Shown: one piece after another, positions 1-64,000 of the stretch
How positions within the stretch are numbered: position 1 is the stretch's first letter
Layout: every line of letters begins with the position of its first letter
NCBI RefSeq assembly: GCF_006345805.1
Contig: NC_042998.1
Span: 26,102,001 to 26,166,000, forward strand
Source of the DNA: Octopus sinensis
Lineage: Eukaryota
Reading direction: 5' to 3'
DNA: 64,000 nucleotides
The notes under the pieces: generated by a model
Told to the model about the DNA's origin: nothing
Databases searched by the model: none
The model's input: the letters and a program-made list of their open reading frames with translations, nothing else
Translations under genes and position numbers: made by a program

Positions 1-586
1 CGACACCAGGCTCCAATCTGATCTGGCAAAGTTTCTACAGCTGGATGCCCTTCCTAATGCCAACCACTAGAATATAAAAACAATAATTTCCAAGAAATAT
101 AATTTTGTTTTCTTATCTTTCTATGCAAACGTTAATATCCAAATTTATCCAAGATATTCCATGCTATTAACCATTATAGCCCCAGACACTTTATTTGAAC
201 TTAATTAGGGCTGAGTTCACCAGGATAAAATTTGGGTGAAATTTATCAGAAGGGTACAGTGTCGGAAAGATTTTGTTGTTTTGCCCTAAATTTGCCCTGC
301 CTAAACAGACATAATGTCATAGACATTCCATGTGTGACCATCCCATCTTTTCTTGGAAAACATAGTGCCAAGATCACATTATTTAATCGTCCCTTCTTTC
401 CTAAGATGGTAGAGTGTCATTTGAGGGACACTTGATTATTATTTCTAGCAGACTAAATGACCATATATCAACTTACATGCTGGTTCGTATTTGAGAGGTT
501 CTCTTTCTCCCTCTGTTTTTCTTTTTCTCTCTATCTCTTGCCTTCTGTGTGTACGTGTGTGTGTGTGTGCATGTGTGTGTGTGCAT

Positions 587-650
<64 letters not shown>

Positions 651-2954
651 ATGTATGTAAGTGAATCTTGCATGAAGAATGGCTTCTCAAAATGTGTAGT
701 GATTTACTTAGCAAAAAACTAATTGGAGAGGAAGGAAAACTTATACAGTTGCCATAAAGAAATTATAAAAAAATGAAAAATACTGCCTACAACACCTGGA
801 GGAAATCATTTCAGTGTCACTGCTGGAAGATATCTTTTCTGCAAAATAAACACATGTAACACCCTCATCTAGCATGCACAAAGTATTTTTTAAATCAGTA
901 CACTGCCAGCTAGCTCGATTTTTTTTTTTTTTTCGTTCTTCAAAACTGATATTCTTCATTCTGGCAGCTGATTAAAATTTCCTAAATCTCTTCTTTTTTT
1001 TTCTTGTTTTCTTTTCATTTTTTTCTTTATTTTTCTTCTATTTTTGCAATGACTAAATCAGAGGTGGGAGGTCAACAGGCTATATGACTTTTACTCAGAC
1101 TCTGAAACTGAAAGATACTCTTGGATGCTACTACAATAAAGAGCAGCAAATCTTAATATTGAGCCATACTCAGATCAGGGATTGGAAAAAGCCCATCATG
1201 TGTGTGTGTGTGTGTATTTGTGTCTGTATTTGTCCCCCTTCACTGCTTGGCAACCTGTGTTGGTATGTTTATGTCCTTGTAACATAGTAGTTTAGCAAAA
1301 GAGATCAATTGAATAAGAACCAGGCTTTAAAGAAAAGAAAGTGCTGGGATCAATTCATTCAACAAAAAATTCTTCAAGGTGGTGCCCCAGCATGGCCACA
1401 GTATAATGACTGAAACAAGTAAATGGTAAAAATCTAAAATGTCTATTTTAAATATACAATCTCTGATAATCCTGACTTCCAAAAAAGGGTCCATATTTTT
1501 TTCCCTGTCACCAATTTTCTCCAACAAGCAAGCATACCCATCCTTCCAATTCATATAACCTCCTTTGCCAATAATATTCCAATTACCTTTCCTTACAACT
1601 CTTTGACATTGATTCCAAATTTTCTCGTGCAATTTAGAACACTAGTTTCATTAAAAGAAGATTAACAGTGACATCAAACAACATTTCTCACCACCTTTAA
1701 CTCCTAAAACATTAGAGAGAGTACCACATTACATGCTACATGCAACGAAACATGGGTCCATGCATAGAAAAGGTCCAGCTTTCAGGAATTAATTACAACT
1801 CTTCAATTACCACCTCTTAAAAACATAGGGACTATAAAAATCAGGGGAAAATAAGAATCACTGCTACAAGCTTTGTCCAAAATAGAGGAACCAGTTGACT
1901 AGTATTGTAGAGGTACATGGCTCAGAGGTTAGGGTATTTCACCCATGATTGTCAAGCTATGGTTTCCATTCCTAGACCAGGTGGTGTGTTGTGTTCTTGA
2001 GCAAGACACTTCATTTCACGTTACTCCAGTTCACTCAGCTGGCAAAAATGAAGTGTAATCCTGTGAGAGACTGGCATCTTGTCCAGGTGGTGGGGGCCAG
2101 GGCATGTATATACACCACAGAATCTGCCTATGGTTTAAGAAGGACTTTTGATCCTTTGAATACACAAAATTTAGATTACAAGCAATGCATAAACAAACTT
2201 GGAGAGATTCTTGGCAGTTGCCCACACTGCAAAAAATTATCAATCAAATTCTTCTTGAAGCACAGCCTACTGTAGTAACACAAGAAAAGAAACATAAGAC
2301 AGAACAAATCTGTACATACATGCGAAAAATTAAAGAAACACGGAATGATCATGGATGGAATGCCTATGATGATTGGCTGGTTGGATCAAAGCTGAATCAA
2401 AGCTGAATAATACAAATCTCACAATGAACTACACCAGCCTCCAATTAGTTTGTATGTAGCAAAAACTGGAAAAACAGTTAAACTATTTGAAACATCATGC
2501 TCAATAGATAAAGAAATACATAATGCCTAACCTTGAGGTTTTAGGTTCAGTCTCACCATGTGGTGGCTTGAATAAATGTCTTCTATTGAGGTCTTGGAAT
2601 AAGCAATGTTTTGTGAATGAAATATGTGAGTAGGAGCTATGTGGAAGTCAGTCTCATGTGTATGTGTGTGTAGTGCTTGAAGTGGTTTACAGATGTTGTA
2701 TATTCTTTTCTACTCTAGGCATAAGGCTCAAAATTTTTTGGGGGAGGCAGTCGATTAGATCGACCCCAGTACGCAACTGGTACTTAATTTATCGACCCCG
2801 AAAGGATGAAAGGCAAAGTCGAGCTTGGTAGAATTTGAACTCAGAATACCACATATTGTATATGGAGGAAAAGGAGGCAGCCTGTAAAGTGGTTGGCATT
2901 TGGAAGGGTGTCTAGCTGAAGGAACCATGCCAAAACAGATAATGGAGCTGGGTG

Positions 2955-3475
2955 TAGCTCCTGGCCTTGCCAGTTCCTGACATTGCCAGCTCCTGACCTT
3001 GGCAGTTCCTAGCCTAGTCAGCTCCTGGCCTTCCCAGCTCCTAGCCTAGCCAGCTCCTGGCCTTGCTAACTCCTGGCTTTGGTAGCTCCTGGCCTTGCCA
3101 GCTCCTGGCCTTGCCAGTTCCTGGCCTAGCCAGCTCCTGGCCTTGCCAGCTCTGGCTTCGCCAGCTCCTGGCCTTGCTAACTCCTGGCTTTGGTAGCTGC
3201 TGGCCTTGCCAGTTCCCGTCCTTGCCAGCTCCTGGCCTTGCCAGCTCCTGACCTTACCAGCTCCTGGCCTTGCCAGCTTCTGGCCTTGCTAGTTCCTGAC
3301 ATTGCCAGCTCCTGACCTTGGCAGTTCCTAGTCTAGCCAGCTCCTGGCCTTCCCAGCTCCTAGCCTAGCCAGCTCCTGGCCTTGCCAGCTCCTGACCTTA
3401 CCAGCTCCTGGGTTTGCCAGCTCCTGGCTTTGCCAGCTCCTGGCCTTGCTAACTCCTAGCTTTGGCAGCTCCTGT
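2955..3475 (+). repeat. 16-bp GC-rich minisatellite (consensus ccagctcctggccttg, ~32 copies) embedded in a family-B SINE
   Basis: Tandem ctcctggccttgccag units are visible directly. The flanks (gtggttggcatttggaagggtg.. upstream; tcctgtcagaccatc..gatgatgat downstream) are family-B SINE sequence. Confidence 0.9.
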
Positions 3476-3994
3476 CAGACCATCTGGCCCATGCCTGAAT
3501 GAAAAACAGATATTAAATAATGATGATCATGATCATGATGATTCCTAACGTAGGAACAAGATCAAAAACCTTTTAGTGGGGAGAGGGAACAGTTGATTAA
3601 ACTGACTCCAATTTTTGACTGATACTTATTTTATTGATCACTGTTCCCCATTTACTAACTTCAGTAGATTGCATTCATCATTTGCAAAGCAATCTTGTGA
3701 AGACGGCCAACAAGTGGGGCTTAGACAAGCATGTTACAGTTTCTACATGTAAGAAACAAGGAGACAAAATGAAAAAAAATATAGCAACGTTTAAAGCTAC
3801 AAATAGCCTATAGCTACAAATCTTTGGCGTTCCATCAAGAACGATGTCGTAGTGATACTGTTACAGATTTCTTTCCTAAGGATTTAAATGTTGAAAATGC
3901 AAAAAGACAGTGGGAATGGTAAAATAACGTATGATATTATTTAGACTTGCTGTTAAAGAACTACATAAATATCAAATGGAAATTGTAGTTGTGG

Positions 3995-4310
3995 TACTTG
4001 TGCCTGTGGCACGTAAAACGCACCATCCAAATGTGGCCGATGCCAGCACCGCCTTAACTGGCCTCCGTGCCGGTGGCACATAAAAAGCACCAACCAATCG
4101 TGGCCACTGCCAGCCTCTCCTGGCACCTGTGCCGGTGGCACGTAAAAAGCACCCACTACACTCACAGAGTGGTTGGCGGTAGGAAGGGCATCCAGCTGTA
4201 GAAACACTGCCAGATCAGACTGGAGCCAGGTGCAGCCTCCTGGCTTCCCACACCCCGGTCGAACCGTCCAACCCATGCTAGCATGGAAAACGCACGTTAA
4301 ACGATAATGA
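3995..4310 (+). mobile_element. SINE family B (GAT-tailed) copy
   Basis: Contains ggttggcggtaggaagggcatccagctgtagaaacactgccagatcagactgg..ccatgctagcatggaaaacgcacgttaaacgat, which recurs more than 10 times in the window. Confidence 0.85.
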
Positions 4311-4469
4311 TTAGCTCTGACAGAACAGAATCATGATCAAAAGAATTCTAGCTGTGACCATTGATATTTTTTCTGGTAGTAATATGTCTTGAACAATATT
4401 AGCCAATGTGTTTTCATTTTATAAGACAGCAGAGCATGGTTTCAGTAATATTTAGTTGTTGTGTAAGAC

Positions 4470-5090
4470 GGTGAGCTGGCAGAAACGCTAGCACACCAGG
4501 CAAAATGCTTGGCATTATTTCATCTGTCTTTACGTTCTGAGTTCAAATTCCGATGAGGACAACTTTGCCTTTCATCCTTTCAGGGGCGATAAATTAAATA
4601 CCAGTTGCATAATGGGATCGATCTAATTGACTGGCTCCTTCCCCCAAAATTACGGGCCTTGTGCCAAGAGTAGAAAAAAATATAGTAAGGCAGTGAGCTA
4701 GTAGAAACATTAGCATGCCGGATGAAATGCTTAGCAGTATTTTGTCTGCCGCTACATTCTGAGTTCAAATTCCACCAAGGTCAACTTTGCCTTTCATCCT
4801 TTTGGGGTTTATTAAATAAGTACCAGTTATGCACTGGGGTCGATATAATCGACTTAATCCGTTTGTCTGTCCTTGTTTGTCCCCTCTGTGTGTAGCCTCT
4901 TGTGGGCAGTAAAGAAATAAGTATTTTGTCTGTCTTTACATCCTGAGTTTAAATTCCACCAAGATCGACTTCGCCTTTCATCCTTTCAGGGGCGATAAAT
5001 TAAGTACCAGTTGTGTATTGGGGTCGATCTAATTGACTGGTACCCTCGCCCAAAATTTCAGGCCTTGTGCTTAGAATAGAAAAGAATATT
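4470..5090 (+). mobile_element. Three concatenated SINE family C copies (tRNA-like head; gactttgcctttcatcctttcggggtcgataaa..gtaccag core)
   Basis: Repeated gagctggcagaaacgctagca..ctgagttcaaattcc..actttgcctttcatcc..gtaccag blocks. Confidence 0.8.
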
Positions 5091-6045
5091 TAGCTGCCGT
5101 TTCTAGCTTGTCAGTTCATAAATTCCACTGCTATTATGAGGTATCACAAATGAATGTTTTACATTTGACAATCATTACTATATTGTGGGAGGTCACTGTA
5201 TGGCCTTCAGGTTCCCTATCACTAGTATGACTTGTATTGGATGCATTGCTAGTCCTATCTGGATTATTAATACAAAGTATAACACCAAACTTCAGAATCT
5301 TAAGTTGTTCCTATTCCAAAACTGTTTCAATTTTAGATATGAAATACCAAACTTTTATTGCTCAACACTGAAACAAGATGTCTACACATTTTGATAGCTT
5401 TATCAAAAATTCCCATATCATTTTGAAGATGCCCAGTTTATTTTGATTTGGTTATTATGAAGAAAACCATCAATGAAAGATGTTGAGAGAATAATGTTTT
5501 GAATATGGCTAAGTTTGTGGTTGTCTTGTATTCTCTCAATAGATTGGTTAGTACCATTCTTTACTAACAAAAGTATTTCTACAACCTACATTAGGGGCCT
5601 GAAGCTATCTGTAATATCTATTTACAAATATGATTATTTGACACATTGGATTATTGATGACAAATATATCGAACTAAAAATGGAATACAGTAAAATTTAC
5701 AAGCAGCACACAACAGCTAAACTTCATTGCCAGAGTAAAAAGCAGTTTAAATATATTTAGTTATACATGTCAGAATACACACACAGAATGGTAAGAAAAA
5801 TTTTACTTGCAAAATATATTAAATTATTCAATGGCTGGTTTTTATAAAGACAATATTTATAAAGGTTTAAAATATTTAAATTTCTTTACTGTGTAATTAA
5901 TTATATTATCATAATTAATTATGTCATTCACTCACTTGGAGTGAATTCAATTTATTATTTTTAAAGTCACAATCTCTTATACATACCATCCAATAGGCAG
6001 AATACCTTTTAATTTTCTCCATAATTATAGCTCACGTCCACATTA

Positions 6046-6047
<2 letters not shown>

Positions 6048-6076
<29 letters not shown>

Positions 6077-6380
6077 TGTATGTATGTATGTATGTATGTA
6101 TGTATGTATGTATGTATGTATGTATGTATGCATGCATGTATGTATGTATGTATGTATGCATGTATGTATGTATGTATGTGTATGTATGTATGTGTATGTA
6201 TGCATGTATGTATGTATGCATGTATGTATGTATGTATGTATGTGTGTATATGTATATATGTATGTATGTATGTATGTATGTTTTTATGTATGTATGTATG
6301 TATGTATGTATGTATGTATGTATGCATGTATGTATGTATGTATGTATGTATTTATATATGTATTTATGTATGTATGTATG

Positions 6381-6416
<36 letters not shown>

Positions 6417-6515
6417 TGCAGTTATGTATGTATCTATGTATGTATGTATGTATGTATTTATGTATGTATGTATGCATTTATGTATGAATGTATGTATGTA
6501 TGTGCGCATGTATGC
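6048..6515. repeat. Degenerate (TATG)n microsatellite, ~470 bp
   Basis: Direct inspection. It explains the MYVC/HTYI ORFs. Confidence 0.95.
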
Positions 6516-7247
6516 ATGTACATTAGTACAAATGTGTATTTTGTTATGCATACTTTATCATTAACTTCTGAGAGCTTTTGTAGTTACCTTTCAAAATTCT
6601 GTTGTCTCTTTAGGCACAGTGAGTGAATAATTTGGACAGTTCCTAACAGCAAATTATTGATTACTTTACAGTAACAGAGGAAAATTTCAATTAAAGCCAT
6701 CTTGTGTTGCTTGGTATATATCATTTCTACTATACTATGTAAAAGAGCTGTGTTCACTCGTATTGTTCTTCTTTTTCCCCTCTTCATATCACAATATACC
6801 TATACTTACTGCTTAATTGTGTTACACAGCATAATCTGCCACACATAATTAGCTTTTGTGTTTTTAAATTAATTCATATGCACAATTATTGATTTTTGTT
6901 GTTGTTGTTGTTGATTATTTAGGCACAGCTAATTATGACATGAAAAACTCTTAGCTGCTTACAAAATGTCGTAAAAGTGACATGAAAAGCTGCTGGGTTG
7001 CTTAGAAAGTGGATTAAAAGCAACATCACAACCAATGAAGACATTAATAAGAGCTAAAATTACCATTTTGCAGTTGGTAATACAAGCCGTTCTAGTCAAA
7101 CAAAATATAGAAGCAATGCTTTTTTTTTTTTTTTTTTACCTTTCTCTTTTTTTCTCATTACTTATCAGTACCTTAATACTTACTTCTCATTTTGACTGAA
7201 CTTTCTATTATTGTCAACAACATTTGGTCCAGGTTAGCGTCTTCAAT

Positions 7248-7863
7248 TTAACCATTTAGCAACCAGATTACTCTGTGAAATGTAATACATATTTACTCTT
7301 TTACTTGTTTCAGTCACTTGACTGCGACCATGCTGGAGCACTGCCTTTAGTCGAGTAAATCGACCCCACGACTTATTCTTTGGAAGCCTAGTACTTATTC
7401 TATCGGTATCTTTTGCTGAACTGCTAAGTTATGGGGACGTAAACACACCAGCATTGGTTGTCAAGCGATGTTGGGAGGACAAACACAGACACACAAACAT
7501 ATACACACACATACATATATATATATACATATATACGACAGGCTTCTTTCAGTTTCCATCTACCAAATTCACTCACAAGGCTTTGGTCGGCCCAAGGCTA
7601 TAGTAGAAGACACTTGCCCAAGGTGCCACACAATGGGACTGAACCCAGGACCATGTGGTTGGTAAGCAAGCTACTTACCACACAGCCACTTTTTTTTTTA
7701 ATTAATCATACATTATTCTCCAAGTTTGAAATTTTAATTATAACTGTTAATTTTTAGAAGGACAATGTAGGGTAAGCGTAAGAGGCCAGACCTGTCTAGT
7801 TTCGACATAAAACAAGTAAAATATTTGGGCCAAATACAGCCCATTTATATGGTAATGGGTTAA
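7248..7863. mobile_element. piggyBac-type MITE interrupted by a family-A SINE
   Basis: ttaaccatttagca..gattactctgtgaaatgtaat at the left and ..atttgggccaaatacagccc..aatgggttaa at the right match the intact copy at 34121-34349. Confidence 0.7.
7294..7690 (-). mobile_element. SINE family A (tRNA-derived, TAAAAGAG-tailed), near full length
   Basis: Reverse complement of the 59581-59984 copy. Confidence 0.9.
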
Positions 7864-7867
7864 ATAT

Positions 7868-8458
7868 ATATTTATTTCTTTATTGCCCACAGGGGGCTAA
7901 ACATAGAGGGGACAAACAAGGACGTCCAAAGGGATTAAGTTGATTACATTGACTCTAGTGTGTAACTGATACTTATTTAATCAACCACAAAAGGATGAAA
8001 GGCAAAGTCGACCTCGGCAGAATTTGAACTCAGAACATAACGGCAGATGAACTACCTATTTCTTTACTACCCACAAGGGGCTAAACACAGAGGGGACAAA
8101 CAAGGACAGACAAACGGATTAAGTCGATTACATTGACTCTAATGTGTAACTGATACTTATTTAATCAACCACAAAAGGATGAAAGGCAAAGTCGATCTCT
8201 GCAGAATTTGAACTCAGAATATAACGGCAGATGAAATACTTATTTCTTTACTACCCACAAGGGGCTAAACACAGAGGGGACAGACAAACGGATTAAGTTG
8301 ATTACATTGTCTCTAGTGTGTAACTGGTACTTATTTAATCAACCCCAAAAGGATTAATGGCGAAGTCGACCTCGGCAGAATTTGAACTCAGAACGTAATG
8401 GCAGACGAAAAACCACTTAAGCATTTTGCCAGCATGCTAATGATTCTGCTAGCTCACC
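7868..8458 (-). mobile_element. Family-C SINE as a head-to-tail trimer (~185-bp units, one head)
   Basis: Three consecutive tatttcttta..cccaca.ggggctaaac..aaaaggatgaaaggcaaagtcg..gaatttgaactcagaac blocks. Only the last continues into the tRNA-like head. Confidence 0.85.
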
Positions 8459-8562
8459 ATATATTGATAATTTCATTTGTACCTAACTACTTACCAATTT
8501 CAGTCTCATCACATGTGGTTCTGAAGTTTAATTTTTCAGTTGATTTTTTTATTGTTTTTTAG

Positions 8563-8602
8563 ATATATTCGTCCAATTAAGCATTTGCTAGTATTGTATA
8601 CG
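8563..8602 (+). CDS. Candidate internal exon of an unidentified gene (YIRPIKHLLVLYT)
   Basis: Strong acceptor (ttttttattgttttttag), strong donor (cg/gtaagt) and one open frame. No homology recognised. Confidence 0.3.
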
Positions 8603-10043
8603 GTAAGTTGGCATTTCTGTTTAAGCATATCAAATTCTATTGACCTTATTTGATTCAATCTGGAATGTTGCTACCGACTGACAATAATATTGTTTTACTT
8701 TTATTTCTATCCATGCAGTAGGTAATTAAGAAAAGAACTGAAACTTTAGAAATGGTCTTCCTAAATTTATGTGAACACTGGAATTATCATGTGCCCAATA
8801 AACCTAATTTCAAATTTAGGTTTCAGTTTTTCTTCTTTTTTTTTTAACCTTCGTTATTAGAAACAGCAGCCAAACCAAATAACTGTAAATGCTTTTTTCT
8901 ATAATACAATATATTCATTCAATGGTTTGAATTTCTATCACTGGTTCTTTAAGTTCTTTAACCTCTGTAACAATATGGTATTGTTTGTTATATTGGGCCA
9001 TTATTTAAAACTGAACCCATTATTGTTAGAGTTACTTCGTTTGGCTTGATATAAATGCTTCTGCATAAAGAAATCTTTGTTGGTAGAGCAAGCAAGCCTG
9101 AGTAGACTGTATTATGCTTATTAATTTAAATACACTGACACATGTCTATATGGTCTTTTGTGTTACAAACAAAGATTAGATTTTTCCTTAAGCATATAAA
9201 TTTCCTTTGAGAAATTAATTCTTAATTTCTTCAATCATCTCCACCTTTCCATTGATAATTACCATAAGATTTCTGCTTCGTTTCTACTTCTGAGTGGATG
9301 AAAGTAATGTCACACAAAACATCATCATCAAAATTTTATAAGTTTTTGTTGAATTTTTGAAAAAAGAAAAACACAGGTTTATTTTGCTAAAATCAGTCAA
9401 GACAGAAAAAAAATAGTTCTTGATTTAGTGAAAGAAACTAAAAATCCAAAAGACTATATGACATGATTTTTATGCTATGAATAATTACAAGAGACATATT
9501 TTACTCAAGACTGGAGAACAGTCAAACAATAACTTTTAAAGATAGCAATCAGAACTGACTGAAACAAGTCAATGATAAATGATAACATATAGAATATTAT
9601 AAGATATCAGCATTTGACTAAAATATTCCATAAATTTGTATATTCACTACATTTCTGCTTTGGCTTGTGATAACAAAATATTTTCTTATGGTTCCAAATT
9701 ACATCAACTATTCTTTCTTCTGCAAGAGTGTATCATAGTCTCTTCATACGTGGACATATGAAAAATAAATTTTTATGTATGGCATATTTTTAGCAAACTA
9801 GGTTATTCCATAAATTTGAATATGGAATCAAATTTGATTCAATATTTATTTCTTTATTGCCCACAGGGGGCTAAACATAGAGGGGGACAAACAATGACAG
9901 ACAAAGGGATTAAGTCAATTACATTGACCCTAGTGTGTAACTGGTACTTATTTCATCAAACCCAAAAGGATGAAAGGCAAAGTCGACTTCAGTAGAATTT
10001 GAACTCAGAACGTAACAGCAGAAGAAATACCGCTAAGCATTGA

Positions 10044-10304
10044 CAGTGCAGCTGGACTGGCTCCTGTGCTGGTGGCACATAAAAAGCACCATTTGAGCGT
10101 GGCCATTGCCAGTACCGCCTGACTGGCCCTCGTGCCAGTGGCATGTAAAAGCACCCACTACACTCTTGGAGTGGTTGGCATTAGGAAGGGCATCCAGCTG
10201 TTGAAACTCTGCCAGATCAGATTGGAGTCTGGTGCAGCCATCTGGTTCATCAGACCTCAGTCAAATCAGCCAACCCATGCTAGCATGGAAAGCGGACGTT
10301 AAAC

Positions 10305-10337
<33 letters not shown>
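10044..10337 (+). mobile_element. SINE family B copy with (GAT)n tail
   Basis: aaaaagcacccactacactc..ttaggaagggcatccagc..ccatgctagcatggaaagcggacgttaaacgatgatgat. Confidence 0.9.
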
Positions 10338-10339
<2 letters not shown>

Positions 10340-10584
10340 CGCTCAGCATGCTAACGCTTCTGCCAGCTTGCTGCCTTGGTTCAATATTTTATTCAAGAAA
10401 CTCTTGTGCAGTTTTTACAGGTAAATGTAGAAAAGATTTTCTAAAACATGAAGCTAGCAGTTTACTTCTTGTCTAGTAGTTCATTTTAAAATATTGGTTT
10501 CAAATTTAGGCACAATGCCAGGAATTTCAGGGTGGAGGGGAGACTAAATCAATTACATCGTCCCCAGTAGCACTTATTTTTTTT

Positions 10585-10930
10585 TGTGGCACTCCGTCGG
10601 TTACAGTGACAAGGGTTCCAGTTGATGCAATCAATGGAACAGCCTGCTCCTGAAATTAATGTGCAAGTGGCTGAGCACTCCACAGACACATATACCCTTA
10701 ACGTAGTTCTCAGGGGAGATTCAGCATGACAGAAACAGGAAGAAAGAGTGAGAGAGAGTTATGGTGAAAGAGTACAGCAGGGTTCACCACCACCACCCTG
10801 CTGGAGCCTCGTGGAACTTTAGGTTCTTTTCGTTCAATAAACACTCACAACACCCGATCTGGGAATCAAAACCGTGATCCTACGATTGCGAGTCTGCGAC
10901 CCTAACCACTGGGCCACTGCACCTCCACGG
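10585..10930 (-). mobile_element. SINE family D copy inserted in a family-C copy
   Basis: gtgcaagtggctgagcactccacagacac..ttctcaggggagattcagcatgac is shared with 23445, 33690 and 42510. A tRNA-like head lies at the right end (ctaaccactgggccactgcacctccac). Confidence 0.75.
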
Positions 10931-11304
10931 CACTTATTTTATTGATCCCCAAAACAATGAAAGGCAAAGTTGATCTCAGCAGAATTTGAACTTAGAACAT
11001 AAGGACAGATAAAATTTTTATGTGCCATTGGCACAGGGGCCTGGCAACAACCACAATTGGTTGGTGCTTTTTACGTGCCATCAGCACAGAAGTCAGTCAA
11101 GGTGGTGCTAGCACTAGCCACATTCGGATGGTGCATTTTACATGCCACCAGCATGGGGATCACAACTACAATTTCCATTTAATTTTGATTTTGATGTCCT
11201 TGACTCAATAGGTCTCCTCAAACATGGCATGTCATCCAACGATTCAAGGTACTTTTGAGTGAGCTGGTTATGTGACACTGATGTAGGTTACAGCTGTGAA
11301 CTCA

Positions 11305-12415
<1,111 letters not shown>

Positions 12416-12958
12416 AATGCCCTGATGCAGTACCAAGCAGCTGCTTTCATGGCTTAATTGATTGGAAGTGTTATCATATACATTGTTTTATCTTGGGATG
12501 AAAGATGGGCTACAGCAAATATTCTACTCAATACCACAGATTTGCTTGTCAGTTGTTTGACCTTAACCAGTTAAACATGCCCCCTAGTGACTGATGATAT
12601 GTGCATCTCTGATCACAAGTAGAAGTAGTGGGGGAGCATCATAGCCATGTACTGAGAGGAATTCTTTGAGGTTTGGATAATTCACTTCTGGAAACATTGG
12701 TCTTTCATTCAACATCATTAAACAACCCTTATTCAGGGACCTTTTGAGCAGGATGGGTTACTCGACCTAAAGAAAATCCTAACTGGGCCCCCACCTGCAA
12801 GGTCATGTGCTATTAATCTTGATTTGAAATCACCCTGTCACGCACATATGGTTGTGATGTATATGCCTGGTGTACTCTTATTAAACGGGTTGTCATGATG
12901 GGTATACTGGGCTCCATATATTTTACCCCAGTGTCACTTTGATAGCATGCACTGCTCT
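12416..12958 (+). mobile_element. Non-autonomous ~540-bp element (family E) flanked by TAA/TGA arrays
   Basis: Reverse complement of the copies at 55541-55912 and 55987-56552. It ends ..gcactgctctctcac followed by (AAT)n. Confidence 0.8.
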
Positions 12959-13284
12959 CTCACGCAATAATAATGATAATAATGATAATAATAATAATAA
13001 TAATAATAACAACAACAACAACAATAATAATGTTAATAATAAAACAAACTTATATCTATGTAATCCCAAATTTTTGAAACAAATGGGCATGTACTGGTGT
13101 ACTGTTTGCCCAAACTTGTTAAATGAGGATAACATTGTTAAATTAATTTGGCCTGTAGCTGGATCCATCCTACACGTTTGACATAACTCTTTGAACCAAC
13201 GATGTTTGGGTACTGTAGGGATGGAGATTACAATCTAGAGGAGATGGATTTGGAACAGAAATGAGGAGACGGATTGGTGAGGAA

Positions 13285-13560
13285 TATGGCGAAGAGGAGG
13301 AGTGGGAGGGGGAGGACAAGGAAGAGAATGAAGAGAATGAAGAGATCAAGGGGTAGGAGATGAAGGGGAGGATGACGATGACAAGAAGGCAGGGGTGAAG
13401 GAGGAGGAGGAGGAGGAGGATGAAGAGGAAAAGAGAAGGAACAAGACAGTGAGGAAGAGGAGGAAGAAAAGGAATGAAGGAAAGAAGAGGGGGAATAGAA
13501 AGAAAGAAAGAAAGAAAGAATAAAATGTTGGAAGGAAGGAAAAAGAAACAAGGTAGAAAA
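13285..13560 (+). repeat. Polypurine (GA-rich) low-complexity tract
   Basis: Direct inspection. Confidence 0.85.
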
Positions 13561-15536
13561 AAACTGAAGCTTTGGCAAAATAATTAAAGTGTTTATATAT
13601 TTATAGCTAATAATAACATTAGATCTTTTGATCAATACCATCAACAAAGGAAATTTTAAATAACATCAACTATTTCTGATGTAACTATGACAACACACTG
13701 AAATTTAGCATAGGCATAAAAGAGTATGAAAAATAAAAAAAAGCAGCAGTAAAAAGGAATGTTTTCCTGAAAAATAAACGAACATACAAACATCTCCTAA
13801 AATCTGATTGATATTTACAGAGTGAAAAACATTGTTAAGTTCCGGATATTAAGTAATTTCTATATTACAAGATATTTGTTATATATGTATATACATGTAT
13901 ATACATCTGTATGTTTGTGTGGGGGTGTGTGTGCTTGTGTATGTATATATGTGTCTGTATGTATGTATGTATGTATGTGGCTGGATGGATTTATATGTAT
14001 ATATTATGTGCATATATATAGAAATATATATCATAAATATATATACATCTGTACATATAAACATATATATTTAGACATATATATATATATACATACATAT
14101 ATATATGTATATGTATATCTACATATATACATATATATATACATACATACATATATACATACGTACACACACACACATATATATGTATATATACACATAT
14201 ATACACATGTATTATTGGTTTGTTTGTTCATATATTTCCTTCTTCTAACATAATTTCAATCTCTAAAACTTATCTAGATATGAGGATATATGCATGCATC
14301 AATCTTTAATATGAAAAGGCACAAAGACACACCCACACATACATACACACACACATACACAATTATATGCAGACATACAGAAACACATACATCATATATA
14401 CACGCTCATACACATACATATTTACACAATTCGCATATATAAAAATATATATATATATATATGCAATATATACATTCATATATATATATATATATATAAA
14501 CATGCATAAACACACACATATATACATGCATAATAAATACACATATTCTACACACAAGAAATTTCTAAATATGTGCATTAGCACAAATATGAGTTGATAT
14601 AATTATATACAAAAACCATATTAACATACACAGAATGATCATTCAAACAATCAATACAACCAATGTATCCCACATGACGTTTTTCTTTCCTCATTTCAAT
14701 ATATCTTCCTTGAACTAAACTGCAGAATTACAGAGAGGAAGAGAGAAATCAGTCATAAAGCAGCATATTTTTTCACAATGTAGTAGCTTGCAGTTCCTCT
14801 CTAGTGAAGCGTCGATTCCAACACTATATATCTTGCAGTTGACAAACTGGATATTACTCATATGTCTTCAACACAGATACTTGATACATATATGTGTGAT
14901 GTGTGTGTGTGTGTAGGTGTATGTGGGTGGGTGTGTGTTTATATAAATATATACATATATGTAAATAAATAAATATATATATAGTGTGTAATATATAATA
15001 TATATACATATGTATGTATGTATACACACACACTTGCATGTATGTATATGCATGCACACACACAGACTCATAAATATAGACATGTACATGTATATATGAT
15101 GTGTGTATGTGTGTGCGTAAGGGTATGTGGGTAAGTGTGTGTGTGTTTGTATAAATATATACATATATGTATATATATATATATATATATACAGTGTGTG
15201 ATATATAATATATATATATATACATGTATATATATATGTATGTATGTATGTATATACACACACACTTGCATGTATGTATATGCATGCTCACACACAGACA
15301 CATAAATATAGACATGTACATATATATATATATATGTGATATACAATATCTTAATATAAAAATGTGTATGTGGCACACATGTGTGGGTGTATATGTATGA
15401 GCGTGTGTGCATCCACAAACGAGTGTATGTATATACATACAAATACACAAGCAGACACACAGAGAGGCAGGATACAGACAGATACAGCCAGAGAGATATG
15501 CATAAATATGTATATATGTACCCCCATATGTATGTA

Positions 15537-15614
<78 letters not shown>

Positions 15615-15690
15615 CATATATATATATATCTATTAATATATATGTATATATATATGCATGTATATATATATACATACAAACATATATATG

Positions 15691-15726
<36 letters not shown>

Positions 15727-15758
15727 CACACACATATATATTATATATATATATATAT

Positions 15759-15815
<57 letters not shown>

Positions 15816-15830
15816 ATATATATATATATA

Positions 15831-16956
15831 TAGGTCAAAAGTGTAAGTGGAAATGGCATGGAAGTATATTCAAATTTTTTTTACTTTTTTATTAATCGGT
15901 CAGGATGAATATTTAGATTTTTGTTACATAAGTGACTTTTATAAGATATTACCAGTTCAATGTGTATGTCCATCTTATCAAATATTAAAAATTAAAATCA
16001 AAAATTAGAATTAAAAATTTTTTAATTTTCTAAATTTTGACTTTGTATTTTTAATATTAAGATGGATAAGATGGACATATACATCAAAACCAGTAATACT
16101 TTATCAAAGTCACTAAATGATTAAAGAAAAAAAGAAAAAAAATTTTTAAAGAGTTTTTAAACATACTACCATGCTGTTTCCACTTTTGCATTTTACCTAT
16201 AAAATTGATTTGTATGGATTCTTAATCCCTTTCGAACTATCATCATCATCATCATCGTTTAACGTCCGTTCTCCATGCTAGCATGTGTTGGACGGTTCAA
16301 CCGGGGATCTGGGAAGCCAGAAGGCTGCACCAGGCTCCAGTCTTATCTGGCAATGTTTCTACAGCTGGATGCCCTTCCTAACGCCGACCACTGCGTGAGG
16401 AAGGGCATCCAAAGCATGTATACATATACATCTATACATATACATCTTTATATATACATATATTTTTTTTTTTTTCTTTTTTTACTTGTAACCACATGTG
16501 AATCGTTGGCAATTTCCTTCCTCCATCTTCTTTTCTATTGGACTTTCCTCTGTTTCTGAAGAAGAGTGTCTGCTCGAAACATTAAACCATCTTTCTTTCC
16601 TTCCCTGAGCATCTGCTAATACTTTACATGTACCACGTCCTCATGTTTTTGTGCTTGTTCTTCTTTTTGGGGATTTACGATATATATATATATCATCATC
16701 ATCATCATCATCATTTAGCGTCCGTTTTCCATGCTAGCATGGGTTGGACGGTTCAACTGGGGTCTGTGAAGCCAGGAGGCTGCATCAGCCCCAGTCTGAT
16801 CTGGCAGTGTTTCTACAGCTAGATGCCCTTCCTAACACCAACCACTCCGTGAGTGTAGTGGGTGCTTTTCACGTGCCACCCGCACAGGCGCCAGACGGTG
16901 CTGGCAAACGGCCACAAATGGATGGTGCTTTTATGTGCCACCGGCACGGGGGCCAG

Positions 16957-16987
<31 letters not shown>

Positions 16988-17239
16988 TACACACACTTAT
17001 GCTGTGTGCATGTGTGTATTTATATTACTCTTTCTCTCTTTTACTTGTTTCAGTCATTTGACTGTCGCCATGCTGGAGCGCCGCCTTTTAGTTGAGCAAA
17101 TCGACCCCAGGACTTATTCTTTGTAAGCCTAGTACTTACTCTATCAGTCTCTTTTGCTGAACCGCTAAGTTACGGGGACATAAACACACCAGCATCGGTT
17201 GTCAAGCGATGTTAGGGGGACAAACACAGACACACAAAC

Positions 17240-17283
<44 letters not shown>

Positions 17284-17839
17284 GGCGTTAGGAAAGGCAT
17301 CCAGCTGTAGAAACATTGCCAGATAAGACTGGAGCCTGGTGCAGCCTTCTGGCTTCCCAGATCCCCGGTCGAACCGTCCAACCCATGCTAGCATGGAGAA
17401 CGGACGTTAAACGATGATGATGATGATGATGATGATAGTTCGAAAGGGATTAAGAATCCATACAAATCAATTTTATAGGTAAAAAGCAAAAGTGGAAACA
17501 GCATGGTAGTATGTTTAAAAACTCTTTTAAGATTTTTTTTTTTAATCATTTAGTGACTTTGATAAAATATTACTGGTTTTGATGTATATGTCCATCTTAT
17601 CCATCTTAATATTAAAAATACAAAGTCAAAATTTAGAAAATTAAAAAATTTTTAATTCTAATTTTTGATTTTAATTTTTAATATTTGATAAGATGGACAT
17701 ACACATTGAACTGGTAATATCTTTCTAAAAGTCACTTATGTAACAAAAATTTAAACATTTATCCTGACCGATTAAAGAAAAAAGTAAAAAAAAACTTTAA
17801 ATATACTTCCATGCCATTTCCACATATACTTTTGACCTA
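15831..17839. repeat. Long inverted repeat: arms 15831-16385 and 17284-17839 (~555 bp), ~900-bp spacer
   Basis: taggtcaaaagtgtaagtggaaatggcatggaagtata.. pairs with ..tatacttccatgccatttccacatatacttttgaccta. Both arms carry the same family-B SINE fragment at the same site. Confidence 0.95.
16552..16588 (+). ncRNA. Minimal type-I hammerhead-ribozyme-like motif (Penelope-like-element type), probably decayed
   Basis: gttt-CTGAAGA-A-GAG-tgtctg-CTC-GAAA-C-ATTA-aac: core CUGANGA and GAAA with a 3-bp stem II and a gtt/aac stem I. Confidence 0.5.
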
Positions 17840-18082
17840 CATATATAAATATATATATATGTCTATATATATATGAACATATATATATATATGTTCAGAA
17901 CCACCCAGCGAACTTCCACCATGGGTCATCACAATTGCTTAAGGTAAAAAATGAATTCCTCGCTCTTTCGGAAACATCAATCTTCTGTATTGACCGCTTT
18001 CCACCACTTTGATCTGTTTTTTGTATTGAATACGTATCGCCACCGTGGGCCACTGCATCGAACACTTTGAACATATACTTCA

Positions 18083-18148
18083 AACTATATATCAACTATA
18101 CATGAACTATATATCAACTATACATGAACTATATATCAACTATACATG
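18083..18148 (+). repeat. 22-bp tandem repeat x3 (aactatatatcaactatacatg)
   Basis: Three exact copies, each made of two related 11-mers. Confidence 0.9.
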
Positions 18149-18332
18149 AACTCTAAGATGTCTGACTCCGTTGTGTATTATAAATGAATTTCTTGTGTTT
18201 GACGGCATGAGCTGTCTCTTTTTATATATAACTTTTTTGACAAGGTTCATTTCAGGAACTGAAACATGTTATAATGTATATATAAAAATTAAAAATTGTA
18301 TAATACAGCAGCATTTTCGAACTTCATTTTTT

Positions 18333-18379
<47 letters not shown>

Positions 18380-18545
18380 CACATATATACAAGGGGCTTC
18401 TTTCAGTTTCTGTCTACCAAATCCGCTCACAAGGCTTTGGTCGGCGCGAGGCTATAGTAGAAGACACTTGCCCAAGGTACTATGCAGTGGGACTGAATCC
18501 AGAACCATGTGGTTCGTAAGCAAACTACTTACCACACAGCCACTA

Positions 18546-18594
<49 letters not shown>

Positions 18595-18687
18595 ATGCAT
18601 ATGAATGTTTAAATATATATATATGTATATATATATGCATATGTATATATGTATTTGTGTGTATGTGTGTATGTATGTATATGTGTT

Positions 18688-18733
<46 letters not shown>

Positions 18734-19013
18734 CCCTCCTTCTTCCATTTTCCTGAGCGCCTAATAATAATAATACTGTAATTGTTCCACGTGTTGTTGT
18801 TTTTTCTGTTTTCCCGTTTGGATTAACCTTACATATATATGTATATGTACGTGTGTGTGTGTGTGTGTGTGTGTATGAAGTTCATAACGAAGCCTTTGTT
18901 TTCCCCGTCATCGCCCTTTCTTATTTCCACTCCATACTCATCTAACACTTTGTTCTGAAACATACATGTATTGAGTTCTACACCATGTTATCAATCTCCC
19001 AATTCCTAAGTGA

Positions 19014-19055
<42 letters not shown>

Positions 19056-19510
19056 CCAAGTGCTTGAATGTAAATACATAAACACACACAGAAGCATCAT
19101 TCTAGTAATGTTTCATCACTTTTTATAAATATTTTTGCAGTGAATTTCTTGAAAATACACTATTTTACATGAACAGGTTCATCTTAGTTCCTGTTTTAAA
19201 GTACAGTCTATAATCTACTAATGTAAAGGATTTAGTGACTGGTTCTAATATTTACGTTCTTGTGTTGACTAACTGAAGGGTCCCAATTCAATCTTGATTG
19301 AGTGTATCTATGAGGAAATGTATTCCAATTATAACAATTTCATCCATTTGTATTTTCATTCACACCATCCAACCATCCAATGTGTCTTTCTTGTGGAACT
19401 AATTTTCACAAAATTTCAGTTTTCACTAGGATTTCTGTAAAATTATATATATATTACAGAGATGTACTTGCATAGCAAGTGACCTGATCTGAGACCGTGT
19501 GCTGGAACGA

Positions 19511-19799
19511 AAACAATTGCAGCATGGAAGGTGTTTATAAACCATTTAAGAAACACAAAATCCGTTAGATTCACTTCAAAATTTAGATTTAATTTGTCAA
19601 AATATTTTTCCTTGCTTTGAGACCGCGACCTGTTCACTGACAAAATTCCATGCTGCATCACAGAATTTTGTCAGTGAACAGGTCACGGTCTCAAAGCGAT
19701 GAAAATACTTTGGCAAATTAAATTTAAATGTTGAAGTGAATCTAACGGATTTTGTGTTTCTTAAATGGCTTATAAGCACCTTCCATGCTGTAATTGTTT
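19511..19799. mobile_element. ~290-bp palindromic MITE-like element
   Basis: aaacaattgcagcatggaaggtg..cctgttcactgacaaaatt pairs with aattttgtcagtgaacagg..caccttccatgctgtaattgttt around a short loop. Confidence 0.85.
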
Positions 19800-19820
19800 A
19801 TGTATATATAGATAGATAGG

Positions 19821-19910
<90 letters not shown>

Positions 19911-20778
19911 GATAGATACATATGTATATGTATATGTTGTTTGTTCATTCAAAGTTCTAACTCTCCATGAATTTTATATTTTAAAAATTTCTGGATGCTG
20001 CTGTCTTTTGAAGTTTCCCTATATTGTTGTTAAAACCATGAAATAGAGAATAATAAACAGTCCAACAACCGATGAGGAGTTATCTTCTTTTGGTATTTTG
20101 TCCTGTACTTTTCTCTCATGTGTTTACATATTTTTCACTCGTTGGTGATGTCCTGTACTCATATATGCATATGTATATATACATATATATGTATGTATGT
20201 AAATATATGTATGTATATATGCATATACATATATATATTATTTATATTATTATATGATTGAACACCACGCATCCATTTCTAAGTTTATATATATATATAT
20301 AATTTTTTACTTATATATTCATCATCATCATCATCATCATCGTTTAACGTCCGTTCTCCATGCTAGTTTATTCATTTTGTACTTTTTGTGATCTAGTTAT
20401 ATATTTTAAAATATATACTATATTTTATTTTTTATTTATGATTTAGTTTATGTCTGTCATTGTTTGAATTACATAATAGTGGTTTTTCTCTAATTTATAT
20501 ATATTTTATATTTATATTGTGAAATTTGATTTAATACTAAATTGAATTTTTCCCTGTAAGTTTGGAGTTATATATACTCCCTAATATTATATATATATAT
20601 ATATAGAGAGAGAGATTGGTGCAGGCATATCTGTGTGGTAAGAAGTTTGCATCCCAACCAGATGGTTCTTGATTCATTTCCACTGCATCACACCTTGGGC
20701 ATGTGTCTTCTACCATAACCTCAGGACAACCAAAGCCTTGTGAGTGGATTTGATAGATGGAAACTGAAAGTAGCCCAT

Positions 20779-20809
<31 letters not shown>

Positions 20810-21973
20810 TGTGTGTGTGTGTGTGTGCATACCTATGTATGTATATTGAAATATTAAAATGTTTAAGTGTAAAGGCCACTCAGAAATAAATACTGGTAAT
20901 TGGCAATGATGTTGAAACAGATACTATAATTTCTCTCTGGACACAAATCCATGTTTCAAAGTCTTTCATATGTAAAATAAAACATATGATACTCTCATCA
21001 GTGAAAGACAGAAAAAGAACATCAAAACTGGATTACATTTATTATATTCAAATTAGTAAAGCCAAAAAAGGAAAGTTAGACAGACAGAATGTAGCTGAAA
21101 ATCGATAAACCATTCATAAATTTTTCCTGGAAAATCTTTAGGAAAGTAACATATTTTACAAGAGCACTTGAATCTGCATCTTAGAGAAATGGGTTTGCAT
21201 ATTAATAATATTATAGAAATAAATATTTTGCAAACATAACAAAGATGTATTTTTTGCATAACGTATTTTAGCAGAAGAGCTTGGTAATATGAAAATAAAT
21301 TCATGTTTAGAATGTTAGCACATGGAAATATTAAAACTGGTTAAGAAAAAAACCTATTTGTAAATAAATACTAGCTATATATATTTAAAAAATATCTACA
21401 TAAACATATATTTTACTCAGAACGAGAATTTCTTTTTCTCGGAGTCTCACACTTAATTCTTTTGTTAGTATGTTTCTGTCAAAACATACCGCTTTTGTTT
21501 CGGTTAATTTTGGAAATAATAAATAATTTGCTAATATAACTAAAGCTGGTTGTGAATTATAGATTAACAAGCAATTTTGAGGGAAGATTTTTGTTTAGAT
21601 TACTTTAAAAACGGGAAATTTGTATCATAGAACTGGAAATGTTCTTAAATGGGTTGGTATCAAAAGGGTTGAAAGTAAAATTTGTGTTGGCCACATTAGC
21701 AGAAAATGGAGAAAATTGTCAGAATGTGTTGCTTATTATATACGGACTAGTAAAACCAGAATGATAGAAATAGTGCCAAGATATCAATATGTCTTTAATG
21801 ATGTTTGTGTCTGTAAAATCATTCACAGTGTTCTTAATTATTTTTTTAAAATGCTTTATTCTTTGTTATGCTAGAAAAATATTTATTTCTATCTTTAAAA
21901 TAATTGACCATTTACGTAAGATGTTTTTAAATACCATTCATCAATATTTCAATTATATTTGTATTTTTTACAG

Positions 21974-22049
21974 GTTTTTTCTTCAGTTATATCAGTCTGT
22001 ATATCATCAGTATATCTATCACGAATTTCTCTCTTTGTGTCTTTTGCTG
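21974..22049 (+). CDS. Candidate 76-nt exon, hydrophobic in two frames (e.g. VFSSVISVCISSVYLSRISLFVSFA)
   Basis: gtattttttacag acceptor, ctg/gtaaga donor, all three frames open. No homology recognised. Confidence 0.3.
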
Positions 22050-22315
22050 GTAAGAATATGTTGTATTTTTAATGTAAACTAGTTAGAAACATGAAGTCAT
22101 TTTTTGGGAAAAACTTATAAAAATGGGTATGAATTTATTTTAACATGTATAACCAATATTTTTTTAGTATATTTTCATCTTAGCCAGTTTTATATTTCAA
22201 GATATCATCACTCTAAACATGAATTATTCTTTCGTATTTAATCAGCTCTCTGCAAAAACACTTTATGCACAAAATGATACCATAATGCATGTGTCGCCCT
22301 ACAGCTTGCAATATA

Positions 22316-22403
<88 letters not shown>

Positions 22404-23872
22404 GTTATGCAAAAGTGTCATAAGTCCAAAACGTTGCTTTTTCAGAAAATGAAAAAATAGTTTCACCATGCCATTTTTTAAATTCTTTATTACATTAGCA
22501 ACAGTTTCAGCTTAAGAATGATACTTTGTTGGGTGCATAAAATCATAACTCTATGCATGTACGATATTTTCAGTCAGAAATATTTTTTGCAAAACTGTCG
22601 TATGTGGGACTTACTACACTTTGGAAAAATACTAAACCGTTGTACTACACTTTGACAATTTTCATATTTTGGCATCTGAAGCAGTTGGAGGTACAATAGT
22701 TTGACCAAACGAACTGGTTATTGCAATCAAAATTAAATATGAAAAAAAAAACGCATTTGGCCAAATATGGACATATGACAGTTGACATAATAGCAACGAA
22801 ATATACATATATATATATTTATATACATATAAAAGGAAGTAAGAAAATGGAGATATAGCATTTAATAAAAATTTATTATCAGCTAAAATCAAATATGGTT
22901 CCTTACAACTATTTCAATTAGGCTTAATAGATTAAATAGTAATTAATAAAATCATTATATTAAGCAAAATGTCTTCAGTAGGGTAGAAAAAGGTATACCG
23001 CTAGGTTTTCAAATGTTGTATTTTAGAAGCATCACAGCAATATATATATATATATATATCATCACAGTTTCATCATCATCATCATTTTAATGTTTCCATG
23101 CTTACATGAGTCAGATGAAACTACTTTGGGGCAGTTTTTTTACAGCCGGATGCCCTTTCCAATGCTGACCCTCACCTGTTGCCAAGCAAGATGATAATCC
23201 ACCCCACCTTCACTTCAGTCTATCAAACAACAAACAGCCCAGACATAGTGACATAAAAAACTGGAAGCACCATTTGAATGAGCATTTTGCTTACTATCAG
23301 TGAACATGCATGAAGATGATGGGGTATACAAACACACACACACTTATACATGCGCATACACACACACACTTATACATGTGCATACACACACACACGCACG
23401 CACACAAACACACACACAAATATGTATATATACAAAACTGGCACTCTGCCGGTTATGATGATAAGGGTCTCAGTTGTTTCAGTCAACAAAACACAGCCTG
23501 CTAGTGCAATTATCGTGCAAGTGGCTGAGTTCTCCACAGACCCAGGTGCCTTGAATGCAGTTCTCAGGGAGAGTCAGCGTGACACAGAATGTGACAAGGC
23601 TGGCCCCTTTGAAATACAGGTACCATTTATTTTTGATAGCTGAGTAGACTAGAATAACATGAAACACACACACACACATACACACATACACACACACATA
23701 CACACAACCAGCTTCTTCAGTTTCGGTCTACCAATATTACTCATAAGATGCAGATTGACCAATGCCTATAGAACAGGGGGCAAGCCAACAACATCCAAGC
23801 TGCAGGACCAAACTCCTAGCTGCATGGTTCCAAAGTCAACTTCTTAACCACATACTCATGCCTGTGTGTGAG

Positions 23873-23903
<31 letters not shown>

Positions 23904-24478
23904 ACACACTTGCATGCAAACATACACACACACACACACATATGCTTAAAACAGAAAGTGGACATTGATTAATGACACCATAATTTAATTGTTCAAACAT
24001 GCTGCAGTTAATAATTCTAAATAAATCAATTTATCAAACAGCAAATATATATATACTGCTGCTAGTTCTCTACAGGGCTAAACCTCACAGAAAAAAAAAA
24101 TATTTAAATATTACAAGGACGGCCCTGCATACAAATGTATGCAAAGGTATAGATTTTAGCAATTTTATGCATGTTGGCTTGAAAATTATGAGATAAAATG
24201 TGTTTGTATGTATGTGATAAATAAATAGAAAGAGAGAGAGGGAAGAAAAAGGGAGAGGGAGAGCTGAGGGGGAGAGAGAGAGAGAGAGAGAGTAAGGGGG
24301 GAGAAAATGTGTGTAGATAAGTGAGTAAGAAAATTCCAGTTTGGTATATTAGTTATTTCTGGTTTTGAAGCAATAATCAATACAAAATTCATGTACATCG
24401 GGTATATTTTTATGATCGTATTTTTTATCATCATCCTTATTATTATCATTATCATTATTATCATTATTATTATTATTA

Positions 24479-24526
<48 letters not shown>

Positions 24527-26697
24527 TTATTATCATTATTATTATTATTATTATGGCTTTTTTTCTTTGCAGAAAATACTCCAGTTTATTTGTTTGTTTA
24601 ATAATTCATTTATTTTTCTTCTTCAGTTTGTTTAAACAATAACACAAGATTCAGAGTTTTGTTGTTTCCTAGAACGTTAAGCTAAACTGCAGTGAAAATT
24701 TTTAGCCGTTTATACTTTTGTGCTTTAGATATAATTCCATGAATAAATTTTCATTGTAAGGTTTCATCAGCGTATTCATATAAAATACAAACTATGTGAC
24801 TACTTTTGTACATAGCAGATGTTCTGAAGTATCTTCAGGGAACAAGCATTATTCTATAATAGCAATATCTCAGACTATTATGAAAGTAGAAATCTTCTTA
24901 GAATCAATAAAATAACAAAAAATATAATATAATGAGACTTCACATTAATTGAATGAAAAATGAATATTTCATGCCAGAATATTAAAGTAGTTGCAGAAAC
25001 AAAAAAAAACTAGCTCCAAATTACCTAATATTTTTTCATTTCTTAAAATATGTAATATATACGTACAGAGATTCATACATACATGAATACATACATTCAG
25101 GCATACATACATATACATATATACATACATTTGCATATACATACATTAATGTAATATTAATATATATGAAAATGTATGCATAGATGGTTTTTGTTTTTTG
25201 TTTTTTTTTTTACTCATCTATTCATTCGTTAGCAGAGACACACTTAATGCATGACACAGAACACACCCCCATATAAATATGCACTTGTAGACATATATAT
25301 TCGTTCTAATTTATCACTGAATATTGGGTGCACTAACTATATAAAGCCATGACTACTACTGCTACTACTACTACTACTACTATATGATTTATGTGCATGT
25401 GTGTGTGCATATATTTATATGTATATATATATATATATATACATATATATAAATATACACCGACACAGACACACACACCACACACATATATACGACAGGC
25501 TTCTTTCAGTTTCTGTCTACCAAATCCACTCACAGGGCTTTGGTCGGCTGGAGGATATAGTAGAAGTCACTTTCCCCCAGATTGCCATTCAGTGGGACTG
25601 AACACAGAACCATGTAGTTGGTAAGCAAGCTACTTACCACACAGTCACTCCTGCACCAATATATATATATAGATATATATATATATATATACCGAAGTAA
25701 GCACATAAATGTGAAACAAGGTGGAAAAAAGAGTACTCAAATAGCAGAGGTAGAGTAATATGCTTTATTTAAAAGCAGCAGAAATATAACAAAAGCTGTT
25801 ACTCAGGGTTTCACATTCCCATTTGCCGTACAGTTTTGTTAAAAAAGAAAAGTTCTGGAGCAGACTCCTGGCTTGCCAGTCATCAATCAAACTGTCCAAC
25901 CTATGACAGCATGGAAAGCAGATGTTAAATGCTTATGATGATGATGATGATGATGATGATGATGTTGTGTGTGTGTGTGTACACATGCACATGCAGAAAA
26001 TATGAACATGTACACATACACACATACATGTACAGGTGTAAAAGATAAAAGTACATGAATACACATTTCTCAATTCCTTGTTTGTCTTCCCTATATATGG
26101 TAATGGTTAGGATTATGATGATGATGATGGATCAACCTGATTTCGATTTCAACAACCAGCATTGAGTTGTTCAATCAGCTGGGTTACCTAGAGAGGATTA
26201 GATTAATACAGACGTAACAGAGAATTCCACAGTATATATAAATTCTTTTATTCCTTTGTTTCAGTTATTTGACTGTGGCCATGCAGCCACACCGTGTTTA
26301 GTCAAGCAAACGGACCTCAGGACTTATTCTTTGTGAGCCTGGCACTTATTCTATTGATCTCTTTTGCCAAACCACTAAGTCATAGGGACATAAACACAAC
26401 ATCAGTTGTCAAGTGATGTTGGGGGAACAAACACAGACACAAAAACATATACATACACACATATATATATATATATATACATACACATATATATATATAC
26501 ATACATTTATATATATATATATGTGTGTGTATATATATATATTTATATTATATAGAGGGCATTTATGTGTAATAATGCCCTCTATATAATATAAATAAAT
26601 ATATTTAAGTGAAAAAATTGGTGGATTTTTTTCTCTTATGAGGTTTTTCACGCTGACTACTTGATAAATTCATATAAATATCTTATCCTATTTTTAA

Positions 26698-26733
<36 letters not shown>

Positions 26734-26947
26734 TCCAGGCTAGACATTCCTATGCAATTTTGTTCAATGTTTTACCCATTCAGGTGTGGGGAAACAAATT
26801 CAGGATTTACCTGTGAGTGAGGGATTGTGTAATTGTTTATCCTAAACAATTCCACATTTTCCCTATCATTTGATAGGGTTAGCCAGATCTTGATTATATC
26901 AGAGTGTTGATAAGGTAACTACCTGGATTCCAAATCCCTTTTCCTTT

Positions 26948-26988
<41 letters not shown>

Positions 26989-27071
26989 CAGATTCAGTTG
27001 AACTAGGTACTTAAGTTGAAGCACCAGTTCCATGTGGTATTATCCATACAACTCAAAGTAACATGAATAAA

Positions 27072-27222
27072 ATCAAAATAAGCAACAGGATATCAAGAGG
27101 TGATGCAGTGGCTCCATTTAATTGAATAATGCAATGATGTAATGATTGCATTGTTCAATTAAATGAGCCGCTTGAAACGGTCGTACTGCATCACCTCTTG
27201 ATATCCTGTTGCTTATTTTGAT
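27072..27222. repeat. 151-bp hairpin element with a 38-bp perfect outer stem
   Basis: atcaaaataagcaacaggatatcaagaggtgatgcagt is the exact reverse complement of actgcatcacctcttgatatcctgttgcttattttgat. There is also an inner ~21-bp stem. Confidence 0.9.
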
Positions 27223-27279
27223 ATATAAATATATATATATATATAATACATATATAATACATATATATATATATATATA

Positions 27280-27324
<45 letters not shown>

Positions 27325-29496
27325 CATATATACATGTATACATACATATACACATATATATATATTATATATATATATATTATATATACATACATACAGA
27401 TATACATATATATGATGTTGATGATATATATATATATATATATATATCTATATATATATATATATATATATAAATATCATCATACACAAACATACATAGA
27501 TACACACATACACACACACACATATATTAGTATGTGTGTATGTGTGTTAGCAACATGAAGCAAGTTTTTTTTACAAAAACAATGATTTTTCTATCATATA
27601 TTTGATGATAACAATGGTTTTTGTCTTTACATACTGCATCAAAAAATGAAGAACCACACTGAAAAGAAAGGAAACTTTACAGATTTATAGAATAACAGAC
27701 ATTGGAAACAAAAGAAACAAAGACAATGATTTTCATTTTCATTTTTTTAATTAAATTTTTTTTCCTAATGAAATTCTAAAATTAAGTAGTGCAAAGCTGA
27801 AAAATATTTAAGTGAATCAAATGAGACCTGATTTAGATGTTTTATTCTGTGGTACTTAATAACTGCATTTCAGTTAAAATAAAAGGTTATTCAATCATAC
27901 ATCTGTTTATAAATACATAAAAAGAGTTAGTAATTTTAACAAAATAAGCAACAGAGAGATTTTTGAATTTTAACAAAAAGGATATTACACCAAAATGTCT
28001 ACCAAGTCTTATGAGTGCCTGGGAAAAAATCTAGCAAATGAATATGACATCAAAACATCTGATAATTCTTGAAATGTATTCAGATACTATACAATGCATT
28101 CTATAAGAAGATATGAAACATTTTTCTTGATTTTATTTTTCTGTAGTCTGATATTTTTGTCTAGTGGATTTCCCATCAACTGACAGGAATGTGGAAGTTA
28201 ATGCAATAGCTACTCAACTGCAGCTGTGAATGGATGGAAATAACTAAAAATAGAGGCATCCTAATCAGAATACAGCAAATTGTAAAAGTACAGTAGTGAA
28301 ACAACACAACAGAAATTATATAGAAACACTTGTTTTGTTGATGTAAAAATATTTAATAGATATAAAGTAATACAATGTAGCCAAAACATTTAGATATTTC
28401 TGTAAGTGACCTTGTAAGTATTAAATGAAGAATGTTAGATGTCAGAACAAATATATTTACAATTTCTTACCAAAACTAACAAAATGAAATATAGATTTAA
28501 TTAAGATTCCTACATATACATACAAAAACAAACTGGAATGATTAAATAATTGCACCTATATATGAAAACAATTTCATTGTATAGCTTTGAAGTTATTTAT
28601 TAAAGACTAGAAATCTCTAAAAGATAAAGTTTTGAATCTAAAGTAAATATTTTTATGCTGAAAATATTTAATTTCTAAGAGTAAAAGAAGATAATTAGTT
28701 GGTGTTAACATGCCTGGAATGTGAATGAAGCTTAATATTAATTGCTTTAACTGGTCTCTGCAAAGGGTGCCAGTCAGGACCATAAAAGAAGCTTTTAAGG
28801 GAGTTGTTGGTTGAGAGAAATAATATTTAGGAAGGATAATAATAACAAATGTAAATGCTTTATTAATGCATATTATTTAAACAGATTAAATAAACAAATA
28901 GAAACATATAGTTAATCAGGAGGAAGCTCTGCTTGTTAATTCAAGTGAGCCATCACTATGACCTATCCATTTTGGCTATAGCCTTCTCAAGAGAGCCATC
29001 ATATAAGCTCTCAATAATATACAATGACCGGATGTCTAGTTCTATACAAGATACAACTACAACTAAAGTAGATGGAGGAGGTGCTAATGGAGAATACAAA
29101 ATATGTTGTTACCAATTAAAATTATACATGTCATGAAGAGGAAAATTATTAGCTTGAATGAGAAATCTTGCCAAGAAAGGAAAGGAAGATAACTCTGAAA
29201 TTCAAATAGATTAAAAATTGAATGGAGCATACATTCATAGGTGAATCTTGGCTTTGGTAAGCAAGATGACAACTCTAGACATGTTTTAGCATTATTAATC
29301 CTCTTTGGAATGACAGAAAGAATACATAGAAATTTGAGTGGAGAATATTCAGTGTTTAGGTAACATAATAACATGAAGAAATTTTCCAGGGACGGCTTCT
29401 GCATGAAGATATTTTTCACTGGGCAGAGAGACTAACATTACTTAATGTAGTGAGGAGCCAAAAATAAATTTCAACCAATTACAATCACATCCATAA

Positions 29497-29722
29497 TTAA
29501 CTCCTTAGCATTCAGATTACTCTGTCAAATGTAATGCTTATTTATTCACATTGTTTTGAATTTATCATACATTATCTTGTAGCTTTGAGATTTCAATGAT
29601 GTGATCGTTTATTTTTAGAATGACATTGTATGGTAAGTGTGTGAGGCCTGACCTGGCCACTTTGAATGCAAGTAAGGTAGAATATTTGGGCCTGATATGA
29701 CTGGTGTGAGTATTAAAGGGTC
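29497..29722. mobile_element. piggyBac-type MITE (diverged copy)
   Basis: ttaactccttagcattcagattactctgtcaaatgtaatgc.. matches 34121-34349. Confidence 0.75.
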
Positions 29723-29959
29723 AGAGGAAAAGTTCTTCCATCCATTTACTCCATTCACAATTCTGGGAGATTCGTGAGGGTAGAATCACCAGGAACCTCC
29801 TCCATAGGGCCCTAGAAGAATCAGCTGCCATTTCACTCACTGGCTAGATTCCCAAGCATGACCAGCTGAGATTAATGAATGATACCCAGCCATCTCATTC
29901 TTGGTCTAACCCTCAGTTATCTGCTGATTGGTTCACTTGAAGAAGACATCTTGCAATTC

Positions 29960-30240
29960 TTTCCTGCAACATTCTAATCATGCAAGATGGTTCAGACCTC
30001 TGGAAAGTACCAATAAAATGGCAACCCAGGGTGATAAACCCAATTTTTAAAATAGGGAGACAAGAATACTCTAATTAGAGAGGTGTCTCCTTGCTGAGCT
30101 TCCCCAGTAAAATCTATGCTAGGTACCTGTAAAAAGAGATGAAGGGAGACTGCTGAGCCCAAATTTGCTGAAGAACAACAGTGTGGATGCAACACATGAA
30201 ACCAGATATTCACTCTGCTGTAGGTCTTTGAGAAAAGGAA
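29960..30240 (+). mobile_element. Decayed RTE-clade LINE reverse-transcriptase fragment
   Basis: The translation reads ..VP.KWQPRVINPIFK..DK..YSN*RGVSLLSFPSKIYARYL..AEPKFAEEQQCG..QIFTL..VFEK. This matches the NYRGISLLS..GK.YA..EEQCGF RT motifs, with stops. Confidence 0.8.
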
Positions 30241-31105
30241 AAGTAATTAGTTTTAATGATGATTCTTATTAAGAAAAGCAATCCAAAATCTAAATTGATT
30301 AAAAGTTGAATGGAGCCATGCAGTGAAGAATGTGTCTAAGAGTAGTTTTTAAATATAATTTTTCTTTTTCAGGAAGTGTAGTTTTAAAAGTAAGTAGTTC
30401 ATCTATAATGAATATTTTTAAATTTTCACTAAAAATCAAACAGAAACTAATATTAGAAACCAAATCTAAAAGAAAAATTATGTTCCAAATCAAAGGAAAA
30501 TATTCAGTATTTATCTTATTTAACATCTCTCTTCAGTATGTTTCTCCTTTCAATTTATTAGGAATTTTCTGCATTTTGCTTCTTTTTTTTTATATATATT
30601 TTGGTGTTTTTATATTTACAAAAATACTGCTATTTACATTATCACACTAAGATAAATTTTTCTTTTTAATGAAATATTTTTTTTGAAAAACACCCTATTC
30701 AATATATTTCACTGTGATACATAAGCACTTTTAGAAAGTACATCTTCACACTCACCAACTGAAAAATCTGTATTGAAGACAGAATTGAAACTACTTGCTT
30801 TGTGCTAGAATTTTATTCAGTAGCTATTTAGCACTGTAAGCTACGCAATCAGCAACTTCTCCATTTATCCCTACATGTTCATTGATTTATTTCTTATTGC
30901 ACAGTCTCCAAGTATAAAATTCCATTTGCCTTTTCAAACAACAATAACATAAAGCTTCTCTTCTCCATCCAAGTTTGACAGCACCTACTCAGTATCAGGA
31001 TTCCTAGATAAATCATATATACATACATACACATACATACATACATACATACATATCTATCTATATATATATATATCCATATATATCTATATATGTATAT
31101 ATATA

Positions 31106-31191
<86 letters not shown>

Positions 31192-32710
31192 TGATGATAT
31201 ATATATATATATGTGTGTATGTATTCTACACAGCTTGGCTTTCTTATTATCTAGTTTTGTTTTCTCTTTATCATTTTCTTTATTTAATAACATTGCTTCG
31301 TACAATACTCTGGTCTGTCACATATCATTGCTTTTCTGTCACATATCATCAATATAAAACATGCTGAACACTAAATTAATGATACTACAAAGTTGTTTGT
31401 CAAATTTATAGCCATATCATTGATTATCCTTCTAGTATCTACATATTTGATATGATATTTATAGACTTACTATAAATTGCCTCAGGTATTTTTATCTTTA
31501 TTATGACCGATAATATCATTTTGTTTCAATATCTTGAAATACAACAATAAACTTTACTTCCTGCAATACGGCAGCAATATCATTTCTAGGTTTCTGTTCT
31601 TACAACATTATCACATGATCAGTATTGCGAGTTTATATAAATAGCTATAATCCTCTTTCATTGCAATACAACTGTTACTATTCCTTATGTATTTATATAT
31701 ATATTTTTAATTTGATCATATTTATCTTCTGCAGTGACAGTATTTTTCAATATAGTTTTTTTTATTTCAGAATTCTCCAAGCAATTCACTTGATGCCTTG
31801 AAAGTATTTCCAAAGACCAGAACATGATTTAAAGCAGAACTAAACAAAGCAGATATCATTACACTGCATAGACGCTTCCTTTCTAGATGGCTCACTAAGT
31901 TATTTAGAATCAAAATGTAAGTGATATTAATAGGATAGTAATGGCAGCATAAATAATGGTTACAGAACTATCTCTGATCCAGATCAATTTATAATATAAA
32001 AGTAACAATATTTTAAGAGAATATCAGAGTGGTAATATAATAAATTAAGGTATTTTTGTTGCATTTGCTTACAGCAGTTAAATTATCTTAAAGAAGATTT
32101 CAAAGGTAAAGATGATTATGCTTAGGGAAATAATATACTGAAAATGTAATTAGTTAGATACATAAATCTTTTTCTGCTTTCTTTGGAACTAAACAATAAA
32201 ATACAATTAGTAATTTTACAATATTCCTTTTTGATGTCTGTCTATATAAAACAAGAAAATATTGTAAGCCATGATAAAAATATTCCCTTTTGATATTGTT
32301 CTGAGTTAAATTGGAAAATGCTACTAATTAAGCTGGAATATGGAACTTTGATATTTTTATGAACAAAAAGCAAAATCAAAAAAGCTTATAGCAATACTAA
32401 TGGTTTCCCCTTCGAAATGTGTTCTTAACATTTAGTCAGGAGAGCTGTTGATGATAGAACAGGAAGTTTGAAAACGTCTACATTATGGTTTTTCATACAT
32501 TACACAAATATGGTCAATGATATGTCAGCCCTTCAAGCATAAGGAAACAAATATCTAGAAAAGTGATATTCTAAATTAGAGAATTTAGATTCTTTGGCTT
32601 TGTTTTAAATGTAAGAAACAATCAATGTGTTGTTTCTAAGGAATATACAGCAGTATAGGCCAACTTTTTGACAAGAAGGATCAAAGAAACATTAAAACTA
32701 TCAAATTCGA

Positions 32711-33172
32711 TGACTGGCATCCGTGCTAGTGAAGCACTAACAGCACCATCCGAGTGTGATCATTGCCAGAGCAGCTAACTGGCTTCTGTGCCGGTGGTGT
32801 GTAAAAAGCACCATTTGAGCGTGATCGTTACCTGCATCACCTTACTGGCACTTGTGCTGGTGGCACTTTAAAAAAACATTTGAGTGAGGTCGTTGCCAGA
32901 GCCGCTGGACTGGCTCCTGTGCAGGTGTTACATAAAAAGCACCTTTTGAGCGTGGCCATTGCCAGCACTGCCTGTCTGGCCCTCGTGCCGGTGGCATGTA
33001 AAAGCACCCACTACACTCTTGGAGTGGTTGGCATTAGGAAGGGCATCCAGCTGTAGAAACTCTGCCAGATCAGATTGGAGTCTGGTGCAGCCATCTGGTT
33101 CGCCAGACCTCAGTCAAATCGTCCAACCCATGCTAGCATGGAAAGCGGATGTTAAACGATGATGATGATGAT
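32711..33172 (+). mobile_element. SINE family B, long copy with internal tandem units
   Basis: Repeated gtaaaaagcaccatttgagcgtg units followed by the standard family-B 3' end and (GAT)n. Confidence 0.9.
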
Positions 33173-33232
33173 TTTGAAGAAAACTACTATTTTTAAATCT
33201 CACAACATGGGATATTCAGTAACAGTACTTTG

Positions 33233-33443
33233 TAGTAAAGATTGTTTGCCAACATAACATGGCAGTCCTGGTTTAGGACGAATGTTGCTGTAATTTTGCC
33301 CCAGGAGACATTGTCTCCAGCTGGCTATACAACATGATCTGTGTCGTATAGCCAGCTGGAGACAATGTCTCCTGGGGCTAAATTACAGCAACATTCGTCC
33401 TAAACCAGGACTGCCATGTTATGTTGGTAAGCAATCTTTACTA
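33233..33443. mobile_element. ~210-bp near-perfect palindromic MITE-like element
   Basis: Arms of ~98 bp (tagtaaagattgtttgccaacataacatggcagtcctggtttaggacgaatgttgctg..ctccagctggctatac) around a ~15-nt loop, with very few mismatches. Confidence 0.9.
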
Positions 33444-34120
33444 TCATTTTGAAGTTGCAGAGCATGACTACCATTCTCTGCTCTTCCTTTTTTTTTTGTT
33501 TTGTTTTTTTTGGTAACTAATGTGGAAAATAATTGAAGTAGAATGTATCTATAACTTGCCCATGCGGAACAAAACTAATTATATTATCAACTTCATTGAT
33601 ATTCCCTATCACTCATATTTTCGGACACATAAATACATAAAAGATGCTTATGAAATATAACTCTTCTACCCATTAATGTGTGATAACTGAACTGGCACTT
33701 CATTAGTGGCATTGATGAGGGTTCCAGTTGGTTCAGTCAATGAAACATCCTGTTCATGAAATTAATGTGCACGTGGTTGAGTACTGCACAGATACACATA
33801 CCCTAAACATAGTTCTCAGGGACAATCAGCATGATACAGAATGTGACAAAAAGACTGGCCCCTTGAAATACAGGCACAACTCATTTTTGCTAGCTGTGTG
33901 GACTAGAGCAATGTGAAATAAAGTGTCTTGATCAAGGATGCAGTGTGCCACTGGGAATTGAACTCACAACCTTACGTCTGTGAACTAAATAGCCAAACCA
34001 TAAAGCAGCATGTTTTCACACTGATATGTGATATGATTTTGGTCAATAAGTGGAGAGAATACTTCATTCTTTGGGGAGAATTTTAGTTTCAAGTTTATTT
34101 TTGATTTAACACAAACTGAA

Positions 34121-34349
34121 TTAACCCTTTAGCATTCAGTTTATTCTGTCAAATGTAATGCTTATTTATTCATATTATTTTGAATTAATCATGCACTATC
34201 TTGTAGCTTTGAAATTTCGATTATGGGATTGTTAACTTTTAGCATGACATTGTAGGGTAGGTGTGAAAGGCAGGATTTAGCCAATTTGAGCATGAAACAA
34301 ACAGAACATTTTGGGCCGGATATAGCTATTTTAAATGCTAATGGGTTAA
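34121..34349. mobile_element. piggyBac-type MITE, intact
   Basis: TTAA at both ends and terminal inverted repeats ccctttagcatt / aatgctaatggg. Four copies occur in the window. Confidence 0.8.
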
Positions 34350-34424
34350 AAATAAAGATAAATAATTCATTTCTTTTTTTATGTGCAGAAAGAGTTCAAG
34401 CTTTTCTGTTCAAGCCATCATCAT

Positions 34425-37400
34425 GAGAGTAAATAAATGGAGGTGGTGAGGTAAGATGATCCATATGTATGCAATATTTGCCATCAGTAAAGGATCAGAA
34501 AAACCACAATGTGTTGTTTATAACAAACTTTGTCAAATGATTCCATGAAACCAATCAAGTTAAGGGCAACATTAGCAGAATGTTCGCCCTTAACACATGG
34601 ACAAGAGCAATAGACTTTTTGGACATATTGTTCTTGAAAAGATGAAACTGGATTTAACAGGGAAATACTAAGGAATAAAGTAAAAATTCTGTTGAAGTTT
34701 CTAATGTTGTGGCACAGGAGATTTCAAAGCAGAAAAAAAAAGCAACAACATGAAATTGAGGTCATTTGGATTAAACCTTGGGTTCTCAGAATGGTGGAAC
34801 TTGTATTGAGAATGGTTGGAAAAAAACCTTGTAACAGTTTCGCTATCAAACAGTATTGTTCACAGGAAGAGTGGTTACAGAGTCATTGACCTTAGGATCA
34901 AATTGTGCTGGAGACTAAAATTTAACTTGACTCAATGATGCATCATCATACTCCCAAGTTCTGGCATTTGTAAGAAATGTTTGCTTAGATTTATTTAAAG
35001 AGAAGTTTCACTTTTGTGCTCCTTCTGAAACAACTACCAAACTCTCAGGTGTTTTGGAAAAATCTTTATGGAATCAGAAAATCCAAACTCTCAGGTGTTT
35101 TGGAAAAGGATTTATGGAATCAGAAAATCCAAACTCTCAGGTGTTTTGGAAAAGGTTTTATGGAATCAGAAAATCCAAACTCTCAGGTATTTTGGAAAAG
35201 GCTTTATGGAATCAGAAAATCCAAACTCTCAGGTGTTTTGGAAAATGCTTTATGGAATCAGAAAATCCAAACTCTCAGGTGCTTTGGAAAAGGCTTTATG
35301 GAATCAGAAAATCCAAACTCTCAGGTGTTTTGGAAAAGGCTTTATGGAATCAGAAAATCCAAACTCTCAGGTGTTTTGGAAAAGGCTTTATGGAATCAGA
35401 AAATCCAAACTCTCAGGTGTTTTGGAAAAGGCTTTGTGGAATCAGAAAATCCAAACTCTCAGGTGTTTTGGAAAAGGCTTTATGGAATCAGAAAATCCAA
35501 ACTCTCAGGTGTTTTGGAAAAGGCTTTATGGAATCAGAAAATCCAAACTCTCAGGTGTTTTGGAAAAGGCTTTATGGAATCAGAAAATCCAAACTCTCAG
35601 GTGTTTTGGAAAATGCTTTGTGGAATCAGAAAATCCAAACTCTCAGGTGTTTTGGAAAAGGCTTTATGGAATCAGAAAATCCAAACTCTCAGGTGTTTTG
35701 GAAAATGCTTATGGAATCAGAAAATCCAAACTCTCAGGTGTTTTGGAAAGGATTTATGGAATCAGAAAATCCAAACTCTCAGGTGTTTTGGAAAAGGCTT
35801 TGTGGAATCAGAAAATCCAAACTCTCAGGTGTTTTGGAAAAGGCTTTATGGAATCAGAAAATCCAAACTCTCAGGTGTTTTGGAAAAGGCTTTATGGAAT
35901 CAGAAATCCAACTCCTCTGTGTTTTGGAAAAGGCTTTATGGAATCAGAAAATCCAAACTCTCAGGTGTTTTGGAAAAGGCTTTATGGAATCAGAAAATCC
36001 AACTCTCAGGTGTTTGGAAAATGCTTTATGGAATCAGAAAATCCAAACTCTCAGGTGTTTTGGAAAAGGATTTATGGAATCAGAAATCCAAACTCTCAGG
36101 TGTTTTGGAAAAGGCTTTATGGAATCAGAAAATCCAAACTCTCAGGTGTTTTGGAAAGGATTTATGGAATCAGAAAATCCAAACTCTCAGGTGTTTTGGA
36201 AAAGGATTTATGGAATCAGAAAATCCAACTCTCAGGTGTTTTGGAAAAGGATTTATGGAATCAGAAAATCCAAACTCTCAGGTGTTTGGAAAAGGATTTA
36301 TGGAATCAGAAATCCAAACTCTCAGGTGTTTTGGAAAAGGATTTATGGAATCAGAAAATCCAAACTCTCAGGTGTTTTGGAAAAGGCTTTATGGAATCAG
36401 AAAATACAAACTCTCAGGTGTTTTAGAAAAGGCCTTATGGAATCAGAAAATCCAAACTCTCAGGTGTTTTGGAAAAGGCTTTATTCAATCAGAAAATCCA
36501 AACTCTCAGGTGTTTTGGAAAAGGCTTTATGGAATCAGAAAATCCAAACTCTCAGGTGCTTTGGAAAAGGCTTTATTCAATCAGAAACTCTAAACTCTCA
36601 GGTGTTTTGGAAAAGGCCTTATGGAATCAGAAAATCCAAACTCTCAGGTGTTTTGGAAAAGGCTTTATGGAATCAGAAAATCCAAACTCTCAGGTGTTTT
36701 GGAAAAGGCCTTATGGAATCAGAAAATCCAAACTCTCAGGTGTTTTGGAAAAGGCTTTATGGAATCAGAAAATCCAAACTCTCAGGGGTTTGGAAAAGGC
36801 TTTATGCAATCAGAAAATCCAAACTCTCAGGTGTTTTGGAAAAGGCTTTATGGAATCAGAAAATCCAAACTCTCAGGTATTTTGGAAAAGGCTTTATGGA
36901 ATCAGAAAATCCAAACTCTCAGGTGTTTTGGAAAAGGATTTATGGAATCAGAAAATCCAAACTCTCAGGTGTTTTGGAAAAGGTTTTATGGAATCAGAAA
37001 ATCCAAACTCTCAGGTGTTTTGGAAAAGGTTTTATGGAATCAGAAAATCCAAACTCTCAGGTATTTTGGAAAAGGCTTTATGGAATCAGAAAATCCAAAC
37101 TCTCAGGTGTTTTGGAAAATGCTTTATGGAATCAGAAAATCCAAACTCTCAGGTATTTTGGAAAAGGCTTTATGGAATCAGAAAATCCAAACTCTCAGGT
37201 GTTTGGGAAAAGGATTTATGGAATCAGAAAATCCAAACTCTCAGGTGTTTTGGAAAAGTTTTATGGAATCAGAAAATCCAAACTCTCAGGTATTTTGGAA
37301 AAGGCTTTATGGAATCAGAAAATCCAAACTCTCAGGTGTTTTGAAAAGGCTTTATGGAATCAGAAAATCCAAACTCTCAGGTATTTTGGAAAAGGCTTTA

Positions 37401-40192
37401 TGGAATCAGAAAATCCAAACTCTCAGGTGTTTTGGAACAGGATTTATGGAATCAGAAAATCCAAACTCTCAGTGTTTTGGAAAGGTTTTATGGAATCAGA
37501 AAATCCAAACTCTCAGGTATTTTGGAAAAGGCTTTATGGAATCAGAAAATCCAAACTCTCAGGTTTTGGAAAAGGCTTTATGGAATCAGAAAATCCAAAC
37601 TCTCAGTTATTTTGGAAAAGGATTTATGGAATCAGAAAATCCAAACTCTCAGGTGTTTTGGAAAAGGTTTTATGGAATCAGAAAATCCAAACTCTCAGGT
37701 GTTTTGGAAAAGGCTTTATTCAATCAGAAAATCCAAACTCTTAGGTGTTTTGGAAAAGGCTTTATGGAATCAGAAAATCCAAACTCTCAGGTGTTTTGGA
37801 AAAGGATTTATGGAATCAGAAAATCCAAACTCTCAGGTATTTTGGAAAAGGTTTTATGGAATCAGAAAATCCAAACTCTCAGGTGTTTTGGAAAAGGATT
37901 TATGGAATCAGAAAATCCAAACTCTCAGGTGTTTTGGAAAAGGTTTTATGGAATCAGAAAATCCAAACTCTCAGGTATTTTGGAAAAGGCTTTATGGAAT
38001 CAGAAAATCCAAACTCTCAGGTGTTTTGGAAAAGGCTTTATGGAATCAGAAAATCCAAACTCTCAGGTATTTTGGAAAAGGCTTTATGGAATCAGAAAAT
38101 CCAAACTCTCAGGTGTTTTGGAACAGGATTTATGGAATCAGAAAATCCAAACTCTCAGGTGTTTTGGAAAAGGTTTTATGGAATCAGAAAATCCAAACTC
38201 TCAGGTATTTTGGAAAAGGCTTTATGGAATCAGAAAATCCAAACTCTCAGGTGTTTTGGAAAAGGCTTTATGGAATCAGAAAATCCAAACTCTCAGGTAT
38301 TTTGGAAAAGGATTTATGGAATCAGAAAATCCAAACTCTCAGGTGTTTTGGAAAAGGTTTTATGGAATCAGAAAATCCAAACTCTCAGGTGTTTTGGAAA
38401 ATGCTTTATGGAATCAGAAAATCCAAACTCTCAGGTGTTTTGGAAAAGGCTTTATAGAATCAGAAAATCCAAACTCTCAGGTGTTTTGGAAAAGGATTTA
38501 TGGAATCAGAAAATCCAAACTCTCAGGTATTTTGGAAAAGGTTTTATGGAATCAGAAAATCCAAACTCTCAGGTGTTTTGGAAAAGGATTTATGGAATCA
38601 GAAAATCCAAACTCTCAGGTGTTTTGGAAAAGGTTTTATGGAATCAGAAAATCCAAACTCTCAGGTGTTTTGGAAAAGGATTTATGGAATCAGAAAATCT
38701 AAACTCTCAGGTATTTTGGAAAAGGCTTTATGGAATCAGAAAATCCAAACTCTCAGGTGTTTTGGAAAAGGTTTTATGGAATCAGAAAATCCAAACTCTC
38801 AGGTGTTTTGGAAAAGGATTTATGGAATCAGAAAATCCAAACTCTCAGGTGTTTTGGAAAAGGTTTTATGGAATCAGAAAATCCAAACTCTCAGGTATTT
38901 TGGAAAAGGCTTTATGGAATCAGAAAATCCAAACTCTCAGGTGTTTTGGAAAAGGCTTTATGGAATCAGAAAATCCAAACTCTCAGGTGTTTTGGAAAAG
39001 GCTTTATGGAATCAGAAAATCCAAACTCTCAGGTGTTTTGGAAAAGGCTTTATGGAATCAGAAAATCCAAACTCTCAGGTGTTTTTGGAAAATGCTTTAT
39101 GGAATCGGAAAATCCAAACTCTCAGGTGTTTTGGAAAAGGCCTTATGGAATCGGAAAATCATCTGTGGGATGGTGCAATTGCTTTGCCTGGAACAAAATC
39201 TAGAAGTCAAGTTTGCTTAAAAAAAAGAAACCTTCAAGACGGAAAGATATTTACTGCATGATCAGGTGCCAGCTTCAAAAACATTTCCATCTCTTCTAGG
39301 AAATGTTTTCTGTCAAAACAATGCAAATTGGGAAGTTAATCAAATTGGAAACTTTCAAATTTTTAATCAGTTAAATATTGACAGTTTTGCAAAGATCATT
39401 TATGTCTTTACCATAAAAAATGTCCAATGGATTTCAAGTGGAAACATAACTGAAAGAATATTTGAACTTGGAGAGGATCTCAGTTTCTTTTTTCTTTTTT
39501 TTTTCATTCAGAGAAAGATGGAACTTTTTGTCTGGCTAAAAGATGAGGAAAGGATCAAAAACCTAGCCAGCTTGGTTGATATTATTGAGCAGCAGAATAA
39601 GCTATATTCAAATGCAAAGAATTAATAAAAACATCATAAAATGCAATGGTTCTTTGGAAGCTTTCATAAGCAAACTGAAAAATTGGAAAAGAGCGTATGA
39701 TCAATTTAAGAAACTGTCATCAATTCTTATTGTTAGTGGCAAAGACCAAAAGATGGAATTTTTCATCATCTGACAGCATTGGAAAATGAATTCAGCTGAT
39801 ATTTTCCTGAATTCAGAGATAAAGAGTTTAATATAGTGCAAAATCCATCTAAATTGTCAGTTGAAAAGTTCCTGAAGATTATCAAGATAAATTTCTGGAA
39901 CTGAAGAATGATTCAGAAGTAAGAGATATGTATGATGAGAAATCAATAAGAATTTCGGCCTTTGATGTGTTGTTTCTAAACAAATGTAGCAGAAAGAACT
40001 ATACATGTATTGTTTCTCTTTGTGTCGAAGTAACTTTGTGAGTCAAGCTTTCCGACTCTCTGGAAACTGAAAATGAAGTAATGAAGTAGATTGATTGGAA
40101 GTTGAAAACGACCCACATTATGTTCTTTCAAGCACACATCTTTGTATGCAAGGATTGGCAAAGAAAAAAAGCAATCATAAGTCTCTCATTGA
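34425..40192 (+). pseudogene. Decayed hAT-superfamily (Charlie/Buster, SCAND3/ZBED8-like) transposase interrupted by a satellite
   Basis: Frameshifted motifs occur in the expected order: KPQCVV..SNDSMKPIKL (BED finger); LD.S.D..SYSQVLAFVR; KEKFHFCAPSETTTK; [satellite]; DGAIALPG; WISSG..ERIFEL; WLKDEERIKNLASLVDI; AFISKLKNWK; ENEFS*YFPE; QDKFLELKNDS; LCESSFPTL..VEND..LSST..SH*. Confidence 0.85.
35038..39159 (+). repeat. 46-bp tandem satellite, ~90 copies (tttatggaatcagaaaatccaaactctcaggtgttttggaaaaggc)
   Basis: The ORF track shows a 46-aa period (three monomers). The monomer has no TAA/TAG/TGA on the plus strand. Confidence 0.98.
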
Positions 40193-40416
40193 CTGTAATC
40201 ATTATCAGAATAAAATGAATTAGAATAACCAGTCAGGGATTCTATTGAACTTTCGTTTGTTAAAGTATGCTTCACTCATATTATTTGGCCTCTCTAGTAA
40301 TTAATTATGAATGCAACATAAAATTCTTTTATTCCGAGTTTTAAAATCCCGCAACATTTTCAATTGCTACTAAATCTGTAAAACTACTTTATAAAAATAA
40401 TCCAAGTTTTCAATAT

Positions 40417-40833
40417 GGGCTGTGTGGTAAGTAGCTTGCTTACCAACCACATGGTTCCGGGTTCAGTTCCACTCTGTGGAACCTTGGGCAAGTGTCTTCT
40501 ACTATAGCCTCAGGCCAACCAAAGCCTTGTGAGTGGGTTTGGTAGATGGAAACTGAAAGAAGCCTGTCGTATATATATGTATATGTGTGTGTGTGTATGT
40601 GTGTGTGTGTGTGTGTTTGTGCGTCTGTGTTTGTCCCCCCCCCCATCCAACATCGCTTGACAACCAATGCTGGTGTGTTTATGTCCCCGTAACTTAGCGG
40701 TTCAGCAAATGAGACCAATAGAATAAGTACTAGGCTTACAAAGAATAAGTTCTGAGGTCGATTTGCTCGAGTAAAGGTGGTGCTCCAGCATGGCCACAGT
40801 CAAATGACTGAAACAAGTAAAAGAGTAAAGAGT
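40417..40833 (+). mobile_element. SINE family A, full length
   Basis: A-box-like ggctgtgtggtaag, B-box-like gggttcagttcc and a taaaagag tail. Confidence 0.9.
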
Positions 40834-40869
40834 ATTCATTATGATGATAAATGACTTTTCAAATCAACC

Positions 40870-41075
40870 AATTAGCAAATTGGCCAATTGGGCTGGTCAC
40901 TTGTCGCCATCCATCATACAGCTCAGATTTGATGTCCTCGGACTTTCACATGAGGGAAATAATGAAGGATAGTCTTTTAGGATAGTGATTTGATGTCACT
41001 GGAGAAGTGAAAGCATAACAGTGTACAGTTGGATTTTTACAAAAGAGGATTCAAAACTTGAGTTCATTGATGATG
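40870..41075 (+). mobile_element. Mariner transposase C-terminal relic
   Basis: RHPSYSSDLMSSDFH..MKDSLLG..FD..GEVK corresponds to the HPPYSPDLAPSDFHLF..LK..L.G..F...EVK motif. Confidence 0.7.
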
Positions 41076-41209
41076 CAAATGCAACACTTATGTGGTTGGT
41101 AAGCAAGCTACTTACCACACAGCCACTCCTGCGTCTTTGTTTTCAGTTTCTTTTTCTGTCTCTTCCTCCAAATGGTTTTTCTAAGCTTTTTTTGTATCTC
41201 TGTGCAGTG

Positions 41210-41662
41210 CTCAAACTTGAAATCTTCAAAGCCACAGTCGAACCAATTATACTATATGGCTCAGAAACCTGGACGTTATCAAAGAAGCTTGAGAGGCGGT
41301 TGGATGGAACCTACACTCGCCTCCTTATGAGAGCTCAAAATCTCTCGTGGAAGCGCCATCCAACCAAAATGCAAATATATGGGAAACTACCACCTGTGTC
41401 ATCTCTTGTGAAAGGTAGAAGAGTCCAGTTTGCTGGACATTGTTGTAGAGCTGAAAAAGAGGTAATTTCTACTCTTCTCCTCTGGAAGCCATCTACTCAC
41501 AATACCAGAGGGTGCACACTCTCCTACCCTAATGTAATCTCCAGGGATACAGGCATCCAGCAACAGGACCTCCATAATGCCATGATGGACCGTGAAGTCT
41601 GGCGTAGCATGGTAAATTCCATTGTCTCGACCACGGTCGAACAATGATTATGATGATGATTG
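41210..41662 (+). mobile_element. 5'-truncated RTE-clade LINE 3' end with (GAT)-type tail
   Basis: KLEIFKATVEPIILYGSETWTLSKKLERRLDGTYTRLLMRAQNLSW..RRVQFAGHCCR..LLLWKP..MMDREVWRS is an RTE ORF C-terminus with an open frame, followed by tgattatgatgatg. Confidence 0.92.
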
Positions 41663-41664
41663 CT

Positions 41665-41960
41665 CATACTATAGCCATGTTTCAGAAAATCAAAGAGAAT
41701 AATGCACTTGTAATCCTCCAAAACATTCACCAGGACTTTCTGTGCCAATTCATAACTCTTGATCTTCTTGGATTTTTGCAAAATAGTAGTGATGCGATTC
41801 CATATATTGAACCTTTATTTCCAGATTTGAAAAAATTTGTCTTTATTAGCTTCAAGCACTAACAGCAGATCAGATCAGACTTCTAACTTTTTCACCTCCT
41901 CCAGATTGGGTACCAGTTGCCGAGGTACCTCACACTATGCAGTTCATAATTCCCAAAGAC
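41665..41960 (-). mobile_element. Mariner transposase central relic
   Basis: SKKIKSYELAQKVLVNVLEDYKCIILFDFLKHGYS resembles PKKFK..SAGKVM.SVFWD..GVI.IDFL..G.T. A degenerate ..WVP.. motif lies upstream. Confidence 0.55.
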
Positions 41961-43741
41961 TTCCCCAATGCATTGTGAGTTTAATTGTGCAGCAAGCTCA
42001 TGGTTTATGATTCATCTATCTGCACAAATGCAACTCTGTTTTGTAGTATCTTTGTATAGAGGAAAAGCTACTCTGCTACCATTTGTCACATGAACAAATA
42101 AAAAAGCATTATGTAAATAAAAAAGCATTATGTCCACTTTAGCATTGCTTTTAGTATTATACATAGTTTTACAGGAGGAAACGAATTGGTTTAGGAAGAA
42201 ATTGGTTTTGATAACAACTTTTATCTAATCTAAATATATTTTGTTTTTATGCAATATACAATTTTATTTTAGTTGTTAACAAAAATATTTGTTTATAATT
42301 CAAGATTTATAAAAACATTTAAGATATACAAAGAAAATGTAATACAAATTTATTCATCTTCACAATGAAATAAAATAAAATAAAGACTTATGCTTCATTA
42401 TACTAGAATTGTTAATATCTCTATCTGATGGTTAGGATGTGGTTCCTTAGACAAATACAGAAGATATTTTACAAAGTTAACAATCATTGAAATCCTCAGA
42501 TGAGGAAAAACCACTAGTAAACCTTCGGTCATGAATGGACATGGGATTGCACCTAGAAAGTTACCCTTCAATGTGCAAGTCTGGGCAAGGTTGTTTATGG
42601 AAGACCAGCAGTCGCCCATGCATACCAGCCTACCCTCACCATACCACCAATGTCACCCAAGGGAAAGGCAAAGGGGCCAATACAGCTTGGCATCAGTGAT
42701 GTCGCAACTCATTTCTGCAGCTGAGTGAACTGGAGCAACATGAAATAAAGTGTCTTGCTCAAGAACACAACGTACAGCCTGGTCCAGGATTCGAACTCAC
42801 AACCTCACGGTCTTAAGCTCGATGCTCTAACCACTGAGCCATGTGCCTTCACTAATAAGATAAGGAGACAGTATTTGGGAAGACAAAGCATTGAACGCTT
42901 GGTGACAAATGGAGAACTGACAGGAAAAAGAAGCCAAAAAAAAGAAAAAAACTGAAACGACCATACCAGATGTTAACTGAAGACTAACCCAATAATGTAT
43001 TTAGCTGTGCATAAGATAGAAGGACTAAGGGTTCATGATCACAGGCATGGAACGTGAAGAAGAGGAATATTTATAATATTTCCTAAAAGTAGCAAAAAAT
43101 ATTAATCCAGTATAAGTAGAAGATACATTTCAAGCTGTTAATAAAACTTCAGCACCAATATTCTATGGCAGCAATCATTTTTCTATTGGATATTTATTTT
43201 GTGTTATACTCACTTATATTACAGAAACATCACAAAGGAAAATATTTATTCTTTAAGTTCTGGGTATGGCTTTGGACTGCATCTTGTATTGGAGTCCTAG
43301 TTTAGGAGTTCCCAGCTGTGGAGGAATGGAGAACCACCTCTGATCCATTATTGTTCCCAGGTCTACTCTGACCTGGAGTAGTAGCTCCTGTCGAGGTCCC
43401 AGTCTTCGATTAAATAGCATCTAACCACCAAAGCCAGGGTAATTTAAAATCATATATATATATATATATATTGCATAAAATATTATAGATTATATTAGAT
43501 TATAGAGCGATAGAGAGAAAGAATGAAAAACTGTAGAATCGCAGAAATTATATAGAAATGTAAGAACTTACTGTGGACAAGGTTGCGTTGTGTTCGATTA
43601 TAAATAAAGAAAAAATACACATAAAGCACACATTTATATATAGATATATGTATATATGTGTGTGTGTATACGTACATATATATATAGAGAGAGATATATA
43701 GGTTTAGAAGTAGAAATATATGTGTGTGTGTGTGTAAATAA

Positions 43742-43882
43742 GTTTCAGATGCCGAGGCAGAAATCCATGCTGCCATCTCTTCAGTTATCAAGCCATCGGA
43801 AAAATTTTTTTCATAGCATTTTTTCCGATGGCCGGATAACTGAAAAGATGGTGGCATGGATTTCCGCCTCGGTATCCAAAAC
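43742..43882. repeat. ~140-bp imperfect hairpin element
   Basis: gatgccgaggcagaaatccatgctgccatctcttcagttatc..gccatcggaaaaa pairs with tttttccgatggc..gataactgaaaagatggtggcatggatttccgcctcggtatc. Confidence 0.85.
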
Positions 43883-44239
43883 TCAGAGTTTTATCATGGC
43901 TACCAAATAAGTGTCACATATTACTTTTACAGATAAATTCCTCTATTTACATAATATCGAGATCTCTTTCATTCTTTTGTTGTCTTACCATTTTTATCAA
44001 TATATATATATACATATATATATTATATTAAATTAGAGATAAAACCACTATTAGGCAAATCAAACAGTGAAAAACATAAGCCAATACATAAAATTAATTT
44101 AAAAATATAAAAGTTAAAAATTAAAAAATATTAAAATAATTTAAACTTATAAATTTTAAATATATATATGCAAATATATATATATATATGTATGTATAGT
44201 AGGCTTTCCATTTAATTCTAGAAACAAAATCCTTAATAT

Positions 44240-44620
44240 CATCATCATCATCATCATTTAGCGTCCGCTTTCCATGCTAGCATGGGTTGGACGGGTCAAC
44301 TGGGGTCTGTGAAGCTGGAAGGCTACGTCAGGCCCAGTCAGATCTGGCAGTGTTTCTACGGCTGGATGCCCTTCCTAACGCCAACCACTCCGCGAGTGTA
44401 GTGGGTGCTTTTTACGTGCCACCTGCACAAACGGCCACGAACGGATGGTGCTTTTACATGTCACTGGCACGGGGGCCAGCTGAGGCTGGCAACGAACACG
44501 AACGGATGGTGCTTTTACGTGCCACCGACACGGGGTCAGACAGAGCTGGCAAACGGCCCTGAACGGACGGTGCTTTTACGTGTCACCGGCACGGGGGCCA
44601 GCCAAGGCTGGCAACGGACA
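44240..44620 (-). mobile_element. SINE family B with four internal tandem units
   Basis: catcatcatttagcgtccgctttccatgctagcatggg.. followed by repeated ggtgcttttacgtgccacc units. Confidence 0.9.
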
Positions 44621-45499
44621 AGGTTCCACACTGTTACTGTCAACCATTTTCATTTATGAAGCATTGGTCAATTTGAGGCTATAGCAGAAGGCATTAGCCA
44701 AAGGTGCCATGCAGTGGGTTTGAACCTATAACTACATGCTTGTGAAGTAAACTTCTAAAATACACGGCCATGCCCACAAAAGAATAAGGAATCCTATGAA
44801 GCTTTAGCATACTATTAAAATATTTGAAATTCTATAGAGGTCTTTGGTTTAAATACAGACTAAGCAAAAACGACATATGCTAAAAATTGAGAAGTTGTGT
44901 TGGATTGGTACAAAAGTAAGTGAAAACATGCACTTAAAATTGAGCATAAAATACATTATTAATCTAGTAATCTCAGCCTGTTCATGAATATACAGATTTT
45001 TGATATTTGAAAGTTGATATCTTATTCCTGTATAAAAACAATAAATAAATAGTTTTCTGTGTGTGGTCATTTTTCTGTGTTATTTAGTTTCTTTTCATTT
45101 TGCTTATTTTTTTTATATCTCTTTAAATGGTATGATTTAGCAATTTTAAAACAGTGGAAGAGTATTTTAAAGTTGCAGACTTAAAAGTTGGTACTTTTAC
45201 AGATGAGAGCACTTGAAGTGAAACAAATATAATTTCTAGCGATTTATCAATCTCTCTAAAAGTCTGCAGAGTTATAGAAAGTTATAGAACCCTCCACCAC
45301 CAAATATATATATGTGGTGGGGGGTGAGTGTGTGTCGCTGTGTGTGTGTATGTACATATGTATGTAAATATGTATGTATATATGTATCTATATATGTACA
45401 TGTGTATATATGTTTGTGTGTGTATGTATGTATGTTAGTATGTATGTGTGTACGTATGTACATATATGTGTATGTATGTGTGTATATGTGTCATTATTC

Positions 45500-46520
45500 A
45501 GTTTTATTTCAAGATTTCTTGCTAATATAGAAATAGTTGGTTTCTAACCTAGATCCAAGGCTCCTTCATTGGTATTTTAACATCAACAACAGCATATTTT
45601 TGTATATATGTATGTGTATATGAGCCGTATTCAGAGTCAGTGTATGTGCAGATTTGTAGGTTTTGTTTTATGTATGTATTCATATGCTCAATTCTATATA
45701 TACGCAAATGAAAAACTTCAGAAAGTTTTACACAATTTTACAGTTCCAATGATGGATTGAATCCTTAGTCTTTGAATCAGCTTTCTTCTTTCTAGTTTTG
45801 AGAAGCCTAATTTCTCAAATCGGTACTTGGGCAGTGTATTACATATCCTGGTGCCCCAATAATTACAGGTAGAAACCTGAATTTGTATTCTGGGCAGATA
45901 GCTACAGATTTCTCAATAGTTCAGCAGAGGTATTCTCTTTTTCACTGATCTTCAGCTTTATACTAACAACTGCTAGACAGCTAATTTGCACTACAGTACA
46001 AAGTTTCTCTTCTCTTTTCCCAGATTACTATGTCAGGTGTATTATGTTTACATTAAGGTTTTCACTGGGACACTTCACCAGTACTTCTCCTTATTATGAG
46101 TGGTTATGGCCTCTGTCATACTGTGGTTCTTATTTCTTCAGGGTTATCCTTATGACAGATCAAATTATACAGGGCCTTAGATGCAACATCATGTCTCATT
46201 GGAAGATAATACCATGATAACATTTTTAGACAACTGCTTATGATGGGTGATATTTTCAGTGTTAACTCCACAAAGTCTGCATCGGTTACTACATTTTGGT
46301 GTATTTCTTATGACTCTGACCCTTTTGTGTTTCTGGATTGCATATGCATACCCTTCCAAGTGGGATTTAGTAATCCAGCTGTAAGTCCATAATAGACTAC
46401 TATGATTATTAATGTTACTTTCATCCTGGAGCTTCCTGCTAACCACTTGCGTAGCTTGAGTGTGTGTTGTCCAGAGTGGCCCTTCCACTTGCTGCCCACC
46501 CCCAGAACCCATAAAGAAAA
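45500..46520 (-). mobile_element. Second RLE-type non-LTR family, decayed 3' portion
   Basis: The minus strand reads HLEGYAYAIQ..CRLCGVNTENITH..RHDVASKALYNLICH..TPDIVIW..PVIIGAPG..EKLGFS..IQSIIGTVK.CKTF. Confidence 0.8.
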
Positions 46521-47417
46521 ATATATATTGCCTACAGCAGACCCAAAAGTGCTGTCCCTTTAAAAGTGCAACCCGGGGTGGACAGCTCCTACCGCTGCCT
46601 CCCCCCCCTTAAGCTACACTAGTGCTGCTAACATAGCCATGCATGGTCTTCTGGTGATGTATCCTCATGCTTTCATCTGATGATACATTGCGGTAGAGTC
46701 AGGAAAATTCTTAGGGTATGTATTTAAGGTCATCAGACAAGGAGTGTTGCTTAATGAGCTACTTTCTAAGTCTCACAATGTTATCTGCCTCATGTCTGTT
46801 AATTAAAGGAAGTAAATATCAGAGTTAGTAGAGCGCTGGACAAAATACTTTACACTGTTTTACTCTTTTACTTGTTTCAGTCATTTGACTGTGGCCATGC
46901 TGGAGCACCGCCTTTTAGTCAAGCAAATCGACCCCAGGACTTATTCTTTGTAAGCCCGGTACTTATTGTATCGGTCACTTTTTGCCGAACCGCTATGTGA
47001 CGGGGACGTAAACACACCAGCATCGGTTGTCAAGCAATGCTAGGGGGACAAACACAGGCACACACACACACACATATATATGTCTTTTATTTTTCTGTAA
47101 ATTTCAACTATGTATATATATATATGTGTGTATATATACATTAAAGGAAAAGGACATCAAAACCAAGGCAGGACAAATATCTCAAGTCATTTATAATAAT
47201 TTAATTAGGGTAAGGTTAATTTGAAGTTTTACAGTTGTTTCTGGGATATCCCAAGTGATAAGCTAGCATGTCCATCATCAAAGACAAGGTGAGTTAAGTA
47301 TGAAAGTTCTAGACAAGGAATTCACAATTTATAAGGAATAAAATAGAAGAATAAAGAGTAAAATTAAATACAAGAATACAGACAGGAGAATAAAAGTTCA
47401 CAATTCATTTTTTCCAG

Positions 47418-47476
47418 AAGGTATGGAGGTTGGTCCATACTTTTGTGAAGGTATAGGTCCTTATGCTCAATCCCAG
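47418..47476 (+). CDS. Candidate 59-nt exon (GMEVGPYFCEGIGPYAQSQ)
   Basis: attcattttttccag acceptor, cag/gtaaat donor, open frame and higher GC than the flanks. Protein not recognised. Confidence 0.35.
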
Positions 47477-47631
47477 GTAAATCCAGGCAGAATTTTGGCA
47501 GTATTTTGAATGATGCTTTCATGTTAAAGTAGCTTGATGACCAATTATAGCACTTACTTAGCGTACCTCTTCGTTTAGACCACCAGTGAACTAAACCCCT
47601 CATATCCTTTATATTTATATATGTGTATATA

Positions 47632-47695
<64 letters not shown>

Positions 47696-47899
47696 TAGAT
47701 AAATATAGATATATATATAAAAATAAGGATAAGATCGTTATTTAAATACCGATGTTATTAGGTGGCCAGTATGGGAATAAAAACCTTCAAAGGTAATAAT
47801 TATTATTAAAATTATAAGTTAGAGTATCTAAGAGATACCACCATGCTGGAAATAGCTGCCAAAACTTGACTCTAAAATCGTATTAAATGTTCATACACC

Positions 47900-48260
47900 A
47901 CGAGGAGAGAAGACAAAGAGATAGGATATCTATGGACTATTGCTTCAAAACCTCCAGTTTCTATATCCAGACAATGAATTCATATTCATACCAATAATAA
48001 TTGGAGCACTCGGTTTTGTAAGTAAATGCTTAAAGGAGAATCTGGATAAACTGAGATTTTCAGAAAGAGAAATCTACTGGTTAATTCATATGTTACTAGT
48101 GCAATCCGTGAGTGGAACAGTAAAAATATGCAAGACTTTTCTCAAGTTCCAAATGTTGTTTTGTCTCTGTTAAGTACATCCCAAAGATGGAGCCTTGTCT
48201 GTTTGTTGGAAACCGGCTCCCTCCTCTGTAGAAGATTTACAATAATTAAAAATTAGAAGA
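47900..48260 (+). mobile_element. RLE-type non-LTR 3' end, same family as 45500-46520, opposite orientation
   Basis: LLQNLQFLYPDNEFIFIPIIIGALGFVSKCLKENLDKLRFS..SVSGTVKICKTFLKF. It shares the 3'UTR motif ggagccttg..gtt.gaaacc. Confidence 0.8.
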
Positions 48261-48272
48261 GACACACATACA

Positions 48273-48305
<33 letters not shown>

Positions 48306-48552
48306 GATGGATGCCCCCTCGTTATCGAGTAAGGCCATTGAACGAAGCTTAACTGTTATTGGTACTGTCATTGAATGTGACTTTTTAGCCCAGCTAAAGA
48401 TCTACAATGTCTTGTACAGAATTGGCAGCTAAAACCTTTACCGGTAATAGCCGGTTGTAGTTGTAAGTGGGCTTCATGTACCTTTGCATGTCATTTAAGT
48501 CCTCCTGTCAAATTACACTCTCTTCCACATGCCTGACATACTTACATACATA

Positions 48553-48896
48553 CATCATCATCATCATCATCGTTTAGCGTCCACTTTCCATGCTAGCATG
48601 GGTTGGACAGTTCAACTGGGGTCTGGGAAGCCAGAAGGCTGCACCAGGCCCAGTTTGATCTGGCAATGTTTCTACGGCTGGATGCCCTTCCTAATGCCAA
48701 CCACTCCATGAGTGTAGTGGGTGCTTTTTACGTGCCACCGGCACAGGTGCCAGACGAGTCTGGCAAACGGCCACGATCGGATGGTGCTTTTTATGTGCCA
48801 CCATAAAAAGCACCATCCGATTGTGGCCGTTTACCAGACTCGTCTGGCACCTGTGCCGGTGGCACGTAAAAAGCACCCACTACACTCATGGAGTGG
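48553..48896. mobile_element. Family-B SINE ending in a ~95-bp-arm snap-back palindrome (48701-48896)
   Basis: ccactccatgagtgtagtggg..ggtgctttttatg / tgccac / cataaaaagcacc..cccactacactcatggagtgg, with two mismatches. Confidence 0.93.
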
Positions 48897-48900
48897 GTGC

Positions 48901-48931
<31 letters not shown>

Positions 48932-48950
48932 CATACATACATACATACAT

Positions 48951-49563
48951 AGGAATGAAACAAATGCAAATTATTTATAAAAATAGATATATGAAAACAA
49001 ATATTTAATCATTTGCAAAAGCAACATACTGACAAGAAGACTTAAAACTTCTTCTGATAAGTGAAAGCAGAATAAAATTACTCTATTAATAGTTGTACAA
49101 AACTCCTCCTGCACACATAAATCATTTAAATCTAAGGTTATTTACACTTCATACGAGATATTTTCTACAATTAGAAATTATAGCAGGTACAATAAGCACA
49201 TTGTTTATGAAATAAATTGGATATTAAGTTTTTAGCTTTGAGCTGGCACCTCGCAAGAGGCTTGCGTTCGTTGATCATGTTCCTGAAGAGGTATTCAAAG
49301 AAATGATATTTTTTTTATTACAAATCAGCCAAGATGGATAAAATGCTTATAATCTATATCAACTCATCTGACTGGGGAAGTTACCATTTATACATGCATG
49401 CTTAAACAGTTACCATTGATTGTGCAACTTTCATTGTTCTTGGCACGAACTTGTTGAATGCAAAGAAGCTTGTACCGATATCTGGTTACGCACACACAGT
49501 ATTATCTTTCAATGTGTGTGTTTGTGTGTATGTTTGTGTGTGTGTGTGCGCATGCCTGTATAT

Positions 49564-49597
<34 letters not shown>

Positions 49598-49603
49598 ATA
49601 TAT

Positions 49604-49645
<42 letters not shown>

Positions 49646-50364
49646 ATACATACATACATGCATACATACATATATATATATACAGGCACGCACACACACA
49701 TACATATATATACATACATACATATACATACATACATACATACATACATACATACATACATAGGAATGAAACAAATGCAAATTATTATAAAAATAGATAT
49801 ATGAAAACAAATATTTAATCATTTGCAAAAGCAACATACTGACAAGAAGACTTAAAACTTCTTCTGATAAGTGAAAGCAGAATAAAATTACTCTATTAAT
49901 AGTTGTACAAAACTCCTCCTGCACACATAAATCATTTAAATCTAAGGTTATTTACACTTCATACGAGATATTTTCTACAATTAGAAATTATAGCAGGTAC
50001 AATAAGCACATTGTTTATGAAATAAATTGGATATTAAGTTTTTAGCTTTGAGCTGGCACCTCGCAAGAGGCTTGCGTTCGTTGATCATGTTCCTGAAGAG
50101 GTATTCAAAGAAATGATATTTTTTTTATTACAAATCAGCCAAGATGGATAAAATGCTTATAATCTATATCAACTCATCTGACTGGGGAAGTTACCATTTA
50201 TACATGCATGCTTAAACAGTTACCATTGATTGTGCAACTTTCATTGTTCTTGGCACGAACTTGTTGAATGCAAAGAAGCTTGTACCGATATCTGGTTACG
50301 CACACACAGTATTATCTTTCAATGTGTGTGTTGTGTGTATGTTTGTGTGTGTGTGTGCGCATGC

Positions 50365-50410
<46 letters not shown>

Positions 50411-50504
50411 CATACATACATACATACATGCATACATACATATATATATATACAGGCACGCACACACACATACATATATATATATACATACATACATACA
50501 TACA

Positions 50505-50538
<34 letters not shown>

Positions 50539-50560
50539 CATACATACATACATATATACA

Positions 50561-50590
<30 letters not shown>
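48951..50590 (+). repeat. ~810-bp direct tandem duplication (48951-49761, 49762-~50590) bounded by (TACA)n
   Basis: About 560 bp of unique sequence starting aggaatgaaacaaatgcaaatt is repeated with only single-base indels. Confidence 0.95.
49236..49290 (+). CDS. Candidate 55-nt exon (FELAPRKRLAFVDHVPEE), duplicated at 50046-50100
   Basis: gtttttag acceptor, gag/gtattc donor, and a GC/CpG-rich island in AT-rich DNA. Protein not recognised. Confidence 0.3.
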
Positions 50591-50591
<1 letters not shown>

Positions 50592-51044
50592 GTTATGTGT
50601 GTGTGTGTGTGTGTGTGTGTGCATGGTATTGCTGCATGGTAATATAAAGTTAAGTCAGTATACGTCTGGGGACCTTTCATTCCAGCATTTCCAAACACAA
50701 GAGACAATAGTAAATGGAAAATAAACATCAAAATGAATAGAGTTGTTTTTATCGACTACACTGGTTGATAGTTTCTCATAACACATAAACAGTGTTACAA
50801 TAAGTTTTTTTCTTCTTTTTTTTTTTGACTATTTTCTTTACTGCTTCTCACTAGAATAGACAGAAGATACTTTCCTATACAGCTACCAAGCCTAAAAGGG
50901 ATATACACTTTTGGGTTTCCTGTACATAGGGAAAATATAGGATAATCACAGCTGGAATGTCTTTGATCATATGTCTACTTTATCATGGTTGACCTGGGGT
51001 TAAACAGCAAATGCTCATCGACAACATCAAGACCAGGCAAAGTC

Positions 51045-51457
51045 TTCTCTTTTCTCTTTTTTACTTGTTTCAGTCATTTGACTGCGGCCATGCTGGAGCA
51101 CCGCCCTTAATCGAGCAACTCGACCCCAGGACTTATTCTTTTGTAAGCCCAGTACTTATTCTATCGGTCTCTTTTGCCGAACCGCTAAGTAACGGGGGAC
51201 ATAAACACACCGGCATCGGTTGTCAAGCAATGCTAGGGGGACAAACACGGACACACAAACACACACACGCACATATATATATATACATATATACGATGGG
51301 CTTCTTTCAGTTTCCATCTACCAAATCCACTCACATGGCTTTGGTCGGCCCGAAGCTATAGTAGAAGACACTTGCCCAAGGTGCCACGCAGTGGGACTGA
51401 ACCCGGAACCATGTTGTTGGTAAACAAGCTACTTACCACACAGCCACTCCTGCACCT
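51045..51457 (-). mobile_element. SINE family A, full length
   Basis: Reverse complement of 59581-59984. Confidence 0.92.
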
Positions 51458-52014
51458 TGTTAATATTTTTTGAAAAGATACTCACTTGTTTTAAAAAAGC
51501 ATTCTTTCTGACTTAATAATAAAACTAATTATTCAACCTATATAAAGAGCACCATACATATGTGATCATTGACAGAGCGGCTATCTGACCTCTGTGCCAG
51601 TGGCGTGCTCTTTACCAGCATCACTTTACTGGCACCTACGCCAGTGGCATGTGTAAAAAATTCGAGCGAGGTCATTGCCAGTGCCGCCTGACCTGCCCCG
51701 TGCCAGTAGCACATAAAAGCACCCACTACACTCTCGGAGTGGTTGGTGTTATGAAGGGCACCCAACTGTAGAAACTCTGCCAGATCAAGATTGGAGCCTG
51801 GTGCAGCCATCTGGTTTGCCAGCCTTCAGTTATACATCCAAACCATGCTAGCATGGAAAGTGGACGTTAAACAATGATGATGATGATGATGATATAAATT
51901 TTATACACAATTTGTATGTTACAAGATGTATTAGGATTAAATAATTCTTGCTTTAAGAGACATGTTCATTATTTACAATGGATGGATAGATGTCCTCATC
52001 TTGTTTGTTATTAT

Positions 52015-52056
52015 CTCAACGTTTTGGCTGATGTACTCTCCAGCCTTCATCAGGTG
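52015..52056 (-). ncRNA. Minimal hammerhead-ribozyme-like motif, core G mutated
   Basis: The minus strand reads cac-CTGATGA-A-GGCTG-gagagtacat-CAGCC-AAAA-C-GTT-gag. Confidence 0.6.
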
Positions 52057-52179
52057 TTCTGGTGGAATTTTGAACCCGACTCTATTTGACTAATGAGGTA
52101 TTCTGTTCTCATTTGTAAGGTATATTGTTGATGTTATTTTTCTGTTTATATTAGGGGTGGGTTCGAAATTCTACTAGAA

Positions 52180-52221
52180 CATCTGATGATGACAGGAGAG
52201 TACATCAGCCGAAATGTTGTG
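52180..52221 (+). ncRNA. Minimal hammerhead-ribozyme-like motif, stem II mutated
   Basis: cat-CTGATGA-T-GACAG-gagagtacat-CAGCC-GAAA-T-GTT-gtg, an inverted paralogue of 52015-52056. Confidence 0.6.
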
Positions 52222-52807
52222 ATGGGGACACCTATCTGTCCATGCACATGTGTGGTCAGTTTTGGCAAGGTTTTTATAGCTGAATGCCCTTCCAAATGCC
52301 AACCACTTTACAATGTGGACTGGGTGCTTTAAAGTGGCACCTGCACTGACAGGGTCACCAAATACTCAAAACGCTGTGATGGGGACGCCTATTCGTCCAT
52401 TATAAATAATGTACATAATTTCTCATCTCAAAAATATAGAACAGAAACATATGCTATTTTAATGAACAGAAACACATTTTGGTAATGGCACTAAATACCT
52501 GTCTCAATGATACAGTTATGGGCCATATAAAAGGGACATATTTAGTATTCATCATCATCATCATCATCATCATCACCACCACCATCATCATCATTATCAT
52601 CATCGTTTAACGTCCACTTTCCATGCTAGCATGGGTTGTACGATTTAACTGAAAAATGGCGAACCAGATGGCAGCACCAGGCTCCAATTTGATCTGGCAG
52701 TTTCTACAGCTGGATGCCCTTCCTAACACCATATATGTAGTATTGTTTCCTGCATAATTTTACACTAGTTCATATTGCTCCTACAAACATTTCACATACG
52801 TTAAAGT

Positions 52808-53360
52808 TTAACTTTTCAGCATTTGGATTACTCTGTCAAATGTAATTCTTATCTATTGACATTGTTTCGAATCAATCGTGCATTATGTCAAGAAGAGGAA
52901 AACATCGTCACACTTACATCAACGACATGACTACAAACACTGGCCTGGAATGCATCCAGGACATTGAGGCAGTGATGATGGACTGAAAAGTGTGGCAGGT
53001 AGACTTTGTTGCTGTGGCCTGGGTTAGAACCCAGACACGGTAAAATAGTAATGTCACAGCTTTGAAATTTTGAGGATTTTGAAGAGGCCAGGGAACAGAA
53101 GAAAGGGGAGGCCCCACCACGTCAAAATGGTAGAGGAGTAGGGGCCGATACCGGACGTGGTTCCTCCTGATGATGTCTTGAGCTAACTGGATCCTATAAA
53201 GGAGCTGTTGTGGTAGCAGACCACGAAACACGGTTGTAATTCCTTCATTATTAGAATGATATTGTAAGGAAGGTGTGAGAGGCTTGATCTGACCAGTTTG
53301 AACATTAACCAGGTAGGCTATTTGGGCTGAATATGGCCTGTTTAGATGCTAAAGGGTTAA
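52808..53360. mobile_element. piggyBac-type MITE split by an RTE-like LINE 3' fragment (~52890-53045)
   Basis: The MITE halves match 34121-34349. The insert translates RGKHRHTYINDMTTNTGLECIQDIEAVMMD*KVW, like the RTE C-terminus at 41210-41647. Confidence 0.6.
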
Positions 53361-54254
53361 AGAATTAAGAAGCATTGTTAAAATTATACCACAGATTATT
53401 ATTTCAAATTGCTTTGCTGATTCCTTCTGCAGTCAAACCTTAAGCATATACTTCTGTATAAAACTGGCTAATGAATGCCATCTAATTAATTTTGCAAATG
53501 GAAATTTGTAAATGAAGATACAGAAAGGAAATTACTTGAAGTGTATGAAAATCAGATGAGAATTCATTGAGATTTTTAAATGCAATCAACAGAAGATTCT
53601 CAAATTGTAGTCATTAAGCAATTTGTTATTTTGAAATGTTATTGTGAAAAATATTAATACAGATACTAATTTTGAATAAAAGCCCACAAATAATGATGCA
53701 CAAGAGGACAGAAGATTTCATTGAGGTATTTAAGTGTCCTTTTAACAATGTCCTTATTGAAACAGAACCAGAAAATCAAGTTTACTTACTAAAACTCTAC
53801 TTTAAAAACCATGGCTTTACAGAATTAATATTTTCATAATTCTGAAATTATTTTCTTGCTAGAGACGAAATACTTTTATGTGTGGTTCAAAATTATACAA
53901 AAAACAAAAGACAGAGGCAGGTGAGGGAACGACAAACAGGAGGTGTATTAGTTTGATATGCAGGGAAAATGGAAGAGTCTTTGATGTTTTGAGTCTATGC
54001 TCTTCTACAGAAAGGTTTGAGAAGAAAAATTGATGGAGAGAGGAAAAAAAGAAGAGAGACAAAAAGTGTTTGGATTAACGATTGCACATGTTGAATTGAA
54101 TATATTCTGCTGAAGGCTTCAAATATTTCTGAATATGCTTTGTGTATCAAGTCATCCACATGTTACTGGCCTAAATGTTTTGGAGAGAATTTCAAAAGCA
54201 ACAGTCAACCAAACACAGACAATGCAAGTTTGAGAAAGGTTCGTCTACTATATA

Positions 54255-54870
54255 ATAATAATAATAATGAAATTATTGTATACAGTGCTCAGGTGCACCA
54301 CAACTTGTCAAAAGTGCATATAAAGCACATGCAGTAATGTACGAATGTCTGGAAAGTGAACAGTGTATGAGTCAGATACATGCTTGCGTGTGTATGGAGG
54401 GGAGAAAATCAGGTGTAGTGTTGGCGAATCTCAGGAAGCATGGAAGTTTTGAAGGATGCAGTGCTCCGACAACTAACAACTGATGTCAGCAGTTTGTTCC
54501 ATACTTCAGCAACTTTTAGTGTGCAAAAATGTTTCCGAGAGTCATGGGAGCTGTGCTGTTTTCTAACTTTGAAAATATGTCCACAGGTGTTAGACAGGTG
54601 GAATTTGAAAAGGTGCTCAGAGTTATTGTTAGTAAGATGGTTAATAATTTTATGGGTGTCTGCCAAGTCAGCTGCCAGACGTCGGAGTTTCAAATGTGTA
54701 AATGTGTGACCTTTTGAAGATTCCTTTTTTGGCCTCAGATCGTATCCTACTTCCTTAAAGAAAGTAAATGCTGGATAAGAGGTATCTGAAAAAGAAGAAC
54801 AAAATATGGCTGGGATGTTCATGATTGGAACACTTACAATTATGCAGCTAAACAACATCAAGCAGTGTAA
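54255..54870 (-). mobile_element. CR1-clade LINE 3' end
   Basis: LKLRRLAADLADTHKII..NTCGHIFKVRK..RKHFCTLKVAEVWNKL..VVSCRSTASFK is the CR1 C-terminal pattern (RR.R.DL..YKI..TRGH..KL..R..FF..RV...WN.LP..VV...S...FK). It has an (ATT)-type tail. Confidence 0.85.
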
Positions 54871-55498
54871 GAATTTGGTGTTTTTGATATATATGCACAG
54901 GTGTAGTTATGTGTAGTTTGCTTCCTAACCATGTGGTTCCAGGTTCAGTCCCACTGCATGGTACCTTGGGCGAGTTTCTTCTGCTATAGCTTTGGACTGA
55001 CCAAAACCTTGGAGTGAATTTGGTAAAAGAAAACTGAAAAAAAGCCCATTGTGTGTGTGTGTGTATGTGCGTCTTTGTGTCTGTTTGTCCTCCAGTTCTG
55101 ATTGACAACCGGTATTGGTATGTTTACATCCCTATAACTAAGTGGTTTGACAAAAGAGACCAACAGAATAAGTCCCATGCTTAAAAAAAGGAAAACGGTA
55201 CTGGGGTTAATTCATTTGACTAAAATTCTTCAAAATGATGCCCCAGTATGGCCACAGTCTAATGACTGAAACAAGGAAAAGATAAAAGATATGATTTAAA
55301 GCAACCTTAGAGTATAGCAATAGAGTACAGCAATGACATTTTTCATCCATCTTTACATTCTGAGTTCAAATTCCACCAAGGTCAACTTTGCCTTTCATCC
55401 TTTCAAGGTCAATGAAATAAGTATCAGTTGAACACTGATGTTGAAGTAATTGATTTACCTCTTCCCCTGGTATTGCTGGCCTTGTGCCAAAATTTGAA

Positions 55499-55540
<42 letters not shown>

Positions 55541-55925
55541 GAGTGAGCGAGCAGAGCATGCCATCAAAGTGACACTGGGGTAAAATATACGAAGCCCAGT
55601 ATACCCATCATGACTACCCGTCCGATAAGGGTACACAAGGCACATGCATCACAACCATATGTGCGCGACATGGTGATCTCATATCAAGATAAACAGCACA
55701 TGACCTTGCAGGTGGAGCCCAGTTAGAATTTTTTCAATCGAGTACCCATCCCGCTCAAAAGGTCCCTGAATAAGGGTTGTTTAAGGACGTTGAACGAAAC
55801 ACCTAGTTGTCCAGAGGTGAATTATTCAAACCCCAAAGAATCCTTCTCAACACATGGCTATGATGCGCCCCCCCTACTTCTGCGCTGATCAGAGATGCAA
55901 TATCGTCAGCCATTATTATTATTAT

Positions 55926-55986
<61 letters not shown>

Positions 55987-56540
55987 GAGTGAGAGAGCAG
56001 TGCATGCTATCAAAGTGATACTGGGGTAAAATATACGAAGCCCAGTATACCCCTCATGACTACCCATCTGATAAGGGTGCACAAGGCACATGCATCACAA
56101 CCATATGTGCATGACATAGTGATCTCATTTCAAGATAAACAGCACATGACCTTGCAAGTGGGGCCCAGTTAGAATCTTCTTCTGGTCGAGTAACCCATCC
56201 CGCTCAAAAGGTCCCTGAATAAGGACTGTTTAAGGATGTTGAATGAAACACCCATGTTTCCAGAGGTGAATTATTCAAACCCCAAAGAATCCCTCTCAAC
56301 ACATGTTTATGATGTTCCCTCACTACTTCTGCTCATGATCAGAGATGCACATATCGTCAGCCACTAAGGGACATGCTCATTTGGTTAAGGTCAAGCAACT
56401 GGCAAGCAAATCTGTGGTATTGAGCAGAATATTTGCTGTAGCCTATCTTTTATACCAAGACAAAACAATGTACATGATAACACTTCCAATCAGTTAAGAT
56501 CAGGAGCCACAAGAATCACTGCATGGTACTGCATCAGGGC

Positions 56541-56552
<12 letters not shown>
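55541..56552 (-). mobile_element. Two tandem family-E elements (55541-55912 truncated; 55987-56552 full), each set in an (ATT)n array
   Basis: Both start gagtgag.gagcag.gcatgc.atcaaagtga.actggggtaaaatatacgaagccc and are reverse complements of 12416-12958. Confidence 0.85.
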
Positions 56553-56573
<21 letters not shown>

Positions 56574-57234
56574 CATTAAAGTGGCGAGCTGGCAGAAATA
56601 TTAGCACGCTGGGTGAAATGCTTAGCAGTATTTTGTCTGTGTTTACATTCTGAGTTCAAATTCCACCAAGGTTGACTTTCAGGGTCGATGAATTAAGTAC
56701 CAGTTGTGTACTGGGGTTGATCAAATTAACTGGATCCCTCCCCAAAATTTTTAGGTCTCGTGCCTAGAGTAGAAAAGAATATTTTAAATGGGAAAGGCAG
56801 CGAGATGTCAAAAATGTTAGCATACTGGGCGAAAAATTCCGCTGAGGTCGACTTTGCCTTTCATCATTTTGGAGTCAATGAATTAAGTACCAGTTGTGTA
56901 CTGGGGTCGATCTAATCGACTGTCCCCCCCCCACCTTTACTCCCCCAAAAATTTCAAACCTTGTGCCTAGAGTAGAAAAGAATATTATTATCTATCTAAC
57001 GATAATGACAAAACTTAAAACTATTTCTTTGCAGTGATATGCTGGTGCCACAATAAAATTCACCCAGTACATTTAGGTAAAGTGTGGAAGATAGGAAGAG
57101 CATCCAGCAATTGCAACGAAGCCAAAAATGAAACATATTAAATGAAACATGCTAAAAGGGCAGTAACTTTGAAAAAAAAAACTGGCTTTCATTGTGATGA
57201 GTCACCTAACCCATGAGGGCATGGAATGCAAACA

Positions 57235-57455
57235 TAAGATGATGATGATGATGATGATGATGATGACGATGATGATGATGATGATGACAATGATGATGAT
57301 GATGATGACGACGATGATGATGACGATGATGAAGACAATGATGACGATTATGATGATGACGATGACGATGATGACAATGATGCTGGTGATGATGATGATT
57401 ATGGTGATGATGCTGACACCAATGCCGCCGATGATGATGATCATCATCATTATGG
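57235..57455. repeat. Degenerate (GAT)n microsatellite
   Basis: Direct inspection. Confidence 0.95.
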
Positions 57456-57549
57456 TTCGAAGATGCTACCTTCTCGTTATTAGATGCCTTTAGCAAACGC
57501 TACAAATGTTGCAGGCATTCAATCATTAATCTCAGTTTCATAGAGTGAG

Positions 57550-57618
57550 TGATGGAAAGAGAGAGGGTGGGGAGAGAAAGAGAGGGGGGAGAAAGAAAGA
57601 AAGAAACAAACAAACAAA

Positions 57619-57660
<42 letters not shown>

Positions 57661-57672
57661 AGGAAGGAAGGA

Positions 57673-57704
<32 letters not shown>

Positions 57705-57744
57705 AAAAAAGAAAGAAAGAAAGAAAAAAAGAAAGAAAGAAGGA

Positions 57745-57783
<39 letters not shown>

Positions 57784-57790
57784 GCAGGAG
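57550..57790. repeat. (GAAA)n polypurine microsatellite
   Basis: Direct inspection. Confidence 0.95.
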
Positions 57791-58077
57791 AGCACCATAT
57801 AAATGTATGAGAAATTTAATATTTATTACCTGATGTTTATTCTTTCACCGGAATGAAATATCTGAACAGTTAGGCATTCATCCTTTTTTTTGTTTGTGCT
57901 ATGGTTACTGGTTTATGATGTTTCAATAATTGTTATAGGACACAAGGAAAAAAAATATATATTTGTATTTAGAATCCTGCAATCAAGTCAGAGAGCTGAG
58001 ACTCCAAATCCACAGGTGATAAATATAGATGGAGATATAGATAAAAGGAAAAAATACATAAAAATAAACAATAAGTG

Positions 58078-58885
58078 ACTGTGTGGTAAGAAGTTTGCTT
58101 CCCAACTACATGGTTCTGGGTTCAGTCCTACTGTGAGGTATCTTGGGTAAGTGTCATCTACTATGGCCTCGGGTCAACCAAAGCCTTGCGAGTGGATTTG
58201 GTAGATGGAAAAACTAAAAGAAACTATTTACCCCCACAACCATCACTTGACACCGATGTTGGTATGCTCATGTCCCCATAACTTAGTGGTTCGGCAAAAG
58301 AACCGATAGAATAAGTTCTAGGCTTACAAAGAATAAGTACTGGGGCCGATTTGTTCAACTAAAGGTGGTGCTCCAGCATGGCCGCAGTCAAATGACTGAA
58401 ACAAATAAAAGAAGAAAAGAATATGTATGTATTGGTAAGTCTATGCTTGTCGCTCCCAGACACACACACCATCACTTGACAACCAGTGTTGGAGTGTTTA
58501 TGTCCCTGTAACTTAGCGGTTTGGCAAAAAGGACCGATAGAATAAGTACTAGGCTTACAAAGAATAAGTCCTGGGTTGATTTGATCAACTAAAGGTGGTA
58601 CTCCAGCATGGCCACAGTCAAATGACTGAAACAAGTAAAGCAATAAAACAATATGCATGTATTTGTGAGTGTGTGTTTGTCACCCCCACACACACACCAT
58701 CGCTTGACAACCAGTGATGGTGTGTTTACATCCCCGTAACTTAGCAGTTTGGCAAAAGAGATCGATAGAATAAGTACTAGGCTTAAAAAGAATAAGTCCT
58801 GGGGGCGATTTGTCCGACTAAAGGTGGTGTTCCAGCATGGCCACGGTCAAATGACTGAAACAAATAAAATAGATAAAAGAAATAA
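58078..58885 (+). mobile_element. Family-A SINE with one head and three tandem 3' bodies (~225-bp period)
   Basis: caccatc.cttgaca.cc..gtaacttagc..gatagaataagt..ctccagcatggcc..aatgactgaaacaa occurs three times. Confidence 0.85.
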
Positions 58886-59580
58886 ATAAAACAAGCAGGT
58901 GGGTATATCAGTTGGTGATTAATGCCATATTTATTTCTTTATTGCCCACAAGGGGCTAAACATAGAGGAGACAAACAAGGACAGACAAATGGGTTATGTC
59001 AATTACATCAACCCCTGTGCATAACTGGTACTTATTTAATCGAACCGAAAAGGATGAAAGGCAAAGTCGACCTCGGTGGAAATTGAACTCAGAACGTAAT
59101 GGCAGATGAAATACTGATAAGCATTTCACCCAGCTTGCTAATGATTCCGCCAGCTCCCCACCTTTGGTGCATAGCACTATATGCCTTCTTAAAGTGTTGA
59201 GCTGGTGGAACCATTAGCATGCTGGGCAAGTTGCTTAGCAGCAATTTGTCCATCTTAACATTCTGAGTTCAAATTCCACTGAGGTTAACTTTGCCTTTCA
59301 TCCTTTCGTTCTTTTCAATGAAATATATTCCAACCATTTCTGCCAGAGTTCAGTTGACTAGAAGTGTACAGAAAATTTCGTGTGAATAAATACGAATGAA
59401 TCAAAAAGTTTAAGCCATCGTTTTGTGTCCAATCATAAAAATCCTACATACCATTCAACCCATGCTGGCATGAAAAACAGACATTAAATGATGAAGATGA
59501 TGACAACGATGATGACAACTCTTCCTCCTGAAACCATTCTAATATCCAACAGTAACTATGCAACCAAAGTGAACTAATAT

Positions 59581-59984
59581 AGGCGCAGGAGTGGCTGTGT
59601 GGTAAGTAGCTTGCTTACCAACCACATGGTTCCGGGTTCAGTCTCACTGAGTGGCACCTTGGGCAAGTGTCTTCTACTATAGCCTCGGGCTGACCAAAGC
59701 CTTGTGAATGGATTTGGTAGACGGAAACTGAAAGAAGCCCGTCGTATATATGTGTGCGTGTATGTTTGTGTGTCTGTGTTTGTCCCCCTAGCATTGCTTG
59801 ACAACCGATGCTGGTGTGTTTACGGCCCTGTCACTTAGCGGTTCAGCAAAAGAGACCCATAGAATAAGTACTGGGCTTACAAAGAATAAGTCCCGTGGTC
59901 GAGTTGCTCGACTAAAGGCGGTGCTCCAGCATGGCCGCAGTCAACTGACTGAAACAAGTAAAAGAGTAAAAGAGTAAAAGAGTA
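59581..59984 (+). mobile_element. SINE family A, full-length reference copy
   Basis: aggcgcaggagtggctgtgtggtaag (A box), gggttcagtc (B box), an internal (GT)n and a (TAAAAGAG)n tail. Confidence 0.93.
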
Positions 59985-60849
59985 ATAAGACCAAAACATG
60001 TCTGGAATTGTCATGATACTGTTGAAGATCAGAGGGTCTAATAGAGAGGTAAGGTTTGGCCAGTCTATTGGTCTGTGACCTAATTAGCCAAGGAAGGAGG
60101 TGGAGGGAGTGCCTCTACATATCTGACATACCTTAGAGCTTACTTAAATTTTAAAAGAATTGTCTTCATTCAATATTTCAAAAACCATCATACACGATTT
60201 TCTCAGAGACCCTGAAGATCAGCTTTACCTTAATTTCACATTCTCATTAAATTCCATTTTTAATCAATTTTAATTAAAATTTTGGAGTTGTCTTCCCTTG
60301 ACTAGTTTTTATCAAGGTCGTTTAGAAAATAATGGCTGTCATAATAACTAAGGCATAATTTTAATTAACAAAAATTTGTCAGCTTATTACATCACATATG
60401 CTAATGTTCGTGTTAGTATTAGCTGCATTAGCCTCAATCTGTTATCCTAGTTACTGATTTTAAGAAAACTACAAATGGTTTTTGGGTACAGCTCACCTTC
60501 CCTAGATAAAAATTAAAGAAAATTGGAAAGCAAGCTCAATTTATCTTATGAAAAGAATTATTATTAATCCAGATTGTATCCATAACTCTATCATATTTGA
60601 ATTATATAGCTTTTAAATGCCACTTATCACAGCATAATCACTTTATTACTAAACAGATTTATGACACATTCAATAACAACCTATGTTAAAATGTCTAATG
60701 ATTAATTAGACTTGAATCTCCATAACAAACTAACTACGAAATAAAAAATTTTTTTAAATAGGAAAGCAAAGCATTACTGCTTAACTGTTTAGATATTTCA
60801 TTCAGGTGAAAAACTAAACTACAGGTAATAAATATTAAATTTCTTATAC

Positions 60850-61370
60850 ATTTATCTCTCTCTCTCTTTCTTTCTTTCTTTCTGCCTTTTCTCCTTTACC
60901 CTCTCTTTTTCTCCTCTCTCTCTCTCTCTCACTTTCATGCCCTCTCTCTTTTTCTCCAACTCTTACTTCCCCTCCCTGTCTCCCTCTCTCTCTCATTTTC
61001 TCTTTCTCCCCTTTCTCTCTTCCCTCTCTCTTTATCTCCTCTCTCTTTCTTTTTCTCCTACACCCACTCCCCCTCTCTCCTCTTTTTCCCCCCTTTTCTC
61101 ACTTTCTCTCCTACTCTCACTTCCTCTCTCCCTCTCACTTTCTCCCTTCCCCCTCTAGCTCTTTTTCTCCCCTTTTCTCTCTTTCTTTTCCTCCTACTCC
61201 CACTCCCCCTCTCTCCTCTTTCTTCTCCTTTCTCTTGTCCTCTTTCTCTCCTACTCTCATCCCCTCGCCCTCTCACTTTCTCCCCCTTTCTCTCTTCCCC
61301 TCTCTCTTTTTCTCCTGCTCTCACTCCCCACCCCCTCTCACTTTCTCTCTTTCTCTTCACTACCTGATCT
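60850..61370. repeat. ~520-bp polypyrimidine (CT-rich) tract
   Basis: Direct inspection. Confidence 0.9.
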
Positions 61371-61825
61371 ATGAACCTGAGATTAAATGGCTACCTTTCA
61401 GCTTTTACTTTTTAATTCCTTTATGAAAATCAAAAACAGTTCCAACATAAACCCTGGATGGCTTTAATTCTTCATTGGATGTGTGATAAAGCTGCTGCTG
61501 CTTCGTACTATATTAAATCCATGAAATTGGATATCTATATCAATTCTATTTATCTCATTTACACTCTTAATTTAGAAGCTTTACATTAGAACATTCCCTC
61601 TTTCCTCCTCTCCACCATCAAGCATACGCACATTCATGCAATCACACACACACACACACACACACACGTATGCACATACACAAGTCCATTGCCCCATGCA
61701 AAATTATATTTTAGCTAGTCCCCTCAAATTATCAGTTTCTAGGGAAAGACACAATTTTTCCACCTCATCATTCTTGAAGATGTCAGGGTAAAGGTTTTCA
61801 CTGTATCTGACAGATAAGACGTTCT

Positions 61826-62172
61826 TTTATTAACTCCACTTTAGCAAAGTCAGAGATATTGTTTTCAGTCATGTTTGTTTGTTTGTTTGTCCATGGACAA
61901 AATATCTCAAGAACTGCTGGATGGATTCGGATGAAACTTTCAGGGATGTTTGACCTCATGACTGGCAAGAACTGATTAGATTTGGGGATTGATCTAGTAA
62001 TGGATAAGGATTCTGGATTATTTTCCAAGTTTTTTTACTTAATTTTTGAGAGTGGTAAGGTTCGTTTTTAGTATCCCCATTTGTGAGAGCAGTTGAGTTT
62101 ATTTCAGAAATTCTTATCATTAAGAGGACGTTGGTGTTGTCTTGGCAGAGGTTTGCATTCTCTGAGTGCTCA
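61826..62172 (+). mobile_element. Non-autonomous Helentron-associated element (HINE/DINE-1-like)
   Basis: 5' ttataactccacttagc.. hairpin remnant, a (GTTT)n microsatellite, aatatctcaagaactgctggatggattcggatgaaacttt, a subterminal ttggcagagg and a 3' hairpin gcattctctgagtgc. Confidence 0.65.
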
Positions 62173-62804
62173 TGCTTTTTTATTCTTTTACTTGTTTCAA
62201 TAATTTGACTTATTCTTTGGAAGCCTAGTACTTATTCTGTTGCTCTCTTTTGCCAAACCACAAAGTTACGGAGATGTAAACACACCAACATCATTTGTCA
62301 AGTGATGATGGTATGGGGGACAAACACAGACACACAAACATGCACACACACAGACACACATACACACCCATATATAAATATATGATGGGCTTTTTTCAGT
62401 TTCCGTCTACCAAATTCTCTCACACCCCATCGTATATATGTATATATATGTATGTGTATGTATATATTTCTGTGTCTGTGTTTGTCCACCCAACTTCACT
62501 TGACAACCGATGCTGGTGTGTTTACATCCCTGTAACTTAGCGGTTCGGCAAAAGAGACTGATAGAATAAGTACTAGGCTTACAAAGAATAAGTCCTGGGG
62601 TCGATTTGCTCGAAGGTGATGCTCCAGCATGGCCACAGTCAAATGACTGAAACAAGTTAAAGAGAGTAAAGAGAGTATACCATATATCTATAAAACATGT
62701 ATGTTGTTCCTTGTCACATCATAAAGACACTTTTTTTAATAATGTAAGGTTTATTAGAAAAATACCAATCTGTGGTTATGTTCTTTTTCTTTCTTTTTTT
62801 TTTT

Positions 62805-63215
62805 TTTACTTGTTTCAGTCATTTTGACTGCGGCCATGCTGGAGCACCGCCTTTAATCGAGCAACTCGACCCTGGGACTTATTCTTTGTAAGCCCAGTAC
62901 TTATTCTATCGGTCTCTTTTGCCGAACTGCTAAGTGACGGGGGACATAAACACACCAGCATCGGTTGTCAAGCAATGCTAGGGGGACAAACACAGATACA
63001 CAAACATACACGCACACACACACACACACATATATATATATACATATATATGACGGGCTTCTTTCAGTTTCCGTCTACCAAATCCAATCACAAGGCTTTG
63101 GTTGGCCTGAAGCTATAGTAGAAGACACTTGCCCAAGGTGCCACGCAGTGGGATTGAACCCGGAACCATGTGTTTGGTAAATAAGCTACTTACCACACAG
63201 CCACTCCTGCACCTA
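62805..63215 (-). mobile_element. SINE family A, full length
   Basis: Reverse complement of 59581-59984. Confidence 0.92.
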
Positions 63216-63479
63216 TATTGTCTCAATTGTTTGTTTTTTTTAAATATATCTTTCATTAGAATATTGTGCATTTGGAATATTGTGCAATCATACCTCCAGG
63301 TGTAGGTACAATGTTTTGTAAATGCCATTCAATTTAAGACAGATAGCATGTTTGGTATATATGACATTCTTTGTCCCTATAAAATAACACTGTATGCTTT
63401 TAAGATTGGAAGAATTACAGAACAAAGACTAGTCAGACAAAGTTCACATGACAGCTTGCAGCAACAGTGTGGCAACATC

Positions 63480-63880
63480 TAAATGGCTGCAGATCCTGAC
63501 AAAATTAAAGGAATCAATAAGAACATGAAGAATGAGAAACAAATCAAAGATGATATTATCAAGTCTAAATCAGAAGGAAATATCAGAGTGGAATGTTTCC
63601 TAGAACACTATATTGATGTGTACTGCAGAAAGAATATTGTCCAAGTCCTGCTTTTGATTCAATTAAACTTCAACTAATCTTCAAAAGCTATATGAACCGC
63701 CACTTGTGAGGGAATTAGGAAAAACCATTGACTTCTTTACAAATGGAAAGGCTTCTGGTAATGATATAATTTCTCTCGTAATTGCCTTTAGTAGTACTCG
63801 TTGATTGTTACAATAGCTGACAAAAATCAGGCAACATCTCTGCTTCAAATTTTGCATTAAATTTTGTAGATCAACAACTG
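63480..63880 (+). mobile_element. Highly decayed RTE-clade LINE fragment (linker upstream of RT)
   Basis: VECFLEHYIDVYCRKNIV and PLVRELGKTIDFFTNGKASGNDII resemble ERW.EHY.ELY.REN.V and PT.EEL.KAID.L..GKAPG.D.IP of RTE elements. Confidence 0.6.
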
Positions 63881-64000
63881 AAGAGTTTTTAAAAATGCTT
63901 TGTCAGGGTTTTGCCAAATATTTTATTTCATTTTATTTTATTTATTTTGGATGAAACATCAGTTTTTGATTTGGCATTTCTTTCAAGGCCTGCCAAGCAT

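What the first reader, a model, noticed from the sequence alone, without database searches (positions are those of the whole stretch)
34425..40192. A 4.1-kb satellite born in place from a hAT transposase coding segment
The transposase reads ..KEKFHFCAPSETTTK-LSGVLEK.. into the array and ..GFMESEN-HLWDGAIALPG.. out of it. The monomer encodes exactly these junction peptides (TKLSGVLEK / FMESEN). They correspond to the F(C)..LETTTK..DV.EK...F.SE.L.W...CTDGA stretch of Charlie/Buster-type transposases, between the first catalytic Asp motif (LDESTD) and the DGA motif. The array is therefore a ~90-fold amplification of 46 bp of the element's own CDS, with both original flanks still attached. The monomers are far more homogeneous than the flanking transposase is intact, implying a recent or homogenised expansion in an old dead element. 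It is an unusually clean snapshot of satellite birth.
Basis: partly seen in the sequence, partly recalled or inferred. Interest (0 to 1): 0.7.

Follow-up and report, generated by a model that had tools for sequence, protein, structure and literature searches.

The report
Minisatellite amplified from dead hAT transposase
A 46-bp piece of the coding sequence of a long-dead hAT (Buster/ZBED5-type) transposon has been copied head-to-tail 90 times where it lay; this is a very clean but not surprising example of how transposon remnants seed tandem repeats.

Summary
A 46-bp unit is repeated 90.0 times at 35037-39159 (95% matches) and occurs nowhere else in the window. The DNA on both sides is one decayed Buster/ZBED5-type hAT transposase gene, about 34437-40192, with 11-13 stops and 19-24 frameshifts. 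It is collinear over its whole length with intact relatives.

The unit is the element's own coding segment. It encodes (T)KLSGVLEK + FMESEN, against family TTKAxDIxEKVSxFFESEN. Restoring exactly one unit maximises the alignment to the three closest intact transposases, and none of 240 shuffled or random 46-mers per protein does as well (z about 6). The collapsed element then aligns to an intact element's DNA as a single 1.7-kb match (E 1.8e-141) running straight through the unit. A foreign satellite inserted here is excluded.

- On present evidence this is a single-locus minisatellite, not a demonstrated satellite.
- Whether the array arose in this copy or in a parental copy could not be tested, because no host genome was available.
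- The host organism was not verified.

Tandem repeats derived from transposons, including from their coding regions, are well documented, so this is a new member of a known kind. Interest is modest.

The parts
34437..35036 (+). N-terminal part of a decayed Buster/ZBED5-type hAT transposase gene. It runs from the BED-like zinc-finger region through the degenerate ..LD.S.D.. block (first catalytic Asp) to ..FCAPSETTT(K).
   Evidence: Frameshift-aware alignment to P0007 (Xenopus tropicalis ZBED5) starts at the ATG at 34437-34439. Alignment to P0060 starts at about 34455. Unguided tblastn places P0060 aa 24-128 at 34492-34808 and aa 182-223 at 34937-35062, E 2.7e-7. Six stops and seven frameshifts fall in this part.
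35037..39159 (+). Array of 90 head-to-tail copies of the 46-bp unit CCAAACTCTCAGGTGTTTTGGAAAAGGCTTTATGGAATCAGAAAAT. The unit reads cc(T) KLSGVLEK, then a 2-nt remnant 'GC', then FMESEN.
   Evidence: Variation is concentrated at unit positions 15 (G74/A16), 26 (G81/T7) and 28 (C56/A20/T14). Short multi-unit blocks recur: 37779-37962 matches 38469-38652, and 37871-38054 matches 38791-38974.
35037..35082 (+). First unit, joined to the left flank. It carries a private change (GG to AT at unit positions 26-27).
   Evidence: The tblastn match of the left flank runs 26 nt into this unit.
39067..39159 (+). Last two units, joined to the right flank. They share a private A to G change at unit position 40, and the first of them has a 1-nt insertion.
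   Evidence: The right-flank tblastn match (P0060 aa 230-263) starts at 39151, 9 nt before the end of the last unit.
39160..40192 (+). C-terminal part of the same transposase pseudogene: HLW, an 8-codon deletion, DGAIALPGTKS.., then the insertion domain, the hAT dimerisation region (..LCESSFPTLWKLKMK..) and the TGA stop at 40190-40192.
   Evidence: tblastn places P0060 aa 273-565 at 39251-40093 and aa 565-589 at 40095-40169, E 4.5e-38. A representative search with the stop-free 134-aa stretch 39221-39622 gave 24 hits, the best at E 7.8e-12. Five stops and eleven frameshifts fall in this part.
39166..39171 (+). Site of a 24-nt in-frame deletion between TGG (W) and GAT (D of DGA). It removed the family's ..[DE]N[IV]CG.CT.. 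codons.
   Evidence: Family alignment and the DNA alignment to L001 and L005.

Best explanation
A Buster/ZBED5-type hAT transposon inserted here and died. A 46-bp stretch of its transposase coding sequence was then duplicated in tandem and expanded to 90 copies. The stretch begins inside the Thr codon of ..TTK.. and ends after the Asn codon of ..ESEN.., between the first and second catalytic-Asp blocks. The two halves of the gene remain attached to the two ends of the array.

Shown:
- The flanks are collinear halves of one transposase gene.
- The unit is the segment missing between them.
- One unit, not zero and not two, restores the gene.
- Every unit carries the same 7-nt deletion (a frameshift) relative to intact relatives.
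- The array is homogeneous, its variants occur in blocks, and its end units carry private changes.

Inferred:
- The first duplication arose by replication slippage or end-joining with at most 1 nt of microhomology. The base after the last unit, C at 39160, equals the first base of the unit, and there is no longer flanking direct repeat.
- Growth and homogenisation occurred by unequal sister-chromatid exchange, slippage or gene conversion.
- Amplification, or the last homogenisation, came well after the gene had stopped being functional.
- The array is a neutral by-product with no function.
For: The array itself is documented.

Flanks as hAT: the stretch 39221-39622 hits 24 proteins. One is P0007, Xenopus tropicalis ZBED5, which carries Pfam Dimer_Tnp_hAT at 32 bits against a cut-off of 21.4. 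Unguided tblastn of P0007 and P0060 places successive protein segments in order on both flanks.

Whole-gene collinearity: P0060 aligns over aa 7-589 at 49% identity with 19 frameshifts and 11 stops. P0007 aligns over aa 1-592 at 37% identity.

Unit as the missing CDS segment: window FCAPSETTTK LSGVLEK--/FMESEN HLW aligns with P0063 FCSRLEKTTKAVDIFEKVSSFFESENLLW and the 98-sequence family consensus. Scores with 0, 1 and 2 units are 190/248/243 for P0060, 176/229/225 for P0063 and 149/204/201 for P0059. None of 120 shuffled plus 120 random 46-mers per protein reaches the one-unit score, z about 6.

DNA level: the one-unit reconstruction aligns to the intact element L001 as a single 1716-column match at 66.7% identity, E 1.8e-141, spanning the unit. 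In L005 the sequence GAATCAGAAAAT|CTTTTGTGGGA is contiguous, where the window has GAATCAGAAAAT|CATCTGTGGGA at the array's right edge.

Precedent: 23% of human mini/satellites derive from TEs and expand by local duplication (PMC3389668). Satellites derived from TE ORFs are listed in PMC9659126.
Against: - Pfam finds no family directly in the window's translation, even after frameshift correction. hAT membership therefore rests on homology to intact proteins.
- No terminal inverted repeats or 8-bp target-site duplication could be found.
- With the more distant homologues P0018 and P0036 the gain from one unit is not significant; 10-17 of 150 controls reach it.
- The right junction has a second possible reading. 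GAA AAT c ATC TGT GGG gives ENICG, matching the family's [DE]N[IV]CG. The exact deletion history next to the array is therefore ambiguous, although both readings keep the flank collinear.
- Single-locus status and origin in this particular copy are untested. The monomer searches that returned nothing were in collections that do not hold the host genome.
- Many of the 19 indels in the array are 1-nt losses in A or T runs and may be long-read assembly errors.
Confidence: 0.85

Rival explanations
1. The tandem duplication arose in a parental, possibly non-autonomous, copy of this hAT family and spread by transposition. On this view the array is a family feature that has expanded here, not something born at this locus.
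For: Some TE-derived tandem repeats exist in the source element and propagate with it; LTR12 is an example in PMC3389668. Nothing here could test other copies, because no other copy of the element lies in the window and no host genome was available.
Against: No protein in 5.8 billion clusters resembles the array's translation, although all three forward frames are open. The unit carries a frameshift and the element has no recognisable ends, so there is no sign that it was recently mobile. A 4-kb internal array would more than double the ~3-kb length of the intact relative L001 (TIR to TIR), and mobilisation efficiency may fall for longer elements (general knowledge, not tested).
Confidence: 0.1
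2. An unrelated satellite was inserted into, or recombined into, a hAT pseudogene. The unit's apparent reading as transposase peptides would then be coincidence.
For: None positive.
Against: An insertion would leave the gene complete on either side. Instead, the codons missing between the flanks are those the unit encodes, and one unit restores a single uninterrupted DNA alignment to an intact element. None of 240 control 46-mers per protein matches the score. The unit's last 12 nt and the right flank are contiguous in L005.
Confidence: 0.02
3. The array, or its length, is an assembly artefact, with a much shorter repeat mis-expanded or collapsed by the assembler.
For: Clusters of 1-nt homopolymer deletions at 35681-36313 and 37233-37594 look like long-read consensus errors, so this region was probably hard to polish.
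Against: The units carry structured variation at three polymorphic sites, arranged in non-periodic blocks. Both junctions are clean and in register with the gene. An artefact would not produce this.
Confidence: 0.03

Closest known systems
TE-derived minisatellites and satellites formed by local duplication inside an inserted element (human survey, Ahmed and Liang 2012, PMC3389668)
   Same: Part of a TE is duplicated in tandem after insertion and then expands by local duplication of units, with the remaining TE sequence flanking the array. That is the architecture seen here.
   Different: Most human cases have only 2-3 units and come from retroelements (Alu, L1, LTR). This one has 90 units and comes from a DNA transposon's coding sequence. 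The two initiation signatures discussed there do not fit: there is no 5-20-bp flanking direct repeat and no truncated terminal unit, only 1 nt of microhomology and a whole number of units.
Satellite DNAs derived from TE open reading frames, as tabulated in Zattera and Bruschi 2022 (PMC9659126). Examples: PROsat from LINE-1 ORF2, HinfI/CR1 from ORF2, rye E3900 from gag, and Chenopodium CficCl-61-40 from the Tnp2 transposase of the CACTA-like element Jozin.
   Same: The repeat unit descends from TE coding sequence rather than from TIRs, LTRs or UTRs. The CACTA case is likewise from a class II transposase gene.
   Different: Those are abundant, dispersed or heterochromatic satellites whose progenitor locus is no longer visible. 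Here a single array still sits inside its progenitor gene with both flanks attached, and abundance elsewhere is unknown. The superfamily (hAT) is also different.
Expansion of pre-existing internal tandem repeats of DNA transposons, such as Tetris in Drosophila virilis (PMC4079207), and DINE-1/Helitron central repeats and MITE-like elements in bivalves, as reviewed in PMC9659126
   Same: A class II element provides the seed for a tandem array.
   Different: In those cases the element already carries internal repeats that are part of its structure. Intact relatives of this element carry the segment once, so the first duplication was a new event in a unique coding sequence.

Membership tests
hAT superfamily, Buster/ZBED5-like branch (transposase pseudogene) | Transposase homologous over its full length to known hAT transposases | tested here: met
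   The window is collinear with P0060 (aa 7-589, 49% identity) and with X. tropicalis ZBED5 P0007 (aa 1-592, 37%). Unguided tblastn gives E 4.5e-38 for the right flank and 2.7e-7 for the left. blastn to the intact element L001 gives E 1.8e-141.
hAT superfamily, Buster/ZBED5-like branch (transposase pseudogene) | C-terminal hAT dimerisation domain (Pfam PF05699) detectable in the sequence itself | tested here: not met
   Pfam finds no family in either stitched translation. The homologous stretch ..FVSK*LCESSFPTLWKLKMK.. aligns to the PF05699 region of P0060, which scores 33 bits against a cut-off of 21.4. The domain is present only as a decayed remnant.
hAT superfamily, Buster/ZBED5-like branch (transposase pseudogene) | Catalytic DDE blocks in order (..DESTD.., ..CTDGA.., C-terminal E) | tested here: inconclusive
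   Remnants I*LD-SNDASS and DGAIALPG align to the family's LDESTD and CTDGAPAMLG. The codons CT before DGA are deleted and the first block contains a stop. Assigning the catalytic residues to these blocks is established knowledge of hAT transposases and was not tested here.
hAT superfamily, Buster/ZBED5-like branch (transposase pseudogene) | Short terminal inverted repeats and an 8-bp target-site duplication | tested here: not met
   The intact relative L001 has CAGGGGTTCTCA / TGAGAACCCCTG. Nothing similar lies near the window's element. A TIR plus TSD scan of 33950-34460 against 40150-40420 gave only chance-level pairs. The ends are probably eroded or interrupted by other repeats.
Minisatellite (VNTR-type tandem repeat) | Unit of about 10-100 bp in a head-to-tail array of about 0.5-30 kb at a defined locus | tested here: met
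   The unit is 46 bp and occurs 90 times over 4123 bp in one locus of the window.
Satellite DNA | High genomic abundance: long arrays, usually at many or heterochromatic loci | not testable with these tools
   No collection here holds the host genome. Searches for the unit in metagenome and prokaryote contigs and in protein databases returned nothing, which is uninformative on this point.
TE-derived tandem repeat formed in situ | The unit maps once to the TE, collinear with TE sequence on both flanks | tested here: met
   

The most novel reading that the evidence does not exclude
This locus is the still-recognisable progenitor of a satellite family that has already spread to other sites, perhaps heterochromatic or centromeric, in the host genome. 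That would make it a rare case where a satellite's birthplace, its source gene and its first array are all preserved.
Probability: 0.06. Interest if true: 0.6.

Novelty: new member of a known kind. Interest (0 to 1): 0.3.

Why it matters
[quoted passage not shown] Here both junctions, the source gene and intact relatives are available. The boundaries of the first duplication can therefore be read to the base: a whole number of units, at most 1 nt of microhomology, and no flanking direct repeat. That makes this a useful worked example for models of repeat initiation, since the two classical models account for only 6% of human TE-derived cases (PMC3389668). It is also a candidate hypervariable marker. 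In practice the array is open in all three forward frames, with ORFs up to 896 aa, so it could be mis-annotated as a repetitive protein gene. It does not change what is known about how such repeats arise.

Tried and rejected
- A hand-stitched 561-aa pseudo-protein gave no Pfam, PDB or word-indexed homology hits. The cause was decay plus low-complexity words, not absence of homology. An exhaustive search with a stop-free 134-aa stretch then opened the family.
- I suspected that the right flank 39161-39205 was itself a degenerate unit (GCTTTGCCTGGAACAAAATC against GCTTTATGGAATCAGAAAATC), which would have undermined the clean junction. I rejected this because that stretch aligns to the family's ..GAPAMLGTKS.. 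codons in intact elements.
- P0009, a protein of tandem 51-aa units among the hits, looked like a second amplified transposase piece. It does not match a 98-sequence family HMM, so I treat the hit as spurious and inflated by its repeats.
- I found no strict higher-order repeat, only slightly lower distances at lags 5, 15 and 20 and two 4-unit block repeats.
- Exact look-ups of the array's ORFs, a protein search with the array's translation and monomer scans of the metagenome and prokaryote collections all returned nothing.
- Rfam found nothing in the window.
Full report
**The array**

Tandem Repeats Finder reports one array at 35037-39160: period 46, 90.0 copies, 95% matches, 1% indels, score 7467. 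It is the strongest array in the window by a wide margin; the next scores 909. The consensus CCAAACTCTCAGGTGTTTTGGAAAAGGCTTTATGGAATCAGAAAAT matches 77 times within three mismatches. All matches are on the + strand inside 35037-39159, against none expected by chance. Neither the unit nor the flanks recur elsewhere in the 64 kb.

Segmentation gives 90 units, 19 of them identical to the consensus. The mean difference is 1.21 per unit (2.6%) to the consensus and 4.6% pairwise. Variation is concentrated at unit positions 15 (G/A), 26 (G/T) and 28 (C/A/T). There is no strict higher-order period, but short multi-unit blocks recur. The first unit and the last two units carry private changes. Nineteen indel events, mostly 1-nt losses in A or T runs, cluster in two stretches and may partly be long-read errors.

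**The flanks**

My first attempts failed. A hand-stitched translation found nothing in Pfam, in the word-indexed protein search or in the PDB. An exhaustive HMMER search with the stop-free 134-aa stretch 39221-39622 then gave 24 hits, the best at E 7.8e-12. One is P0007, which is Xenopus tropicalis ZBED5 and carries the hAT dimerisation domain above Pfam's cut-off.

Searching with P0007 returned 120 full-length ZBED5/ZBED8/FAM200/SCAND3-like proteins. The closest to the window are P0060, P0059 and P0063. Unguided tblastn places P0060 in order on both flanks:
- aa 24-128 at 34492-34808
- aa 182-223 at 34937-35062
- aa 230-263 at 39151-39228
- aa 273-565 at 39251-40093
- aa 565-589 at 40095-40169

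The right side scores E 4.5e-38.

I wrote a frameshift-aware protein-to-DNA alignment and ran it on the flanks joined through one unit. It is collinear with P0060 over aa 7-589, at 49% identity with 19 frameshifts and 11 stops. It is collinear with P0007 over aa 1-592, at 37% identity. The flanks are therefore the two halves of one dead Buster/ZBED5-type hAT transposase gene. It runs from an ATG at 34437 to the TGA at 40190-40192.

Pfam still finds nothing in the corrected translation. No terminal inverted repeats or target-site duplication could be found. The intact relative L001 has CAGGGGTTCTCA termini.

**The unit is the gene's own missing segment**

At the junction the family reads ..F[KL]EEFLFC..LE.TTKA.D[IV].EKVS.FFESENL.W[DE]N[IV]CG.CTDGAPAMLG.KSGFQ. 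The window reads FKEKFHFCAPSETTTK | LSGVLEK, then a 2-nt remnant, then FMESEN | HLW, then an 8-codon deletion, then DGAIALPGTKSRSQ.

The unit starts at the second base of the last Thr codon and ends after the Asn codon. It contains 8 + 6 codons around a 7-nt deletion that is present in all 90 units. P0063 has FFESENLLW where the window has FMESEN|HLW.

Alignment scores for the three closest proteins, with 0, 1 or 2 units placed between the flanks:

| Protein | 0 units | 1 unit | 2 units |
|---|---|---|---|
| P0060 | 190 | 248 | 243 |
| P0063 | 176 | 229 | 225 |
| P0059 | 149 | 204 | 201 |

None of 120 shuffled and 120 random 46-mers per protein reaches the one-unit score, z about 6. With P0007 no control out of 300 reaches it, z about 4. 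With the more distant P0018 and P0036 the gain is not significant. A 98-sequence family HMM aligns the left flank plus one unit through profile positions 182-223 at 25 bits.

**DNA-level confirmation**

P0060 is encoded by intact elements of about 3 kb on marine-metagenome contigs (L001-L004). P0063 is encoded on L005. The one-unit reconstruction aligns to L001 as a single match of 1716 columns at 66.7% identity, E 1.8e-141, passing straight through the unit. In L005 GAATCAGAAAAT|CTTTTGTGGGA is contiguous, where the window has GAATCAGAAAAT|CATCTGTGGGA at the right edge of the array. These results exclude insertion of a foreign satellite.

**Mechanism**

Shown:
- One dead transposase gene is split by an array of its own 46-bp segment.
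- The array holds a whole number of units plus 1 nt of ambiguity (C at 39160).
- There is no flanking direct repeat.
- All units share a frameshifting deletion.
- Variants occur in blocks, and the end units carry private changes.

Inferred:
- An initial tandem duplication arose by slippage or end-joining.
- Growth and homogenisation followed by unequal exchange, slippage or conversion.
- Amplification, or the last homogenisation, came well after inactivation. The array differs 2.6% from its consensus, while the roughly 1.7 kb of flanks hold 11-13 stops and 19-24 frameshifts. That contrast is qualitative, because no family consensus from the host was available.
- I assume no function.

**What could not be tested**

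No collection here holds the host genome. The unit's absence from metagenome and prokaryote contigs and from protein databases therefore says nothing about other loci. The array could have arisen in a parental copy, and I give that about 10%. The host organism was not verified.

**Comparison with known cases**

About 23% of human mini/satellites derive from TEs and expand by local duplication (PMC3389668). A review lists satellites derived from TE ORFs, including one from a CACTA transposase gene (PMC9659126). This is a new and unusually legible member of a known kind. On present evidence it is a minisatellite rather than a satellite.

Noticed in passing
window 33233-33443: A large near-perfect hairpin about 1 kb upstream of the hAT remnant: two 102-nt arms, 96% complementary, separated by 7 nt. 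It looks like a foldback or MITE-like element.
   Followed up: partly
window 35016-39261: The array has no stop codon in any of the three forward frames over long stretches, giving mechanical ORFs of up to 896 aa (35054-37744). I roughly estimate this is within chance for a 46-bp AT-rich unit partly inherited from an ORF. It is a hazard for gene annotation. No such protein is on record.
   Followed up: partly
window 39160-39180: Next to the array the DNA reads in two frames like two different parts of the family motif: HLW..DGA in one frame and ENICG (family [DE]N[IV]CG) in another. Intact relatives have similar DNA for ..ENLLWD.. and ..DNICG.. (L001). The 24-nt deletion may therefore have occurred between two short near-repeats.
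   Followed up: partly
window 35681-36313 and 37233-37594: Single-base deletions in A and T runs of the unit cluster in these two stretches. They may be long-read consensus errors rather than real variants.
   Followed up: no
window 58235-58869, 7873-8414 and 40640-40800: There are short tandem arrays of long units: 230 bp x 2.8 and 184 bp x 3.0. The 230-bp consensus resembles the dispersed SINE-like sequence just downstream of the hAT remnant (..GACAACCA.TG.TGGTGTGTTTATGTCCCCGTAACTTAGCGGTT..). Another dispersed repeat in this genome therefore also forms small tandem arrays.
   Followed up: no
window 32742-33008, 3992-4153 and 44430-44620: Three short arrays of 61-67-bp units share a motif (..GTGCCGGTGGCA.GTAAAA.GCACC..). 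This suggests a dispersed element with internal tandem repeats.
   Followed up: no
window 2956-3474: A second minisatellite: 16-bp unit AGCTCCTGGCCTTGCC, 32.5 copies, 79% matches.
   Followed up: no
L005 3-2110 and 5046-7652 (ENA contig ctg13653l): The intact relative encoding P0063 sits inside a 491-bp satellite array that continues on both sides of it. This is the reverse relationship, a hAT inserted into a satellite.
   Followed up: partly
P0024 (Phaedon cochleariae CAG9822185.1): This beetle gene model has three tandem units of about 94 aa. These are joined to a Buster-type transposase that begins only at ..ENLVWENLCGCCTNGAPAML.., profile position 230. That is almost the same point where the window's array ends. 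The repeats themselves do not match the transposase family. This may be coincidence or a chimeric gene model.
   Followed up: partly
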